From assembly GCF_000372725.1 (NCBI RefSeq), contig NW_005201223.1:342657-400329 (forward strand): a DNA stretch of 57,673 nucleotides, given 5' to 3'. The position numbers and the translations under genes are program-made. Shown here one piece after another: positions 1-57,673 of the stretch; the stretch's first letter is position 1, and the number at the start of each line of letters is the position of its first letter. The notes beneath the pieces were generated by a model. That model saw only the letters and a list, made by a program, of their open reading frames with translations. It searched no databases and had not been told where the DNA came from. The DNA comes from Emiliania huxleyi CCMP1516. Lineage: Eukaryota.

Positions 1-139
1 CCGGGGGCGGCACGCCGCAGGCGGGGCGGCATGCCGCGGCTCAGCTTCAGGTGAGTTCATCTTGCCGGCGGTACCCGACGCTGCTCGAACGGCAAGTTGT
101 CGACCGCCGGCAGTTGACCGGCAAGATGAAGTCCACCGC

Positions 140-377
140 GCTCGTAAAAAATAACTTCGGAACCGCTTTGCCAAGGCGCACAATAGTCAGACTGACAGCA
201 TTTTCCAGATGCATCATCCTGGGCCGCTGGAAAATGCTCTCAACCCCGTACCCTCTGCGTGACCGTCTGCCGGTCCCCATTTATTTCTGGCTGCCGAGGA
301 TGCCACAACTGGAAAACACTGTCAGTCTGACTATTGTGCGCCTTGGCGAGGCGGTCCCGGTGGTATTTTTTTAGAGC
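140..377. mobile_element. MITE-like element with ~85-bp imperfect terminal inverted repeats
   Basis: 140-224 is the imperfect reverse complement of ~293-377, with core CCAAGGCGCACAATAGTCAGACTGACAG / CTGTCAGTCTGACTATTGTGCGCCTTGG; no clear TSD. Confidence 0.6.
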
Positions 378-826
378 TGGTTCGGCATGCACGAGCGCGT
401 GGGTGTGTGTGAGCACCGCGGGTCTTTTTTGCGATCCGGGGTCTTGTGCTTGTGCGTGATGCTGTGTGGCATGTGGTCGTCTGCAGTCAGTATAGACATG
501 ATAGGGGTGGACTATAGGTCCGGTAGGTCAATTGATCTCACTTAGTCGCATCGTGGGGAGCTCATCCCGGGCCGTCGCAGCCCGGCGCGCATCGGGTCTT
601 TTTTGCGAAGCTGTAGCCTCTATAAGTACTCCGATGTTTTACTGCGTGATTTCTTTTCGCTGAGCGCATGCAACTAGAAATCAGCTCATCTTCCTCGTAT
701 CATTGTAGCCAATCGCATTTCATCCCCCACACACCCGTGTCAACACGCTCATATAACATACAATAACATCGCGTGCACATTCGCGTTCGCATTCGCATGG
801 AAGCAGCCGTCTCATTCGACTGATCC

Positions 827-1330
827 CTATGGCCCGTCGATTGCAGCTGTAAGGGCCCGAACGGCCTGCGAGATCTTCTCCAGCCTTCCCACCTTTTCGC
901 GCAGCTCCGCGTTCTCGGCGGCGAGTCGCTCCTCCTCCGCCGACCGCTGCCCTGCTGGCGCCGGCACTATCGCGAGCTCGGAGGCCGGCGCTGCCATCTC
1001 CAAGTCGACCAGATCGCTCGCTCCGTCGCCAGCAGCCAGAGACGGCTCCGTCTCCCCCAGGCACTCTCCCTGCCTGCAGCTCGAGTTGGACGCGCGCATC
1101 GCCTCCAGCTCCGCAAGCGCCCTGTTCAGCGCCTCCTTCTGCTCTTGGAACACCGCAGCGGGCGGCGGGACCTTCTCCAGGCACGTGAGCGCAGTCCTGA
1201 TGATCGAGTTGCTCGCTCGCTTCGGCGCTCCCTCCGTCGAGAAGAACGCAGCCACCTCCTTCGCCGTGACCGTCCCCACTCGCGTGCCAGAGCTGCGCTC
1301 CTGCCGCAGCGACAGGGCGTACGCAAACAC
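827..1330 (-). CDS. hypothetical coiled-coil protein (possibly a fragment)
   Basis: 167-aa ORF with plausible composition and heptad-like segments (LAAENAELREKVGRLEKI); no ATG start and no recognised family. Confidence 0.3.
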   Translation of the reverse strand: MFAYALSLRQERSSGTRVGTVTAKEVAAFFSTEGAPKRASNSIIRTALTCLEKVPPPAAVFQEQKEALNRALAELEAMRASNSSCRQGECLGETEPSLAAGDGASDLVDLEMAAPASELAIVPAPAGQRSAEEERLAAENAELREKVGRLEKISQAVRALTAAIDGP

Positions 1331-1431
1331 TCCCTCTGGAGTGAATTCGCAGCTAGCCTCAGGTGATACGCCTCAGGTGAACCTCAGGTGATACGCCAGG
1401 TAGCACACCGGGCACATGAAGGCACCGTACG

Positions 1432-2044
1432 GTGTCATCGTACGGAATTCTTGCCATGAAAGCGGTTGAAATCGATTACAAATATATTAAACTAAAAGAC
1501 TATTCAGCGTACCTTAAAAAACACTATGCACGAATTCGTTCAATCGCCTTCGTCGGTACCAACGCGAGAATTGAAGTAGTTAAAGCGACAAGCAAACACT
1601 ACAACAGGGTTCATTTGGGAGTCAACATTCTCAGCTGGAGCAAACTAATCATGGATCGATTGCACTTCGCCGCTGAGGCATGCAACGCTACACCGCTCTA
1701 CGGAGACACTGATTCATTCTTCTTTGTTGATGAAGACGGTAAAAGAGACGAATTGATAGCTATGTACGCACAAATGAACGACGGAAAACAACTAATTGGT
1801 AAAGGACTTGGAAAATTCGATTGGGAGTTGGAGATGAAAGGGTATCACGTACAAGACGGTCGTTGCAGCGTGCAATAAAAGCTTTCAAGGCGATCCTCTA
1901 AAAATGTACAAACGACTATACGACGGCTTACCAGTAGTAGTAGACCATAACGTGGCTGAAGATGGTTCATACAGACCAGTATTCAAAACACATAAAGACC
2001 ACTCATTTAGTAACGTGCGTCTCACTAGAACTATGCAGTTTTAA
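1432..2044 (+). pseudogene. C-terminal fragment of a protein-primed family B DNA polymerase (Polinton/Maverick-like), frameshifted
   Basis: AT-rich island; SSYG (motif B remnant), HLGVNILSWSKLIM, LYGDTDSF (motif C), LIGKGLGKF; continues in another frame at 1883-2044 (PLKMYKRLYDG...RPVFK...RTMQF*). Confidence 0.8.
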
Positions 2045-3523
2045 ATTTCGTACACTTTCTTAATCTTAGCTACAATGTCAACCCATGTGTCGCTGTTTTT
2101 TATTGTTAAATTTACAGATGGCCATTCGTCTTCGCGTTCGCCGTCTGCGCCTTGAGCTTCGCCACCTTCGCCTTCCTCTCCCGCTCCGCCGCCGCCTCCC
2201 GGTCCTCGCGGCGGTCCGCCAGGGGATCGTCGCCGCCGTCGTCAGCCACGATCATGGCCGTCGGTGACGGCCTCGCCCGCCATATCGTTCTTGGCCTCTG
2301 TCGATCGCTCGTCCCAAAAGTCGCGAAAAGTCGCCAAAAGCGGCGGCGAGTCGCAATCACCCGCCCGCCGTCCCGGCGGTCCCGCAGCTCGCGCGAATCT
2401 CCCTCTTAACCCACACTTAACATCTATATAAGGGATCCCTACCCGAGGTTACGATTACGATTAACTTTCTTAAACTTTCTCGATAGAGTTGCCGAAGGCA
2501 CTTGAGCACTTGAGCACTGGATAGGGTCGATTCCGCATGGAACGGGACCCCTCGATCGTCTCGCCCACCCTCACTCACTGGTGTGTTCATTGGGAGGGGG
2601 TCATAACAAACACGGTACAGGATCGAGGTGCACGCTGCAGAGAAGCAGTGTCGTCCCCCCTCTCCCCGACGGCGATGGCGGTGTGACCGATCGAGCTACA
2701 AGAGGAACTTGTTCAGCAGGATCCGGAGTGGTCAGATGCACTACCTCACTGGGCATGAGACCACCGTACGACGCATCCATCACCGTCTCGGATTTGTGTG
2801 CGGGAAGTGTGGAGTCGAACCACTCCGGGAACCGGGATGGGGCAAGCCCATCGATTTGAGTTGTGCTTTCCTCGCCTGCAAGAGACAGTGGGGGGGTGCA
2901 GTCTTCGCTCTTGGCATGGTCGGGGCGGGGTGGGGGGAAGCGGGTTTCAGCCGGTCGAGGAACATAGACATAGCAACTTGTAGACGTACTACGCACACAA
3001 AAAGCCGGGACGTTACCCGCGTCCCCGGCCGCACGCACCAGGACCATTGCAGGCATCACTATTCGGACCCGGCCAGTCTTCGTGCCGCACGTCTATGATC
3101 GCGTGACGGTTGTTGTCTGCGTCTCCGGGTTCGCTTCCCCCCCCCCGCGCACCCCCCTCCACTCGATGGGCCGCCCTCCTCCGCTCCTCCCTCCACCCGA
3201 TCCCCCATCTCCCCAGACACGCCCCCCTCCTCCCCACCCTCCACCCCCACCGCCACCTCCTCCTTCGTGCCGAATGCTAGCACCAAGAGATCGTGTGCCC
3301 CAGGGCGCCCCGCGCCGGGGGCCCCGGGCCGCGGGGTTGGACACCACATAGTCGGATGCGTGGTGGCAGTGGTCGCGTCCTCCATACCCATCTCGTCTGA
3401 GTTTCCGACCGTTGTACTTTTATTTTCTGGCCTACCGTGCACCCCCCCCCACCCCCCCCCTCCCGCCGGGGACAGCAAATTTGCGCGTGAGGCGACAAGG
3501 CCGGCCCGCCGCCGACAGTGCGA

Positions 3524-5546
3524 TCACGAGCCGGCAAGCGTGCAGATGTAGCAGCGGATGTGCGGGTGCGCCGTGGCAAAATCCTCGAGCATCGCCTCGT
3601 ATGTCGCCCAGTTGCCGCCCGCGAGGCCGCAACCGATCTGGTGTGGAAAGGCGACCGACGCCGGTGCGGGGGCGAGGCGCCCGATGGCGGCCAGGCCGTC
3701 GCGGAACCACTGCTGGCGGGCGGCTGCCGTGTCGACGACGCCGGCGGGCGGCGGCACTCGGTTGTACTTTCCAGCGGCGCCCATCTCCCACTGCGCAAAC
3801 AAGTTGATCACCCACGGCCGCCCGAGGCCGCCCGCGGCCGCCGGCGTCGGCGGGCGGCGCACGTCGATCGTCCCGGGCACGGCGCGATCCTCGGGGCAGG
3901 CGAATCGGCTGGAGGCGGCCTTGCGGCGGTCGGCGTAGCTGCTTCCGTACGGCAGCTTGCGCGCGACCGCGTCGGCGAGCCCGCGACCGTCGCAGCCGAC
4001 GCAGTTGCACTGCTGCGCGATGGCAGTCACGCGGGCGAGGATGGCGTCGTCGAGCACGCCGCCGCGCAGCGTGAGCCGCTCGACGCCCGCGTGCAGGGTA
4101 CGAGGAGGGGCGTCCGCGGGAGGAGGGTGCCTGGCCCGCTTCCGGCAAGCGGGCTCCTCCTCCTCCTCGTCGTCGTCTAGCACGATGGGCGCGTCTTCCG
4201 CCGATCCCGCGGGGGCTGGGCCGGGCCGGGGGGCGGCGGCGCCGGGGCCCCCGCCGCTGCTGCCGCTGGCGGCGGCGCTGCCGCCGCCGCCGGCTCTGCC
4301 GCCGCCGCCAGCACTGCCGCCGCCGCCAGCACTGCCGCCGCCGCCGGTATCGCCGGACGGCGAAAAGAAGCGCCGCAGCCCCTCCGCCTCGCTGCTGCTG
4401 CTGCCACCGCCTGCTCCGCCGCCTGCTCCTCCGCCGCCAGCGGGGGCGAGGCCGATGCGGCCCGCCGCCTGCTTGAGCGGTCCGACCTCCCCGCCGCCAA
4501 ACGAGACGAGGTGCACCTGCTCGGGGGTTGAAGTTGAACGCTTGTGTGGAGGAGCACACCTCAGGACCGTGTGAGTGAGTGAGTGAGTGAGTGAGTGAGT
4601 GTGAGTGAGTGAGTGAGTGTGAGTGTGAGTGAGTGAGTGTGAGTGTGAGTGAGTGAGTGTGAGTGAGTGAGTGAGTGTGAGTGAGTGAGTGAGTGAGTGT
4701 GAGTGTGAGTGAGTGAGTGTGAGTGAGTGAGTGTGAGTGTGAGTGAGTGAGTGAGTGAGTGTGAGTGTGAGTGAGTGAGTGTGAGTGAGTGAGTGTGAGT
4801 GTGAGTGAGTGAGTGAGTGAGTGTGCGTGCGTGCGCGCGTGCATGCGCGCGCCTCCTCCAGGCCAGGGTAGGCTCCCTCCCGGATGGCGCGGCACGCGAT
4901 CGAAAGCAGGTCCACAAGCGGCTTTGGGCCTGCGGGCGGCTCACAGGGGCGGGGGGCGGGGGGTGGGGGCAGCGCGCGCGTGCGTGCGCGCAAGCAGCGC
5001 GGCTCTCCGCAGCAGGGCGGCAGGGCAGTCGGCAGGGCGACTTGCACGGCAGAGTGCACTCGCGGACGGGTGTGGACTGGGCTGCGCTCTGGCGCGCACA
5101 CCGCGGAAGAAGCCCGCGGAGAGGAGCGAGAAGGCGAGGGTCCGGACTCCGTGCTCCTTGGCGCGGTGCATCGCGCTCAGGTAGGCGGAGTGCAGCTTCT
5201 CCTCGCCGTCCGGCGCCACCTTCTGCACCCACTGCGCCTTGGGATTGAAGTTTGGCCCGACGGCGTGAATCACGTGCCGGCAGCGGAGATTGCCGCCGAC
5301 CGTGACAACGGCATCGCCGACCGGGCAGCGGACGTCGCGCGTCCCCGCGCGGACCGGCAGCTGCTTGCGCGCCTCGATCAGCGCCGGCCCGCCCGCTTTG
5401 TTGACCGCGCCGTCGACACCCTTGCCGTACAGGCACTTTGTGTCGGCCGCGTTGACAATCGCGCAGCCGTCAAACGCGACGAGGTTGCCCTTCGACACGC
5501 ACAGGGCTCCGTGCGGGAGCTGGTAGCGAGCCACGGTGGTGGTCAT
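3524..5546 (-). CDS. double macrodomain protein (N-terminal MacroD/YmdB-type, C-terminal Poa1p/TARG1/DarG-type), 3 exons
   Basis: Exon 1 5546-5102: IVNAAD, GKGVDGAV, HVIHAVGP, LLSAGFF. Exon 2 4929-~4853. Exon 3 from ~4516: QQCNC, INLFAQ, FPHQIGCGLAGGNW. GT-AG and GC-AG introns restore the frame. Confidence 0.85.
4570..4822. repeat. (GAGT/GAGTGT)n microsatellite in intron 2 of the macrodomain gene
   Basis: seen directly in the sequence. Confidence 0.95.
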
Positions 5547-5575
5547 GGCGGGATAGCAGCCTCGTTCTCCGGCCA

Positions 5576-5637
5576 GGGTCGCCGCCTGGGTCGCCGCCTG
5601 AGTCGCCGCCTGGGTCGCCGCCTGGGTCGCCGCCTGA
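5576..5637. repeat. 12-bp tandem repeat (GGGTCGCCGCCT) x5
   Basis: seen directly, just upstream of the macrodomain ATG. Confidence 0.85.
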
Positions 5638-7098
5638 TGAGTCGTCTGCGCGACAGCGGTGGGTTTTGGTGTTTTTTTCTTTTGAGAGCGCCTTCGTTGT
5701 GATCTGTGATCTGTGAGGGTCCGCCCGCAGGCGCATTTTGTATACCGAGGCGGTGCCCGGTGCCGAACCTGTCGGACCTTAAGACAGCGTTGTAGATCCC
5801 TGGGCGAGGGTGATGGCGTCCCCGTCGGGAGGGGCTGTCTGGCGGAGGAGAGCAACCAGGTGCCCGGCGGCGTCCCGCCACATCCGGATGACCTCTCCTC
5901 GTTGTGCCAGTCAGCCCCGTTGGAGGTAGGCCGCTCGTCTAGCCAATCAGCCTTAAGCGAGCGGCCTGGCCGTTGGAATGGCCGGTTGGAGAGAGGGGCG
6001 GAGTCGGCTCGGAAGCGCGACTGCAGCCACGAGGACTGCCCGCCCACTCTCGTCGGGTTGAGGGGAGGACGGCTGTCTCCGACGGCGAACCTCAGTTACG
6101 AGCCGCCCTCCCCCGATGCGGACATGCGGGGTTCGGGAAGGTCTATGACCTACCTAGTTAGCCGACATTCTCGTGGGGATTGAAGTGGTCTGACCAGTAA
6201 GAAGACGGGTCGAGGCCCTCCGTAGGCTCGTGAGGCGTCCCTCGTCCCTCTTCAATAGAGGGATAGGCATCTGGACCCAAAGGTTGGTGCCCAGCAGGTA
6301 TGAGTGGTGAGCCGCGTGCACGGCTCTGCGGTATTGCTGATCGCGGGTGAGGTTGTAAAGCCATCCTCAATCCGTGTGGCGGGCGTGGGAAAGAGCATTG
6401 TCCGAATTGCGGCGGACGTCCCTTCGTCCTGTCCTTCGTTGTTACAACTGTAATAGTACAAACCCAATGGTCTCTTGCGAGCGGTCCGTCGTTGCAGTCG
6501 CACACACTCACACGCCACGCCTCACCGCGCGCCCACCCGCTGTCCCGCCCAGGCGGGAAAGAGATGTTTTTTTTGTCCCCACATCTCGCAGTTCGACATA
6601 TCAGCGCCCGCGCGATGGAGAGAGGGGGGGAGACTCATCACAGGGTACACCGTCTCCGATCGAGGCCGGGGCGCGAACAATAAGCATCGGTTCGCGCGCG
6701 GATCCGTGCCCTCAGCCTAGAGTGAGGGCCGATCACACCTCCCCGGACCACGCTCATGCCGTTCCTCCCTAGGGATACATCCAAAACATGCAACGCTGGG
6801 ACAGCGAACATGCAGCCTCATCCTCACGGCGGGCGAGGGCACTCATTCGCGGCGGCGTTGGCGGCGGCGACCGCGGCGGCGGCGGCGGCGTTGACGGCGG
6901 CGGGCGCCACGACGCACCGCCGCTGTGCGTCCTGCGCCGGGAGCCTGTCCGACGCGTGCCTACGACACGTCCGGGGCATGTCTGGGGGCGCGTGGCAGAC
7001 GTGTCCCGCACTGCTCCGTCCGGGCGCGTGCCTCGACGGGGGAAGCTGCCGGTCCAGCGGGAGGCTGCGGCCAGCGGGAGGCAGGCCGTCGTCGAGGC

Positions 7099-8843
7099 CT
7101 ATCGGAACGCACAATGCGCGGGACTGGGAAGGGCGGGCGCCGCGACAGAGAGGGCGCCGCAGAGCCGCCGCAGACCGAGTTCCTCCATCTTTGCCGACAT
7201 CACCTTGAAGGGGGCGAGAGGCGCCGCCGCCGGCGCCGCCTGCCGCGCCGCCGCGGCCGCGACTGCCTGCGCGCCCATCTGCGTCGCGATCTCGGCCTTG
7301 AGCTCGGCGAGCAGCTCCTCGCGCCTGGTTTCGCGGAGGAGAGGCTTCCGGTGCGGGCGGAGGGGGAGGGCACGGGGAGGAGGGGAGGAGGCGAGGAGGG
7401 CGGAGGGGCACGAGATGCGTGGTAGACACGGCGCAAGCGCTGGGGCACGCTTGTGGTTGGCGTGTGTGAGAGCGCTCGTGTCTCTAGAGCGACGCACAGC
7501 TCCTCCTTCAGCTCCGCCTTGAGCTCCGCCTTGAGCTCCTCCTTGAGCTCCTCCTTCAGGGCGGCCAGGGCCGACGGCGTCGGCGGCGTCACGGGGCAGA
7601 CCGGGTCCACAGGGGGATTGAAAAAGATGCCGCCGTCGGGGCCGTCCCCAGCCTTGCGGTCCCTGCGCATGCAGGGCAGCTTGACGACGGACCGCATCGG
7701 GATGGTTTGCACCTGGTGTGGGGAGGAGGGGGAGGGGCGTGGACGTGGAGCCGGGAGGAGGGTGAGGGAGGGAAGCGGCGGCGGCAGCGGCGGCAGCGGC
7801 GGCTGCTGCGGCTGTGGCGGCTGCGGCGGCGGCGGATGCGGCGAGGGGCGGCGGCTGCCGCACCCACAGCGCGGGCTGCTCCGGCGCGCTAATCTGGATG
7901 CGGAAGAGCCGCTTCTGGTGCTTGTCCGTGAGGACCTGCGGGGGAGTGAGAGCCTCGCTCACTCCCGGAGGTGACTTGAGCCAACCTCGGCGTCGGCAGA
8001 GCTTCGCTTGTTAGCGGCTCAAGTGCACGGCGCGCTGTCTGTCTCTCACGTTCCCTGCCGCCGCCCCCTCTCGCGCCCACCCTTGCGCCTCTCCCACCCT
8101 CGCCTCCCCCACATCTCGTGCCTCCTCCCCTCGTGTCATATAAAGCTCCGGGACCCGAGGCGGCGGCGGCGGCGGCGGTGCGCCTGCGTCCCCAGCCGCA
8201 AGGTGAAGGAGACCTCGCCGCGGACGAGGAGGGCCTGGGGGGAGGGGGGGGGCGTGGCTGAGCAAAGCGCGGCCCTTTGCGAGGCGTGCGGTGCTCCTGC
8301 CGCACGCGCCTCCACTTGGCACGACTCCTCAAAGGGCTGCTCATTCTGCCGCAGCGAGATGGCGTCGCCGTTCTCGTACACGACGGCCGCGCTGAGCTTG
8401 ACCGCCTCGTGATCGCGGACGACGGCGCCGTTCGCGTCCTGCAGCTCCACCGAGATGTTGAACTGCCGCAGGTTGCTCACCGTCGCGACCTCGCACTTTC
8501 TGCGCTTCTGAAGCTGCTGCGGGCCCTGGCAGTGCACCGCGTCGCAGTGCACCTTGTGGTCCATCACCACCAGCCGCCACGAGCCCGCCGGCATGGGCTC
8601 CGCGACGACCAAGCCGTTGCCCGGCGCCAGCGCCAGCGCGCCGGGACCCGGCGGCACGGGATCCGGTGCGATTGGCGCGGCGGGAGCGAGCGGACCGCCG
8701 AGCTCCGTCTCGCTGAGGCCTTGGATGAAGGTGGGGTCATCGAGGAAGTCGTTGATGAGGGATGCGGTGTTGGTGCTGAAGTCGCGGCCGGGGAAGAGCG
8801 CGCCAGGCGGGACCCCAGAGGCGCCCGGCGAGCGTGAGTCCAT
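7099..8843 (-). CDS. putative CudA-like DNA-binding protein with C-terminal coiled coil, 5 exons
   Basis: Spliced ORF AAVVYENG..QPFEESCQVE/ALLVRGEVSFTLRLGTQ/VLTDKHQKRLFRIQIS../VQTIPMRSVVKL; GC and GT donors keep the frame; family assigned from recalled motif resemblance only. Confidence 0.5.
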
Positions 8844-9344
8844 ATCGCCCTCCCTTGCCCAGCCAAAAGAATTGTGATCTCCTCGTGCGATGCGGGTACA
8901 CCTGGGTCACCCACAAGGCAGCGGGCAGTAAGGGGCCGGAGACGTCCAGGGGGTCAGCCCGCTACCTCGAGCACATCTCAGCGCGCGGGGGGGCGGGGAG
9001 GAAGGGCCGGGGCGGCTTCGGGGGGAGCAGGACGCAGTGGCGCGAAGGCATTCAGTGGCGCGCGAGCGAGAGCGGCGGCGGAGGCGGGGGCGAGCGGTCG
9101 ACGCGGCATGCCGAGGCGCTGCTGCGTGCTGGCGGGGGAGGAGGCGGAGAAGGAGGGCGCTCAAACATCAAAGGTGGGGACGTGTCTGGGACTCTGGGTC
9201 CTCGAACCCGCCCTAGCTTTGCGATCCGTTTTTCTTTCTTTCTTTTCTTTTATGTGTTCAAAGACACAAGTGCTCCAAGTCCGCGGGCCGTTCAGACTTC
9301 AGTTCCCCCACCCGACGACCTCCCCGGATCTCGGTGATTCTTTC

Positions 9345-10239
9345 AATGGTTGGGTAGTAGGGCTAGAGGGTCGCTCTACACTTAGCCTCTGCAGCGAGCG
9401 AGCGCTCAACTTAGCCCCCGCACGGAGCCGGGCTCAGACTTAGACGCTGGAAGGCCGGGGGCCATGAACTTAGACGACACGAGGCCAACTCCGGGCAAAA
9501 CCCGGGTATACCTGCAAAAGTCCAGGTTTACCCGAAAAATACCTGGACGCGGTCCCGACCAGCGTATGCCGCGCACGACGCCATATCACCGTCTCCCAGG
9601 GCCAGTGCGCTACTTGCGGCGCGCAACGCCTGCTCAAGTACGCGCACCGTACCATGTGCTGCCGCTATGCGTGCCTTAACGCTATGCGTGCCTTAAGGCG
9701 GCTGCGGCGAAGCGGCGGGCGCGGCATGCCGATGGCAGTGCGGACGATGCGGTTGCGATGTGTTCTGCTTCAAGATTGTGGCGGTGCTTGGCATGCACTT
9801 CTGCGATCCCAATCAGCTCATCGCAACGAAGCAGCGCAACAAGCTGGCTGCTGCCAACAAGGCCCTATGCTACCTCACGCGCGGATCGTTCAAAGAGGAC
9901 CAGCATACACAGGCTTCTCTGACATGCGTTTGTTTGAGCTTGAGGCTATTTGTGAGAACTATTTGGCTAGATGTCGCCGAAGTGCGCTCAAGAAGCAGCA
10001 ACGAGAATCGGAAGAGGAGGATGCTGAGGCGGCGATTGCTAAGCATGAGGAGGATCGATCGCCCGCCGCGCAGGCGAAGAAAATTTGGGCGCGAGCGCCG
10101 TATATCGCGTGCCATGGCCGACTTAGCCGGTGTAAGAGGCTCCCGCTGATCTTAGACCGCGTAAGCACTCCAGCGTGGCTAGCCACACTTAGACCCGTTA
10201 AGCCGCGAGGCTCAGAACTTAGACTACTACCCAACCAGT
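9345..10239 (+). mobile_element. non-autonomous hAT-like DNA transposon with a transposase remnant
   Basis: TIR AATGGTTGGGTAGTAG / CTACTACCCAACCAGT (15/16); 8-bp TSD ATTCTTTC at 9337-9344 and 10240-10247; subterminal ACTTAG repeats; internal LIATKQRNKL..ALCYL resembles the hAT dimerisation motif. Confidence 0.85.
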
Positions 10240-10432
10240 ATTCTTTCTATGGACTATGGTCTATGCTTTCTATGAGGGGGCCCTGCCGCAGAGGCGATTC
10301 GACATTCGTGAGAGGCGCGCACCACATGCAACGTACGTACAAAATCTGCCTGCGGGCGGCGACGCTCACAGCTCACAGCTCACAGCTCACGTGGCCTAGC
10401 ATAGCCTATCGTCGGCGACGTACGGCCGCCCG

Positions 10433-10527
10433 AGCGCTTTCCCTCGGTCTGTTAAACCTGAGGTCGTGGCCGTTTGGTATTCTCAGCCCCCCGCCGCACT
10501 GGGAGAGGTCGGGCTCCGGCAAGCGCT
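10433..10527 (-). ncRNA. TPP (THI-box) riboswitch-like aptamer in the SDR 3' UTR, variant
   Basis: Minus-strand RNA: P1 AGCGCUU/AAGCGCU; P2 GCCG/CGGC; GAG-CCC...GGG-CUGAGA; ACCUC-A-GGUU-UAACA-GACC-GAGG-GA. Element order matches the TPP aptamer architecture. Confidence 0.75.
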
Positions 10528-10546
10528 GTGCAGCGGCGAGGTGGTC

Positions 10547-11896
10547 TCAGGGCATCGTCAGCCCGCCATCGACCGACAGGCTCTGCCCGGTCACCGCGTT
10601 CGACGCGTCCGAGGCGAAGAAGACGCACGCCTGTGTGTGTGTGTGTGGCAGCGCCGCCTGCTTGAGTGTCGACGTCTGTGCTACTCCCTCTTCGACGCGC
10701 CGCCGTTCAGCGGTGGTCCGGCTGTTCCTCCCCTCGATCTACTTCTGTCAGTGGGCAGGTGATTGGGAGGCAGGCCGGCGGCGTGCCACCCACCGCGATC
10801 GAAAGGCGAGTGTCGTCTCCGGGTGCTCTCAGTCGGCGGCCGATTGCGCGTCGTGCAAATCGACGCGTTGGACCGTGCGTACATCTACCTGCACGCCTCG
10901 GCAAAATCGTTGACCGTCGTCGTCTTGCGCAGTGGCGTGCCGGCGGACACAAAGCCAAACACCTCCTTGGTCGTTAGGGCCGACGCGTCGGTCGTCTCGA
11001 GCAGGCCGCCCGCCACCAGGTTGACGCGCACGCCGGACGGCCCCAGCTCCGCGGCGAGGTTGCGCGTGAGGCCGACGAGCGCCGCCTGCGGGAAGGCTCA
11101 AGGAAGTGTCTGGGCAAGGGGCTGGGTGGTGCGCGTGAGGCCGACGAGCGCCGCCTTCGCCGCGGTGTAGTCGTAGTACGTGACGACAGGGTTGTACACC
11201 TGCGGCGTGAACTCACCAATGTCAGGGTGTGAATACGGTGTCGTGCAGCATCGCGTGCATACACCGGCTACAACTAGAATTGAGAATACAGTTGATTGCG
11301 TGTCCTCTCTAGTGCTCGCCGGGACACACGGATCTGTATAACCATCTAGGGCTGTCGACGAGGTTGGAGCCGATGTTGACCACCTTCCCGAACTTGGACG
11401 CCTCAAACGAGGGCAGCGCTGCCTGCACCATGTTGACGGCGCCGGCGAGCGTACCTCTCATCTGCTGCTCCAGGTCCTCTGTCGACACCGTCTTAATGCT
11501 CGCCATGGATGAGCCCGGGTCGAACTTGTAGCGGGGCAGCGCATTGTTGACAACGACGCTGACCTTCCTGCCAAAGTGCGTCTCGGCATCAGCGACCAGC
11601 TTCACCATGTCCTCCTTGACCGTCACGTCGCCCTGCGCGGCGAGGGCGCGCGACGGCCACGCGGCGTTGATCTCGGCGGCGACGGCTTCGCCCTTCTCCT
11701 TGCTGCTGAAGTAGTTCACCACAACAAACGCTCCCTCACGGGCGTACACCCGTGCGAGCTCGGCTCCAACGCCACGCGATGCGCCAGTGATGACGGCGAG
11801 CTTTCCCGCCAGCTGGCCGACGGCCAGAGAGGAGGAGTCGGCGCACTCCTCCTTTGCGAGTGCGGCGAGCAGGCTGCAGCAGAGCAGGAAGGGCAT
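10547..11896 (-). CDS. classical SDR, 3-oxoacyl-ACP reductase paralog (PRK08642/OarX-like), 4 exons, possible signal peptide
   Basis: TGASRGVG, VVNNA, NIGSNL/VYNPVVTYYDYTAAK/AALVGLTRNLAAELGPSGVRVNLVAGGLLETTDAS...TPLRK/ACVFFAS..VTGQSLSVDGG. Confidence 0.9.
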
Positions 11897-11988
11897 GGAC
11901 GCAGCAGTCAGTCAGTCTCGCCAGCGCGTGGTCGTGCGTTTCGATGCGCTCCTCCGTACCGGGCTCCTTCTCCCGCCCGCGGTTGGTA

Positions 11989-12753
11989 CAACACAAAACA
12001 ATCTAACCGGCCAAACCGGCCAACGCGCCGGTCGTGCACGGCGACAAGGAGAAACCAGAGCTCACCCGGCAGTACAACGAGGGGTACAAGGTCGACCTCG
12101 CGGAACCCCACGCTGGCCCGGGAGGATGCGATGAGGTGAATGAAGTCAAGCTCTGGACGCCCCTCCTCAAGACCTCCTCGGCGGGCGTTGGTAACGCCTC
12201 GAGCGGCGGCACGCCCGCCTCCGTTGGCCACTCCTACGCCTTCGGCAACACCGAAGAGAAGGCCCGCCGCCTAAACATGGGCTGCAAGGCGCGCGGGCAG
12301 CCCGGCCAACCCTTCTCCCACAAGACCGGCCACGGCTACGTCAAGGCGCATCGCGGTTTCTACCACGACGCGATCTTTGTCAAGCGCAACAACTTCAACC
12401 TGCTGCTCCACGAGACGTTCGGCGGCGGCTTCTCGCCCACCGCCGTTCTCAAGCTGCGCCGCCTCGCGCGCAAAGTCGCGCGCGGCAGCGTCGACCGCAC
12501 GGCCTACTCGCCCAAGTACTCGCTCTCTTTTATGTCCCACCATGCAGAGCGCATCTCTCTCTCTGTTGTGCGAGGCGTGAACCGCGCCATTCGCTCTCAC
12601 CTGGCAACCCTGTCTGCACGTCTCGCGCGCGCGTGAACAGCCCCCCCCCCCCCGCAAACTTTAAACCTCCATAAACATCATTTTGCAGGGGCTCCAGGCC
12701 CCAAATGACGTGTGAGTGTTAGATTTGTTTGGTATTGCTAAAAATCTCTCTCT
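11989..12753 (+). mobile_element. 5'-truncated CRE-like non-LTR retrotransposon (restriction-like endonuclease C-terminus and 3' UTR)
   Basis: ORF ending at 12636 with VDL..EVK, HETFGG and RISLSVVRGVN motifs; (TC)n tail; 9-bp TSD CGGTTGGTA at 11980-11988 and 12754-12762. Confidence 0.75.
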
Positions 12754-12923
12754 CGGTTGGTATAGCTTTTGGGATACGAGCGGCATTGCTTGAAAAAGAA
12801 TTTTACAAAACTCCCTCCTAACTGGGCTTTACTGGCGTGTCACTTGAAAAAGAAACAATGCAAGCCCACGCGCCGCTCCTGCTCTCGCCTCCGGTTGCGG
12901 ACTGCAAAGCGCGCCTCTAGTGC

Positions 12924-14444
12924 ATGTCGGGCAGGCGCCCAGATCCCCTGCTGCGAGAGTCTCCGCCGGGGCCGCGGACACGCTTCCCGGCTCCGGCCGC
13001 CCTCTTCGGCGCGCCGGCCATCCTGCCCCCGCGGCACGGATCCAGCGGCGACTCTGCTTTCCTGTCCATCGTCCTGGAGGAGTTTGATCGCAACGCCTTT
13101 GAGATCGCGCTCCTTCCTCACGTCGCCCTCGCCTGCAAGAGGGCGCTCGCATGCACGTGCTATGCGCTACGCGAGCGCCTCACCCCGCACTTGCGTGCCG
13201 CGACGCTCTCTGTCCTGCGGGACGACGCCGTCTGGAGCAACGCCCTCTTTGTGGCCAGGCTGCCCGGTCTGTCGGACCTGCGGGTTGAGGGCGAGACGAG
13301 TCTGCCCTCGATGGATCTGGCGCGGTACAGGCGGCTGGAGGCGCTGAAAGTCGGCGCCCTCAGCACGCCCGCGGCCCTCTTCTTTGGCGCCGCCATCGCC
13401 GCATCCAACGCACGGCTGCGGCTCTCTGATGGCAACGCGATTCGTAACATTGCAGCACTGCGATCGAGCCCAAGCCCCGACAAGGCAGAGCCAAACGCGT
13501 CGGACGCCGACCGCGCCGCGTTGCTCGGCGCGTTGGCTTCAAACCAGCACGAGATCTTCAGCGCCCTCGACGCGCTATCGTACGCGAGCGGGGCGCTCGG
13601 ACACGACAGGGAGGTGGTGCGAGCTGCGGTCCGGGAGGATGGCACGGCGCTCGAATACGCATCTAGCGAGCTGAGGGCGGACAAGTCCATCGTGATGGAC
13701 GCGGTGCGGACCGGCGCGACCGGCGCCTGGCCCGGCGCGTGGTTGGGCCTCGCCAGCGAGGCGCTCCGCGGGGACAGCGAGGTTGTGCTCGCGGCGGGCA
13801 CACGGTACGTAGCGCGGGCATTGTCGTATGCGACCGACGCCGTCAAGGAGGACCGGGCCGTCGTGCTCGTGGCTGTCCGCATGGATGGAATGGCGCTGCG
13901 CTATGCGGCGGGCAGCATCAAGGGGGACAGGGAGGTGGTGCTCGAAGCGGTGCGACAGTCGGGACAGGCGCTGCAGTACGCGACAGGCTCCCTCAGGGCG
14001 GACAGGGCTGTCGCGTTCGAGGCGGTGCGGCAAGACGGGGACGCACTGAGATGGGCGGGGGCGGTCATCAAGGCGGACAAGGACGTCGCTCTGGCGGCGG
14101 TGAGGAAGGAAGGGCGGACCCTGGAGTTTGTGGCGGAAGCCCTGCAGGCAGACAGGGAGGTGGTGCTTGCGGCGGTGGATCAGGCCCAGGCTCGAGCCCA
14201 GGCAACCTTTCGTTCCACCCTCGCCCTCATTGCCAGGGCCGGGGCAACAGGGACAGTCCTGTCAGCCTCCGCCACCCTGAGGGCGCACTTGCGGCAGGTC
14301 CTGCTGTACGCGCGCGATCGTCTCTTCGAGGACGATGCGTTTGTGCTCGCGGCGCACGAGCATGCCAAGGCGATCTGGACCACGCCTGCAAACGATTTGC
14401 AAGACATGCGCGAGCGTCTGCGCCTCCTCAAGGAACTGGTGTGA
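12924..14444 (+). CDS. DUF4116 repeat-containing protein
   Basis: Intronless 506-aa ORF with about 7 repeats of DREVVLxAVRxxGxALxYAxxxLRAD. Confidence 0.85.
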   Translation: MSGRRPDPLLRESPPGPRTRFPAPAALFGAPAILPPRHGSSGDSAFLSIVLEEFDRNAFEIALLPHVALACKRALACTCYALRERLTPHLRAATLSVLRDDAVWSNALFVARLPGLSDLRVEGETSLPSMDLARYRRLEALKVGALSTPAALFFGAAIAASNARLRLSDGNAIRNIAALRSSPSPDKAEPNASDADRAALLGALASNQHEIFSALDALSYASGALGHDREVVRAAVREDGTALEYASSELRADKSIVMDAVRTGATGAWPGAWLGLASEALRGDSEVVLAAGTRYVARALSYATDAVKEDRAVVLVAVRMDGMALRYAAGSIKGDREVVLEAVRQSGQALQYATGSLRADRAVAFEAVRQDGDALRWAGAVIKADKDVALAAVRKEGRTLEFVAEALQADREVVLAAVDQAQARAQATFRSTLALIARAGATGTVLSASATLRAHLRQVLLYARDRLFEDDAFVLAAHEHAKAIWTTPANDLQDMRERLRLLKELV

Positions 14445-14510
14445 GTTGTGCGTGCCGTTTGGTCGATGGTCCCGGGGCGCCGCACATATCTGGCAGATGC
14501 CATCTCAAGA

Positions 14511-14715
14511 GTGATTGAGTGGAACGCACATCATCTAAGAGATCACCGATCTTTATAAGAAGAAATACCCGCGGGTGTGTGTGTGCTGCGCGCTAGTCTA
14601 TGAGAGTTGAGGTCCCGTGCAGCCGTGCTAACACGTACCTCCCGCTCCCCCCGCGCGCCGCGGCTCCCCGCGTTTGGGTGTGCGGGGTGTGGCTCACGGA
14701 CACGGTGTGGCCTGG
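14511..14715 (+). repeat. dispersed repeat, copy 1 (copy 2 at ~16442-16611)
   Basis: shared ATCTAAGAGATCxCCGATCTTTATAAGAAGAAATACCCGCG...CTAGTCTATGAGAGTTGAGG. Confidence 0.8.
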
Positions 14716-14736
14716 CCGTGGCGAGTTTTTGCATAC

Positions 14737-16097
14737 ATCGAGATCTCTGCGGGACACCAGTAGATTTGTTGAGTGGAGATCGTAGATGCCGATCAGAGAT
14801 CTTCCACACACAGCATCTCTCACAAAACTCAGAGATCTTTAACTGAAGATAGAGATCTTGAGCTGCCGCCATCGGCACCTCGAGATCTCAGGCCGGAGAC
14901 GGAGATGTTGACTTCGCGCCAAAGGCGCCTCGAGAATCGTGTAGCCGACTGGAGATTGCAAAATGGCGCGAAAAGAGGGTGGAGATCCGCTTGAAGGTGT
15001 GAAAGGAAAAGAGCATCCCCTTGGAAGGACGTCGATTCCCCCCCCGACACGCCTCCCCCACAAGTCGAGATTGGAGATTGGAGATCGGAGATGAAGATCG
15101 GAGAAGCAAAAACGACGTTGAAGATTGGAGATTGGAGATGGAGATCGGAGATCTGACTGGATCCGGCAAAATATAACGCTGGAGATTTGGAGATTGGAGA
15201 TGGAGATCGGAGATATCATTTTTTATTTTCATTTTTTATTTTTGGCCCGAAGAGCCTGCGGCGCCGGTTTTAACTTTACGGTGTGGGGGAACCATGCGTG
15301 TAGTGAGCTTTTTAAAGAAAAAGATACAGCGGCGTCATCTCCAATCTTGCGTCGACACATCTCCGAGGGCGGCGCAGCCAAGCCCGAGTAGTGGTCTCCT
15401 TGAGGCGCGTCAGCGCCGAGTCCGTGAGGAGCGGCCCCAGCTTGCTGGGTGCGGCCCCGCCGCGGGCCGTACCGAGAATCGCGCAGCGAGTCGGCCGGAG
15501 AGGTTAAAACCGGCGCCGCAGGCTTTTCGGGCCAAAAATAAAAAATAAAAAATCATCTCCGATCTCCATCTCCAATCTCCAATCTCCAGCGTCATATTTT
15601 GCCGGATCCAGTCAGATCTCGGATCTCCATCTCCAATCTCCAATCTCCAACGTCATATTTTGCCGGATCCAGTCAGATCTCGGATCTCCATCTCCAATCT
15701 CCAATCTCCAATCTCGATTCGGGGTTCGGGGGGGGGGGGGGGGGGCTCGAACCTTCAAGGAGATGCGCTATGGATTCATTCACACCGCACATCTCCGATC
15801 TCCGATCTCCAATCTCCCATTTGACCCCTGCCGCCGCCAGCTGCGATCTCCAATCTCCAATCTCGATCTCCAATCTCCGCCCCGGCGGTGGATGCCCGGC
15901 GCGAGGATCTACGATCTGTGTTCTCCATCTCCAATCTCCACCTTTGACCCTGGCAACTGCCAACACGATCCACAATCTGTGATCTCAATCTTTCATCTTC
16001 AACCAAGCCCGACTGTGTGGTAGAATCGGCTAGGATCTCCACTCCTGGTCTGCGATCTCCTGTCTGCGATCTACTACTCTCTCGCAGAGATCTCGAT
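14737..16097. mobile_element. foldback-like non-autonomous element with GGAGAT/ATCTCC micro-repeat arms
   Basis: 15-bp perfect TIR ATCGAGATCTCTGCG; flanked by TAC on both sides; inner ~150-bp inverted repeat, 15126-15274 versus ~15503-15650. Confidence 0.8.
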
Positions 16098-16181
16098 TAC
16101 TCAGTTTTTGGCCCGTCCGTCTGTCTGTGGGCCGCGTCCTGGGTGCCCCCCCCTCCAACCCATCCGCTAGGTCATGGGCTT

Positions 16182-16266
16182 GTCTCGCGCGCGCGTGAAC
16201 AGGGCTCCAGGCCCCACAAATGACACGTGTGAGTGTTAGAGTTGTTTGGTATTGAAAATCTCTCTC
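16182..16266 (+). mobile_element. 3' end relic of the CRE-like LINE
   Basis: GTCTCGCGCGCGCGTGAACAGGGCTCCAGGCCCC...GTGAGTGTTAGAGTTGTTTGGTATTG matches 12620-12750. Confidence 0.8.
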
Positions 16267-16838
16267 ACATGGGGTCACTCCCGCGAAACCCACGAACTAG
16301 CCGGGGCAATAGATAGGGAATTCGATAGGAGAAGTTAGTTAGTTAGTTAGGAAGATGAAGAACAGCCAGGCTAGGAGAAGGGCCGCGGGGGCAAGCGGCA
16401 AGCTCCTGCCGGGCGGTTCGATCTCGTCGGTCTTTGTATGAGTGATTGTATGAGTGGAGCGCACCTCATCTAAGAGATCGCCGATCTTTATAAGAAGAAA
16501 TACCCGCGCGTGTGTGTGTGTGCTGCGCGCTAGTCTATGAGAGTTGAGGTTCCGTGCTACACGTGCCTCCCTCCCCGACCCCGTGTGCGGTGTCCGGTGC
16601 TGTGGCCTGGCGTTTGCCGTTTGATATGGTTTGCGGTTTGGCCATGGGTTTGACACATGGGGTCACTCCCGCGAAACCCACGAACTAGCATAGGGAATTC
16701 GATAGGAGAAGGGCCGCGGGGGCGCAAGCGCGTGTTCATCTCGTCGCCGAGATCCCCCGACCGGGACACCTGCCGGTTGTCTGCCGATGTTGCATGTTGT
16801 CCTGTGACACAGGTGTCGACGCTCAGCATTCTTCGCCA

Positions 16839-18055
16839 ATGGCTGCCGTCGGGCACGCGTTTCCTTCGCCTTCCGCAATGGCTGCTGTCGGCCTGTGCGT
16901 ACGCTCGAAGAAGGGTGAGGACGCTATGAGCTGGCTCGAGGCCGAAGCCGGCGGAGAGGCGCTGCTGCTTATCATGGTCGCCGACGGCCACGCCGGTTCG
17001 GAGGCGGCACAAATCAGCGCGGACAACGCGCTTCCTCTCGTGGTCTCCGAGACGAAGGACGGCAGCGCAGCCTCTCTCCAAGCAGCACTCCGCTGCGTGT
17101 GCGAGCGCCTTCACTCGCTGGTCGTCTNNNNNNNNNNNNNNNNNNNNNNNNNNNNNNNNNNNNNNNNNNNNNNNNNNNNNNNNNNNNNNNNNNNNNNNNN
17201 NNNNNNNNNNNNNNNNNNNNNNNNNNNGCGTCAGAGCGGCTGGCGCGCGGATCGGCAGGGTCAAGCGGGACGGCGGCGTCGCAGGCGGGCCCCTCCGAGC
17301 GTGGCCGGGCGGCCTGGCGGTCACCCGGACGATCGGCGATGCCGACTGCCCATACGTATCTGCGGTGCCCGCTCTGCAGACGGCGCCTGGCTTGCACTTG
17401 CCCGCCTCCTGCGTGGTGGGCCGCTTCGGTGAGCGGTCTCGGTGTTGTTTCCCCGCTGTAGGTCGCCTGCAGCCCCTCCTCCGCCGCCGTGGTCGCCTGC
17501 TCGGACGGGGTCTGGGATGCGCTCTCGCACGCTCAGGCTGCCACTGCTCACCCGCGCGCGCCTGGGCCTTGGTACACGAATGCAGGAGTTTACCCTGCCC
17601 TTTTCGCCTTTCCCTAGGTCGCCGCGCTGGTGCGCGAGTGCGCCACGGCCACGGACGCGGCCGAGCGGGTGACGACCAAGGCGCTCAAGACGCGCGGCTT
17701 GCGCGACGACATCACTTGCGTCGCCGTGTGGCTGGGGCAGCCGCCGTGGGCAGCGAGCGCGCCACCACGAAAGCCAAAGAGCCTGACGCTCGGGCGGCTC
17801 TTCCGTCCGTCCAACAGAGGCGGCTCGTCTCAGAGTTCATCGGCCGAGTCGTCGTCCGGGTGCACACCCCTCGGGCCGACGCCGCTGCCCTCGCCCTCCG
17901 CGTCGCCCATGGGCTCGCCCGTGTCCAGCGCCAGCGACTTGGAGCTGTTGGGCAACGGAATGGCCGGCTTGGGCTTGGAGGGTGGGGACGCGGCGGGCGC
18001 ACCCGAGGCGCAGGAGTCGCGCTCGCCCGTTGTACGTGTCAAGGTGGGCCTGTAA
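16839..18055 (+). CDS. PP2C-family protein phosphatase (spliced, spans an N-gap)
   Basis: KKGED, VADGHAG, GPLRAWPGGLAVTRTIGD, SDGVWD and LRDDITC motifs in order. Confidence 0.85.
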
Positions 18056-18360
18056 GCGCCAACCCTGGGGATTACTTGGAGTGCGGTACTATCGAGGTAG
18101 CCTCCTCTCCCCGGAAATTAACGTCTAGAGAGATAAAATATTATTATATAATTAAATATGACATCAAGCTGACCCTGAGATAGAGGGTACTTCCGCGCAC
18201 GCCCCCTGCAGCCGATGCCGCTGCCTCGTAACTTTTGGCCTCGCGGCGCGACGACCATCGTTGTCGCGATCCAGCACGCAGCAGCAGCCAGCACGCAGGT
18301 CTCGCAGCAGCCGACTGCGGAGGCCCGCGCGAGAGGCCGAGCTGAGAGCCTGACCCTGAG

Positions 18361-18555
18361 GGAGGGCGTGCAGAAGGATGTATTAGAGTGTTAGAGCGCT
18401 GTAGAGCTGTAGTAGAGCTGTAGAGCGCTCTGGAGCGCTAGAGCTGTACAGATCTACATCCAGCGCGGGACGAACCGCCTGCGTTGTAGAGTCGATGTAG
18501 AGCGCGATATTGCTGTAGAGTTTGTTGTAGAGGGGCTCTACTCCTGTAGAGCGCC
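18361..18555. repeat. array of GTAGAG motifs, probably a subterminal arm of a DNA transposon
   Basis: about 10 TAGAG motifs; begins with GGAGGGCG, like the 46330 element; the other end was not found. Confidence 0.45.
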
Positions 18556-18734
18556 AAACCGCCGCCCGGGAAGGCAGTGCCTCAAAGAGGTCGAGCCGCA
18601 CTAATGGCTAATGGGATGTCTCCGACGTCCGAGCTTACTGGAGCTCTGATGAATGGCCCTGATTATCCCTGACACACAGAGAGTCACTCTGACGGAAGAA
18701 GCACCCTGAGGACTGCGTCATGACCAGCCTGCCT

Positions 18735-18819
18735 TGAGAGATATTTTTAGCAATACCAAACAACTCTAACACTCACACATCATTTGGGGCCTGGATCCCT
18801 GTTCACGCGCGCGCGAGAC
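18735..18819 (-). mobile_element. 3' end relic of the CRE-like LINE
   Basis: reverse-strand match to 12620-12750. Confidence 0.8.
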
Positions 18820-18872
18820 GTGCAGATCTTTTGCAGGCGGTGGACGCGCGCGGGATTCTACACTCCTCATCC

Positions 18873-19727
18873 ATTAGGGGACCCCTAGGCTTAAAAGGGT
18901 GGGCCCTGGGGCGCCTGCGGTAAACGGCTTAAACTTGCCCGGGCAAGTTTTAAGAGCTGCTGGGCCGCCAATTCCTTAAACGGTCTTAAACGCTTAAACG
19001 GTGCGGGAGAGTTCCCGAGGTCGATGGTCCGGGAGGCTCCCGGAGAGGCTCCCGGTAGACGCCGGAGGCCGGGAAGCTGGCTGCAGTCAGCTAGCACGCG
19101 TCCCCTATATGCGAGTATGGCTCCTGCCAGTGCACCAGACTTACAGATGTGTCTTGGCGGGTTTGTGTGTGTGCCTAATAACGGCAGTGTTGGAGAAAAC
19201 GGCGCGGAACCCAGCGACGCATGCCGGCGAGGCCGATTTCCTTGAACGGTCTTAAAAGAGGGACCCCCCGTGCCTGCAATCTCTTAAACGGCAACTTAAG
19301 CCCCCAAATCTCCTCGTTTCTTAAAAGGTCTTTAAAAAATCCAACAGAGGGGTAGGAGGCTGGAGGGCGGGAGAATCCAAAAAAGCCGTCCAAAAAGCCA
19401 CAAAAAAGCCAGCGAGCCTCGTTACGCGATTGCTCGCGAAGCGCAGCATGATGTGTGGCCAGCGTGGGAGCAGGCCGGCGCCGACGCTGCCAGAACTAAG
19501 ACGAGACCTCGACCGACGGCGGGCCGTGCGGGCGAGCATCCGCGCTGCCGACGACGTGCTCAAGTCTGGCCTTCTGAGCGACGAGATTCTCGCATGCTTT
19601 GAGGAGGCGCTCGGCGATCGGCTGCCAGAGATGGGCACGGATGCTGCAGCAGGGCGAGAGGCGAACGCCGAGAGGAGTGCGGAGGCGCACGGAAATCCGG
19701 CCCTCAGAACCCTGGGGGTCCCCTAAG
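18873..19727. mobile_element. non-autonomous hAT-like element
   Basis: TIR TTAGGGGACCCCxAGG (18874-18889 / 19711-19726); 8-bp TSD CCTCATCC at 18865-18872 and 19728-19735; internal CTTAAA repeats. Confidence 0.8.
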
Positions 19728-19839
19728 CCTCATCCTCTACACTCTCGTCTTCTGATAAACGCAGTATGGAAGATACAAAGAGACGGAGGAGCAACGAGCG
19801 CCCTGGCGTGAGCCAAAGACACTCTCCCTCAGGTCACGA

Positions 19840-19903
19840 AGAAAGAAAGAAAACAGAGAAAAGGGAGGGAAGGGAGGACGGCACGTCGCCACCACACAGG
19901 GAT
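19840..19903 (+). promoter_or_regulatory. partial copy of the shared upstream module
   Basis: GAAAGAAAGAAAACAG...GGGAGGACGGCACGTCGCCACCACACAGGGAT, ~100 bp before ATG 20005. Confidence 0.45.
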
Positions 19904-20004
19904 CCCTCAGGTCGCGAGCTGGTGTCAACACCGCGATTTTTTTTTCGAACAAACTCTTCCCTGCTCACTCGAGTGTGTGGCTGTCTTCGCGGGCTCGAAC
20001 CCGC

Positions 20005-21879
20005 ATGTTCGCAAAGACCCGCTCGCAGGGCACTGCTCACGAGCAGGAGCGCTCAGTCTCGCCGGCCGTGGTCCTGCCGAGCAGGGATAGCCAGGACGCC
20101 GAGGAAGAGGGTCTGCTAGTCAAAGCAGAACACCTTTCGAGCGGGCTGAGTGGGCGGATGCCGAATCTCTCGCCTTTCCACGCCGGCGTCTGCTGCCTCC
20201 TCTCTGTCCAAAACAGCTCATACGTGCTGCTGCGGCGCTACTCGTCGGGTGTGCTGCACGAGGAGGCGTCGGCGCAGTCGATTCTCGCGGTTGGCGAGGT
20301 GCTCAAGCTGTGCTTCTCGTGGCTGATGATCCTCCGTGAGTCGCCGGACGATCCAGGCGAGGCACGCCTCCACGACAGCGCGAAGCGTGGACCGCGCTGG
20401 TTTGCAGAGACGAGCCTCAAGCTTGTGCGCACGTCAGCAAAGATGGCGGTGCGCCGCGCCCTTGCACGCTCGCGGCCCTCAGCCCGCCGGCCCGCCAGCA
20501 GCCTCGCTGCCGCTCGCACCGGCTGGGGAGCTGGGGCGGGAGGTTGCGGGGTACCTCGACACGCCAGCTCTCCGCCCCCGCTGCCACCGCACCGCCGCCG
20601 CCGCCGCCACTGCCGCCACTGCCACCTCCGCCGCCCAAGCCGCCGCCGCCGTCGCGAGCCGTCACCGATCCGGCCGTTGCCTCCGCCCCCGCAGGTGCCC
20701 GCGCTCATCTTCCTTGGTATGAACCTCCTCTCCTTCGTCGCGCTGGAGCGCATCTCTGCCTCGTCCTTTACGCTCATCCAGCAGGCGACACTTCCGAGAC
20801 ACTTCCGAGACGCTTCCGAGACGCTTCCGAGACACTTCCGAGACCGATGCCAACCCGCGAGCGTCGTGGCCAGGCACCTCTCCTGCCGCTCCTCCATTGC
20901 CTCTGCTGCCGCCCACCCCCCTCCCCTCCCCGCTCGCGCCTTGCATGACCGACGCCCGTCCGCCTGTCCCGCCCTGTCCCCAAGCCCCGCCCACCCCGCA
21001 GACAAAAATCCTCTTCACCGCCGTCCTCTCGCGGCTGCTGCTGCAGAGGCTCCTCTCGCTCGCGCGGTGGCGGGCGATCCTCACCCTCTTCCTCTCGGTG
21101 CTCATCATCTGCCACCAGACGCAGCCGCAAGCCGCGTGCGCGCCGCCGCCGCGGGAGACGCTCGCCACTGCGGAGCACATGCAGCAGGCAGCAGACATGC
21201 GCGAGGCCGTGGCGGGCGAGGGCGGCGGGCCGACGGAGCGGGCGTGGCACGACTACGTCGTCGGCGTGAGCGCTGTCACTCTCGAGGCGATGCTCTCTGG
21301 CCTGAGCAACGTCTACTTTGAGAGGGTGCTCAAGTCGACGGCGCTGTCGTTGTGGGAGAGAAACGTCCAGCTGGCGGGCTACTCTCTGCTCATCTACGTC
21401 CCGATGGCGCAGCACGCTCACCCGGGCGACGGCATGTCCCGCGGCTGTCGTGCCAGGGGGGGGAGCGCCTTCGACCACTCTTCCCTGCAACGTAGGCGAC
21501 ATGCTGCATGGCTGGTCGGGGGTGACGGTGGTGGTCGCGTGTCTCGGCGCGCTCGGCGGGATCCTCATCGGGTGAGCACGAGATCGCGGGGAGATTGCGG
21601 GAGATCGCGGGGAGATTGCGCGCGCGGTTGGGACCAGTTGTTCTCAGGACCAGGGGGTGGGTGGGGTGCCTCTCCTGAAGTCACACGCCTGCTCGCGCCT
21701 CGGCCGTTAGGCTGGTCCTCAAGTACTGCGACTCCATCATCAAGAACCTCGCCCTCTCCACCGCCATCATCACCACGGCCACCCTCGACCACTTTGTATT
21801 CCACGGGCCTATGAACCTGCCAATCATCGCGGCGGCCGGCTCCGTCCTCATCTCGATCATCAACTACACAGACGCGTGA
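20005..21879 (+). CDS. nucleotide-sugar transporter, SLC35A family (UDP-Gal/CMP-Sia-like), spliced
   Basis: GEVLKL, VPALIF..NLL, QTKILFTA, SGLSNVYFERVLK, LWERNVQL, VLKYCDSIIK. Confidence 0.9.
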
Positions 21880-21943
21880 GGGCCGCGAGCGTCGCGTACT
21901 CGGGGGCCGGAACCTTGCTGCTGCTGTCAGAGTGCGTGTGAGT

Positions 21944-21944
<1 letters not shown>

Positions 21945-22034
<90 letters not shown>
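21945..22034. repeat. (TG)n microsatellite
   Basis: seen directly in the sequence. Confidence 0.95.
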
Positions 22035-22036
<2 letters not shown>

Positions 22037-22344
22037 GGACGGAAAGTAGTGAAGCGGAGGGGAGATGGAGAGAGAGAGAGCAGCAGCGGGCCAAGGCGGC
22101 TTGTGATTTGATGGGCCTCTCTGGTCAAAACAAACAGAGGGACCAGACTTGAGTCTACGTATCAGCCACGTTTATATCACAAGACAACGTACACCCCTCT
22201 CTCTCCGCTCCCCCCGGCCCCGACCCCCGTTTCAGGACACCTCCGCGGGAGTGCACCACATCAGCCGCGAAAAGACGCCGAAGGCCCCACCCGCGCGCCG
22301 CATCACGTACATGGGCTGGCATTCATGGATAATCAACTCTTCTC

Positions 22345-24695
22345 TCACCGCGCCGAGACCCCGGTGAACCGGAGGTCGTCACAGCCAAAGCCGGCATCCA
22401 CGACATGGCCCAGCACGCCGTAGCTGGCGGGCGGAATGGCGTCAAATTGCAGCACGTCCTTGGTGTATGTGACGGGCATCCGGATAGAGGTGCTGATGTT
22501 GAGCTCCACTCCGTCGACAATCATCACCGCCGAGCCCGAGCTCCTCACCGTGATCTGCTTCTTGCCCGACTCCGCCGCCTTGCACGCGGCCGCGGTAAAG
22601 ATCGTGGTCATGCAGCAGTCAAAGGGGTTGAGGTCCTTCAGGCCCCAGATGCACGGCGGCGGGGGATCGGGTGCACCCGGGACCGCTGTCATTCCCGGGA
22701 TCGGGTGCACGGGCATGGTCAACGAATAACTCGTCGGGATCTTTGTGCCGTCCGCCGCAACTTTCGCAGGCGGGACCGGTATGACGTCATCAGCCAGCCG
22801 CGCCTGGAGGTTCTCGTCGACGTCGGTCGTGTTCGGGTCGTCGGGCGGGTAGGAGAGGCCCACCCCCGGAGAGTGGTTCGGGTAGCCGGCCCACATGCCC
22901 GGCTTGGAGAAGGTGCGCCCGAGCACCTTGGAAGCGCTGCACGTAAAGTCGACCGCCGGGATGTTGAAGAGGTTACCGACAGTGGTGCCCCCGGCGAACG
23001 GCACCTCGACATCCTCCTGGCCTGGGACGGGCTTGGCCATGAAGGTGCCGTCGTATTCGTACTCCTCCTCAAAGTACGTGTCGTACACGATGTCCTTGAT
23101 GAACCACTCGCGCTTAAAGGGGTTCATGCCCATGATGGTCGAACCCCGATCGCACGACTCGGTGCTCCCGTCCCATACTTTGCACGGCTCGCCCGTCTTG
23201 GGGTTGTAGCCGGTGACTGCGAACGGCGGGGCGGGAGCGTCATCGCGCAGTGCCGGGGGGCGGAAGCGAGGGGGGTGGCGGGGTGGGTGGGGGTGTTGGT
23301 GGGGGAGGCAAGGGCGGAGAAGCGGGCATGCGGGCGCGCGCCGAGGGTCTCCGCAGTGACAAAGGTTGCGGTGTACAGGGTGATGGTCGAGCCCGGCATG
23401 CCGTTGGCGCCCAGCCAGATGCCATTAATGAAGGGCGAGACATTGGTCGGGCCCCACGAGACGATGGTCTGGTCGAACTCGGACGCCCAGCGTCCGAGCG
23501 ACTGTCCCGTTGCGTAGTTTGCGTCGAGGAAGATCTTTGTCTGGATGGTGTTCATCCCCTGCTCCACCCTGTAGTCGTACATATGGCACTCGCCAATCTT
23601 GACGTGGTCGTCCCGAATCGGCGGGCCGCCTTGCCTCAAGCGAGCCTCGGGGCTGAGGTCGGGGTCGTTGCCAGCCACGCTGTAGTAGAGCTCCGCCTTG
23701 ATGGTCCCGAAGCCCTCGAGCCGCATCGGCGAGGAGGAGTAGAAGCTCACGTCAGCGTCAATCACGAGCTGGTTGGTAGTCGTGTTACCGTGCGACATTT
23801 CGAGGTTGGACGTCGCATAATTCGTCAGCTCGATCGGAGGGAAGACGGTCTGCTTGTCGATCGAGATCGAGAAGGGGATGCCCATCGACCAGACGGTGAT
23901 CTCGCTCGTCATGCGCCACGGCACGTCGTCGCCGTTGAGCATGCCTTTCGCCATCTGAGAGCGGGCGAGGCGGCGCGTGTGGCGGCGGCATCGGACGCTC
24001 GCAGGGTGCGGGCGAGGTGTGGTGGTGGGAGTCGCGCCTTATTGAACGCCGCGGCGTCGGTCACGTGCACCATCGTGGTCGGGTTGATGATGCCCGGCCC
24101 GTTGCCCTTGAGGGTGAATGGCGGGACCACCATCCAGCCGATCGGGCGGCCATTCGGCGCGCTATCCTCGGGCGGGCTGTGGATGGTGGCGTTGAAGGCA
24201 TCGATGTCGCACCCGAAGGGACCTGTTGCGGCGGCGGCGGAGGACGGGCTGAAAGGTGGGAAGCGAGAGGTCTGGAGGCGAGGGGATAGCGGGAATGGAG
24301 TGGCGGCGGCAGCGCTGTGGGCGCGGCGCACCCGCATTGTTGATCTCGACAACCGCGGAAACCTTCATATTGGTTGCCGTTGGATCCGCCATCGTCGCCG
24401 ATTTGATGTTGACAGAGGTGGCGCCGGCGAGCATGTTGAGGATGGCCGGCACGATGACGTACCAGATAATCGGGACCCAGAACAGCGCCGCAAACGAAAT
24501 CATCGCCAGCATGGTGTAGCTCGTAGCCTTGACAGAGCCGCAGAAGTAGCGATGCGTCTTCTTCACGCACCCCGGCTCTTTGTGCTGCTGCGCCATCGCG
24601 ACGCTGACGGGAGCCTCGCGTGACTGGGCCTGGCCGTAGTCGGAGCGAAGGCGCTGGAGGGTCTTGGCGTCCGGGATCGATGTGCGCTCGGACAT
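22345..24695 (-). CDS. single-pass membrane protein, DUF3712-like, spliced
   Basis: N-terminal TM (WVPIIWYVIVPAIL) followed by a beta-rich region (INNAG/PFGCDI...VTDAAAFNK/MAKGMLNGDDVPW); exons joined by GT/GC-AG introns. Confidence 0.6.
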
Positions 24696-24977
24696 GGCGG
24701 CAACGAGGGCCGTGAGCGAGGAGATGAGGAGGAGGAGAGCGGCCGTCGCCGAGGCCAAGAGAGCCTTGGCTCCTTTCGGGGGCGGGGGGGGGGGTAAGGC
24801 GCTAAAATAGGATTGTAGCACGTGAAAAAAGTAAAAAACCCGCAATCAGGCTGCGCAAAACCAGCACCACCAGCGGAAATAAAATGGGGAGAAAGGATTT
24901 TAAAGTAAAGGGGTCCTTGAACCATCGCCGGCGGGCGGGTCCTTCAAGCCTTGATCGGCCTTGATCGGCGACAAGCA

Positions 24978-25760
24978 ATGAGGTCGTCGCGCCCCGTCCG
25001 CATCCCTGTCTTCATCGCTCTCGCAGTCGCCTCGGCGGATGCCTCCTACACCTGCGACTGCTCCTGGACGGAGGACCACCCTTGCGATCACCCGGTGTGT
25101 GCAGCACAGCCGCGTCTGCACCCGAATTTCCTCGCAATGCCATCACGCGCAATGCCGTCGTGCCCCACCCAATATCATCACACCGCGGCAAACCACACGC
25201 CCAACTCGCCGCTCTGCCTCCCGCAGGACACCCGGCCGCAAACGGGCTGGCTCGGTGGAGAGACGGACCGATGCCACCACTATTGCTGCCCGACGCCTTG
25301 CGACTGCGGCTGGGTGGGTCGTGACGGCAAGCACGTTTGCCCGCACATGGAGCATTGCCCCGGGCTGACACCCACAGAGTGCGGCGAGATTCCGGCCTCG
25401 CAGCGGGTCGCGCACCCGGAACGCACCAACGGCCTCCCGGCGGACGTGCTGCCGCACTGCTTCGACCACTGCTGCGAGATCCTGCAGCCGCCCTCTTCGC
25501 CACCCACTTTGCCGCCACCAGTCCCGCCGCCCTCTCCGCCCCCGCTGCCCGAGTTGCTCATCAGCCCCCAGGGCCAGGGCATCGGCGGCCTCAGCACAGA
25601 TGACCCCGCGGACATCCCGCTCATCTTCACAATCATCACGATCATCATCGCGCTCCCGCTCTTTTGCTGCGCGACGTGCTGCTTGTACCGCACCGCAATG
25701 AAAGAGGCCGAGAAGGACGCCGTCGAGGCGGCCCGCCACCGCGCGCTCATGGGGGTGTGA
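24978..25760 (+). CDS. Cys-rich type I membrane protein (signal peptide, two CDCxW...CxxxCC modules, Pro-rich stalk, TM)
   Basis: MRSS..VFIALAVASADA; CDCSW..RCHHYCC; CDCGW..HCFDHCC; PPSPPP stalk; IFTIITIIIAL; probable in-frame intron ~25095-25226. Confidence 0.7.
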   Translation: MRSSRPVRIPVFIALAVASADASYTCDCSWTEDHPCDHPVCAAQPRLHPNFLAMPSRAMPSCPTQYHHTAANHTPNSPLCLPQDTRPQTGWLGGETDRCHHYCCPTPCDCGWVGRDGKHVCPHMEHCPGLTPTECGEIPASQRVAHPERTNGLPADVLPHCFDHCCEILQPPSSPPTLPPPVPPPSPPPLPELLISPQGQGIGGLSTDDPADIPLIFTIITIIIALPLFCCATCCLYRTAMKEAEKDAVEAARHRALMGV

Positions 25761-26704
25761 GACATTTTCCACCTCACGCGGGGTGTGGTGTCTCCCTCAC
25801 CATCCCCTCCCTTCTCCGCACCCACCCAGCAACCCCTATCTCCTGGGACCCTTCGCGTCACAGGTGGGCCTCTGGCGCATCGCACGCGATCCGCACCCGG
25901 TTGTGCTTGTTCTGTACTTTCGTTTATTAGACTCGAGGCGGGCTCGTCGGCTCCCCTGGCGGTGTTTTTGCGGCGTGCCTGTGCGCTTGGTATCGCTCTC
26001 TCTCTCATTTATTGAATGCCAGTAGACAAAATCAAGCACTGGGAGTAGGGCGTAAGCAGGACGTATGCAACTAGCGAGTCACGTACAGTGTAGATCTACT
26101 GACTGATACACCTCGAGCGTGATATCGCACTCGACACCGATGTCGACGAAGCGCGCGTCACTCACCGCGATATGCGGCGTTAGTCGCGTGAAGTACCGAT
26201 GGCCATCGACCGCTCTTCCATCGAACTGTTCGACGACCTGTGCTTCGCGTGGATTGACCCCCATCACGCTGAGCGGAAGATCTGGGTGGCCGACGATGTT
26301 TGTAAGCATCGGGAACGTGAACAGGGGCGAGCCATGAGCGCCGTCTCTCCCTCGGCGAAGCCAAAGAAGGCGAGCCATGAGCACGCGCAGCGGCGGGGCC
26401 GAACGGCCCTGGATGTGAGGTTGATGACCGTACTCCGAGTGCTCCAAGGGGTGGCTCACCTCAAACAAACCTCCTCTCTCGAGGTCCTCGAGCTTGATAT
26501 CCTGTCCGCACGCCCGCACCATCCCACAGTGATGGTTGCAACCACAGTTGTTCATGTGACATGGCAGCCCATTCTCAGGCCCTGCAAGCAGAGAGAGAGA
26601 CACGCGTACAAGCTCCAGATCCCTCGACAGGTCAGCCACTTGACTCTTGAGGATATGAAAGGCAAATGAACGTCATTGACAAATGGACATGGCAACAACG
26701 CAAC

Positions 26705-26708
<4 letters not shown>

Positions 26709-26760
<52 letters not shown>
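26709..26760. repeat. (CA)n microsatellite
   Basis: seen directly in the sequence. Confidence 0.95.
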
Positions 26761-26761
<1 letters not shown>

Positions 26762-26796
26762 CTAGCGCACACGCAAATCGGTTGGTTCCTTCTCGC

Positions 26797-28329
26797 TCAC
26801 TTTCCTCGGCCGCGTGCTGCCGCGGCGGCACGTCCCTCGGCCTTGCGCAGCAGCTTCTTGTTGACCTGCACGAGATCGAGATTGAAGTGGGTGTAGAAGA
26901 CCAGCAGCACAAACACAGCCAGGAAGATTGGCGAGAGGAGCGGGTACTCATATCCCAGGCCGCGCAGGCCGAGGTTTGTGACGTAGACAGGGAAGTCACC
27001 CGTGTAAATGTACGCCAGACGGAGGCACGCATATGACATCGGCCCCCACCAGACGATGCGGGTGGCGTAGAGGGAGCCGAGGACGAGCCGCTGGAAGTTG
27101 AGCAGCGCCTTTGGCCACGACATGGCGGGCGTCTGGTGGACCGCCATCGCGAGGAGCATCATGCCGCCCGAGAAGTGGTTCGTGATGAGCACCTGCGCCA
27201 TGAAGGCCTTGGAGATGCCCGGGCCCGCCATGAGCGCCATCATCTCGAACCCGACGCCAAAGATGTGGTGCGGCACCATCACGTTGTCGATCGCCTTGTT
27301 GTAGCGCGAGATGGTGTAGTCGGCGCCCGTCGGCGACAGGCGCCGGTAGAACATCGCGAGCATGTCGTACGTCTCCCACGCCATGTCGGCGTACATGACG
27401 AAGTAAAAGATCGAGTCGTCGCGGCGGAAGAGGTAGAGCAGCGGGAGCGCGGTGCCGACGAGGAAATGCTCGAGCGCAAAAACGACTTGCCCGAAGCCGA
27501 CGGTGGCCAGGCTGGGCGAGTGCTCGTTGACGAAGTTCCAGTCGTTCATGAAGGGCGCGCGGTACGGGAAGGCGAGGCCCTTCTCGTTGAGCGCGTAGCG
27601 CTTGTGGCACCAGCCGCTGTGCTTGGCATCCCACAGCTCCTGCATGTACGCCATGGCCTCGCGCGCGGCCGTCTCGCGCCGCGCCGCGTCGGACGCCGGA
27701 GGTGCGACGCCGCGGAAGGCCAGGAAGCGGGCAACCTGCTCCTCGCTCGCCTCCATCACCGGCACGTCGAACGGCTGCGACTGGCCGGGCGGGTCGGGCC
27801 ACGGCAGCTGGCTCGGCAGACTGCACTTGGACGCGTCAAAGTGGGTGAAGAGGAGGCGCGCGATGATGCCCGTGGTCCACATGAAGAAGTTGCCCAGGAC
27901 GGCGGCGACCAGGAGCGAGAAGGCGTAGCGGATCGGCGAGAAGTCGCCCACGAACGCCTCGGAGATGGAGAAGCTGCCGAGCCGCAGCTCCGAGCGCGAG
28001 AGCTGGAAGGCCTGGTCGAGGCACTGGGTCGTGATGCACCAGCCGGCGTAGTCGCCGGCCAGGACCATCTCCTTGTTGGGCCACACGCCGGTCAGGGCGA
28101 TGATGCGGTTGAAGATTGCAATGTCGGATTCGAGAGGGTCAAGGCTGGCAAGGGCGGCGAAGACAGCGGCGGCGACAGCGGCGACGGCGGTTGTGAAGTG
28201 GGAGGATACGCTGAGCGAGTGCTGGTGGTTGTCTTTCGTGGCGCGGCAGGAGGCACCGGACGGGGACTTCTGAGCCTTGATGGTCGTGACGAGGGAGGAG
28301 ACGCCGAGTGAGGACCTGGCGATGACCAT
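26797..28329 (-). CDS. multi-pass membrane protein, TLC (TRAM/LAG1/CLN8)-like, copy 1
   Basis: Intronless 510-aa ORF with many TM segments; WETYD, MVPHHIFG and YATRIVWW resemble the TLC pattern. Confidence 0.7.
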   Translation of the reverse strand: MVIARSSLGVSSLVTTIKAQKSPSGASCRATKDNHQHSLSVSSHFTTAVAAVAAAVFAALASLDPLESDIAIFNRIIALTGVWPNKEMVLAGDYAGWCITTQCLDQAFQLSRSELRLGSFSISEAFVGDFSPIRYAFSLLVAAVLGNFFMWTTGIIARLLFTHFDASKCSLPSQLPWPDPPGQSQPFDVPVMEASEEQVARFLAFRGVAPPASDAARRETAAREAMAYMQELWDAKHSGWCHKRYALNEKGLAFPYRAPFMNDWNFVNEHSPSLATVGFGQVVFALEHFLVGTALPLLYLFRRDDSIFYFVMYADMAWETYDMLAMFYRRLSPTGADYTISRYNKAIDNVMVPHHIFGVGFEMMALMAGPGISKAFMAQVLITNHFSGGMMLLAMAVHQTPAMSWPKALLNFQRLVLGSLYATRIVWWGPMSYACLRLAYIYTGDFPVYVTNLGLRGLGYEYPLLSPIFLAVFVLLVFYTHFNLDLVQVNKKLLRKAEGRAAAAARGRGK

Positions 28330-28407
28330 TGTTGCCCTCGGGGCACCTCAAGGATCGGTTGAAAAAGAATTTTACAACCCAGCTCCCTCGTGAAAAAGAA
28401 CCTCATA

Positions 28408-28520
28408 AGGGTGGGCGACGGCTAGCGCACCACACCACTCTCCTTAAAATCCCTGTGTGGTGGCGGCGTGCCGTCCTCCCATCCCTCCCTTGGTTGTCCG
28501 TTTTCTTTCTTTCTTTCTTT
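28408..28520 (-). promoter_or_regulatory. shared upstream module
   Basis: near-identical to 57307-57420 and 40646-40741; ~80 bp before ATG 28329. Confidence 0.5.
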
Positions 28521-28856
28521 AAGACTAAATTCTTGTAGCTCGTCTGCGAGTGTAGCTGGGCGACTACCGCGACGAGCGAGCAAATATGCGAGCCAGCTAC
28601 GACTCGTGCGGACGACTCGCGTCGTCTCGAGACTCTCTCCGGTGCCTCACGCCAGGAGCAAACGCAGCGTCATCACATGCGGCAAGGCTGCCATGGACGT
28701 GTGCGACACGCCGCTTCAAATTCCGAGGCCGGAGGGGGTCATAATATCAATAGACAAAACACAAAAGACGACAGGAGAGTGGAGAGAGAGCGCATCCAGC
28801 ACGCCAAAGCACACGCCTCTAACACACACGTGCCTCTAGCAGACACGCCACGCTGC

Positions 28857-30362
28857 TTACATCCCACGGCCGCGTGCTGCCGCGGCGGCACGTCCCTCGG
28901 CCTTGCGCAGCAGCTTCTTGTTGACCTGCACGAGATCGAGATTGAAGTGGGTGTAGAAGACCAGCAGCACAAACACAGCCAGGAAGATTGGCGAGAGGAG
29001 CGGGTACTCATAGCCCAGGCCGCGCAGGCCCAGGCTAGCAATGTAGTCCGGGAAGTCGCCAGTATAGATGTAGGTGAGGCGAAGGCACGCCACCGACATC
29101 GGCCCCCACCAGACGATGCGGGTGGCGTAGAGGGAGCCGAGGACGAGCCGCTGGAAGTTGAGCAGCGCCTTTGGCCACGACATGGCGGGCGTCTGGTGGA
29201 CCGCCATCGCGAGGAGCATCATGCCGCCCGAGAAGTGGTTCGTGATGAGCACCTGCGCCATGAAGGCCTTGGAGATGCCCGGGCCCGCCATGAGCGCCAT
29301 CATCTCGAACCCGACGCCAAAGATGTGGTGCGGCACCATCACGTTGTCGATCGCCTTGTTGTAGCGCGAGATGGTGTAGTCGGCGCCCGTCGGCGACAGG
29401 CGCCGGTAGAACATCGCGAGCATGTCGTACGTCTCCCACGCCATGTCGGCGTACATGACGAAGTAAAAGATCGAGTCGTCGCGGCGGAAGAGGTAGAGCA
29501 GCGGGAGCGCGGTGCCGACGAGGAAATGCTCGAGCGCAAAAACGACTTGCCCGAAGCCGACGGTGGCCAGGCTGGGCGAGTGCTCGTTGACGAAGTTCCA
29601 GTCGTTCATGAAGGGCGCGCGGTACGGGAAGGCGAGGCCCTTCTCGTTGAGCGCGTAGCGCTTGTGGCACCAGCCGCTGTGCTTGGCATCCCACAGCTCC
29701 TGCATGTACGCCATGGCCTCGCGCGCGGCCGTCTCGCGCCGCGCCGCGTCGGACGCCGGAGGTGCGACGCCGCGGAAGGCCAGGAAGCGGGCAACCTGCT
29801 CCTCGCTCGCCTCCATCACCGGCACGTCGAACGGCTGCGACTGGCCGGGCGGGTCGGGCCACGGCAGCTGGCTCGGCAGACTGCACTTGGACGCGTCAAA
29901 GTGGGTGAAGAGGAGGCGCGCGATGATGCCCGTGGTCCACATGAAGAAGTTGCCCAGGACGGCGGCGACCAGGAGCGAGAAGGCGTAGCGGATCGGCGAG
30001 AAGTCGCCCACGAACGCCTCGGAGATGGAGAAGCTGCCGAGCCGCAGCTCCGAGCGCGAGAGCTGGAAGGCCTGGTCGAGGCACTGGGTCGTGATGCACC
30101 AGCCGGCGTAGTCGCCGGCCAGGACCATCTCCTTGTTGGGCCACACGCCGAACAGCGCTATGAACCTGTCAAATCGGTCGATGTCGAAGACGGACTGCAG
30201 GGCGGTGAGCGCGGCGGAGAAGTCGGGCGGCGGCGCGGCGACGAGGCTGGCAACGACGATGGCGGAGGCGGCGGCGGCGGCGGCGGCAGTGGCGGTCGTG
30301 GCGCGGGAGGAGACGGATGACATGGACTTGGCGCCGATCGAGGAGTGGGAAGTCGAGGCCAT
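28857..30362 (-). CDS. TLC-like membrane protein, copy 2 (alternative start at 30470)
   Basis: 29095-30150 appears identical to 27035-28090; the N-terminus differs. Confidence 0.7.
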   Translation of the reverse strand: MASTSHSSIGAKSMSSVSSRATTATAAAAAAASAIVVASLVAAPPPDFSAALTALQSVFDIDRFDRFIALFGVWPNKEMVLAGDYAGWCITTQCLDQAFQLSRSELRLGSFSISEAFVGDFSPIRYAFSLLVAAVLGNFFMWTTGIIARLLFTHFDASKCSLPSQLPWPDPPGQSQPFDVPVMEASEEQVARFLAFRGVAPPASDAARRETAAREAMAYMQELWDAKHSGWCHKRYALNEKGLAFPYRAPFMNDWNFVNEHSPSLATVGFGQVVFALEHFLVGTALPLLYLFRRDDSIFYFVMYADMAWETYDMLAMFYRRLSPTGADYTISRYNKAIDNVMVPHHIFGVGFEMMALMAGPGISKAFMAQVLITNHFSGGMMLLAMAVHQTPAMSWPKALLNFQRLVLGSLYATRIVWWGPMSVACLRLTYIYTGDFPDYIASLGLRGLGYEYPLLSPIFLAVFVLLVFYTHFNLDLVQVNKKLLRKAEGRAAAAARGRGM

Positions 30363-30763
30363 AGCGTCTAAGCGTGTCGGAAGTGCTGAACTCCTTGAAG
30401 ACAAGGAGGCCAATTGCACCACACCTCCAAGGAGAAGGAAGAAGGCATTGGGTAAGCAGATCCCGGCCATAAATTTGGTAGCCAATACCTGACGTGCATA
30501 ACCCACCGACCCGTTAAGCCGTTGTGTGGCGGCAGCCTGCCTGGGTGCCTGCCGCAGACTGCCGGCTGCCGCCTGCCAGGGGCCGATGGCCGTGGGGGGG
30601 CGGGGTTTCTGTTCTTTCCCTTGAAGAGCGGGTTGAAAAAAGAAAAAAATACAAAAACCCGAGCCTCCTCCGACTTGAAGGCAAAGTCCTACGACCTTGG
30701 CACCGACCGGAGGACATCTCTCGACCCGCGACAACGCCCCAGACGCGTGTATCCAGCTCGCAC

Positions 30764-32134
30764 ATGACAACCGTCGCCAAGCTTTTCGCCCTCCCGCTCG
30801 TGCTGGCCATGCTCCTCGTACAGCTCACCCTCATTCCGGTCATGCTTCCGGCCTTTCTCGTGCTGCTCTCCTCCAGCGCCCTGATGGCCGGCGCCTTGAA
30901 GCTCCTTCACCCGACGCAGACGGACGAGGTGACAAATGAGGAGTTCTACGGCTCCATTCTTCTGCTGCACATGAAGTCGGCCTGGGCGGCGCTCGCGGGC
31001 GTGGTCCTCGCCATCGTCGGGCCGTTTCAGATGGTCTCCGCCCTCGTCAGGTCCGCCGGCTCGCGGCCGGCAAACACGCTGCGGCCAACCTCGGTGCTGA
31101 TCACGGGCGCCAGCAGCGGCATCGGCGCCGAGCTCGCTCGTCAGTATGCAAAGCCCGGCGTCCGCCTCGTGCTCACCGCACGGCGGGTAACAAAGCTGGA
31201 CGCCGTCAAGGCGCAGTGCGAGGCGCTCGGCGCCGTGGTCACCGCCGTGCCGGCGGATGTGACGGACGCAGACATGATGGCGTCCGTCGTGGCCGCCGCG
31301 GACGAGGACGCGCCGCTCGACCTCGTGGTCGCAAACGCAGGCTGCTCCGAGTCGAACGTGCCCGGCGGCTCGCCGCTCTGGCACAAGGCGGGCGTGGTCA
31401 ACTCGACCAACGTGATGGGCACCGTCAACACAGTCAGCCCGGCGATGGAGCGGATGGTGGCGCGCGGGCACGGCCAGATCGTCATCATGGCGTCCGTGGC
31501 GTCCGCGGGCTCGAGCACCAACCCGTCAAGCGTCTCGTACGCGGCGAGCAAGGTGTGGGGCCGCGCCTATGGGCAGGGGCTGCGCGGCGCGCTCAAGGGG
31601 ACGGGCGTGGGCGTGACGACCATCTGCCCCGGGTTTGTGGACTCGGAGATGGTGGGCGGCAAGGACGCGCGCAAGTCGGGCTGGCTGCCGTCGACCAACT
31701 GCCCCGGCTTTGCCAAGCGCTTCCTCGAGTCGATGACGATGCCGACCGACCAGGCCGTGCGGCACATGGTTGCGTCCATCGGGCGGAACGCGGGCGTCGT
31801 CACCCTGCCCTGGTGGTACCTCGCCTCCCTGTGGGCGCCGCAGATGCCGCACTACAACCTGATGCCGCCCTTTGTCGAGTACTGGCTCGCGCCGTCCGGC
31901 CAGGTCAAGCCGCCCGCGCCGGCCGGCACCAAAAAGGCGTTCCGCGCGCCGTCGTCGTCCGAGGAGGAGGACGCGTCGAGCCCTCGCATCACCGAGAGGA
32001 CGCCCAGCGTGTCGTCGTCCGAGGAGGAGGACATGCTGCCCTCCGCGAGCCCCTCGCTCCGCAAGCTGCGGCGTGCGGGCCGCGCGGTCCGCTTCTGCGT
32101 GTCGCACCTGGACGGCCTGCAGCTGTCCAGGTGA
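30764..32134 (+). CDS. short-chain dehydrogenase/reductase with N-terminal membrane segments
   Basis: ITGASSGIG, VANAG, MAS, YAASK, CPGFVDS. Confidence 0.9.
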   Translation: MTTVAKLFALPLVLAMLLVQLTLIPVMLPAFLVLLSSSALMAGALKLLHPTQTDEVTNEEFYGSILLLHMKSAWAALAGVVLAIVGPFQMVSALVRSAGSRPANTLRPTSVLITGASSGIGAELARQYAKPGVRLVLTARRVTKLDAVKAQCEALGAVVTAVPADVTDADMMASVVAAADEDAPLDLVVANAGCSESNVPGGSPLWHKAGVVNSTNVMGTVNTVSPAMERMVARGHGQIVIMASVASAGSSTNPSSVSYAASKVWGRAYGQGLRGALKGTGVGVTTICPGFVDSEMVGGKDARKSGWLPSTNCPGFAKRFLESMTMPTDQAVRHMVASIGRNAGVVTLPWWYLASLWAPQMPHYNLMPPFVEYWLAPSGQVKPPAPAGTKKAFRAPSSSEEEDASSPRITERTPSVSSSEEEDMLPSASPSLRKLRRAGRAVRFCVSHLDGLQLSR

Positions 32135-32535
32135 GAAGAGAGCTGTGTATGTGCAGTGTGGCCGAGCGACTGGCACACCGGGCCCAAAGGTGCGTGCACT
32201 TATTTATTTGCATGTTTTTGCCTCTCCCTCGTTTCTCTGTTGATTGTCTGTCACATGATGTTTCCATCGCGGCGGGGGGGCTCCACCTCCTCAGAGTTTT
32301 TTGGCGTGACGCACTCTGTCCTCCAGACTCTCCAGTCCACACTCCAGTCCATTCTCGATCTCCGAGTCCTCCACATGGATCATGGTCCATCCTCGGGGAA
32401 CTCGGAACACCCAACACACCTTCCCCCATCGCCCCCCTCCGCTCTCCGCGGACCACGTGTACACACACCGCGTCCACAGACAGGTATTAACGATGTGTTT
32501 CGACTCTACAACACCGAGCCCCTCCCGTCCCTACT

Positions 32536-33209
32536 CTACTCCGTCTCGCACGTGATCGCGAAGCCCAAGACGCAGTGGCCAAAGTCGATCGCCGCGATGC
32601 CGTTCGTGGGTCCGGCCGAGTCGAGGTGGTACCGCTCGTGGATCTCGTAGAGCGAGAGGACGAGGAGCGCCGCCCGCGCGCGCGCCGCCGCGGGGAAGAG
32701 GGAGTGGCTTGCCGGCGACCACGGCGCCGCCGCCCGCCGGATCAGCGCCGCCGCCTCGCCCTCGCCGCCCGCGGCGCGCCGCAGCGGCGTCGGCTCGCCC
32801 TCGTGCAAGCTTGCGCCGCTGCGGCGCATGAGGGAGGTGGCGCGGGCGGCGGTGAGGGTCTCAAGGTGCGCGAGCGGCGTCCAGCCGCGGCTGGCGACCA
32901 GCCAGGCGGCGAGGTCGGCGTGGCCGCGGCGGGTTGCAGCCTCCTCGGGCGTGCCAAAGGGCGGCACTGCGGCGCGGGAGGCGCCGTAGGAGGAGAGGAG
33001 CTTGGCGACCTCGAGGTGGCCATTGTGGCACGCGGCGAACAGCGGCGTGACGCCGTCGTTGCGGGCTTGGTCGGGCGCAGCGCCGGCCTCGAGGAGCAGC
33101 CGGGCGATCTCGAGGTGGCCCTTGTAGCACGTGACAAACAGCGGAGTGGCGCCGTCCTCTTTGGCCTGGTCCATCGCCGCGCTGGCGTTGCTGGACGTCA
33201 CGTCGATCA

Positions 33210-33210
<1 letters not shown>
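32536..33210 (-). pseudogene. ankyrin-repeat protein, 3' part (5' end lost or beyond the GA tract)
   Basis: GATPLFVTCYKGHLEIARLLLEAGA and GVTPLFAACHNGHLEVAKLL; no clear 5' exon. Confidence 0.7.
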
Positions 33211-33211
<1 letters not shown>

Positions 33212-33244
<33 letters not shown>

Positions 33245-33298
33245 CTCTCTCCCTCTCTCCCCTGTGAGTGTGTCTCTCTCTCCCACTCCCTCTCTCTA

Positions 33299-33371
<73 letters not shown>

Positions 33372-33385
33372 CTCTCGCTCGCTCT
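33212..33385. repeat. (CT)n microsatellite
   Basis: seen directly in the sequence. Confidence 0.95.
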
Positions 33386-34280
33386 GCTGCTGTTAGCCTG
33401 TTACCTCCGGTCCACACGGGTACTCCCCTAGGTACTCCCGTGTCAGCTCCCGTGCTTAGGTCAACAAGGCCCCACGGTACACGGCGTCTCCACACTAGGC
33501 GAGTCACACATGTGTCGTGATTGGGATCAAAGCGCCTATTGAGCGTCATGAATGAATGTATGTATGTGTATGTTGTCAGCTTTTTGTCGATGCTCCCGGC
33601 GGAGCGACGCATTCGTCTTGGCTTGGGTCTGCTGCGCGCTGCTCCGGGGAAGCTGCTCCGGGGAAGCTTTGTCTCTCTCGCTCTCGCTCGCACTAATTCT
33701 TCCGCGTTGTGTACCTGTGTTACAATCTGTTGCGGGCATTAAGAAAACAGGACCCGCGGCACGCCGCCGTTTCTAAGCCTTTCCACCCACCCCACCCACC
33801 CCACGCCGTGGTTTCATAGCTTCGGTGTTCGTGCGAGGGAGTTTTGTTGTAAAATTCTTAGCTTCGGCCGCACGGCCGGCACCCCAGGTCAGCCGGGATC
33901 TACAGTCTGTAGGAACGTTTAGGTAAAATGACAATAAGGAAGCGCTGGACCGATGTCGCAAGTCCGCAGTCTGCCACCCACTTGGGATGACAGGAAGACG
34001 CACACACCTCCATCCACACCGCCCAGAACACCGCAGACTTGGGCAAAATGACAAGTGCGCGCGCGCGCGCCGCAGGCGAAGAAAAAATTTGAGCGGGGCT
34101 CCTGTTTCACACTCGTGTGTGGGCCCTTTCTTGGTTGGGGCCGCGCCTGCGGCGCTTTGGAAATCGCTTGGTAGGGTTTCTTAATTAATGCCCTGTTTTC
34201 AACAAACAAAATTAATGCCCGCAACAGACTGTAGTCCCAGTGCGCGCCAGTCTTGTGCCTATAGTGTCGCGCGAGGGATA

Positions 34281-34436
34281 TAGAAAGAAAGAAAGAAAAC
34301 AGATAACCCAAGGGAGGGATGGGAAAAGAAAGAAAGAAAACAGATAACCCAAGGGAGGGATGGGAGGACGGCACGAAACCACAAAGAAAGAAAGAAAGAA
34401 AACAGACACGCCAAACGAGGAATGGGAAGAAAGGAC
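34281..34436 (+). promoter_or_regulatory. tandem partial copies of the shared upstream module
   Basis: three units of GAAAGAAAGAAAACAGA..., two followed by TAACCCAAGGGAGGGATGGG; ~90 bp before ATG 34527. Confidence 0.45.
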
Positions 34437-34526
34437 TTTTGGGCCCGTAAATTCTTCCGGCCGGAAGGACCCGCCTGGCCTCCTTGAGCGCGCTATCGGC
34501 TCCTTCTAAGAAGCAACCAGCTCAGA

Positions 34527-35552
34527 ATGCTGCCCCTCGCGTGCGTCCTCGCCACCGTATTCGCTGTGCTCGCCACCGTGCTCGCACTGACGAAGAAGCT
34601 CACCGCTCGCCAACGGTGGAGTCCTCGCGAGAAGACTATCGTGCTCACTGGCGCCTCCTCTGGCATCGGCTCGTCTCTCGCTAGAACCTACGCCGCGCAG
34701 GGAGCCAAGCTCTACCTTGTGGCTCGGAGGCGTGAGGCGCTCGAGGCGGCCTGCGAGGAGTGCATGGCGGCGGGCGCGAGCAGCGCTAAAGCGGTGGTGG
34801 CCGACGTCTCAAGCGAGAGCGGCTGGGATGCGATCCGCAGCGCCATTGGAGACGACACCGTCGACTTGCTCGTGCTCAACGCCGGGCTCTCCATGGGCTC
34901 GCCGTTTGCCTCGCTGAGCGAGCGCAAGGAGGCGATGGGCATCATGAAGCACCTGATGGACGTCAACTACATGGGCGCGGTCGGCGTGCTCGACGCCTGC
35001 CTCGGTGCCATGCGGCAAGCGGAGGGCGGAGTCCGGCTGCTGGTGGTGAGCAGCGTGGTGGGCCTCGTGGCGCCGCCCACCCGGACCGGCTACGCCGCCT
35101 CCAAGTTTGCGCTCAAGGGCTTCTTCAATGCGCTGCGTGTCGAGCTCGGGATGAGTGAGCAGGTGCCGCCCACGATCACGCTCGCCTATCCCGGCGCGGT
35201 CAAGACAAACATCAACCGCGCGCGCCTGCGGGGCGGCGTGGACGGCGGCAGCGGCGCGGTGGACCTCGAGCTCGACAAGAGCATGAGCGCCGACCGCTGC
35301 GCCTCGATCATGGCTCGCGCTCACGCGGCGGGGTGCCGGGATGTCTACTATTCCATCGACGGCACTCGGGTCGGCGCCGTCAAGACGAGGCTCCTCCGCC
35401 ACCTCGCCTTCTTCTTCCCCGCCGGCGCCGACAAGGTGCTCGCAAAGAGCATCGGCGCGATGAGCAAGTCGCGCAGGCAGGTCAAGGGCCTGCTCAAGGG
35501 CGTCGCCAAACTCGTCATCGCCAGCTCTCGCTTCCAACCCACGCCCTCCTGA
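34527..35552 (+). CDS. SDR, DHRS7/11beta-HSD-like, with N-terminal anchor
   Basis: LTGASSGIG, LNAG, VSSVVG, PTRTGYAASKFALKGFFNALRVE. Confidence 0.9.
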   Translation: MLPLACVLATVFAVLATVLALTKKLTARQRWSPREKTIVLTGASSGIGSSLARTYAAQGAKLYLVARRREALEAACEECMAAGASSAKAVVADVSSESGWDAIRSAIGDDTVDLLVLNAGLSMGSPFASLSERKEAMGIMKHLMDVNYMGAVGVLDACLGAMRQAEGGVRLLVVSSVVGLVAPPTRTGYAASKFALKGFFNALRVELGMSEQVPPTITLAYPGAVKTNINRARLRGGVDGGSGAVDLELDKSMSADRCASIMARAHAAGCRDVYYSIDGTRVGAVKTRLLRHLAFFFPAGADKVLAKSIGAMSKSRRQVKGLLKGVAKLVIASSRFQPTPS

Positions 35553-36229
35553 GACGGGCGTGGCGTGGACGGCGGCCGCGTTGTCGCTTGTTGCGAAGCG
35601 CGTGTACGATGGGCTCCAATCTGTCTATTGCCATGCGGCTCTCTATAATTTATTCAACGGTGTTCTTGCTATGCGGCTCTCTATTTATTCAACGGTGTTC
35701 GCCTCAGCTGGTGAGTGCAGAGTGTATTCTCTCCGCAGCACCGGACAAGACACAAGTGTGTAGACTTTCAGAGTTTCCCTCAGTTGAGCTCGAGAGATCT
35801 CTCGCATGTCGCAATATTGCGTGCCGCCGGAGCCCGGAGTGTGCAGATGAGAGACGGCCTCGGGCCCTCTGTCTCTCTCGCGGAGATAGAGGTGTCAGGA
35901 GTGTCAGCCCTGTGGCTGTGCCGTGCGCGGCCGCGGGCCTGCACCGTGCACGCGCCACGCCGACGCGCGGTGTGTGACCTCTGACGTGTGTGTGGTGTGT
36001 GTGCGTATACCTAAATGCGGTGTTACACCGGTTTAGCGGTCGCGCGCGGGGCTGATTTTTGATGATGATACCACGCGCCGTCCGCCGTGACGGAAGGCGC
36101 GAAGCGAGGGAAGAGCCGTGAAGGGTAAAGACCAAAAAGAGCCGTACGGAAGTGAAAGCTTTGAAAAAAAAATTGCTAACGCGAAAAACCGGCACACCAA
36201 TCTCCCTTCCTCTCCCTATCCTTTCTTGG

Positions 36230-37590
36230 AGCTCTAGAGTCCACACCCCCCTGCCCCGGGATCGCGTACAAGCTGAGGCTACCGTAGGCCACACTAGCGT
36301 CGCTGGGGGTTCCCTGCCCTAGATGGGAAGCTGGCCGCTGATCCGAAGACCGACTGCACCAGGGCGCCTAGATATACTCAAGGTGAGCGAGGGTGAAGTT
36401 ACGCCTTAAATGCCTGTCTCTCTACTGTGGACCTTACTCCGAGCTCGACGGCTCCTCCTATTCCCCCACCCCCCCTCCCCCCCCACTCTCTCCGAGTAAG
36501 GGCGTGCGCTACGTCCCCAAGGGGGGGGGGACGTGGGGGGGAGGTGTGACTTTTAGGTTGTAGCGTTTGGGTTTTTGTGGGGCACCCAAACGGTTTCGGT
36601 TTTCCTCCTTGGTGCCCCGAGTAGAGCGCGATCTCCCCTGGAGTCTGTCGCGCCCGTTCTGTCTAAGCTCGAGGTTCAACCTTCCAGTTGATCCTTATCG
36701 GACTGGTGAGGTCTGCCTAGCCGTCGTAGTGTAGTGCCTGGGGTGCGTCTGCGTCGGTGCTACACACACTCGGCAGGACGCTGCTGTAAATCGTTGCTGC
36801 TGGTCGTCGCTGTTTGTTAAACGCGATTTTCGCCATGGTGTTTTTTTATGCTTATGGCAGTAAAAAGAAACGGAAACGTGTGCGGCAGGCGCGGGCTCGG
36901 TCGATATCCCATACTTCGACTCACATCTTCACTGCTGCGGTGTGTGCCCGGGGAGGCGCGGCGGCGGGGTGGATTGAGAAGGTCTCAGAATGCAGAGAAG
37001 CTGCAGGCGTGCAGAGGCGCGCGCTGCAGTTTCTCTGATCGGGCTGCTGGCGGTGTGCGCGAGACGGCGTGGTGAGGCGTGAGGCAGGCTATTGTTGTGG
37101 GGTGCGGGCTGCGTCTAAGCGTATGCGTGCACATGGTGCTGTATGCTGTGTGTGCAGGCAGGCTGACAGGCTGTGCACAGCAGACTGGGCGGATGAGCGA
37201 GCGCGCGTGCGGGCGTGCGTGCGCGCCTGGGCCTGCGCGGTGCCGTCGCACTCGCGGCGCGTCCTAGTACAGCCGCTTGTGGGATGCCAGAAGCAGTCTG
37301 CAGAGCCTGCACAGGGCGCAAAAAGGCGCAGGTGTGCTGGTGAGGTGTGCTGCGGCGCGCGCGTCGCGGCGTGAGTGGATATGCGGCTTGCTCTGGTAGT
37401 GCGAGGGGCGCGCAGCTGGTGCGGGCGGCGCGGGACGGTCATGGGGCGCCAGCACAGGGCAGACGCACATGGCACAGGCTTCTGGGCGCTGCTCGTGTGT
37501 TTGCGTGCGCGCGGGGACGTACGCGCAGTTTTCACGCGGTGTGCGTGGAGAAGGGCATGAGAGGCGCCGGCCGCGCGTGTGTTGTCGTGT
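36230..37590 (+). repeat. non-coding dispersed repeat, copy 1 (~1.4 kb)
   Basis: colinear similarity to ~48490-50090. Confidence 0.8.
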
Positions 37591-37941
37591 GGGAGTTCGG
37601 AGTATGCCCGGAGGGCGGGGTGGTTTAGGGCGACTAGACTTCGCACTGGCGCCGGAGGCCCCAGATATGAAGAAAAGTGGTGAAAGCTTTGAAAACACCA
37701 GTTTCCCCCCTAGCTGATTGCATTCTGGCATAGAGTGGTGTGAGACAGAGCTTGAGTCATCGGGTGCGTGCAGGAGGAGCCTGCACTCGCGCTGCACCGT
37801 CATGCGCTGGCGAGACGGCGGTGCACCAGATACGACCCTTCGCCCTCGGCGCCACACGGACATCGTACGGCTCTACCCTCGCCGAGGGGCCGTCAGCATT
37901 AGGCGGCATTCCCACAGCGCGCAGCCCGCCCGTGCCCGACC

Positions 37942-40385
37942 TCAGCGGCGCGGGCGCGTGGAGGCGAAAACGAGAGCGCTTGTGATCGCCACGCTCGCGA
38001 CGCTGCACGCCAGCACGGCGTGCGATGTGCGGCGGTGCTGCGCCCGGAGCAGCCGCATCTCGTCGGCGAGGCTGCTCACCTGCTCGCGGCGCACGCCCGG
38101 CGTGAGAGGGACGGCGGCGGACGTCTCCTCGCACCCGGTCGATTCTCGGAGAGGGCGCGCGCCTCCCGCTCGTGAGCAGTCGCCGCCTGCGCGAGAGCTG
38201 CGCGGAGCTCGCACCGCAGCGTCTCCGCGCTGAGAGGGCCCTCCTACACGGGGCCGTCTCTCGAGGGCGTGAGAGCGCGCGGGGAGAGCGCGCGGCCGTT
38301 TGCGCCCGCTTGCGCCCGCTCCTCCTCCGCAGAGCCCCGGGGCTGGCCCGGCGCCATCACGACGGCATCGGGCTCGTCGGCGGCGGCCGAGACTGCGCCG
38401 TTGGTCAGCGAGGCGCGGCCGCTGCCGTTGATCACCGACCCAGTCTCCGACGCGTCGCTTCCGGTGCCGGGCATCTGGTGCAGCGCCCCTCGGATGAGGG
38501 CGAGGATGTCGAGCACGCCGACGGGCTCGCCTACGTCTCGCGCAATCTCGGGCAATCTCGGGCAATCTCGGGCAGTCTCGAGGAGCACGCTGAGGGGCTC
38601 GAGGAAGGCGTCCTCGGCGATCCCTCGGCGATCTCTCGGCGATCTCTCGGCGATCTCTCGGCGATCTCTCGGCGATCTCTCGGCGATCTCTCGGCGATCT
38701 CTCGGCGATCTCTCGGCGATCTCTCGGCGATCTCTCGGCGATCTCTCGCCCGACTGCCGCACGACGGGCACGTTGCGATAGCCGGAGCCCTCCAGCTGCG
38801 AGAGCGCGTCGAGCACCGAGGCCGAGACAGGGAGGGTGTGCGGGTCCGGCGTCATGACGGCGCCGACCTGCGGGGAAGGGTCCGAGAAGCTTCCGAGGGG
38901 AAGGGTCCGGTGAGGCAAGCACCGCGGCGGCGGGCAAGGCCTTCGTGTCGCGCGGGTCGAGCCCGGCGGCGATGACGCGGAANNNNNNNNNNNNNNNNNN
39001 NNNNNNNNNNNNNNNNNNNNNNNNNNNNNNNNNNNNNNNNNNNNNNNNNNNNNNNNNNNNNNNNNNNNNNNNNNNNNNNNNNGTCGTGGGAGAGGGCTTT
39101 AGTCGTGGGAGAGGGCTTAGTCGTGGGAGAGGGCTTAGTCGTGGGAGAGGGCTTAGTCGTGGGAGAGGGCTTAGTCGTGGGAGAGGGCTTAGTCGTGGGA
39201 GAGGGCTTAGTCGTGGGAGAGGGCTTTAGTCGTGGGAGCATCTCCAGGACGGCGCCTCGCCGCGCACGAGGACAGCGCCCCTCCTCGCCACCATCACGCT
39301 CGCCGCCTGCTGCACCGACGCCTACAAGAAAAAGAAATACATGCACGAAAAGAAATACACACGCGCGCCGCCTGCTGCACCGACGCCGTCGGGGCGACGC
39401 AGCCCGCCTGACAAGAAAAAGAAACACATGCGGGAAAAGAAACACATGCCTCCGCCATCGCAGCCCGCCTCCGCCATCGCGCAACCCTCCTCCGCTGGAT
39501 CGTCGAGGAGTGAGGCCAGGCTCACCTGATCCGGAGAGACGCTCGAGGTCAGGGCGAGAGGAGGTCGAGACGCGGGCCGCGGGGCGACCGCTCGCCGCAT
39601 GGCCCAGCTGGTGCCCGTGCAGCCCCGCCAGGGCCTCCGAGAGGCACTTTGCCACGTCGAGCAGCCCGGCCACCGAGCCAGCCTACAAGAAAAGAAACAC
39701 GTGCAAAAAAGAAACAAAAGCGCCACGCCGGCCACCGAGCTAGCCTCGTCGAGGACTGGTAGGTGCCTGCGGACGCGGGGAGAGCGGTGTCGCACTCGTC
39801 ATCACAGGGAGTGGGCACGCGTGCCGTGTGGAGTGGGCACGAGGTGCCGTGGGACGGCCGCCGGGCATTGGGGGCCGCTCGCCGGAAGCAGTTGTCCACC
39901 ATAGTGCACAGCGCCGAGGACGCCGTCGCATTCCAGAGCACGGTCTGAGGGTTGCGCGTCATGACGGCCTCGACGGCGGTGGCGTCTGCGTCGCGCCCGA
40001 GCGCCACCACTTTCCGGCACACGTCCGTGTCGGTGACGATGCCGACCGCCGCGCGAGACGACGAGGATGTCCGCACGAGCGCGGCGTCGGCGTTCGCGGC
40101 GGCCATCTTGCGCGCGGCGTCAGAGACGGAGATGCCGGCGTCGATCAGAAGCGCCTTGCGCGGCCGCAGCGCGGCAACGCTGCGCCCCGACCGCTGGGAG
40201 CTGCGGACGGCGCCGAGGTCTATGACCGCCTCGCTGCCAACCGACGCAGTCTCGCCGTTGTTGGACGACCTGCGTGCATCTTGCGACTGCTGGATGATGT
40301 CTCGCAGCGCGCGGCGCGCGTGCGACTTCATCGGCCCGAACAGTATCGCCCGGCGGGACACGAAGCCTGGCTCGGGGCCCTCCAT
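37942..40385 (-). CDS. CBS-domain protein (CBSCBSPB-like) with C-terminal TM, multi-exon, spans an N-gap
   Basis: VGIVTDTDVCRKVVA, VMTRNPQTV, FR/HLPVLD, GLLDVAKCL, VMTPDPHTL..YRNVPVV; hydrophobic C-terminal tail. Confidence 0.85.
38615..38748. repeat. 11-bp intronic tandem repeat (GGCGATCTCTC)n
   Basis: seen directly in the sequence. Confidence 0.95.
39083..39238. repeat. 18-bp tandem repeat (GTCGTGGGAGAGGGCTTA)n
   Basis: seen directly, adjoining the N-gap. Confidence 0.95.
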
Positions 40386-40549
40386 CGTAGCAGCAGCGCG
40401 GCAGCGCGGCAGCAGCGCGGCGGTCGAGAGCTCGGCGAAAGAGCAAGTGGGAGGCGCCAAACGGGGGCAAGAGAACAAAAAAGAATTTTACCCCGCGCTC
40501 CAAGTGCTGATCGTCCTTCCAAAATCCTGCTCGTGCAGGTGGGGACCCT

Positions 40550-40790
40550 GTCCTCCTCCCCCATCCCTCGTTTGCATTGCTGTTTTCTTTCTTTCTTTCT
40601 TTCCACAAAACTCCCTCGCACAACACTGGGCCGCACGGGACTGGCGCGCACCACACACCTCTCCTTAAAATCCCTGTGTGGTGGCGGCGTGCCGTCCTCC
40701 CATCCCTCCCTTGGGTTGTCTGTTTTTTTCTTTCTTTCTTTGGCGCGCACCGCGCACCGTGCGCGCCAGTCCCGTGCCCAGTGTTGTGCA
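40550..40790 (-). promoter_or_regulatory. shared upstream module, here enclosed by ~32-bp inverted repeats
   Basis: 40646-40741 matches 57324-57420; 40618-40651 is inverted at 40759-40789. Confidence 0.5.
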
Positions 40791-40897
40791 AAAAAGAATT
40801 TAGCGGGGGGCACTGGACTGTCCTGTGTGGCTGTGTGCCGCCAAGGCGGGACGCACTCAGGGACAGTGGCGACGGGACGCGGCTCGAGGGGCGACTC

Positions 40898-41565
40898 CTA
40901 GAAGAGAGCCGCGTCCACTGGCAAGTCGAAAGGGCAAGGAGGCACAGCCTCTGCGCCGTTGCTGTAGTGGCCGCCGCCGCGGTATGAGTTCATCTGAATG
41001 GGCGAGCCCTCAAACGGCGGCCATCTGCGAGGCACACAGCCTCGCGCCGTGTTGAAGTCGATCGAGCGGTGCCCATGTAGCCACGCGAGTCGTTGCGGCA
41101 GCCCCGCCCAGCGTGGAACGGCGACGCCAGGCCACCGATGCGCCATCCGGTCAAGCCAGCTGAGAAGACCCTCCACGCTATCTTCGTGCGGCGTCCTGTC
41201 GAGCTTGGGCGTCCTGTCGAGGTGGTTGTGAAAGGCCTGCAGCGCCCACGTCCAGCTCGGCAGCGACGCTGGATCGGTCCAAGCCTCGGGATGCACGAAT
41301 GCGCGCGACTCCTCCCAGTTAAGCGATCCATGCTAAGCCAATGCAGCGGTTTGCCCGCGGTCGCATCAGCGGGCCAGCATCCACCCTTCAAGAGCGCGCG
41401 CCAGCTCCTGCAGACTGCGGCCGCAGCGGCGGCATCCCCCCATGTGGAGAGCGCTGCGAGGCAGCAGCCGACAGCCTCCACGGGCAGGGAGGAGAGATCC
41501 GTCGAAGCGCCGCCCTCGGCGTCCGCAGCGCGCTGTGCGCACGTCGCGAGGAAGGAGGCTGACAT
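40898..41565 (-). pseudogene. F-box-like protein, apparently frameshifted or fragmentary
   Basis: LSSLPVEAVGCCLAAL...AAVCRSWRAL F-box pattern; apparent continuation in another frame. Confidence 0.5.
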
Positions 41566-41723
41566 ATATGTGTATGTGCAATGTGCGGGCGCGCCGGGCG
41601 CGGGGGGCGCGGGGGGCGCGGGGGGACGGGTTTGGGGGGGGGGGGGGGGCTCGGGTTTATTCTGCACTTGGGCCCTCGGCAATGTTTTGACCGCGCAAGA
41701 CATAAGGGTGGCTCAGGGCTCTG

Positions 41724-42190
41724 CCCGCAAGGCGCCCGCGTCGCCGACGCGGCGGTACCATTGACTAATCCCGGAATCACACCCACACGACCAAATAGCG
41801 AAAATCCGAATACCGTGCAAAAACCACGGAATCTGGCGAAGAACGTCGGTTCAAGTTGAGCACTTGAGCACTTGATAGGGCTCTGGGGTGGCACCGTGCG
41901 CCGCGCCTCTCGTCGATCGGGAGTTACTCGACTACGTCGAGGGGGGGGACGTCCGAACCACCGCGTGTCATCCCGGTCCAGCGTGTCAGTCCTTTCTGGT
42001 CTAGTGCCCGTCCTCTCCGCCCGTCGTGCAGAGTTGGTCGCACTCCGTGCATCTTCGTCCTTTAGACGTTTCATCTAGAGCAAGCGGGCGACGCGCCCCA
42101 CGCCTGCCCGTCAGTCGGGTGGGGCTTGCACGGGGGGTATATTGCAGATTTGTCAATGGTACCGCGTCTGCGACGCGGGCGCCTTGCGGG
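41724..42190. mobile_element. MITE-like element with ~45-bp TIRs
   Basis: CCCGCAAGGCGCCCGCGTCGC..ACGCGG..TACCATTGAC is inverted at 42147-42190; no TSD found. Confidence 0.7.
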
Positions 42191-42281
42191 TTTCCCTCTT
42201 GCGAGAGCGATATGCCATGTCCGCCTTGCGTTGTTTCATAACATCGAAGGCTAAGCTAAAAAAAAATACAATGCGGAGCGA

Positions 42282-44158
42282 ATGGCGACAGTCGTAATGA
42301 AAAGCTTCGCACTCGTCGTGCTAGCGCTGGCCGCCGCAGAGGCGCTGCAACTGCACCCCGCCGGCGCTAATGGCGCTGTGCGTACCGCCGGCGCTATTGG
42401 CGCTGTGCGTACCGCTGGCGCGCTGCGTCCCGCCGCCCGTCGCAGCGGCGAAATTCACCTCCTCGACAAGAAGGGCGAGGCGCATAGCACCGTCGTCTTT
42501 CTGCGCCACGGGCAGAGTACGTGGAATGCCGACTCGCTCTTCACGGGCTGGGCCGACGTCGAACTGACGACGCTGGGCAAGAACGAGGCCGCGGGCGCCG
42601 CGGCGACCCTCTGGAAGGAGGGCATCGAGTTTGACGTCGCCTACTGCAGCCGGCTCAAGCGTGCGAGGCAGACGCTCGAAATCGTGCTCAGCATCTCCGG
42701 CCAGGAGGAGGTGCCTGTCAACGCGTGCTGGCGACTGAACGAGCGAATGTACGGCGGGCTGACCGGTCTCAACAAGAAGGAGACGGCCGCCAAGTATGGC
42801 GACGAGCAGGTCAAGCGGTGGCGCCGCTCGTACGACGTCCCTCCTCCCCCGGTCGAAAAGGACTCGCCGTACTACCCGGGCAACAACCCGCAGTACTACC
42901 ACATCCGGGAGGAGGAGCTGCCCCTGTCAGAGTGCCTTAAGGCGCGCGCCCGGGCGGTGGCGGCCGGTGGCGGCGGCGGGCGGCGGTGGTGGTGACACAG
43001 ACCTGCCGCCGTGACACACAGCCCTGCAGCCAAGTGCCTCTCGCACTGGCTCCTCCCTGCCGAGCCATCCTCCCGCGCCGCCTCCTCGCCCTACTACACA
43101 GGACACGCTCGAGCGCACGCTTCCCTACTGGGAGAGCGACATCGTGCCGGCGCTGACCAAGGGCAAGACGGTGCCCGAGATCACCCGAGATCACCCGAGA
43201 TTACGAGCACTCCTCTTGTCGGACGCTCTGTTGCCGTAGCGCGCGCACGGAGAGAGACGAGCGCGCCGTGCGGTTCCGGGGTGCTCGTAATCTCGGGTGA
43301 TCTCGGGTGATCTCGNNNNNNNNNNNNNNNNNNNNNNNNNNNNNNNNNNNNNNNNNNNNNNNNNNNNNNNNNNNNNNNNNNNNNNNNNNNNNNNNNNNNN
43401 NNNNNNNNNNNNNNNNNNNNNNNNNNNNNNNNNNNNNNNNNNNNNNNNNNNNNNNNNNNNNNNNNNNNNNNNNNNNNNNNNNNNNNNNNNNNNNNNNNNN
43501 NNNNNNNNNNNNNNNNNNNNNNNNNNNNNNNNNNNNNNNNNNNNNNNNNNNNNNNNNNNNNNNNNNNNNNNNNNNNNNNNNNNNNNNNNNNNNNNNNNNN
43601 NNNNNNNNNNNNNNNNNNNNNNNNNNNNNNNNNNNNNNNNNNNNNNNNNNNNNNNNNNNNNNNNNNNNNNNNNNNNNNNNNNNNNNNNNNNNNNNNNNNN
43701 NNNNNNNNNNNNNNNNNNNNNNNNNNNNNNNNNNNNNNNNNNNNNNNNNNNNNNNNNNNNNNNNNNNNNNNNNNNNNNNNNNNNNNNNNNNNNNNNNNNN
43801 NNNNNNNNNNNNNNNNNNNNNNNNNNNNNNNNNNNNNNNNGCGAATCACGCGAGATCACGCGAGATCACGCGAGATCACGCGAGATCACGGCACGCGAGA
43901 TCACGCGAGATCACGCGAGATCTCCCGAGAGGCGCTGCCGGGACGCCGAGGCGAGTGCCGTGCCAGCTCCCGTTTGTGTGCAGTGGACAGGGCCTCCCCC
44001 CCCCCCCCCCCCACACCTTGCGTGTTGTGGAGGAGTGTGTGCCTCGCACCTCGCCGCAGGTGAACGAGATCTTCGAGATGGTCGACCGGAACGGTGACGG
44101 CCGAATAGACTTTGAGGAGTTCGTCCAGGCGATTACGGCCGAGAGCCTCCCCCGATAG
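42282..44158 (+). CDS. gpmA: 2,3-bisphosphoglycerate-dependent phosphoglycerate mutase, likely plastid-targeted, possible C-terminal EF-hand (middle hidden by an N-gap)
   Basis: LRHGQSTWN, FTGWADV, WRLNERMYGGLTGLNK, WRRSYDVPPP, SECLK/DTLERTLPYW; last exon 44060-44158 has DRNGDGRIDFEE. Confidence 0.85.
43176..43315. repeat. intronic inverted repeat built from CGAGATCACC units
   Basis: 43176-43210 is the reverse complement of 43281-43315. Confidence 0.85.
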
Positions 44159-44953
44159 GGGGCATTAGGGGGGCGAGATTGGCATTGCACTGTGTGCCCG
44201 CACGCGAGCAGCCGTGGGCGCGTCGGTGCCGTGTCTGGATGGCGGTCGGCCCGCGGCGGTCCGAGAGAGCACGTCGAGCCCAGCGATGGTGCTTGCGTCC
44301 TTGGTCGCCTGGCGCGGGGCGGCCGGTGGCCGGAGCGGTGGCCGGTGGCTGGTGCGGAGAAAGGGCGCTGGGCTCCCGCCGGTGGGGCGGTGGGCAGAGC
44401 GAGCACTGGCCACTGCGCCGAGACGCCGCGACGGGCGGGCGGGCGGGCGAAGGGGGGGGGGGGGGGGGGGTCCGCTCTGGTCCTGAAACATGTCTTGGGC
44501 ATGCCCATGCAATCCGTTTCCGTTTCCCACTCGGCACCCTCGGTCTGTGTGCGTGGGGGCCATGTGCATGGGTCATATATTCTTGGGGGGACCCGTCTTG
44601 GGTCATACACATGAAACATGTGGGGGCTTTTTTCGTTTAACCGGGCCGCTCCGCGGCCGCGCATCGGCAAAAATGTTACACCGTATTTACGTAGTGCATG
44701 CATTTCCCGAGAACCTCGCGGCTGAGACACCGAGTCTAAAGAACAGTGTGCCTCACGGAGAGCGTTCAGACCGGCGAGAAAAGCACCTTGAAGGGCGCGC
44801 GCTGAAACACGNNNNNNNNNNNNNNNNNNNNNNNNNNNNNNNNNNNNNNNNNNNNNNNNNNNNNNNNNNNNNNNNNNNNNNNNNNNNNNNNNNNNNNNNN
44901 NNNNNNNNNNNNNNNNNNNNNNNNNNNNNNNNNNNNNNNNNNNNNNNNNNNNN

Positions 44954-45322
44954 AGAGGCAGCATCGTCCCACGGCGCCTCCTCCTCGTCGTCGAGCCCAT
45001 CCGCCAGGGCCGAGAGCGCCGCGATGGTCGGGTGCGCAGCCGGCGGCGGCAGCGAGCACGGCGAGCCAGCAGCTGCCCCCAGGCGCAGCGCTCGCTCTGA
45101 CAGATTGCGGATGCGAGACAGCTCGGCGGCTTGCTCCTCTCTTGTTGTAGCATGCTGGCGGCATGCGAACGAGGTCTCGCGCACCAGCTCCACGGTCTCT
45201 GCAATCTGCTGCTGCTTGTCAGCGTCGAGCCGCCGCGAATTCCGCAGCCGGAGGCAATAAACGACGGACAAGACGGCGGCGGCCCCGGCCGCGGCCACGG
45301 CGAGCGTGAGGGAGGTGAGCAT
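44954..45322 (-). CDS. hypothetical protein with N-terminal TM; 3' end lies in an N-gap
   Basis: MLTSLTLAVAAAGAAAVLSVVYCL followed by a coiled region. Confidence 0.4.
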
Positions 45323-46329
45323 GGACGCGACAAGCTCAAAGGCGCCTGTTTCCGCGAACAGTTTTTTTTTAATGAACTCGAGGCCCATCCATACCGCGCT
45401 GGTGTCCAGTCCGAGCCTGGCTGTTCTTCACCTTTCTACCTACCTACCCTAGGACGCGGTACAAACGCGGTACACCAAAAGGCAGTGTTCACGCATGGGG
45501 TTCTGCGAGGTCAGTGTTGCCCCCTGTGTCCGCTGGTAGGACAGTGATCGCCGCAAACCCTGTGGTGATCGCCGCAAACCCTGTGGTCAGCTCCATATGA
45601 TCTCACAGGGTAGCACGGCAAAAAAACCGTGGCACATAGGGGACTGACTGACCGCCCGCGCGCCAGCGCGGGCGAAGAAATTTTTTCGGGTCCGTCCACT
45701 GAAAACGGACTCCGGCAAGCACTTTTTTGGCGCCGTGGCCGTGCTCGGCGCGCGCAGCGCGCGGAAAATCGTAAATCTGTGCCATTTTAAGCGTTTTCCA
45801 CGGCCTCTCGGTCTCGCTTGCTGCGCGTGCGTGGAGCATGCGTGTGTGCGGGTGGGGGGGGTATGGTCGCGGTGCCAGGGCCCTGACCCTACCGTACCCT
45901 ACCCCCTAAAAACCTCGAATCCTAGGACTGACTGACTGACTCGGGCCCGGCAGGAAGAAATCAGCATATGTGTCTCCCTAGATTTCTTGTGCTACCCCTT
46001 GATGATCTCGGATATTTTTTGTAGGCACCGGAACACCAAAAAACTATCTTCGAGTGAAAAGTAATCCGAGCAAACCCGCGGCCGCAATGAATTAAAAGGG
46101 GAGGGTTTTCGAGGGGGAATCTGGAGAATCTGGGAATCTGCTCACCACTGACCCCCACCTCATCCAAAAACTTTTCACTCCAAGACAAAGTACTTTTTTA
46201 AGGTGCTCTACAACCTAGGCACAAAAGATATGGCATTGCAGGCCATTAGGGCCCTTTAGACGATCACTGAGTAGGCCAAAATCCCCGCTGGGCCGGGAGC
46301 AACCTTAAAGGGCGGGGCGCTGCCTTGGA

Positions 46330-47259
46330 GGAGGGCGACTGGGTCTAAATTTAGTGCGGTGTGAAGTGTTTATATACTGCATCTTTAGTGCACTTTAGCG
46401 CGAATTTAGTGCGAATTTAGCGCAACTTTAGCGCAACTTTAGCGCAACTTTAGCGCAAATTTAGCGCGAGTTCACTGCGACTTTACATCCAGATTTAGCG
46501 AGGTTTAGTGTCTTTAGTCCAGCCGCGCAGTAGGATCCAGCCGCAGCCCCTCGCTGGGCCTCCCTCCCCCTCTCCCCCTGCAGTTCCCTGCCCACTCGCA
46601 AAGCTGCTTGCGGTGACTACATGGATCATTGGACATTGCCATTTGGCCGTTTCTGTCATCGTGCGATCGTGGTCTGGATCCTTCATCCTTTGGTTCAACA
46701 TTGGTTTTGAAATTCCAAGACCGACCCTCACCTCTACTCTATTACAGCTGGTGGTCACGGGCACAGCATGGGTTGTGCGGTCGGAGGTGGTGCTTGCGGT
46801 GGCGCATTCAACTGTGCTGGTCCTCCTCTCGGGAATCGGTTATGTGCCTGTGCTCAGTCGGGAGATCTTGCTCTGGAGGGCTGCATATCTAGCCTCACTG
46901 GGAGCCTGCCTTTGGGTCATGAGGGCAGGGGCCAGGCATCCATCTCCTGTGGTGCATTCTTGGCAGCCAAGGAGCAAAGCACGCGGCCCTGGCCAGCTGT
47001 GGTGTGGCTGGGAAGCCGTCCGTGCTAAAGCCCGCACTAAAGATGCAAACAAAAGATGCGGGACCCACACTAAATGTACTGCAGCTGCCCGCACCTAAAG
47101 TGAACTAAATGTGGCGCTAAATTGGAGACAAAACACACTAAATATGTACTAAATTTGCGCTAAATTTGCGCTAAAGTCGCACTACACACGCACTCGAACA
47201 CACACTAAATAGCGCACTAAACTATCACTAAAGTTCATTCACAGACGCAGGCGCCCTCC
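46330..47259. mobile_element. non-autonomous TIR element with inverted subterminal TTTAGYG / CRCTAAA arrays
   Basis: TIR GGAGGGCGACTGGGTCT vs AGACGCAGGCGCCCTCC (15/17); motif arrays at 46349-46518 and 47024-47233 in opposite orientation. Confidence 0.7.
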
Positions 47260-47326
47260 CGAAAGCTTGCGAGGCGTGAGTTCGCATTGGGCAGCAGACA
47301 GCAGGGTCTCACCCTCGGCCGTGGTC

Positions 47327-48244
47327 ATGCTACGCGATTTCCTCCTCGCGGCGATTATTCCTCACGCCATTGCACTGCGCCCGATCGCGACGCGACCGCC
47401 GCCACACACCCGCAGCAGCCACGTCACCGCCTCGCTACCTCCACCCGCTGCATTGCCGAGCCTTCCTAGCCTAGCGGCCGCGAGCATTCTTCCGACGTGC
47501 CTCGGCTTCTGGAAGACGGGCTACGCCGTCTCGTATGGATACGGCGGAGCGATGCTCGCTGCCGGCGCGCTGACGCTGCGCTGCTCGGTGCCAGCCCTCG
47601 CTCAGGCGCACGCGCTCGCTCTCGTATTCTACGGGCTGCGCCTCAATCTGTTTCTCCTCTACCGCGAGCTGGCCCTGCCCGAGGAGATCCACCAGATGAA
47701 GAAGCGTGAAGCCTCGTTTGCGGGTCGGCTCAAGCGCGCGCCCGTCATTCTTGGCTGCTCGGCGCTCTATTACCTCATGGCCGCGCCACTTCGGATTTCG
47801 GCCGTGGCTCCGACCTCTGGCCCGGCGGCGGCCGCACTCGTCGCCTGCTCATTCCTCGGCTTTGGTATCGCCGCCTTGGGCGACACCATCAAGACGTACG
47901 TCAAGGCCAAAGAGGGCAAGGGCTACCTGGTCACCTCCGGGCCGTTCAGATACTTGCGCCACCCCAATTACACGGGCGAGCTCTTCGGATGGACGGCCAG
48001 CGCGCTGCTCGGCGCCCTCGTGGCCCTCTCGCAGGGCGCTTCTTTTGCGCGCAGCGTGCTGCCCTGGCTGATCGGCTCGGCCGTCGGCTGGGTGGGGATT
48101 CTATTCGTGCTGGCGGGGGAGGCGGCCGCGGGGCTTGAGAAGAAGCAAAAGGCCAAGTACGGAGGGACGCCAAAATACGAGGAGTGGGTCCAGGGCTCGT
48201 GGGCGGGGCCAGTGATCGCCATGGGAGGGTCGACTGATAAGTAG
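47327..48244 (+). CDS. DUF1295-family (steroid 5-alpha-reductase-like) membrane protein with targeting presequence
   Basis: YAVSYGYG, YGLRL..FL..R, LVTSGPFRYLRHPNYTGE. Confidence 0.85.
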   Translation: MLRDFLLAAIIPHAIALRPIATRPPPHTRSSHVTASLPPPAALPSLPSLAAASILPTCLGFWKTGYAVSYGYGGAMLAAGALTLRCSVPALAQAHALALVFYGLRLNLFLLYRELALPEEIHQMKKREASFAGRLKRAPVILGCSALYYLMAAPLRISAVAPTSGPAAAALVACSFLGFGIAALGDTIKTYVKAKEGKGYLVTSGPFRYLRHPNYTGELFGWTASALLGALVALSQGASFARSVLPWLIGSAVGWVGILFVLAGEAAAGLEKKQKAKYGGTPKYEEWVQGSWAGPVIAMGGSTDK

Positions 48245-48489
48245 TATTACCAGTTGGTAATTCAGACTGTAGCGCATGTCTGTTGTATCGAGGGGTGAAG
48301 AAGAAGAGCGCGCGAGAAGGTTTTTGCTCGCCTTCCCTGGGACTCCGTGTTGCGTGACTGTCTCTGTGCGATTTCGGGCCTGGGGTTGTGCGTTTATGTG
48401 AAGAAGAAAAAATTGCTTTTGAAGAAAAACGGGCACGCATAGTCTCCCCCCTCCATTCTCTCCCCCTTGGCGTGGCGCGCCTCTCCCCC

Positions 48490-50090
48490 AGCTCTCGGTA
48501 TCGCGTACTGCACGAGGCTACCGTGGGCCCCGCCTGCGCGCTGGGTGCGACGGTGTATCACTCTCAATTGGGGTTCCCTGCCCTGTCGGGAAGCCTAGCT
48601 CTTAACCTGGGGTCGCTACCTAATGCGGGGCGAATGAGTGATGAAGTTAGTGCCTTGGTGTCCGTTCCCCATGGTGGCTTCCCCTGGTCTCACGACCATG
48701 GAATGAGAGCTCTCACTCCCAGGGTACTCCCGCGTATCTCGGCTCCCTTATCCCCCCCCTCTTCCCTCCCCTTTCTCTCTCCGAGATGACCCGTGCGCTA
48801 CGTGCCTAGGTTCGGTCCTCGGGGAGGGGGGATTGGCGGTGTGTCCTCGCGAGTTGTTTGTCGCTGGACGCCCGACAGCTTCGATTTCCCTCCTTAGCGC
48901 CCCGGGTAGAGCGTGGTCTCCCCTGGAGCCTGCCACGCCCGTTCTGTCTAAGCCCAGGGTTCAGCTTTCCAGTTGATCCTTATCGGACTGGTGAGTTCCT
49001 TCTCGCTGTCAGTGTGACGCCCCGGCAGTCATTGGCGGCGGTGCTACACACACTATGCCTGGATTCGTTTTCTCCAAAGGAGTGTTTTGTTTTGACAAGA
49101 TTTTATGGGCTAGCTATCTCGCAGTACATGCGCACGAGCTTAGCGTATTGTTGCACTAATTTTCGCCATCGTGTTTTTCTTTTATGCTTATGGCAGTAAA
49201 AAGAACTGCGTGCGGCAGGCGCGGGCTCGGTCGATATCCCAGACTTCGACTCACATCTTCATTGCTGCGGTGTGTGCCCGGGGAGGCGCGGCAGCGGGGT
49301 GGATTGAGAAGGTCTCAGAATGCAGAGAAACTGCAGGCGTGGGCAGAGGCGCGCGCTGCAGTTTCTCTGATCGGGCTGCTGGCGGTGTGAGCGCGGGACG
49401 GTGTGGTGAGGCGTGAGGCAGGCTATTGTTGTGGGGTGCGGGCTGCGTCGTTAGGCGTATGCGTGCCTGGTGCTGTATGCTGTGTGTGCAGGCAGGCTGG
49501 CGGTCTGTGCAGCAGAGAGCAGATGAGCGCGCGCGCGCGCTCGTGCGGGCGTGCGTGCGCGCAGCGTGCCACGCGCGCGCCTCGTGCAGTGCAGACAGGC
49601 GCGAGGCGGCAGGGGCGCAGTGCGGAGCACGCGGGCTGAGCTGTGTGTGCAGGCAGGCTGACAGGCTGTGGAGCAGACTGAGCGGATGAGCGCGCGTGCG
49701 AGCGCGTGCGGGTGCGTGCGTGCGTGCGCGCCTTGCGTGGTGCAGGATCTGTGTCGTACTCGCGGCGCGTCCGAAAGGGAACAGCCGCTTGTGAGATGCC
49801 AGAAGCAGTGTGCAGAGCCTGCACAGGGCGCAAAAAGGCGAGGTAGTGCTGGTGAGGTGTGCTGCGGCGCGCGCGTCGCGGCGTGAGTGGATATGCGGCT
49901 TGCTCTGGTGGTGCGAGGGGCGCGTGGCTGGTGCGGGCGGCGCGGGACGGCCATGGGGCAGACGCACATGACACAGGCTTCTGGGCGCTACGCGTGTGTT
50001 TGCGTGCGCGCGGGGACGTACGCGCAGTTTTCACGCGGTGTGCGTGGAGAAGGGCAGGAGGGGCGCCGGCCGCGCGTGTATTGGCGTGTG
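48490..50090 (+). repeat. non-coding dispersed repeat, copy 2
   Basis: colinear with 36230-37590, with an internal duplication of ~200 bp. Confidence 0.8.
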
Positions 50091-50453
50091 AGAGTGCGTG
50101 GTGCCCGAAGGCGAGAAGGGGCCCGAAGGCAGGGAAGAGTCTTCCGCCTCGCAACAACGAGGCTTGAAAGAAACTTCTTTTCTGTTGAAGAAGAGAGAAC
50201 TTGGTGCACTTGGTCTTGGAGCACTTGGAGTGCAGTCGGTAGCCTCACATCCAGGGCCGGGGTGCGGGGAGCTAAGAAGCGCACCCACGGGGCCGGATGA
50301 TCGGGATCGGGTTGCGGGCAAGAGAGCCCTAGCCCTGGGGGGTGCGCGTTCGCAGGGAAAGAAAGGAAGGGAAGGGGCGCGCGGATTTTCTTTTCCGCCG
50401 CTGCCGTCGCAACCTCACCGCACTCGACACTAGGCACGGGACTGGCACTACAA

Positions 50454-52576
<2,123 letters not shown>

Positions 52577-52879
52577 GAGCTCGCACGGGCGTGCGACAGA
52601 GGCGTTCAGTGATCAGTCCCCTGGTGCGGTGTGCGCCCTGTATATCCCGCCCTTTGCGCGTCATCAAACTTATCAGAAGCACCATGTAAAATAATAAACA
52701 CCGGTCCGTGCGCGCGCGGTGCCTCTCTCGAGCGCGCGAAAAAGAGACGTCTCGCCGGCGCCTGCAGCCTGCACGATCGTTCGGCGCGTTGAGGCGAACC
52801 GGAACGCTCTACGCCTCTAGGTCTAGCGCAGTAGAGTGGTGCCCGCACCGCACGGCCCGAGCCCGCGCCCTCAGTTCCA

Positions 52880-55800
52880 TCACTGCTGCCCGACGAGGTC
52901 AAAGTAAACGCCGCCGGGGCCAATCTGCAGCAGCTCGTCGTGGGTCCCCTGCTCGACAACCTTGCCGCGCCTCACCACGGCGATCTTGTCGGCGTTGCGG
53001 ATGGTCGAGAGCCGGTGCGCGATCGTGATGGTCGTGCGCTTCTGCTTGGCCATGAGCTCGTCGAGCGCTGCCTGCACGATGCGCTCGCTCTCGTTGTCGA
53101 GCGCGCTCGTCGCCTCGTCGAGCAGCATGATGGCGGGCTTTCGCACCAGCGCGCGCGCGATGGCGACGCGCTGCTTCTGCCCCCCGGAGAGCTGCCCGCC
53201 GCGCAGCCCCACTTGGGTGGCGTAGCCGTCGCCGAGGTCGTTCGTGATGAAGGTGTGCGCGTTGGCCGCGACCGCCGCCTCCTCGATCTCGCTCTGCGTG
53301 GCGCCCTCCTTGCCGTAGCCGATGTTCTCGGCCACCGTGCCCTCAAACAGCACGGGCTCCTGCCCCACCATCCCAATCTGCTGGCGGAGCCACCGCAGGT
53401 TGAGGCTGCGGATGTCTGCGCCGTCGAGCAGCACGGCGCCCGCCTGCGGGTCGTAGAAGCGTTGCAGCAGCGCGACGATCGTGCTCTTGCCAGAGCCGCT
53501 CGGGCCGCACAGCGCGACCGTCTGCCCCGCCTCAATCTCGAGGGAGTAGCCGCGGCAGGCAGGCCGGTCGAGAGCCGTCGGGTAGGCAAACACGACGTCG
53601 CGGACCGAGATCTCGCCGCGCACGGGCGGCAGCCGCTCGCCCTCGGCCGAGGTTGGGTCGATCAGCGACGCCTGGTCGAATCGCTGGAAGAGCTCCTTGG
53701 CGGCCTTGGCCGCGGCCTTTGCGTCGGTGGCCATCATGGCGTGGCCCGAGGCCAGGAAGGTGACCATCATCGTCGCGATGATTGGCACCATGATCTTGTC
53801 CATGATGAGCATCGACGAGCTGTCGCAGCCGGCCTCGGCCGCGCCGAGCGCCCCGACCGACGCGAGCCACAGCCCGTAGAAGATCTGGGCGCCCATCATC
53901 GAGTAGACGATGGCGAAGGCGAGGAAGAGGCCCACGCCCGCCTGCACCGCCTTGCGCTTCCCGACCGCGAGCAGCTTGTCCATCTGCTTGCAGTAGTCCT
54001 CATAGAACTTGACCTCGGCGTTGAAGGAGGCGACGGTCCGGATCCCGAGCACCACCTCGCCAATCACCGCGCCGGCCGACTTCTTGACCTCGTTGTCGTT
54101 GTCCTTGCTCGCCTGCTTTGCCTGGTCCATCGGCATGGCCGCCTGCATCGCGATGCCCATGGTGACGCCCATGATCGGAAGGCAGCCGAGCGTGACCAGC
54201 GCGACGCGCCAGTCGCCCCAGTAAAACATGGTGAAGAGCATCGTGCCGATCAAGAAGAGAAACTTTGTGATTGCGCCGAGCTGCTCGCCGACGAGCCCCT
54301 GCACGAGCGCCACCCTCGCGCCCAGGAACTCGGTCAGCGCGCCCATCGTGTTGGCCTCGTAGTCGAAGTAGCCGACCTCCATCCGCAGCAGCTTGGCCAT
54401 CAGCGTGGTGCGCAGCGCCGTCGTCAAGTGCTCGCCGGTGATGCCGAGGGTCGTCGCCGAGATGAACTCGAAGGCGTGCTGCCCGAGGCCGACGGCGATG
54501 AAGATGAGGCCCCACAGCACGCCCTCGGACTCGACCTTGTCGGGCGATGGGTAGCTCAGCGCCGTGAGCGAGCGGACGAAGAGCAAGCCGAGCAAGCCCT
54601 GCACGATACCCGTGACCGCGGCGCACGACACGCCGATGACGTAGAGGTAGCGGTCGCTCTTTGGCGACATTTGGAGCAGCCGCCTCACCGGCCCCTGCTT
54701 CTTCTGGCCCGCCGCTGCGGCCGCAGCCTCCTCCTCCGCCGTCTCGACCACCGCCTCGACGATGCCGAGCGACGCCCCGATCGAGCTCGTCTGGTGCAGC
54801 GCCTTGAGCCCCTCCACCACCTCAACGTGGCGTACGCTGATGGAGTCCTCCACCTGCGAGGCCTCCGCCGCCACGCGCATCACCTCGACGTCCTTGGCCT
54901 GGTTCGCCTGCTGCTTGGCGGCGAGGCCGTGGAAGACGCCGCCCTCCCCGACGGCGAGCAGGTCGTCGTACGTCCCCTCCTCCACGATGACGCCCTTCTG
55001 GACGACGGCGATCTTGTCGCAGTACTTGATCGTCGTCAGCCGGTGCGCCACCGTGACCGACGTGAAGTGGCTCTTCCTCATGATGTCGTCGAGCGACGCC
55101 TGCACGATGCGCTCGCTCGCGTTGTCGAGCGCCGACGTCGCCTCGTCGAGCAGCAGGATCGCCGGCTGCTTGATGACGGCGCGCGCGATGGCGATGCGCT
55201 GCTTCTGGCCGCCCGACAGCTTGCCGCCGCCCAGGCCCACCTGGGTGTCGTAGCCGTCGCCGAGGCTCTCGACGATGAAGTCGTGCGCGTTCGCCGCGCG
55301 CGCCGCGGCCTCCACCTCCTCGCGGGTCGCCTTGTCCTTGCCAAGCGCGATGTTCTCTGCGATGGTGCCCATGAAGAGCATCGGCTCCTGCCCGACTAGC
55401 CCGATCTGCCGGCGCAGCGCCTTGACGTTCATCGCCCTGAGGTCGACGCCGTCGATGAGCACCGACCCCGAGAGCGGGTCATAGTACCGCTCGAGCAGCT
55501 GGATGAGCGTCGACTTACCCGCACCCGACGGGCCAACCAGCGCGCACGAGGTGCCGGCCGGGATGCTCAGCGAGTATCCGTTGCAGATGAGGTGGTGGGG
55601 CGCGGTGGGGTAGGCGAAGGTGACGTCCTTCACCTCGATGGCGCCCTTGAGCACGACCGTGAGGCCCTCCTCCGAGAAGGCGTCGATCGTCGGCACGCGC
55701 GCCACCACCTCGAGCACGCTGCGGCACGCCGTGACGCCCTTGATCAGCGCCTGCACTGGCCCCGCCAGCTGCGAGAGGCCAAAGGCGCCCTGGAAGACGG

Positions 55801-57146
55801 CCTGCGTGGCGATGTAGATGGCGCCGAGCCCCAGCGCGCACTCGACGCTCCTGCGGCGGCGGGGCGGGAGCATGTGGCGAGGGCGGTGGCGAGGGCGGCG
55901 GCAGGGGCGGCGGTGTGACGCTCCTGTCGTAGCTGTTGGGCGGGAAGAGCTCGTCGTAGCTGCTGTCGGCAGGGTCGCCGTCCACGAACTGGTTCCAGAA
56001 CAGCGTGTCGTCGCCAAAGAACCGGGTGAATGCGCGCTCCCCGATGACCTGCGCCGCCGTGCTGCAAGTGAACTTGAAGTTCTCGAGGGCCTCGCCAGTA
56101 GTCGCGCTCGTGCGGTCTGCGCACGCCGCACCAACGCCGTCAGCCTGATCTGGCTGGGTGGTGTCGACGAGGAACAAGTCGTACGAGTCGCAGCTCTCGG
56201 CGCAGTAGTTCCTCGCGTCACCCAGCAAGGCGGTGTAGTCCACCGTGGTGTCACGGTACTCGGAGACGAGCAGCTGGCACGCCAGCAGAATCCCAGAGGC
56301 CATCACGTAGTAGACGGACGCGTTCATCGTGGAGAGGGCTGCAAAGATCTTGGTCGAGAGGCGGATGGCCGCGCGCTCGGCGTTGGCGAGGTTGGCATCG
56401 TACCGCTGCAGAGACCTCTCCTCGAGGCCGAGCGACGCGACCGTGCGGATCGACGAGAGCACCTCGGAGGCGACGCCGCCGGCGCCTGCGTACGCGTCGG
56501 CCAGGAGCTTGGTGCGCTGCTCGAGGTAGTAGAGGAGCAGTGAGACGGAAGGCAGGTAGGCGACGATGGCCACGGCGAGCGTGACGAGGGCGACAGCCCA
56601 CGACTCGCGCAGCGAGATGTAGAGCCCCACGGTGATGGACCCGATGGTTGTGAAGATGTTGGCGTTGGATAGGTGAAGCGCCTTCTCGATGTAGACGATG
56701 GACTCACCCATGCGCGTCGAGAGCTCCTGCGGCTGGTTGACGTCGTACCAGCCGACGTCCTGCCGGAGGATCGACTTTAGGTACTCCTTCTTCCAACGCG
56801 TGATCTGACGGTTCTTGGAATAGTCGAGCAGCAGCGCCGCGATTCCTTGGCAGCCGCCAATACCCAGGCCCCAGTACGTCATGTTGACGAGGAGCATGAT
56901 CCCGAGATCATAGTAGTTTGTGGTCGAGTTCAAGTCGAAGAAGTCGGCAAACGTCACCAGGGCGAGGACCTGCAGTGCTCCGAAGCCGACCATAAAGGCG
57001 CAGCCGGCGACGATCAAGAAGGCATCGAACCGAGTAGCAAAGAAGAAGAGCGAACGCAGGAAGGAGCGGCGGCGCTGCTGAGGCGGGTCGTCTGGCGACT
57101 GCCTCGAAGGCGTCTTGCGTCTCGGCTCCGCAGAAGAACTGCGCAT
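52880..57146 (-). CDS. ABCB1: full-size ABCB (MDR/P-glycoprotein-like) transporter, one intron at 55851-55923
   Basis: TMD-NBD-TMD-NBD; GPSGAGKST and GPSGSGKST; LSGGQKQRIAIARA and LSGGQKQRVAIARA; LLDEATSALD; AHRL. Confidence 0.93.
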
Positions 57147-57306
57147 TTTCGGAGGTGGAGCGTGCGGAAGAGAGGTGGGCTCGGTGTGGTACGGTGGACG
57201 CGGCACGGGGAAGCCGTCGGGGCTCGGGAAAGGATGTCGGGCACCAAAGCCGAGAAGCCGTAAAGAATTCCGTCGCCTAGTGCTCCAAGTGCTCCGTCAA
57301 CGTTCT

Positions 57307-57420
57307 AGGGTGGGCGACGGATAGCGCACCACACACCTCTCCTTAAAATCCCTGTGTGGTGGCGGCGTGCCGTCCTCCCATCCCTCCCTTGGGTTGTCTG
57401 TTTTCTTTCTTTCTTTCTTT
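57307..57420 (-). promoter_or_regulatory. shared upstream module
   Basis: near-identical to 28408-28520; ~160 bp before ATG 57146. Confidence 0.5.
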
Positions 57421-57594
57421 CCGTCAACGTTCTTCACCTTCCTGTTGGCTGAGTGTCTTGTCTTGTGGTTCTGTGTGTCGCTCCTGTGTGGCCGTCATCG
57501 CCCGTCCTGCGTCCACCCATACCGCGTTGGTGTCCCAGTCGTTGGGAGAGAGAGATTTTTTATTAATTCTTGTCGTTGGTCGGACTGAGATCTG

Positions 57595-57670
57595 ATTTTT
57601 AGCAATACCAAACAACTCTAACACTCACACGTAATTTGGGGCCTGGAGCCCTGTTCACGCGCGCGCGAGA
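57595..57670 (-). mobile_element. 3' end relic of the CRE-like LINE
   Basis: reverse-strand match to 12620-12745. Confidence 0.8.
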
Positions 57671-57673
57671 CTG

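Follow-up and report, generated by a model that had tools for sequence, protein, structure and literature searches.

The window analysed here is a stretch of 57,673 nucleotides from Emiliania huxleyi CCMP1516 (contig NW_005201223.1, positions 342,657 to 400,329 of the forward strand; positions below are those of the window), which carries on its minus strand an oarX gene of four exons. Coding exon 1 (11360..11896), which includes a hydrophobic N-terminal extension, is identical to EMIHUDRAFT_68908 of E. huxleyi (P0001). Exon 2 (11155..11199) follows after a 160-nt GT-AG intron and exon 3 (10897..11085) after a 69-nt GC-AG intron, each of these two introns being skipped in 4/4 sequencing runs, which come from four studies and are guessed to be RNA. 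Intron 3 (10631..10896; 266 nt, GC-AG) is often retained and is followed by exon 4, which extends to the TGA (10547..10630). The spliced four-exon product is a 284-aa SDR, and when intron 3 is retained, a stop lies three codons in and the C-terminal end is lost. Intron 3 was retained in contigs of runs X1 to X5; in X5, a 52-nt contig of the spliced intron 3 junction was recovered alongside the retained form (depth 42 versus 34). Some database proteins likewise terminate within introns 1 and 2, so intron 3 is not peculiar in being retained. Introns 2 (11154-11086) and 3 (10896-10631) open with a copy of the start of the next exon (about 27 and 6 nt, respectively) and look as if they were formed by tandem duplication.

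Just past the 3' UTR lies an 891-bp element (9347-10237) with perfect 14-bp terminal inverted repeats and repeated subterminal motifs, whose ends are high-copy in sequencing runs and which looks like a non-autonomous DNA transposon. Directly upstream of oarX, a high-copy repeat with a reading-frame remnant was found (12016-12600), and the plus strand carries a 507-aa open frame with tandem repeats of about 25 residues (12921-14444).

P0001 passed the curated cut-off of NF006393/PRK08642 (293.5 versus 292 bits), P0008 scored 318.9 bits, and by this profile the E. huxleyi gene is classed as a true OarX. Bacterial members of NF006393, which are 47-51% identical to P0008 and likewise pass the cut-off, sit in thiM-thiE-thiD-oarX or oarX-monooxygenase operons, a context that agrees with the description of OarX in PMC11223231, where the protein is treated as a candidate for B1 salvage. 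A TPP riboswitch was present at 3/4 of the bacterial plasmid oarX loci viewed. No relatives of the protein were found in the PDB at E 1e-30. Many algal OarX proteins (window 11896-11810, minus strand; P0012-P0047) have an N-terminal extension resembling a signal peptide or an organelle-targeting sequence, which is missing from bacterial OarX; other algal OarX begin at the SDR core.

In the 3' UTR, 19 nt past the oarX TGA (10549-10547), the minus strand holds a 95-nt TPP-family aptamer with a remodelled P4/P5 arm (10433..10527), assigned from its fold elements, from Rfam and from a model of OarX-locus aptamers. The 5' strand of P1 (10521..10527) pairs with 10439-10433 by 7/7 Watson-Crick pairs, and that of P2 (GCCG, 10517..10520) with CGGC at 10472-10469, the same P2 being present in the algal orthologue L001. 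P3 (10486..10514) is founded on GCCC/GGGC (10514-10511 with 10489-10486) and includes a 21-nt extension, which appeared only as '..' in the string given with the original prediction; its fourth pair is C-G in the window, U-A in L001 and G-C in a copy from run X9. The CUGAGA pyrimidine pocket (10486-10481) and the variable J3/2 together occupy 10473..10486, and the UGAGA equivalent to U39-A43 (10485-10481) is kept in other copies. The P4/P5 arm (10442..10463) is composed of P4 (CCUC/GAGG, with the usual CCU/AGG), a bulged A at 10459, P5 (GGUU/GACC) and a UAACA loop, and is separated from the 3' strand of P1 by GA (10441-10440). Every pair of P1, P2, P3 and the three-way junction is Watson-Crick and fits the orthologue model described below (R1), and the UAA of loop 5 and its receptor pairs in P3 are present. 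Re-reading of the window sequence returned the letters, coordinates and helices of the original prediction, which had placed a TPP-like aptamer about 20 nt past the stop codon of an SDR gene; with the covariance models matching and OarX confirmed, 10527-10433 (minus strand) is a genuine member of the TPP aptamer family with one defining feature missing, G60 and the open pocket that goes with it. Transcript-like contigs from the four runs that skip introns 1 and 2, which show neither transcript ends nor levels, traverse the aptamer. One from X1, a run guessed to be RNA, extends from 11973 to 10431 and so passes 10433; contigs of X11 covered coding sequence only.

The Rfam search that had been proposed as a check bore out the assignment in part: TPP was the only family matched at the site up to E 10 (RF00059, 10423-10530, minus strand; 22.1 bits, E 0.048), but the score falls below the gathering score of 54.3 bits, a level that no Rfam match reached within the window. 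Several canonical aptamers of algal orthologues likewise fall under this cut-off, at 36-54 bits. A second covariance model, R1, was built from 13 aptamers at other oarX loci with E. huxleyi left out, and gave a single strong match in the 57,673 bases, at the aptamer (25.4 bits, E about 4e-5 by a rough calibration; the runner-up among 10 listed matches scored 9.5 bits). R1 aligns P1 to P4 and skips the arm, where 20 model positions face 16 letters. Across its 13 sequences the named structure is paired in 89% of cells, and 15/19 pairs show changes on both sides. BLASTN with the L001 aptamer matched the window at 10524-10469 (E 3e-5), and an nhmmer sequence-only profile of 11 orthologue aptamers did not find the site. 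The folding energy is unremarkable (z -0.84), which counts against the element, and P2 and P3 are absent from the free minimum-energy fold. Two further CTGAGA motifs, at 10832 (intron 3) and 10550 (stop codon), had no R1 match.

In a metagenome scan, 80/95 oarX loci were kept and 23 were treated as algal (L001-L019, L025, L034, L078 and L079), leaving 19 after removal of duplicates. The algal loci cluster with named algal proteins in the tree (support 100/100; L013, L034, L078 and L079 are outside the tree). A TPP-family aptamer was found at 13/19 distinct loci, in the 5' or the 3' position. At 12 it is of the canonical type, being 5' at L005, L008, L009 (where it is cut), L015, L017 and L018 and 3' at L001, L007, L010, L011, L013 and L025; the thirteenth locus is E. 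huxleyi itself (L078/L079), where the aptamer letters of both environmental contigs are identical to the window. No aptamer was found in the available DNA of the remaining 6/19, among them L003, several of these loci having short 5' ends. L001 groups with E. huxleyi and L003 (support 100/93), and its aptamer matches the window over P1-P3 (79% over 57 columns) and has a canonical arm; the aptamer is therefore ancestral at oarX, with the arm altered on the E. huxleyi line. A stretch of L003 (2405-2455) that loosely resembles the closed arm was considered as an aptamer remnant and set aside (p 0.17, not significant). Along the algal OarX tree the aptamer has changed sides between the 5' and the 3' UTR on more than one occasion, and upstream of the oarX of L025 lies an RNase MRP-like match (2234-2448; 31.9 bits, E 2e-5).

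What sets the E. huxleyi aptamer apart is its arm. The G60 position is C (10460), and G follows CCU in 12/12 other algal OarX aptamers and is invariant at this position in 13/13 aligned relatives. From CCU to AGG the arm measures 16 nt in the window, as against 19-21 nt in 14/14 other aptamers measured. In crystal structures of TPP riboswitches U62 and U79 are flipped out, and these two positions have apparently been lost. By folding prediction the closed arm forms at -9.3 to -9.5 kcal/mol and the open forms at -1.7 to -2.5, so that open registers cost about 7 kcal/mol relative to the closed one; the CG preceding AGG (equivalent to C77 and G78) is predicted to be paired. The pyrophosphate arm is thus without G60 and, by prediction, closed up, with the pyrimidine half intact, in line with the original prediction that J4/5 is altered and can collapse to a single bulged A. 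Another odd arm was seen at L007 (1105-1155), which keeps G60 and then has a longer J4/5 without A at 61. Scans with closed-arm patterns returned 2 viral contigs and 6 GTDB genomes; all 8 were taken as chance matches, as none scores as TPP and the 6 from GTDB lie in or across long reading frames. No true match to the arm was therefore found in the GTDB or viral scans, whose patterns were narrow, so that bacterial variants of the arm may have been passed over.

Contigs from other E. huxleyi loci converge on the aptamer, and since they were assembled from graphs they may be chimeric across the shared stretch. In one copy, found on a 1.7-kb contig (X3 record 17 and, at the same coordinates, X5 record 5), one letter differs over 10480-10527 and the shared arm follows. 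The loose end of this contig is a reading frame ending in TTA-stop, as does the frame of the SSSP protein R1CU91 of Emiliania, which ends in VTTA (PMC11452348, supplementary file 3), and by this resemblance the copy is likely the aptamer of the SSSP transporter mRNA noted in 2014 as being without a P5 pair (McRose et al. 2014, PMC4260697). Another copy (X2, X4 and X5) has six differences, of which the variable J3/2 holds four and distal P3 a fifth, the sixth being unplaced; their clustering outside the 36-nt core (p about 0.07, calculated by hand) is weak alone, as the four J3/2 changes may be one event. A contig of X9, probably DNA, shares 10445-10474 exactly, beyond which J3/2 is longer, CUGAGA is present and P3 is short, with a compensated fourth pair (G-C); only 30 letters upstream are visible. 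As the X9 copy may be another strain's form of the SSSP copy, the contexts are counted as three or four, and the arm is unchanged across them. Among the data examined, the arm variant was seen in this one species.

A 10-nt stretch just after the stop codon (10533..10542, minus strand), common to the oarX and SSSP copies and seemingly absent from the third copy, whose loose end is mixed, could form a competing helix with the 3' strand of P3. With this candidate helix, the free fold is favoured by 4.8 kcal/mol over that of the aptamer, a borderline result by shuffling, the duplex being matched by 42/1000 shuffles and the energy gap by 146/500. Control of intron 3 splicing through pairing with the aptamer was also considered and rejected: 0/15 segment-by-region duplexes beat shuffles (best fraction 0.15), and no pairing of the aptamer to splice sites was found.

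Compared with the TPP riboswitches of RF00059 (E. coli thiM, plant and algal THIC), the window aptamer has the same P1-P5 layout, CUGAGA, P3 base, CCU/AGG P4, GA before P1, AA in loop 5 and link to a B1 gene, and differs in the change of G60 to C, an arm of 16 rather than about 20 nt, one missing P5 step and a score of 22 versus 54. Nearest to it is the SSSP riboswitch of E. huxleyi, a near-identical copy for which McRose et al. (PMC4260697) note the missing P5 pair and a bacterial-like L5. SSSP is the only novel riboswitch gene that paper names for E. huxleyi; its main text covers eight gene types, with neither an SDR nor oarX among them, and proposes no change of ligand there. The arm is thus probably already in print through the SSSP aptamer, and the oarX copy may be in Table S2 of the same paper. 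In bacteria, P4-P5 variants of the TPP riboswitch (McCown et al. 2017, PMC5473149) likewise keep the pyrimidine half intact while the pyrophosphate core is altered; they were compared with the window arm by their description only, and eukaryotic aptamers are said in that account to fit the consensus. By analogy, the window aptamer probably works like these low-discrimination variants. Bacterial oarX genes with a TPP riboswitch on the 5' side (Oliveira-Filho et al. 2024, PMC11223231) share the protein family NF006393 and the riboswitch link, whereas the E. huxleyi gene is eukaryotic and intron-bearing and has its aptamer in the 3' UTR; that study covers 87 bacterial genomes, and neither 'eukaryot' nor 'alga' occurs in its text as available. 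The HMP-PP (thiS motif) riboswitch, which also senses a pyrimidine compound of B1, belongs to a class of its own that sits within a bacterial terminator (PMC7266159); its fold finds no support at the E. huxleyi site, where TPP is the sole Rfam match up to E 10. A full-text literature search, covering few subscription papers, did not turn up any publication describing an oarX riboswitch in algae or a low-discrimination variant in eukaryotes.

In known structures U39-A43 contact the pyrimidine, the metal and pyrophosphate are held by G60, A61, C77 and G78, and P3 is the docking site of loop 5 (PMC3764141; bioRxiv 2025.01.21.634073), A70 docking on C22-G37 (PMC3764141). The reading favoured here, at a little under an even chance and based on the modelled arm, is of a working aptamer that has lost phosphate discrimination and that would lower oarX expression post-transcriptionally in cells with a large B1 pool. 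C60 would pair with G78 and close the Mg-pyrophosphate site, the loop-5 adenines would still dock on P3, and B1 compounds would be bound through the pyrimidine ring alone, such that thiamin, TMP and TPP would be read about equally and HMP or AmMP might be bound as well. The output step is a guess: it may be mRNA stability or 3'-end handling beside the stop codon, possibly through the 10542-10533 helix. Affinity would be expected to drop to micromolar values, a level that would suit a cell with thiamin stores. For scale, the E. huxleyi cell was taken as 5 μm. The species stores thiamin in luxury, and its quotas of 1.6e-7 to 1.2e-6 pmol per cell (PMC5635689) come to about 2-18 μM in a cell of that size, a range that a micromolar sensor would span. 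In the canonical riboswitch the affinity for thiamine is about a thousandfold below that for TPP, and a thiamine-derived fragment binds at 3.7 μM (bioRxiv 2025.01.21.634073). Because the arm is predicted to be shut and the same arm stands on other transcripts, the element is likely a gauge of total vitamin B1 and not of the active cofactor alone. A wider proposal, that the B1 regulon of E. huxleyi (oarX, SSSP and one or two more) has been rewired to unphosphorylated thiamin or HMP-type precursors with the pyrophosphate unread, is advanced tentatively.

The favoured reading draws on the constancy of the arm in three or four contexts, on the five located differences of the third copy, all of which fall in J3/2 and distal P3, on the X9 copy, in which CUGAGA with a compensated P3 pair and the arm are preserved to either side of a J3/2 that has diverged, and on the bacterial P4-P5 variants, which sense thiamin like TMP and TPP (unpublished work cited in PMC5473149). 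Against it stand the restriction of the variant to one species while 12/12 other algal OarX aptamers keep G60, the possibility that the shorter arm breaks L5-P3 docking, and the finding that a single pocket change such as A61U can abolish the thiamine response in cells (bioRxiv 2025.01.21.634073). The 6/19 algal loci without an aptamer in the available DNA, including L003, one of the two closest, also weigh against it, and well-conserved 3' UTR aptamers of diatoms gave no response in vivo to thiamine or HMP (PMC9544697). Several of these points would suit an inert or ligand-independent relic, the pyrophosphate site having been lost in a single event and the damaged version then carried to several B1 genes by duplication or gene conversion: the confinement to one species, the unresponsive diatom aptamers and the close relative L003, where no more than a remnant-like stretch is present (p 0.17). 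Being one letter apart over 10480-10527, the oarX and SSSP copies indicate recent copying from gene to gene, which could spread even a dead arm and weakens the argument from arm identity. Against a relic stand the perfect 7-bp P1 and the new, fully paired P5, the identity over the aptamer of the environmental contigs L078 and L079, and the X9 copy with its two separate islands (CUGAGA with the compensated P3 pair, and the arm) to either side of a J3/2 that has diverged; this explanation is considered rather improbable.

An aptamer that is still selective for TPP, its pocket reopening on binding and holding the pyrophosphate at lower affinity, is considered unlikely. In an alternative register (C60, A61, a short P5, loop UUAACA, C77, G78), A, C and G stand at places fitting 61, 77 and 78, so that the pocket could reopen on binding, and McRose et al. 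(PMC4260697) took the SSSP aptamer, one P5 pair short and with a bacterial-like L5, as a TPP riboswitch; yet G60, invariant in 13/13 relatives, binds the metal (PMC3764141; bioRxiv 2025.01.21.634073), and the open registers are the costlier by about 7 kcal/mol. A sensor specific for precursors (HMP, AmMP or FAMP) that excludes TPP, as the original prediction suggested, is very improbable: the closed arm leaves the pyrimidine pocket alone, at low supply HMP and AmMP support better growth of E. huxleyi than thiamin does (PMC5635689) and SSSP, which bears the same arm, is a putative HMP/thiamin transporter, but no feature was seen that would keep out the thiazole or the phosphates, the arm is canonical in presumed haptophyte relatives that share the auxotrophy, and the known HMP-PP riboswitch is of another class, with its aptamer inside a terminator (PMC7266159). 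HMP synthase is missing in 30/30 haptophytes studied (PMC5635689), and dependence on HMP across the haptophytes had been offered as the explanation of the variant; this link is unsupported, because L001, the closest relative with an aptamer, is canonical, as are L011 and L025, all three being presumed haptophytes and keeping G60-A61. A narrow HMP sensor is less likely than a loss of phosphate discrimination.

Algal oarX is a gene type beyond the eight of McRose et al. 2014 and extends the question of OarX function to algae. All characterised eukaryotic riboswitches respond to TPP (PMC9544697), and the E. huxleyi aptamer, if the favoured reading is true, would be a eukaryotic one with changed specificity. 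This natural variant and its canonical close relative in L001 make a clean pair for comparing binding, and a loss of phosphate discrimination, if true, would show how a major bloom-former gauges its B1 supply.

Follow-up and report, generated by a model that had tools for sequence, protein, structure and literature searches.

OarX, a short-chain dehydrogenase/reductase (SDR), was reportedly flagged as a thiamine gene by Rodionov in 2002. The family (NCBIfam PRK08642/NF006393) has been surveyed by Oliveira-Filho, Rodionov and Hanson (2024, PMC11223231), and according to the available parts of that paper its reaction is unassigned family-wide. The 87 genomes of the survey are all bacterial, and the gene clusters with thiOSGF, tenI, thiM, thiV, and ykoCDE, so that a thiazole or thiamine substrate was favoured. 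Work in C. glutamicum ruled out five compounds as substrates (PCA, MTA, oxo-HET, oxo-thiamin, thiamin acetic acid), and the deletion of oarX-fmnO gave no phenotype (PMC11223231). The original prediction stated that some bacterial members are under THI-box control, and the link of OarX to vitamin B1 in bacteria is already published (PMC11223231). In the OarX table of the survey, read by eye, ThiM is blank in 14 of the 87 genomes and ThiD in 2 (PMC11223231). In algae, TPP-type aptamers are described in the 5' or 3' UTRs of THIC, THIM, SSUA/THI5-like, SSSF, SSSP, SSSQ, ATS1, and UNK1, and SSSP is given as the only novel riboswitch gene of E. huxleyi in the accessible text of McRose et al. (2014; PMC4260697). 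Two reports describe haptophytes as devoid of THIC and, with few exceptions, of THIM as well; HMP, AmMP, and UV-degraded thiamine support the growth of E. huxleyi (PMC5635689, PMC4260697).

Here we describe an OarX-type gene in a window of the genome of the bloom-forming alga Emiliania huxleyi CCMP1516, the window being the whole stretch of 57,673 nt that was analysed. The gene lies at 11896-10547 on the minus strand, and its four exons encode a protein of 284 aa (Table 1). Exon 1 is 100% identical to EMIHUDRAFT_68908 of this strain and by itself has PRK08642 as its best match. The joints of introns 1 and 2 were spanned by RNA contigs in all three runs and were absent in the DNA run. Intron 3 was also removed in one poly(A)-library contig, which runs to 10240 through the whole 3' element, and it is spliced in the MMETSP protein P0288, which equals the spliced product at 283 of 284 residues. 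Contigs from all three RNA runs cover intron 3 as well, and a 260-aa MMETSP form, P0004, exists. Retention of intron 3, as seen in these three runs, is real and truncates the protein at about 260 aa. The public model EMIHUDRAFT_68908 has 296 aa and carries two small insertions, because the GC donors were ignored. Both GC-AG introns start with a copy of the next exon's start, of about 27-30 nt in intron 2 and 6 nt in intron 3, and the copy of the exon 3 start that opens intron 2 is near-perfect (30-nt direct repeat, 97%). This arrangement suggests intron gain by tandem duplication and a source of misleading gene models. Downstream, perfect 14-nt inverted arms lie 863 nt apart at 9347-10237, with a high-depth repeat at 10200-10240; this is probably a MITE-like element, and the contig of the gene's 3' UTR ends there.

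Table 1. Features of the E. huxleyi OarX-type gene in the window, and the gene order at three bacterial oarX loci.
Feature	Position	Strand	Description
Exon 1	11360..11896	-	aa 1-179; leader, TGASRG cofactor loop, NNAL motif, catalytic Ser177
Leader, 26 aa	11819..11896	-	hydrophobic signal-peptide-like stretch, acidic linker with conserved Cys (hydropathy heuristic)
Intron 1	11200..11359	-	GT-AG, 160 nt; joint in 3/3 RNA runs
Exon 2	11155..11199	-	aa 180-194; NPVVTYYDY loop, catalytic Tyr190-xxx-Lys194
Intron 2	11086..11154	-	GC-AG, 69 nt; joint in 3/3 RNA runs
Exon 3	10897..11085	-	aa 195-257
Intron 3	10631..10896	-	GC-AG, 266 nt; spliced and retained forms
Exon 4, coding part and stop	10547..10630	-	aa 258-284
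Exon-start copies at GC-AG introns	11061-11159; 10891-10896 and 10625-10630		
Divergent TPP-riboswitch-type aptamer	10430..10527	-	3' UTR, 98 nt, 20 nt after stop; inside spliced poly(A)-library contig
L091 (Bacteroidota)			thiM-oarX-thiE-thiD
L125			thiM-thiE/thiL-thiD-oarX
L024			TPP-oarX-TPP-NMT1

The rest of the window encodes a Macro domain protein (4944-6095), a DUF4116 protein (12921-14441), a nucleotide-sugar transporter, a histidine phosphatase, an AAA ATPase, and an ABC transporter. Two further SDR genes on the plus strand (30518-32131 and 34488-35549) are unrelated to OarX, and no thiamine genes were found among the 80 window ORFs scanned. An apparent low-GC bin at about 43320-43840 is an assembly gap of Ns between short tandem repeats.

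The original prediction held that the spliced protein follows the PRK08642-type group, and our results agree with this. P0288, scored in place of the window product from which it differs at 1 of 284 residues, reached 313.7 bits against a cut-off of 292, and the NF006393 cut-off was also passed by all 9 homologs tested. The motifs that had been quoted are present as NPVVTYYDYTAAKAALVGLTRNLAAELG, GGLLETTDAS, and TPLRK. PRK08642 can be equated with OarX, because the C. kroppenstedtii match P0111 passes the PRK08642 model and is identical throughout to one 60-residue line in the curated list of OarX proteins (PMC11223231 supplement). The E. huxleyi protein shares with bacterial OarX a score above the family cut-off, the NNAL, NPVVxYxDY, and GGLL motifs, and an association with TPP aptamers. 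However, its gene is eukaryotic and spliced, encodes a signal-peptide-like leader, has no fmnO and lies in no operon, and its aptamer is in the 3' UTR (the 5' UTR in some orthologs). The protein also falls in a subclade with the motif VVTYYDY, whereas its sister, the curated proteins, has VVPYHDY.

In a tree of 49 rows, picked from the 104 rows of a quicker tree, the 19 algal rows formed one clade (support 100/99) nested among bacterial proteins of the VVTYYDY type; its sister (98/81) is a group that includes the Bacteroidota locus L091. The curated OarX proteins were the next branch outside these two groups, and FabG was placed far outside. The algal records are named Calcidiscus, Prymnesium, Pedinella, Corethron, Triparma, Rhodomonas, Prorocentrum, and Gymnodinium, some of these transcriptome labels possibly standing for prey or contaminants. 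The simplest reading of the tree would be a single early transfer from bacteria to an alga, with later spread among red-lineage algae; the horizontal transfer suggested earlier is supported in that a bacterial origin is likely. Two diatom-labelled proteins, P0092 and P0350 (Cylindrotheca closterium; Bacillariaceae MAG), group with L091 outside the main algal clade, reflecting either a second, recent transfer or contamination. In addition, the C-terminal domain of P0290, a two-SDR protein with the label Carpinus fangiana, falls with OarX of actinobacteria; P0290 is possibly a separate eukaryotic acquisition, perhaps from a fungal contaminant. It was the only two-SDR protein in a weak fusion search of 7992 scored candidates, which gave no informative partner.

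The structure predicted from the public 296-aa sequence has the Rossmann fold of SDRs and a pLDDT of 83; no solved OarX structure was found, and the best sequence match among structures had an E value of 7.7e-26. The classical SDR features TGxxxGxG, Ser/Thr177, Tyr190, and Lys194 are kept. In SDRs, an Arg in the cofactor loop and the absence of an acid after strand 2 indicate NADP(H). The cofactor loop TGASRG carries Arg41 and no acidic residue follows strand 2, and we therefore infer the use of NADP(H). At the helix-4 position of the catalytic Asn, the OarX rows have residues of the T/A/S/V type and the four FabG rows have N, and Asn178 and PVVTYY are invariant in the 62 aligned homologs.

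By a hydropathy heuristic, the hydrophobic N-terminal leader seen in the original prediction is real and conserved, being found in 41 of 95 homolog records, 35 of these with the acidic-Cys linker; it is short or missing in 47 (there is redundancy among the records, and the start is wrongly called in some). Cleavage is predicted near Ala14, and a 12-aa acidic linker follows the hydrophobic stretch. Proteins imported into complex algal plastids carry a signal peptide with an aromatic +1 residue and then a basic, Ser-rich transit peptide. Of the two destinations proposed, the secretory pathway is consistent with the apparent signal peptide and short acidic Cys linker, and the plastid seems less so, as the leader does not look bipartite; by this heuristic, the leader looks better suited to the secretory pathway than to the plastid stroma. 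The orthologs P0012, P0013, and P0019 have Arg-rich, acid-free leaders that resemble mitochondrial presequences, and targeting may vary within the algal clade. Haptophyte NMT1/ThiY-like proteins likewise have signal peptides, according to the available part of PMC9544697.

Evidence for a B1 link comes from the algal orthologs. Twenty-three algal-type loci were obtained from metagenomes, and 20 were given to Rfam, which returned sense-strand TPP matches in the 5' or 3' UTR of 11 (E 3e-10 to 0.022; 3 above gathering). Three of the 11 aptamer-bearing contigs have GT-AG introns in the gene. P5 covaries in a model-fitted alignment, with 13 cells changed on both sides (0 of 500 shuffles). By covariance model, 8 of the 23 loci gave no aptamer, some of the UTRs being short. 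Because the algal orthologs carry canonical TPP aptamers, the link of the gene to B1 is stronger than could be seen from the window. Aptamers of the 5' UTR lie at the 5' ends of L018-L020, at 67-167 in L006, and at 166-258 in L010; in L006 and L010 the 3' end of the aptamer abuts the start codon, suggesting possible translational control. L019 begins with what we take to be the end of the dinoflagellate spliced leader, although the clade of L019 includes a record with the label Eutreptiella braarudii. The algal oarX genes and the eight genes of McRose et al. have in common a TPP-type aptamer in a 5' or 3' UTR; however, no SDR is among those eight in the accessible text, and its supplement may bear on novelty (PMC4260697).

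The element of E. huxleyi itself is divergent. It was undetected at gathering or at E<=10 in an Rfam scan of the window, and a sequence-only nhmmer profile also misses it. However, a covariance model built from 10 homolog aptamers, with the window copy excluded, ranked 10527-10430 on the minus strand first in the 57.7 kb at 12.8 bits (a rough E of 0.0095), the next match having 6.8 bits, and the THI-box-like RNA proposed at the gene therefore exists. Most of this score is due to the P1-P3 half and to the nearest relative of the element, L001. A regular-expression pattern also had a single match in the window, which is not independent since the pattern was written knowing the element (1.66 matches expected per shuffled window). 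Like the TPP riboswitch RF00059, for which orthologs score up to 63 bits, the element has P1, P2, P3, CUGAGA, and P4. Its pyrimidine-sensing half is kept, with a P1 of 7 bp, P2, P3, and CUGAGA at 10486-10481. In TPP riboswitches, the P4/P5 arm, with the G of J4/5, a P5 of 4 bp, and the CG and bulge of J5/4, binds pyrophosphate. In the window element this arm is shortened and P5 has 3 bp, with the CG of J5/4 kept without a bulge; the J4/5 G, found in 15 of 15 other aptamers compared, is C, and the P4-internal segment has 14 nt as against 15-19 nt in the others. The TPP-like fold lies 2.3 kcal/mol above the minimum, and the element is no more stable than shuffles (folding z -0.17).

Other contigs share only the aptamer (10426-10527): a 488-nt record matches over 84 letters, at 6 of which it differs, and a record of 1657 nt matches over 48 letters. 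The flanks of the aptamer-bearing contigs diverge at 10527, 10478, and 10426. Several near-identical versions of the divergent aptamer thus seem to be present in other E. huxleyi transcripts. The E. huxleyi riboswitch on SSSP also lacks one P5 pair, according to the available text of McRose et al. (2014; PMC4260697). Because of these copies and the SSSP riboswitch, the variant may be species-wide rather than a single decayed copy. The chance that the degenerate 3'-UTR aptamer still binds a ligand is about even. Splice-site masking of the plant THIC type was also considered, and pairing of the aptamer with the intron-3 donor (-15.4 kcal/mol) and acceptor (-12.9 kcal/mol) was no better than with other splice sites; thus no link of the aptamer to intron-3 retention is supported. 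Pairing of the aptamer with exon 4 (-25.7) was uncontrolled and is not claimed as meaningful.

For the bacterial relatives, THI-box and tenA/thiM neighbourhoods had been suggested as a check; a B1 context was seen at L091, L125, and L024 (Table 1) and not at most near relatives. Across 20 bacterial loci, for which 60 of the 120 neighbouring ORFs were scanned, thiamine genes were near oarX in 3. Rfam TPP matches were present in 6 of 19 near-relative loci, and our own pattern in 15 of 137. No B1 context was found in the Psychrobacter or cyanobacterial loci scanned, and a Psychrobacter neighbour suspected of binding thiamine was PotD-like. In the Chlorobiota-type loci L081, L023, and L024, an alpha/beta hydrolase lies downstream of TPP-oarX (with NMT1 between in L024), and this is a candidate for a further B1-salvage enzyme.

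A sister group of OarX was found next to Lux genes. Among 401 sampled genomes of one phylum, 28 had LuxC, and 15 of the loci were widened. All 8 loci of one LuxC subfamily (L203-L210) have an OarX-family SDR that is sister to curated OarX and the algal clade, and the other 7 of the 15 have FabG-like, not OarX-like, SDRs. The operons read luxE-luxC-ABC(NMT1)-OarX-like, the NMT1/ThiY protein being part of an ABC importer; in the five loci scanned, luxC was found in five, luxE and the NMT1/ThiY protein in four (E<=1e-15), and thiE in one. Rfam TPP matches above gathering occur at 2 of the 8 loci and our own TPP-like pattern upstream of 7.

Taken together, a role of the E. huxleyi enzyme in B1 metabolism is probable, and the reduction of a carbonyl or aldehyde with NADPH appears somewhat more likely than not. 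As the substrate we propose the pyrimidine aldehyde 4-amino-2-methylpyrimidine-5-carbaldehyde (HMP-aldehyde), a serious candidate whose chances fall a little short of even. LuxE and LuxC convert an acid to an aldehyde. Because this pair precedes the SDR, an aldehyde would be the substrate of the OarX type and the corresponding alcohol its product, and the ThiY-type protein accompanying the Lux-OarX operons points to the pyrimidine side. The likely product is narrowed to the same side by the occurrence of OarX with TPP aptamers in algae without THIC and THIM. The enzyme would enter the secretory pathway and use NADPH to reduce HMP-aldehyde, an oxidised B1 fragment, to HMP, which would re-enter thiamine synthesis. 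With B1 plentiful, the mRNA would be turned down, provided that the degenerate aptamer still binds its ligand. LuxC was not found in any of the five bacterial genomes nearest the algal clade, which are incomplete; the algal enzyme is thus assumed to act on the free aldehyde, of abiotic or oxidative source. The pyrimidine aldehyde is not among the five compounds excluded in the available text of PMC11223231, and the failure of the acid in C. glutamicum would follow if that strain lacked the Lux pair.

Several results count against this proposal. The usual catalytic Asn of SDRs is replaced, and a place in the secretory pathway would require that NADPH be available to the enzyme in the lumen. A pyrimidine substrate is further opposed by the thiM genes of the nearest operons and by the survey, which, in its available parts, favours thiazole or thiamine and reports the oarX-fmnO deletion without phenotype (PMC11223231). 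The same family and B1 link might serve a thiazole-side substrate or oxidised whole thiamine, such as thiazole acetaldehyde, a ring-opened ketone, or a thiochrome-type product, and we regard this as somewhat unlikely. The thiM of L091 and L125 and the published clustering with thiOSGF, tenI, thiM, thiV, and ykoCDE speak for it; however, four substrates of this kind (MTA, oxo-HET, oxo-thiamin, thiamin acetic acid) were excluded in C. glutamicum (PMC11223231), THIM is nearly absent from haptophytes (PMC5635689), and the Lux-linked sister operons carry an NMT1/ThiY-type protein. Moreover, the ThiM column is blank for 14 of the 87 OarX genomes, and ThiM was found in 2 of the 5 near bacterial relatives, whose genomes are incomplete. 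TPP aptamers normally repress at high TPP. Such repression suits supply genes, and together with operon partners for synthesis and uptake and an NADP(H)-type motif that suggests reduction, it weakens the reading that the enzyme is not for salvage but a B1-regulated dehydrogenase that detoxifies or degrades a thiamine antagonist or a product of thiamine breakdown. We consider this role improbable, although SDRs are reversible, a secretory location would suit incoming compounds, and loss of oarX-fmnO left growth unaffected in what is available of PMC11223231.

Two other readings set the gene outside B1 metabolism. It may have drifted from B1 control in E. huxleyi, leaving a decaying aptamer and a general carbonyl reductase, as the shortened P4/P5 arm, the missing Rfam match and folding signal, and the many bacterial OarX relatives without B1 context would suggest; predicted diatom TPP aptamers are also unresponsive to thiamine in the available part of PMC9544697. 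However, P1, P2, P3, and CUGAGA are intact, the TPP-like fold is close to the minimum, other RNA contigs contain almost the same element, a riboswitch short of one P5 pair is known from E. huxleyi (PMC4260697), and the protein has 87% identity to the nearest aptamer-bearing ortholog, so that drift seems unlikely. The reading as the plastid 3-oxoacyl-ACP reductase of fatty-acid synthesis (FabG) is one to which we give almost no credence, as the sequence already refutes it. FabG (TIGR01830) and other classical NADPH SDRs have the Rossmann fold, TGxxxGxG, and Ser-Tyr-Lys in common with OarX, automatic database names of the homologs read FabG, and FabG structures at about 30% identity topped a fold search. 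However, P0288 scored 138.8 bits against the TIGR01830 cut-off of 297.75, and the OarX protein has NNAL where FabG has NNAG, the replaced helix-4 Asn, the invariant Asn178, and the PVVTYY loop. Its leader shows no apparent transit-peptide-like stretch. The original prediction had named grouping with canonical plastid FabG as part of the outcome that would speak against it; the protein instead falls in a separate clade, and an AU test rejected a clade with two cyanobacterial FabG (p 2.7e-30) in a tree that holds no algal plastid FabG.

The family and its B1 link in bacteria are already known; what appears to be new is the divergent E. huxleyi aptamer and the extension of OarX to eukaryotes. No report of a eukaryotic OarX, a riboswitch-linked algal SDR, or aldehyde salvage was found in a search largely outside subscription papers, and SDR terms had no match in the five supplements of PMC9544697. 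A eukaryotic, spliced, partly signal-peptide-bearing OarX clade with TPP aptamers in its UTRs thus appears to be unreported. The fullest form of our proposal would be that one salvage enzyme for HMP-aldehyde, of bacterial origin and under riboswitch control, is common to algae of the red lineage (haptophytes, dinoflagellates, diatoms and relatives, cryptophytes), and that in E. huxleyi a TPP-aptamer variant without the pyrophosphate sensor has come to lie on several mRNAs, reading thiamine or a pyrimidine vitamer instead of TPP; as a whole, this is speculative and unlikely to hold in every part. OarX, flagged since 2002 and left without a reaction after five obvious substrates were excluded, now has one named substrate candidate. 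An enzyme class would be added to the short list of eukaryotic riboswitch targets, and the degenerate, multi-copy E. huxleyi aptamer offers a natural test of a TPP riboswitch without its pyrophosphate arm. If the proposal is true, a 20-year-old puzzle would be solved and HMP-aldehyde would be an unmeasured vitamer of seawater. One more B1 vitamer would then be expected in surface waters of the ocean, whose phytoplankton communities are held to be shaped by the use of such vitamers.

Follow-up and report, generated by a model that had tools for sequence, protein, structure and literature searches.

Known Routes of Intron Gain

Several routes to new introns have been described, each with its own footprint at the intron borders. 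Published introners produce target-site duplications of 3–9 bp, fixed for each family, often carry terminal inverted repeats and occur in many near-identical copies; the main text of that work makes no mention of Emiliania (PMC9860276). In Daphnia, neo-introns are attributed to the repair of staggered double-strand breaks and show repeats of 4–12 bp, AT-rich inserts and polymorphism within populations (PMC4202315). Introns can also be gained by tandem genomic duplication around an AGGY motif (PMC3443670; PMC3265369), and direct repeats of 4–30 bp near intron borders have been reported generally, in an account whose main text does not include haptophytes (PMC11782384). In Emiliania huxleyi, GC donors constitute 56–65% of curated junctions and are ascribed to high GC content, the available text making no mention of an exon copy at the intron start (PMC4028052). 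A literature search, with subscription journals and supplements outside its scope, found no description of exon-copy donors in haptophytes.

The second intron of a short-chain dehydrogenase/reductase (SDR) gene in E. huxleyi CCMP1516, located in a 57.7-kb stretch of genomic DNA (the window, to which all plain coordinates refer), shares features with each of these systems. As in introners, the insert carries the acceptor, the donor comes from the duplicated target, the mRNA is unchanged and GC donors are favoured (PMC9860276; bioRxiv 2020.10.14.339549). Unlike the fixed 3–9 bp of introners, however, the E. huxleyi copies span 10–27 nt and vary in length; terminal inverted repeats are absent, and within the window no dispersed family was found, three similar fillers lying in a single CBS-domain gene. 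The Daphnia introns likewise have an untraced insert, a direct repeat common to the intron end and the adjacent exon, and no counterpart in orthologues, for which one Rhodomonas protein (P0036, see below) is a possible exception here. They differ in that the E. huxleyi repeats are longer and provide the GC donor, and in that the four DNA records covering the site contain no empty allele. Judged by anatomy, these break-repair introns are the closest parallel. With introns formed by tandem duplication the SDR intron shares the presence of both splice-site dinucleotides within a duplicated AG|GC segment, but the duplication accounts for no more than 25–27 of its 69 nt and lies on one side. The GC donor, AG acceptor and frequent retention are those of E. 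huxleyi GC-AG introns as far as these are described (PMC4028052).

Architecture of the SDR Gene and Its Second Intron

The SDR gene lies on the minus strand and consists of four exons: exon 1 (11360..11896, ATG at 11896), exon 2 (11155..11199, 45 nt, encoding the catalytic YxxxK), exon 3 (10897..11085) and exon 4 (10547..10630, including the stop). Intron 1 (11200..11359) has 160 nt with GT..AG borders and is spliced in RNA, while intron 3 (10631..10896) has 266 nt with GC..AG borders and an 8-nt repeat (2 + 6) across its ends. Translation of the joined exons gives the sequence of the transcript-derived P0128 with a single difference, 283 of its 284 residues being identical. P0128 matches the Pfam profile PF13561 (adh_short_C2) over its full length (1–236 of 236, E 2e-48), the Rossmann TGxxxGxG and YxxxK motifs are present, and the PDB matches are FabG-like; the predicted product is thus a complete classical short-chain dehydrogenase/reductase. 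The public model of the same strain (P0121) matches the window's SDR over its first 180 residues, but the catalytic exon of 45 nt is missing from it; the model runs on into introns 1, 2 and 3 and therefore has no YxxxK, which shows how such genes come to be mis-modelled. Directly upstream of the gene, the alleles in X7, X8, X10, L010 and L011 carry ~300 nt that are absent from the window (at 11909). This segment (L010:277-580, L011:1-165) is an insertion polymorphism containing part of a repeat found elsewhere in the window. Two further SDR-like genes (30770-32130 and 34530-35550), read by eye, are apparently intronless.

Intron 2 (11086..11154) is a 69-nt, phase 0, GC..AG intron between K194 and A195, directly after the catalytic motif. 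It is bordered by the 27-nt perfect repeat of the original prediction, whose copies at 11130..11156 and 11061..11087 are identical and are followed by a mismatch on either flank. The upstream copy comprises the last 2 nt of exon 2 (AG) and the first 25 nt of the intron, and is the source of the GC donor, whereas the downstream copy comprises the acceptor AG and the first 25 nt of exon 3. Hence the intron reads as a 25-nt copy of the exon 3 start, 42 nt of other sequence and AG; the rest of the repeat is the two AGs (exon 2 end and acceptor), and AG|GC falls within the duplicated unit. The 42-nt filler (11088..11129) is non-duplicated and pyrimidine-rich and contains an in-frame TGA (11100-11098). 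The repeat is far above chance expectation: the longest exact repeat at 30–300 nt spacing is 27 nt, against a maximum of 14 and a mean of 10.2 in 100 dinucleotide-model simulations of the region 9000-13000.

Removal of 69 nt can be placed in 28 equivalent registers that give an identical spliced product and that cDNA cannot distinguish, but GC..AG occurs on the minus strand only at 11086-11154, and this register restores the reading frame. Unspliced, the frame continues for 18 codons to the TGA; spliced, YTAAK is joined to AALVGLTRNL, so that the predicted borders, junction and loss of the stop codon all hold. The earlier description of the locus as an exon duplication is accurate for 25–27 nt; the other 42–44 nt have no exon origin, making the event an insertion with duplication.

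Recurrence of the Exon Copy

The original prediction had also spoken of a recurring signature, and this is borne out by the CBS-domain gene at 39.3-39.9 kb, also on the minus strand, in which three introns spliced in RNA share the same build. Five introns of this gene are removed in one contig of RNA run X10 and present in run X7; three of the five begin with a copy of the next exon and two have ordinary GCGAG donors. The intron at 39322..39386 (65 nt, GC-AG) carries an exact 21-nt copy of the next exon, an alternative GC-AG register at 39307-39371 being equally good. That at 39408..39468 (61 nt, GC-AG) starts with 10 nt copied from the next exon, after which the end of the previous exon is repeated, and in that at 39683..39744 (62 nt, GC-AG) 17 of the first 20 nt match the next exon. 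The 21 nt between the first two (39387-39407) form a micro-exon that is flanked by two duplication-bounded introns and retained in RNA.

When positions 3–12 of the eight RNA-supported introns are compared with the next exon, the matches number 10, 10, 9, 8, 7, 5, 5 and 1 of 10, against a mean of 3.2 and a maximum of 6 in 56 cross-pairs. Four of the five strong cases had been preselected for the repeat, and the four unselected introns score 7, 5, 5 and 1, so that these values are not a frequency. On the upstream side of the introns the exon match is at background level. In the five copy-bearing introns (SDR introns 2 and 3 and the three CBS introns) the shared run reaches past the donor by 1–2 nt on the upstream side, except when one CBS intron is read in its alternative register, and repeat lengths of 27, 22, 12 and ~19 nt are found among copy-bearing introns. 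SDR intron 1 matches the next exon at 9 of its first 12 nt, and its start is possibly a decayed exon copy. The introns of other genes in the window, read by eye and not defined by RNA, are mostly devoid of a long copy.

A candidate intron in another alga (L001:2412-2543; 132 nt, GT-AG) is bounded by a 17-nt repeat located on both sides of AG|GT (9 + 8 nt) and filled with telomere-like hexamers. Its deletion opens a long reading frame. Within L001:2403-2551, three further codons of the copy differ solely at third positions.

Origin of the Insert

The filler of SDR intron 2 has no match in the window above background (best score 25, compared with 22–34 for shuffled sequences), no template in the 500-nt flanks, and neither a dispersed copy nor poly(A) in the window. 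Inverted ends are lacking, with 3–5 of the 12 terminal bases complementary. Searches of genome contigs returned nothing beyond one unrelated bacterial match, and viral contigs contained no match to the filler or to the intron repeats of this genome; a pattern derived from L001 hit 122 viral loci, none of which has the intron architecture. A filler that is not derived from the exon, has no inverted ends and has no template in the flanks disfavours both plain tandem duplication and MITE-type introners.

An 11-nt period in the filler reaches p = 0.016 before correction for 18 periods, and a 10-mer of the filler recurs in two arrays of 11-nt repeats (16 matches where 2.6 would be expected, an excess due to the two arrays). 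Membership of an 11-nt intron repeat family was considered and rejected, as the whole filler does not exceed shuffles, and the likeness to these repeats is a lead only. Introns made of 10-11-nt or 18-nt tandem arrays are present at 20785-20845, 38613-38745, 39083-39230, 43170-43930 and 51090-52110, several of them adjoining assembly gaps. The window also contains a very high-copy short intergenic element (40500-40760, also 28400-28520, 34270-34400 and 57300-57420), with a summed contig depth of more than a million in run X8.

The three CBS fillers, in contrast to shuffled sequences with maxima of 29–34, are mutually similar (scores 39–52); they lie within 450 nt, their motif is absent elsewhere in the window, and in one of them 14 nt from the end of the preceding exon are repeated. 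Local template switching occurs in repair with templated insertions, and the similarity of these fillers within a single 450-nt stretch, together with the second short copy of an exon end, looks like the outcome of such a process. In all of the E. huxleyi cases the acceptor marks the beginning of the repeat, so that the 3′ splice site probably arrived with the insert.

On balance, the reading favoured here, with moderate confidence, is gain by an insertion of ~42–44 bases ending in AG, accompanied by duplication of 25–27 target bases, through a repair-type event or template switch. The insertion into the SDR exon would have taken place during break repair or, alternatively, a switch of template in replication. 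An intron already present may have provided the template for the insert with its 3′ end, in which case the acceptor was included, and the duplicated piece of exon would have supplied a free donor, given that the site is AAG|GC and the spliceosome of this alga accepts GC donors. Splicing would then restore the frame exactly, allowing the insertion to be tolerated, and the intronic copy would decay neutrally thereafter.

The main rival is a retro-type insertion, in which target-primed reverse transcription integrates either the RNA of an excised intron or a short element, SINE-like and with YAG at its end, yielding a variable target-site duplication, a truncated 5′ end and a donor derived from the duplication. 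Target-primed insertion is characterised by target-site duplications of variable length and by 5′ truncation, and the variable duplication of 10–27 nt that begins at the AG end of the insert speaks for this model, as do the constant 3′ end and common filler of the three CBS introns. However, the restriction of the CBS filler family to 450 nt of one gene suggests local copying, and the SDR filler has neither poly(A) nor a dispersed copy in the window. A retro-type insertion, whether of intron RNA or of a SINE-like element, is considered unlikely.

Gene Family and Age of the Intron

In a quick-method tree of 94 full-length rows, from which 33 truncated or read-through proteins were left out, the SDR gene belongs to a 40-row clade with an SH-aLRT support of 99. 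Its named members come from haptophytes, cryptophytes, diatoms, bolidophytes and dictyochophytes, and include proteins of Tisochrysis, Rhodomonas, Pedinella, Triparma and one diatom. Chloroherpetonaceae and cyanobacteria fall outside the clade and the best matches are eukaryotic, so the earlier impression of a bacterial-looking gene is not upheld. An ancient bacterial origin is possible but uninformative on intron 2.

Thirteen orthologous loci were compared, 11 of which contain the motif; it is interrupted by the intron in two (L010 and L011) and uninterrupted in nine. The latter include four genomic contigs from two eukaryotes (L001-L004) that share an 8-row clade with the window SDR (support 95), are 83–87% identical to it and have none of the three SDR introns. 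L008 and L009 have introns at other positions and none at the intron 2 site, while L005, which may be a transcript, and L006 and L007, which look bacterial, carry little weight. The introns of relatives, as seen in read-through proteins, sit at other codons, and several of these proteins run unbroken through K|A. Within E. huxleyi, an intronless allele is absent from the two DNA runs and two contigs that cover the site, a small sample, and the empty site is consequently known only from other species. A short search of read-through products yielded four proteins, among which the intron-bearing ones are unchanged across the translated intron and so provide no dating.

On these comparisons, intron 2 is likely a young gain in the Emiliania lineage. 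The gain predicted originally is therefore retained, but on other grounds: it follows from the closest genomic orthologues being intronless, and not from a bacterial origin, the reason first given, which fails. Caution comes from the Rhodomonas salina protein P0036, available as protein only, which departs from the family directly after YYDYTSSK, with V, as would be expected if a GT intron had been retained at this codon.

This departure at the K|A boundary is the observation in favour of an old intron position, common to cryptophytes and lost in other haptophytes, at which a local copy of the next exon has recently replaced the start of the intron. Such a history would demand several independent losses (L001/2, L003/4, P0210-12, P0059, the pelagophyte P0016 types and L008/9), where under the alternative an intron need have been gained only twice at a proto-splice site (AAG|G); moreover, Rhodomonas belongs to a different subclade and none of the three E. 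huxleyi intron positions is common to the closest orthologues. Parallel gain at AAG|G would be more parsimonious than many losses, and the old position is judged improbable.

Other members of the family also have inserts of their own. P0016, an orthologue of pelagophyte type, runs into an insert that lies four codons downstream of the intron 2 site and is absent from its cluster mates; the read-through resembles the translation of the Pelagomonas introner. In the P0008 and P0009 clusters, which are closely related to the intronless P0006 type, separate introns follow KFG and ELGP, an observation that includes X7 record 8 at window 11388-11393. Intron gain looks to be ongoing in the P0006-type clade as well. 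The contig L003:1-6318 is compact, apparently intronless and haptophyte-like, with genes read by motif as MADS-box, SDR, MAP kinase kinase, PP2C and 2OG-oxygenase.

Plain Tandem Duplication as an Improbable Alternative

A tandem duplication of the entire 69 nt at AG|GC, as in the Rogers/Hellsten model, followed by turnover of 42–44 nt, would account for the presence of AG|GC inside the repeat. The mechanism has been shown in vivo (PMC3265369), and the candidate in L001 has its repeat on either side of AG|GT. In the SDR intron, however, the filler agrees with the adjoining upstream sequence at 15 of 44 positions and with the downstream sequence at 10 of 44, while 25 nt are perfect, and in the five E. 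huxleyi cases the repeat reaches just 1–2 nt upstream of the donor. Plain duplication is accordingly a poor candidate, with a low probability. Near-tandem duplications of 18–35 nt that are not intron-like occur at 31951-32032, 35633-35700 and 42358-42415, and this genome often makes short duplications. A near-identical tandem pair of intronless membrane-protein genes is found at 26800-28330 and 28870-30360.

Splicing and the Integrity of the Locus

Both copies of the repeat are held by single contigs of 1543 nt in run X8 and 741 nt in run X7 (both runs guessed to be DNA), and the same intron is found in two metagenome contigs (L010 and L011) with 99% identity to the window. With two copies in all four covering DNA records, the repeat is not an assembly artefact. 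In RNA run X10, one contig (depth 69.6) skips the 69 nt and none retains them; the joint in RNA rests on this one contig of one run, and runs X12 (SDR site) and X13, having no coverage of the introns, are uninformative. The same contig skips the 160 nt of intron 1, and a short X10 contig spans intron 3, for which both spliced and retained contigs are present in the run. The joined peptide across intron 2 occurs in the transcript proteins P0003, P0005, P0128-P0131 and P0137, while in P0004, from a very close relative, intron 1 is removed and intron 2 retained. The predicted cDNA junction is thus found both in the RNA contig and in transcript proteins. Intron 2 is spliced out of RNA; a jump of reverse transcriptase over the repeat could yield an identical cDNA, yet the protein requires the removal.

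An artefact, whether an assembly error or an RNA skip produced by a reverse-transcriptase jump between the repeats or by an intronless allele, is very improbable: 27-nt repeats do favour template switching, a jump would give the same cDNA in any of the 28 registers and the X10 sample is represented by RNA only, but the four DNA records are independent, the skipped form is the sole one assembled in X10, the X10 alleles share variants with the intron-bearing X8, and without the removal the conserved C-terminal 90 residues of the SDR are lost.

Implications for Intron Evolution in Haptophytes

The origin of new introns is a long-standing question, and readable footprints are rare among gains. SDR intron 2 appears as a repeat-flanked gain whose copy is long, variable and one-sided, a form at odds both with the introners published so far and with plain duplication. 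A single intron is modest; its value lies in the recurrence of the footprint in the same genome, perhaps also in a related alga, and in an easy genome-wide test. Tentatively, haptophytes may produce introns in large numbers by a route other than classical introners. An exon would receive the 3′ end of an intron already present in the genome and undergo a long duplication of variable length, the first GC of which would serve as donor; such a route could be a main source of E. huxleyi introns and the reason why GC donors outnumber GT. If this were true, older introns would carry a decayed copy, as SDR intron 1 may. E. huxleyi is a globally important alga whose GC-donor majority is unexplained and now has a candidate cause, as a route of insertion with target duplication may help to explain it.

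Follow-up and report, generated by a model that had tools for sequence, protein, structure and literature searches.

Antisense 3' ends of a LINE upstream of protein-coding genes in Emiliania huxleyi, and a possible part for a chromodomain in their placement

The integrase of Tf1, an LTR element of fission yeast, carries a chromodomain. As is proposed for the LINE described here, Tf1 inserts into RNA polymerase II (Pol II) promoters (PMC3553992, PMC4600332, PMC7175516), but it leaves 5-bp target-site duplications (TSDs) by way of its integrase, and the passages on it in these papers describe no fixed antisense polarity. Among LINEs, TRE5 and TRE3 of Dictyostelium are likewise placed by position and not by sequence: a tethered protein brings them to sites ~50 bp ahead of genes, according to the relevant part of PMC5006619. 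Their targets, however, are tRNA genes transcribed by Pol III, which are reached through ORF1 and TFIIIB, and they have neither a chromodomain nor an RNase H. In the sections of the literature considered, site-selective LINEs aim at repeats or at tRNA, rRNA or snRNA genes. The fusion of a chromodomain to a transposition protein, predicted here for a LINE, is known from the chromoviruses, Chronos and CoDi-I. These are LTR elements with the chromodomain on the integrase and, in the passages of PMC5348765 that treat them, aimed at heterochromatin, whereas the present copies lie at promoters. The same passages name only LTR groups as chromodomain carriers and, like passages of PMC4600332, report that the chromodomains of LTR elements send insertion to heterochromatin, away from genes. 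The supplement catalogue of chromodomain-transposon fusions described in part of 10.1101/2021.11.30.470311 could include such a LINE. The accessible portions of the full-text literature searched, including PMC4427930, PMC4640811, PMC6338049, PMC5963040, PMC3708506 and 10.1101/2024.05.26.595999, contained no chromodomain LINE, no LINE polarised with respect to Pol II promoters and no mention of the present family, which may nevertheless be catalogued in Repbase or in subscription journals.

In their coding capacity, the closest described elements are Dualen/RandI of green algae and cryptophytes, which have one very long ORF with the order apurinic endonuclease (APE), reverse transcriptase (RT), RNase H and CCHC motif (PMC5029228, in the passages on these elements). 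The layout is similar to that of the present family's relatives, which in this comparison are 1,900–3,100 aa long, and to the one predicted for the family itself. A SINE partnered with RandI ends in a (CTTT)n simple-repeat tail similar to the (TTTC)n tail found here (relevant passages of PMC3747384). Unlike Dualen/RandI, the present family has no evident restriction-like endonuclease and a predicted chromodomain between RT and RNase H, and the passages on Dualen/RandI report no promoter polarity. L1-clade elements with RNase H (plant Ta11 and oomycete L1), Proto1 and Tx1-like LINEs of the haptophyte Tisochrysis also combine the order APE, RT, RNase H and CCHC with 5' truncation and variable TSDs. 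The present family differs from L1-type LINEs in its (TTTC)n instead of poly(A) tail, in the predicted chromodomain and in the lack of a target consensus. In domain order, it resembles either Dualen/RandI minus an evident restriction-like endonuclease or L1 with an RNase H.

The locus lies in a 57,673-nucleotide stretch of E. huxleyi CCMP1516 (hereafter the window), which is eukaryotic and GC-rich (~63–66% GC). A first-pass annotation had described at 28408..28520 a module of ~100 bp shared by the upstream regions of several genes. On the strand opposite to that quoted there, the module consists of the last five codons of an ORF (RVGDG), a ~95-nt 3' UTR and a (TTTC)n tail. This strand is the element's own sense, as indicated by nested 5' truncations, the simple-repeat tail and TSDs. 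The window copies share a (TTTC)n-ended 3' end and differ in their start points. An exact-pattern scan of metagenome contigs yielded at least 122 matches in at least 120 loci, mostly from two contig series. For the 122 matches among those listed, the 5' extents shared with the module grade without a gap from <10 to >300 bp, and the 10th, 50th and 90th percentiles of copy length are 70, 95 and 197 bp (n = 75, among the matches listed). A common 3' end, 5' truncation and variable TSDs are the marks of target-primed retrotransposition. Seventy of the 120 unique metagenome copies among the matches listed had both flanks and were usable for a TSD test; 22 of them are bordered by a TSD of at least 10 bp with at most one mismatch, compared with 1 of 210 shuffled flank pairs (Fisher p = 6e-14), and 23 have no TSD of at least 6 bp. 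The 28 exact TSDs, 8–15 bp long, are all different, and no target consensus surrounds them apart from T/A at the first base; a sequence-specific target was rejected on this ground. RNA folding of one copy gave a hairpin (z = -2.3), a weak signal that 4 of 200 shuffles equalled.

In L023, the longest metagenome copy, the module (identical at 78 of 79 positions) continues into an ORF of 199 aa. This ORF shares 65–81% identity with database proteins, whose clusters have as many as 482 members. Ten database proteins end in RVGDG, the same peptide that positions 28408–28422 encode ahead of a TAG codon. Owing to this junction and these protein ends, the module is read as the part of a LINE that runs from its final codons through the 3' UTR to the tail, and we are nearly certain that it is the 5'-truncated 3' end of such a non-LTR retrotransposon. 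L023 itself has no tail, and a piece of a second short repeat family (see below) appears to be inserted in frame in its ORF.

The first-pass annotation had placed the module, in constant orientation, upstream of five genes. When the focal region was compared with the window by BLAST, all five sites were recovered with coordinates and polarity in agreement (84–96% identity, E 2e-47 to 7e-9), and, relative to the likely ATGs, each copy lies upstream of its gene and points against it. Distances are given from the gene-proximal end of the copy to ATGs chosen from translations, which are not mapped starts. The focal copy (28408..28520, + strand, 113 bp), with the TAG stop of the element's long ORF at 28423..28425 (+), just after the RVGDG in which the family's database proteins end, is antisense to a gene whose ATG at 28329 is 79 bp away; no clear TSD was found in its flanks. 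The 114-bp truncated copy at 57307..57420 (+) is antisense to ABCB, precedes its ATG at 57146 by 161 bp and lies between exact 13-bp TSDs (57294..57306 and 57421..57433, both +). Upstream of the CBS gene, a truncated copy at 40646..40741 (+, antisense) sits in another short repeat and has a TSD of 10–11 bp (40642–40652 and 40742–40751); an older, diverged 3' end of 43 bp from the same or a sister family occupies 40560..40602 (+, BLAST 84%). The gene-proximal ends of the two CBS copies are 261 and 175 bp, respectively, from the likely ATG at 40385. On the minus strand, three 3' ends are stacked at 34279..34430 (units 34383–34430, 34325–34382 and 34279–34324), antisense to SDR and preceding its ATG at 34527 by 97 bp, with no TSD found in the flanks of the stack. 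A truncated copy of 65 bp (19839..19903, antisense) is separated by 102 bp from the ATG that SLC35 is likely to use (20005), upstream of which it lies, and has a 14-bp TSD with one mismatch. Tail and a few bases at 9207..9250 (+) might represent a degenerate sixth copy (repeat family D18, 65%; BLAST E 0.006). The gene names given earlier stand for CBS, ABCB, SDR and the nucleotide-sugar transporter, whose identity and strand agree with Pfam, but the ORF called TLC, transcribed on the minus strand according to RNA reads, has no Pfam match. A tandem gene duplication (26795–28103 and 28855–30163) with 97.7% identity, differing 5' ends and no Pfam family was also observed; the module is present upstream of its first copy only.

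To examine the position of the element relative to genes, 3,408 codons of the window were used to train a codon model, which was then run on the 900-bp flanks of the metagenome copies. On the element's 5' side (n = 45, among the matches listed), 29 flanks contain a gene running away on the opposite strand, one has the reverse arrangement, two are ambiguous and 13 have no gene; on its 3' side (n = 56, among the matches listed), the genes run away in 10 and toward the element in 17 flanks, two being ambiguous and 27 without a gene. This contrast in polarity between the two sides is significant (Fisher p = 1.1e-6). The coding signal begins at a median of 213 bp from the 5' junction (range 48–682, among the matches listed). 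Pfam searches with the best ORF on each strand of the 45 5' flanks found 17 matches on the opposite and one on the same strand, with 27 flanks unmatched (among the matches listed); the 5' flank of locus L045 shows the opposite arrangement by both the codon model and Pfam. No two of the tested 5' flanks come from one locus, and no metagenome locus overlaps a window gene, among the matches listed. Random placement and orientation, which had been named earlier as the outcome speaking against a link with gene starts, were not found in the metagenome sample (29 against 1 by the codon model, 17 against 1 by Pfam). LINE copies sit just upstream of the starts of protein-coding genes, in antisense orientation. 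Of the proposed promoter-targeting mobile element, position and polarity are thus retained in the metagenome copies, but its assignment as a MITE or classical SINE is not, since the module is contiguous with an ORF and represents the truncated 3' part of a LINE that is probably autonomous.

From the family to which the module belongs, the C-terminal ~1,240 aa were recovered (P0024 and P0015). P0015, a member of 1,084 aa, contains an RNase H and a CCHC-like motif (CxxC...H...C). The RNase H was identified by its motifs and by Foldseek, whose top rows are all RNase H (best E 4e-5) for a model with a mean pLDDT of 50. Relatives at 28–36% identity are 1,100–3,100 aa long, and most have an APE and/or an RT with Y/F-ADD; RNase H and CCHC follow the RT, as is characteristic of Dualen/RandI. 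The best PDB match of the relatives' profile is human L1 ORF2p (E 1.8e-14), followed by R2 (6e-11), L1 and R2 being the only PDB references; the former match expresses a likeness of the relatives to L1-clade LINEs. Walking upstream did not recover the RT and APE of the module's own family, which were seen only in the 28–36% relatives, and we infer from these that both domains are present in the family as well. A restriction-like endonuclease after the CCHC motif yielded neither a Pfam match nor such an Atlas cluster, and the region in question gives an all-helical, low-confidence model with zf-RVT as nearest named Atlas cluster (0.84), so that this enzyme appears rather to be absent from the family's C-terminus. 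LINEs with ribosome-skipping signals have a 2A-like peptide before the APE. A peptide of this kind, ending in ERHPGP, precedes the APE in the relatives P0043 and P0058; the scan of the remaining relatives showed none.

A motif scan revealed, in 11 of 14 proteins, a short conserved chromodomain-like stretch that lies between RT and RNase H. A profile built from seven relatives, with the module's own family excluded, finds residues 62–114 of P0015 at 26.6 bits, and chromodomain proteins account for 48 of the 51 PDB rows that it matches (best E 1.2e-8). For one relative, modelled with AlphaFold at a pLDDT of 80, all 40 Foldseek rows listed are chromodomains, at E 0.013 or worse. For the family's own stretch, Atlas placed Chromo clusters at ranks 9 and 23, which serve as leads only; Pfam had no match to the family's chromodomain fragment, and its Chromo model matches one of the seven relatives below cut-off. 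With both a three-strand-plus-helix fold in the model and a matching sequence profile, the predicted chromodomain fold in the LINE protein is well supported. The positions compared by eye are what we take to be the three-residue aromatic methyl-lysine cage of HP1; one of the three, a Trp, is kept in the module's family, and all three appear to be kept in the relative P0043. With a single cage residue retained, canonical methyl-lysine reading by the family's chromodomain is doubtful.

The TSDs reveal no preference for any sequence, yet both position and strand are restricted. The simplest explanation is that some polar landmark located at the start of the gene determines the insertion site. Our preferred reading, to which we assign a probability of about two in three, is that the LINE copies reach their promoter-proximal antisense position through a protein tethered to promoter chromatin, possibly by the chromodomain. 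Judged on its own and from standing copies, active polar targeting of promoters by the LINE is probable; that the chromodomain is the tether is possible, but the odds are somewhat against it. In the proposed sequence of events, a protein-RNA complex of the LINE would be tethered to promoter chromatin, its endonuclease would nick the non-template strand of the gene upstream of the start, this being the first nick needed for an antisense insertion, and reverse transcription would be primed at the (UUUC)n tail, a target-primed mode assumed from established LINE biology. Synthesis of cDNA would usually abort within 100–200 nt and leave a short antisense stub, comparable to the median copy of 95 bp.

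The module could instead be a SINE or MITE of ~114 bp with ends of its own, in line with two window copies that start at the same base (28408 and 57307), but metagenome copies pass this base and continue into the ORF in an uninterrupted ladder; ARAGORN and Rfam found no tRNA or Rfam match to the module, and its copies have no terminal inverted repeats, but a simple-repeat tail and TSDs of variable length instead. The continuity with the ORF refutes this reading, barring a non-autonomous derivative, among the long copies, that has a separate 5' head, and we regard it as extremely improbable. The module might also have been retained because its antisense strand serves host genes as a portable promoter or 5'-UTR cassette. 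In the one stranded poly(A) run used, in which the first mate represents the RNA strand (ABCB reads are only on minus), module reads, taken genome-wide, are 6–12 times commoner in gene-sense direction (mean depth 1300 vs 111 and 1179 vs 200), and many of these gene-sense reads continue into longer element sequence; host transcripts therefore often contain the element, in their 5' or 3' UTRs. These reads, antisense to the element, may, however, derive from the 3' UTRs of upstream tandem genes, the copies are cut at arbitrary points, no pile-up of read starts is listed, and the ABCB reads stop near 57237, ~70 bp short of the copy, with zero depth at 57238–57289. The varying copy lengths and this early end of the ABCB reads also speak against the shared leader suggested in the first-pass annotation. 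In addition, the sequence ahead of ABCB is a different one in the contigs of two strains. At 57242–57244, contigs from three DNA runs depart from the window, and 78 unlike bases follow in two of them, which suggests that the ABCB promoter (57242–57306) is structurally polymorphic. No joint skipping the ABCB copy is listed among the DNA-run contigs at 56900–57673, where the tail of the copy is masked. Taken together, a role as cassette seems quite improbable.

Insertion could also occur without preference, or into open DNA in both directions, with selection removing coding copies and sense copies near gene starts. The data are compatible with this in that only standing copies were examined, with neither de novo insertions nor a clean empty site seen, and in that the genome is gene-dense with short intergenic DNA. 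Selection nevertheless fails to account for copies that hug the 5' and not the 3' ends of genes (29:1 vs 10:17), and the second short family persists at the same promoters mostly in gene-sense direction (21 of 25 flank matches are opposite to the main family, among the matches listed), so that sense inserts are not simply purged; we consider this reading improbable. It is less easy to set aside that the targeting is real and the chromodomain incidental, recruitment being achieved by a promoter DNA-binding factor or by an A/T-rich tract containing AAGAATT; LINE identity and targeting are common to this reading and to the preferred one, and the tether alone differs. Within 150 bp of the 5' junction, 23 of 73 flanks carry AAGAATT on the strand of the element and 2 of 73 on the other (among the matches listed), the aromatic cage is degenerate, and guidance of Tf1 by Sap1 is described in a passage of PMC7175516. 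On the other hand, the motif is missing from 50 of the 73 flanks and elsewhere lies at anything between 10 and 147 bp, the signal is in part the 3' end, and apparently the target, of the second short family, and the chromodomain-like stretch is kept in most of the proteins scanned. We therefore regard an incidental chromodomain as unlikely, though it is the strongest of these alternatives.

If the preferred reading of a tethered LINE is true, a chromodomain LINE that keeps to one orientation and lands 50–300 bp ahead of protein-coding genes would represent a new way of choosing safe sites, and would offer a testable model for how target-primed insertion acquires strand. With copies at five gene starts in 58 kb, promoter polymorphism in this abundant marine alga may have the family as a main source, and fragments of the element could be taken for promoter motifs. 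More tentatively still than the role of the chromodomain as tether, one may envisage an as yet undescribed marine-algal lineage of chromodomain LINEs with Tf1-like, strictly strand-polar targeting of Pol II promoters via the chromodomain. This lineage, jointly with a sister family that has the reverse polarity, would have rewritten a large part of the organism's core promoters in a strain-variable manner.

The second short family occurs in the window at 33825–33860, 28365–28395, 12790–12850 and 40603–40645 and in the metagenome loci L027, L032, L059, L064, L095, L109 and L120. It has a 5' truncation ladder of its own and TSDs that start with a TTCT-like tract, and it possibly stems from the 3' end of a further LINE that targets a AATTCTTT tract. 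For a third high-copy repeat (57446–57549), most RNA reads fall on the repeat's own strand; a tail of (TCAA)n or (CTAC)n is suggested by loose read ends, and this repeat is possibly another LINE 3' end. A fourth, of ~80 bp, is intergenic and found in both orientations (57594–57671, 18743–18819, 16182–16266 and 12689–12752). The window has four N gaps (17128, 38983, 43316 and 44812). A long imperfect inverted repeat with 61-bp tandem units inside spans 14996–15786, and a dispersed repeat of ~1 kb (36595–37614 and 48880–50111; 80–89% identity) is transcribed. Tandem arrays with units of 10–11 bp, probably intronic, lie within genes at 20765–20866, 38580–38777, 43162–43940 and 51117–52115.

What the first reader, a model, noticed from the sequence alone, without database searches (positions are those of the whole stretch)
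39301..39746. Three related ~60-bp GC-AG introns whose 5' ends duplicate the next exon
Seen: in the CBS gene, introns 39683-39744, 39408-39468 and 39322-39386 (minus strand) all start with GC. They share a filler like GTGTRTTTCTTTT..GCAYGTRTTTCTTTTTCTTGT(C)AG. Each is bracketed by direct repeats: 18/19 nt (39666-39684 / 39728-39746), 12 nt (39398-39409 / 39459-39470) and 22 nt (39301-39322 / 39366-39387). Removing them restores a CBS motif (AMAE/AGCVAPT/ASVQQAASVMVARRGAVL) with a 21-nt microexon. Inference: serial recent intron gain, in which an inserted pyrimidine tract plus AG duplicates the target and the exonic GC becomes the donor. This could explain the excess of GC donors.
Basis: partly seen in the sequence, partly recalled or inferred. 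Interest (0 to 1): 0.85.

Follow-up and report, generated by a model that had tools for sequence, protein, structure and literature searches.

The report
Introns seeding new neighbouring introns
Three short introns in one gene of the alga Emiliania huxleyi are spliced out, share the same tail and each begin with a copy of the coding sequence that follows them, likely because repair of DNA breaks copied one intron's tail into nearby coding DNA, a rare case where the source of new introns may be visible.

Summary
Three GC-AG introns (62, 61 and 65 nt) lie within 423 bp of a CBS-domain gene, and RNA contigs join across them. Each starts with a 12-28 nt copy of the splice site and next exon. Each ends in a homologous two-unit T-rich tail (candidate branch A, pyrimidine tract, AG) found nowhere else in the window.

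Phaeocystis-like orthologues lack introns at these sites. They carry their own introns of the same build, filled with telomere repeats, including filled and empty pairs. A fourth intron with a 27-nt duplication and an unrelated filler lies at 11086-11154. Intron A is shared with a sister lineage, and its intronic copy keeps the ancestral exon codon.

Best reading (0.6): staggered-break repair with templated insertion, in which the first intron's 3' module was copied locally twice. A dispersed element or an RNA template is not excluded, because no genome was available. The claim that this explains the GC-donor excess is not supported here: 7 of 17 GC donors precede non-GC exons. Verdict: new variant of a known kind (repair-born introns).

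The parts
37942..40385 (-). Host gene: CBS-domain protein (467 aa in the spliced relative P0014; Pfam CBS, 3 stretches), ten introns
   Evidence: source name E. huxleyi CCMP1516 for the gene models P0002 and P0008
39767..39882 (-). Ordinary GC-AG intron (116 nt), no duplication
   Evidence: RNA joint
39745..39766 (-). 22-nt microexon left between that intron and intron A
   Evidence: pieces 39742-39764
39683..39744 (-). Intron A, 62 nt, GC-AG
   Evidence: skipped in 4 of 4 RNA runs; retained form in sister lineage P0001
39724..39746 (-). Duplication A, intronic copy (second copy 39662-39684). 18/19 nt identical, and it extends to about 23 nt if the ancestral Gly-Val codons are counted. The one early mismatch is at donor position +4.
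39683..39723 (-). Filler A: two T-rich units; the only A in the last 45 nt besides the AG is at -20 (candidate branch point)
   Evidence: branch role inferred
39526..39595 (-). Ordinary GC-AG intron (70 nt) with CTGAC at -27
   Evidence: RNA joint in 3 runs
39408..39468 (-). Intron B, 61 nt, GC-AG
   Evidence: X15 joint, X10 loose end, retained in X12; retained in P0004, P0017, P0019
39459..39470 (-). Duplication B, 12/12 nt (second copy 39398-39409)
39448..39461 (-). Extra 14-nt copy of the upstream exon end (original 39467-39480): a locally templated insertion between the duplication and the filler
   Evidence: mechanism inferred
39408..39450 (-). Filler B, two units, ends TCAG, A at -22
39387..39407 (-). 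21-nt microexon (AGCVAPT)
39322..39386 (-). Intron C, 65 nt, GC-AG, donor ACG|GC
   Evidence: X12 and X15 joints. The joint cannot tell this placement from one slid by 15 nt, which gives the same mRNA.
39360..39387 (-). Duplication C, 27/28 nt (second copy 39295-39322)
39322..39363 (-). Filler C, two units, A at -21
11086..11154 (-). Intron D in a short-chain dehydrogenase gene: 69 nt, GC-AG, perfect 27-nt duplication, unrelated C-rich filler, in-frame stop
   Evidence: relatives' proteins read straight through the site; splicing not seen in RNA here

Best explanation
These are three spliced GC-AG introns that likely arose one after another when staggered DNA breaks in coding sequence were repaired with a templated insertion, with the tail of the neighbouring intron probably serving as template. 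Inferred steps: (1) A break with an overhang at an (A)G|GC site is filled on both sides, which duplicates 12-28 nt. (2) Before ligation, the 3' end primes by 2-4 nt microhomology on nearby DNA and copies about 40 nt of T-rich sequence ending in AG; in B it first copied 14 nt of the upstream exon. (3) The first copy's G|GC becomes the donor, which this alga's spliceosome accepts. The filler brings a branch A, a pyrimidine tract and the AG, so splicing restores the exact mRNA and the insertion is tolerated. (4) Because the copied tail is a working 3' splice module, each such intron is a ready template for the next one nearby. The source of the first filler is unknown.
For: Shown: exact removal in RNA and proteins. 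Fillers are homologous and confined to 423 bp of 57.7 kb. Duplication lengths vary (19, 12, 28 nt) and there are no terminal inverted repeats (longest end-to-end inverted match 4-6 nt, as in ordinary introns). B holds a direct copy of flanking DNA. No intron at site A in 4 of 4 outgroup loci, nor at B/C in 3 of 3 that cover them. The intronic copy of A keeps Gly-Val, as in the sister exon and the outgroup, while the window exon reads Gly-Leu, so the copy records the exon as it was at insertion. The same build occurs with other fillers: D and telomere repeats in L002 and L004, each with an empty site in another locus; the duplication therefore belongs to the process, not to one element. Established knowledge: Pol-theta end joining leaves AT-rich direct-repeat insertions templated mostly within 30 bp, longer ones in several rounds (PMC7165422, passages). 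Daphnia neointrons carry 4-12 bp exon-intron repeats from staggered breaks (PMC4202315, passages). E. huxleyi uses GC donors in 56-65% of junctions (PMC4028052, passages).
Against: No genome-wide search for the filler was possible, and the zero hits in public collections are uninformative because E. huxleyi DNA is not in them. A lies over 210 bp from B, further than typical Pol-theta templates. Single Pol-theta tracts are rarely over 10 bp, whereas about 40 nt were copied here. Duplications are longer than in Daphnia. The order of events is unresolved: the sister A filler is 7, 8 and 7 edits from A, B and C. No empty allele was seen in the species or its sister lineage. The outgroup is distant (about 50% identity) and aligns with a gap near site B. 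The repair enzyme is not identified.
Confidence: 0.6

Rival explanations
1. RNA-templated copying: a reverse transcriptase (retroelement, telomerase or Pol theta) primes at a nicked AG|GC site on the free 3' end of an excised intron or on pre-mRNA of the same gene, copies back to about the branch point, and leaves a variable-length duplication as in target-primed reverse transcription.
For: All three fillers end exactly at the AG with no donor-exon sequence. The conserved unit starts at the candidate branch A (-20 to -22) and the upstream unit is a 3'-truncated repeat of it, as a stop-and-reprime at the branch would give. Duplications of 12-28 nt are in the range recalled for LINE insertions (recalled, no call). 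Telomere-repeat fillers in relatives show that an RT-type fill occurs in this phylum.
Against: Selection for an intact protein also forces the filler to end at AG. One two-unit tail copied whole is simpler than three separate double rounds. Retrotransposition is not normally confined to the template's own gene (recalled). No RT or RNA intermediate was seen.
Confidence: 0.15
2. A dispersed non-autonomous element (introner or retroelement tail) of about 40 nt inserted three times, with local hopping.
For: Shared filler of near-constant length (41-43 nt) that carries the acceptor while the donor comes from the duplication, an arrangement described for introners (PMC9860276, passages). E. huxleyi has five listed introner families (supplement rows).
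Against: Duplications are of three different lengths, against 3-9 bp for introners. No terminal inverted repeats. No other copy in the window. The listed families differ in length and GC (37 or 70 nt, 54-67% GC) from these introns (61-65 nt, 50-52% GC); their sequences were not seen. A protein search with the retained-intron frame found 3 candidates and 1 hit, the gene itself (weak).
Confidence: 0.15
3. The introns are older. Their 5' copies came from later slippage of exon sequence into existing introns, and their tails were homogenised by conversion within the gene.
For: Within-intron units share variants (TA in both units of C, TG in both of B), so some homogenisation occurs. A is shared between lineages.
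Against: Outgroups lack the introns. The six other CBS introns tested have GC-rich tails unlike the filler (T fraction 0.04-0.20 against 0.52-0.56). Filled and empty pairs in relatives show that duplication and insertion arise together. It needs three separate duplications placed exactly at splice sites.
Confidence: 0.08
4. Assembly artefact or unspliced insertions.
For: The scaffold has gaps nearby; B is retained in one main RNA contig.
Against: Independent samples hold the introns with their own variants, and RNA contigs skip them exactly.
Confidence: 0.01

Closest known systems
Neointrons of Daphnia pulex made by repair of staggered double-strand breaks (Li et al. 2014, PMC4202315; passages read)
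   Same: Direct repeat shared by the intron end and the adjacent exon; internal repeats in the filler; exact splicing.
   Different: Repeats there are 4-12 bp, here 12-28 nt. The source there is mostly unknown; here a homologous source lies 21-270 bp away in the same gene. Donors here are GC. Population-level empty alleles were shown there, not here.
Locally templated insertions of Pol-theta-mediated end joining (PMC7165422; passages read)
   Same: Direct-repeat copies of flanking DNA, AT-rich, several rounds, short microhomologies.
   Different: Shown in mammalian cells; tracts are mostly under 10 bp and within 30 bp of the break. Not linked to intron birth in the passages read.
Introners (Gozashti et al. 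2022, PMC9860276; passages and supplement rows read)
   Same: [quoted passage not shown]
   Different: Introners have fixed 3-9 bp duplications or none, often inverted ends, and are dispersed. Their pipeline needs similarity to start within 10 intronic bases of both ends and drops pairs with similar proteins, so by my inference introns of this build would be missed.
Interstitial telomeric sequences inserted at breaks (PMC7215372; passages read)
   Same: Filler inserted at a staggered break with duplication of the target; matches the L002 and L004 introns directly.
   Different: The filler in the window is not telomeric. In mammals none lies in exons and duplication is rare (3 of 66 loci).
Intron gain by tandem duplication of an AGGT segment, and intron transposition by reverse splicing (PMC3443670; passages read)
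   Same: Duplicated AG|GY supplies the splice sites; sister introns resemble each other.
   Different: Here two thirds of the intron is foreign filler, and only the 3' part is shared. Whole-intron transposition would leave no duplication and would copy the 5' end too.

Membership tests
GC-AG (U2-type) spliceosomal intron | Removed from RNA at GC...AG, restoring the frame | tested here: met
   B is also found retained
GC-AG (U2-type) spliceosomal intron | Branch point and pyrimidine tract | tested here: inconclusive
   Tract present; conserved A at -20 to -22 but no CTRAY-like motif; lariats not seen
Break-repair neointron (Daphnia type) | Direct repeat of the adjacent exon end at the intron boundary | tested here: met
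   19, 12 and 28 nt
Break-repair neointron (Daphnia type) | Absent in outgroup orthologues | tested here: met
   4 of 4 loci at A, 3 of 3 at B/C; distant outgroup, about two independent lineages
Break-repair neointron (Daphnia type) | Empty allele in the same or a sister species | not tested
Break-repair neointron (Daphnia type) | Made by an end-joining pathway | not testable with these tools
   Inferred from junction anatomy only
Introner (DNA-transposon type) | Four or more dispersed copies with end-to-end similarity | tested here: inconclusive
   3 copies, one gene, 5' thirds unrelated; whole genome not held
Introner (DNA-transposon type) | Fixed short target duplication (3-9 bp) or none | tested here: not met
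   19, 12 and 28 nt
Introner (DNA-transposon type) | Terminal inverted repeats | tested here: not met
   4-6 nt, same as control introns; some introner families also lack them
Interstitial telomeric insertion | Filler made of telomere repeats | tested here: not met
   Not in A-D; met for L002 and L004 introns
Pure tandem-duplication intron | Whole intron is a copy of exon sequence | tested here: not met
   41-43 of 61-65 nt are filler
Whole-intron transposition (reverse splicing) | Similarity over the full intron and seamless insertion | tested here: not met
   5' parts are locus-specific duplications
Non-LTR retro-insertion (TPRT) | Known parent RNA or element with a fixed 3' end, dispersed copies | not testable with these tools
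   Fixed 3' end and variable duplication fit; no parent found; Rfam 0 matches

The most novel reading that the evidence does not exclude
Haptophytes run a general intron factory: breaks at (A)G|GY/GC/GA sites are repaired by templated or reverse-transcribed fill with long target duplication. The fill is telomere repeat in Phaeocystis-like lineages and the branch-point-to-AG tail of existing introns in Emiliania, possibly copied from the excised intron RNA. Introns thus breed neighbours in their own gene. A large share of Emiliania introns would be decayed scars of this process: 4 of 26 curated here have long copies and 10 of 26 start with at least 4 identical bases. The class would be invisible to introner surveys.
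Probability: 0.25. Interest if true: 0.85.

Novelty: new variant of a known kind. Interest (0 to 1): 0.62.

Why it matters
Where new introns get their sequence is a long-standing open question; the papers read report that sources are rarely found (PMC4202315, PMC4683709). Here a likely source sits next door, the target duplication preserves the ancestral exon, and the species has many public genomes and transcriptomes, so the model can be tested at once by computation. If the pattern holds genome-wide, it is a transposon-free way for introns to multiply locally, it creates microexons, and it would be missed by current introner searches. It also shows how a GC-tolerant spliceosome in a GC-rich genome turns common AG|GC sites into proto-splice sites.

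Tried and rejected
Filler pattern scans gave 0 hits in metagenome contigs and viral contigs. These are uninformative: the scan with the host protein returned no E. huxleyi locus, and common E. huxleyi repeats gave 0 hits in viral and prokaryote collections.

Rfam on 39250-39800 gave 0 matches. A protein search with the retained-intron frame found 1 hit among 3 candidates, the gene itself (weak). The HMMER search of representatives never ran. No whole genome is held.

A 13-nt match between filler A and the repeat upstream of the gene (40786-40798) has E 0.036 in T-rich sequence and was rejected as a source. A mixed junction in C (inner CAG|GC donor with the TAG acceptor, which would repeat five residues) is not seen in any stored protein.

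A general excess of similarity over intron positions 3-14 is not significant once A-D and one ambiguous intron are removed (91 against 86.5, p 0.26). The six RNA- or protein-supported ordinary CBS introns alone show no excess (1 of 6, p 0.5). My note that two introns look like decayed long copies is therefore only a hint.

Paper searches listed no paper on this build in haptophytes. The 2013 genome paper is not held, and its text and supplements, the introner family sequences and bioRxiv supplements may bear on novelty.

Full report
Setting. The stretch lies in a CBS-domain gene on the minus strand (40385 to about 37942; Pfam CBS on P0014). Source names of matching gene models give Emiliania huxleyi CCMP1516. 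No whole genome is held. GC donors are the majority in this species, 56-65% (PMC4028052, passages).

Observation. The duplications are 18/19 nt (A), 12/12 nt (B) and 27/28 nt (C) including the bases before the splice site. The fillers are 41-43 nt, 33-42% GC, made of two T-rich units. They are homologous: pair scores 52-60 against 28-31 for shuffles, 0 of 2000. No other copy lies in the window or the fetched loci. Three uniform copies would span 423 bp or less with probability about 1.6e-4.

Splicing. Contigs of 4 RNA runs from 4 studies were laid. A is skipped in 4 of 4. C is skipped in X12 and X15; X10 breaks at the repeat and X14 does not reach it. B is skipped in X15 and by a loose end in X10, and retained in the main X12 contig. 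X10 also has an unspliced contig across B and C with three differences, all intronic. Stored proteins P0014, P0018 and P0020 read through all junctions without extra residues. Contigs cannot give retention rates. A skip in RNA could in principle be an empty allele, but X10 holds both forms of B.

Age. P0001 is a transcript of a sister lineage (its spliced form P0020 is 97% identical to P0014). It retains intron A with a perfect copy of seven codons and a filler whose last unit is 0-1 edits from those of A, B and C; the whole intron is at least 8 edits from the window's. The window's intronic copy encodes Gly-Val where the window exon has Gly-Leu, and the sister exon and the outgroup have Val. 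The copy therefore preserves the exon as it was, and A predates that split. B and C were seen only in samples close to the window; their state in the sister lineage is unknown.

Outgroups. A scan with alignment A1 gave 8 loci from 132 pattern matches. L001-L005 are orthologues 82-92% identical to a protein cluster that includes Phaeocystis antarctica; L006-L008 look bacterial and were dropped. L001-L004 have no intron at site A, and L001, L002 and L004 have none at B or C; L005 has a different intron a few codons after site A. L002-L004 are close to each other, so this is about two independent lineages, and the alignment has a gap near B. These loci carry their own insertions of the same build, filled with telomere repeats. 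L002 2755-2888 has a 14-nt duplication and GC...AG ends, and the site is empty in L004. L004 1445-1536 has a 23-nt duplication and GA...AG ends, and the site is empty in L001. Their splicing was not tested.

Rest of the window. A fourth intron, D (11086-11154), has a perfect 27-nt duplication and an unrelated filler; relatives' proteins run straight through the site. I curated 26 introns in 7 genes: 5 by RNA, 4 by P0014, 3 by relatives' proteins and 14 by reading frame only. Two introns with one end in a gap were left out. Ten of 26 start with at least 4 bases identical to the next exon (permutation mean 1.9, p 2e-5). Without A-D and one ambiguous donor it is 6 of 21 (mean 1.8, p 0.003). The wider measure over positions 3-14 is then not significant (p 0.26), and the supported ordinary CBS introns alone show nothing. 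The donor dinucleotide equals the exon start in 15 of 26 against 11.7 expected, and 7 of 17 GC donors precede a non-GC exon. The sample therefore does not show that duplication explains the GC excess, although the L004 case shows that a duplication can create a GA end.

Mechanism. Shown: variable long duplications, no inverted ends, a shared 3' module with a conserved A at -20 to -22, tight clustering, an extra 14-nt copy of flanking exon in B, and 2-4 nt overlaps at the junctions. Inferred: staggered breaks repaired with templated synthesis, which copied the neighbour's tail; the duplicated G|GC then served as donor. This fits locally templated, AT-rich, multi-round insertions of Pol-theta end joining (PMC7165422, passages) and Daphnia repair introns (PMC4202315, passages). 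It stretches both in tract length and distance. I give it 0.6. An RNA template (0.15) explains why fillers end at AG and why the unit starts at the candidate branch A. A dispersed element (0.15) cannot be excluded without the genome. Older introns with later duplication get 0.08.

Known kinds. It works like a Daphnia repair intron and meets the two defining features I could test. It fails the fixed short duplication and inverted-end tests for DNA-type introners. E. huxleyi's five listed families differ in length and GC, and their duplications are marked unknown or absent (PMC9860276, passages and supplement rows; sequences not seen; file cut when stored). It is not whole-intron transposition or pure tandem duplication (PMC3443670, passages), nor the seamless sister introns of Hypoxylaceae (PMC8469720, passages). 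The telomere-filled cases match interstitial telomeric insertions (PMC7215372, passages). PMC4683709 (passages) stresses how rarely sources are found. A term search of bioRxiv 2024.06.04.597373 gave no haptophyte mention in the main text. Nine paper searches listed nothing on this build in haptophytes; the 2013 genome paper was not available. Earlier AI notes of this scan describe similar repair-scar and telomere-filled introns in other marine protists; I did not check them.

Verdict. A real and well-supported set of lineage-specific introns, a new variant of repair-born introns, with the added interest that the likely source is the neighbouring intron and that the pattern may be common in haptophytes. 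Interest 0.62.

Noticed in passing
L002 2755-2888; L004 1445-1536; L003/L004 about 1027-1240 in L004; L005 3457-3509: Phaeocystis-like orthologues carry many intron-like insertions made of TTAGGG/CCCTAA repeats, several with 14-30 nt target duplications and lineage-specific presence; L001 lacks them over 1543-2454.
   Followed up: partly
window 11086-11154 (-): Intron D: perfect 27-nt duplication, filler holding one unit of the common intronic 11-mer repeat (GACACTTCC).
   Followed up: partly
window 38531-38749, 38244-38321, 51634-51707, 51827-52109, 21426-21495: All 7 curated introns that end in GTAG (these five plus A and C) start with at least 3 bases identical to the next exon, against 5 of 19 others (Fisher p 0.001, noticed after the fact). 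Four have a 5-nt match, possibly a separate insertion class with short duplications.
   Followed up: partly
window 38244-38321 (-) and 51085-51473 (+): Two GA-AG introns (one supported by P0014, one by frame only).
   Followed up: partly
window 39496: RNA contigs of three runs carry 15-18 extra coding bases here relative to the window, which lacks about 5-6 codons that P0014, P0018 and P0020 have.
   Followed up: no
window 39741 and 39382: The single early mismatch in duplication A (+4, G to A) and an allele in X10 of intron C (+5, C to G) both move the donor towards the usual consensus; hint of selection on young donors.
   Followed up: partly
window 40560-40800, 34284-34365, 57330-57430: A dispersed repeat with inverted arms (40618-40651 / 40759-40789) upstream of the CBS gene; parts recur at two other places in the window.
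   Followed up: no
window 38536-38748, 39083-39238, 20787-20844, 51139-51464, 51830-51918, 52050-52106: Many introns are filled with 10-18 nt tandem repeats of a few shared families; they may be fillers of the same process.
   Followed up: no
window 11200-11359 and 38080-38162 (-): Intron starts match the next exon at 9 of 12 and 12 of 17 positions; possible decayed duplications, not significant as a class.
   Followed up: partly
window 52883-57146 (-): An ABC transporter (two ORFs, 543 and 997 aa, overlapping in different frames near 55820-55870, next to a short repeat); a frameshift or small intron was not resolved.
   Followed up: no
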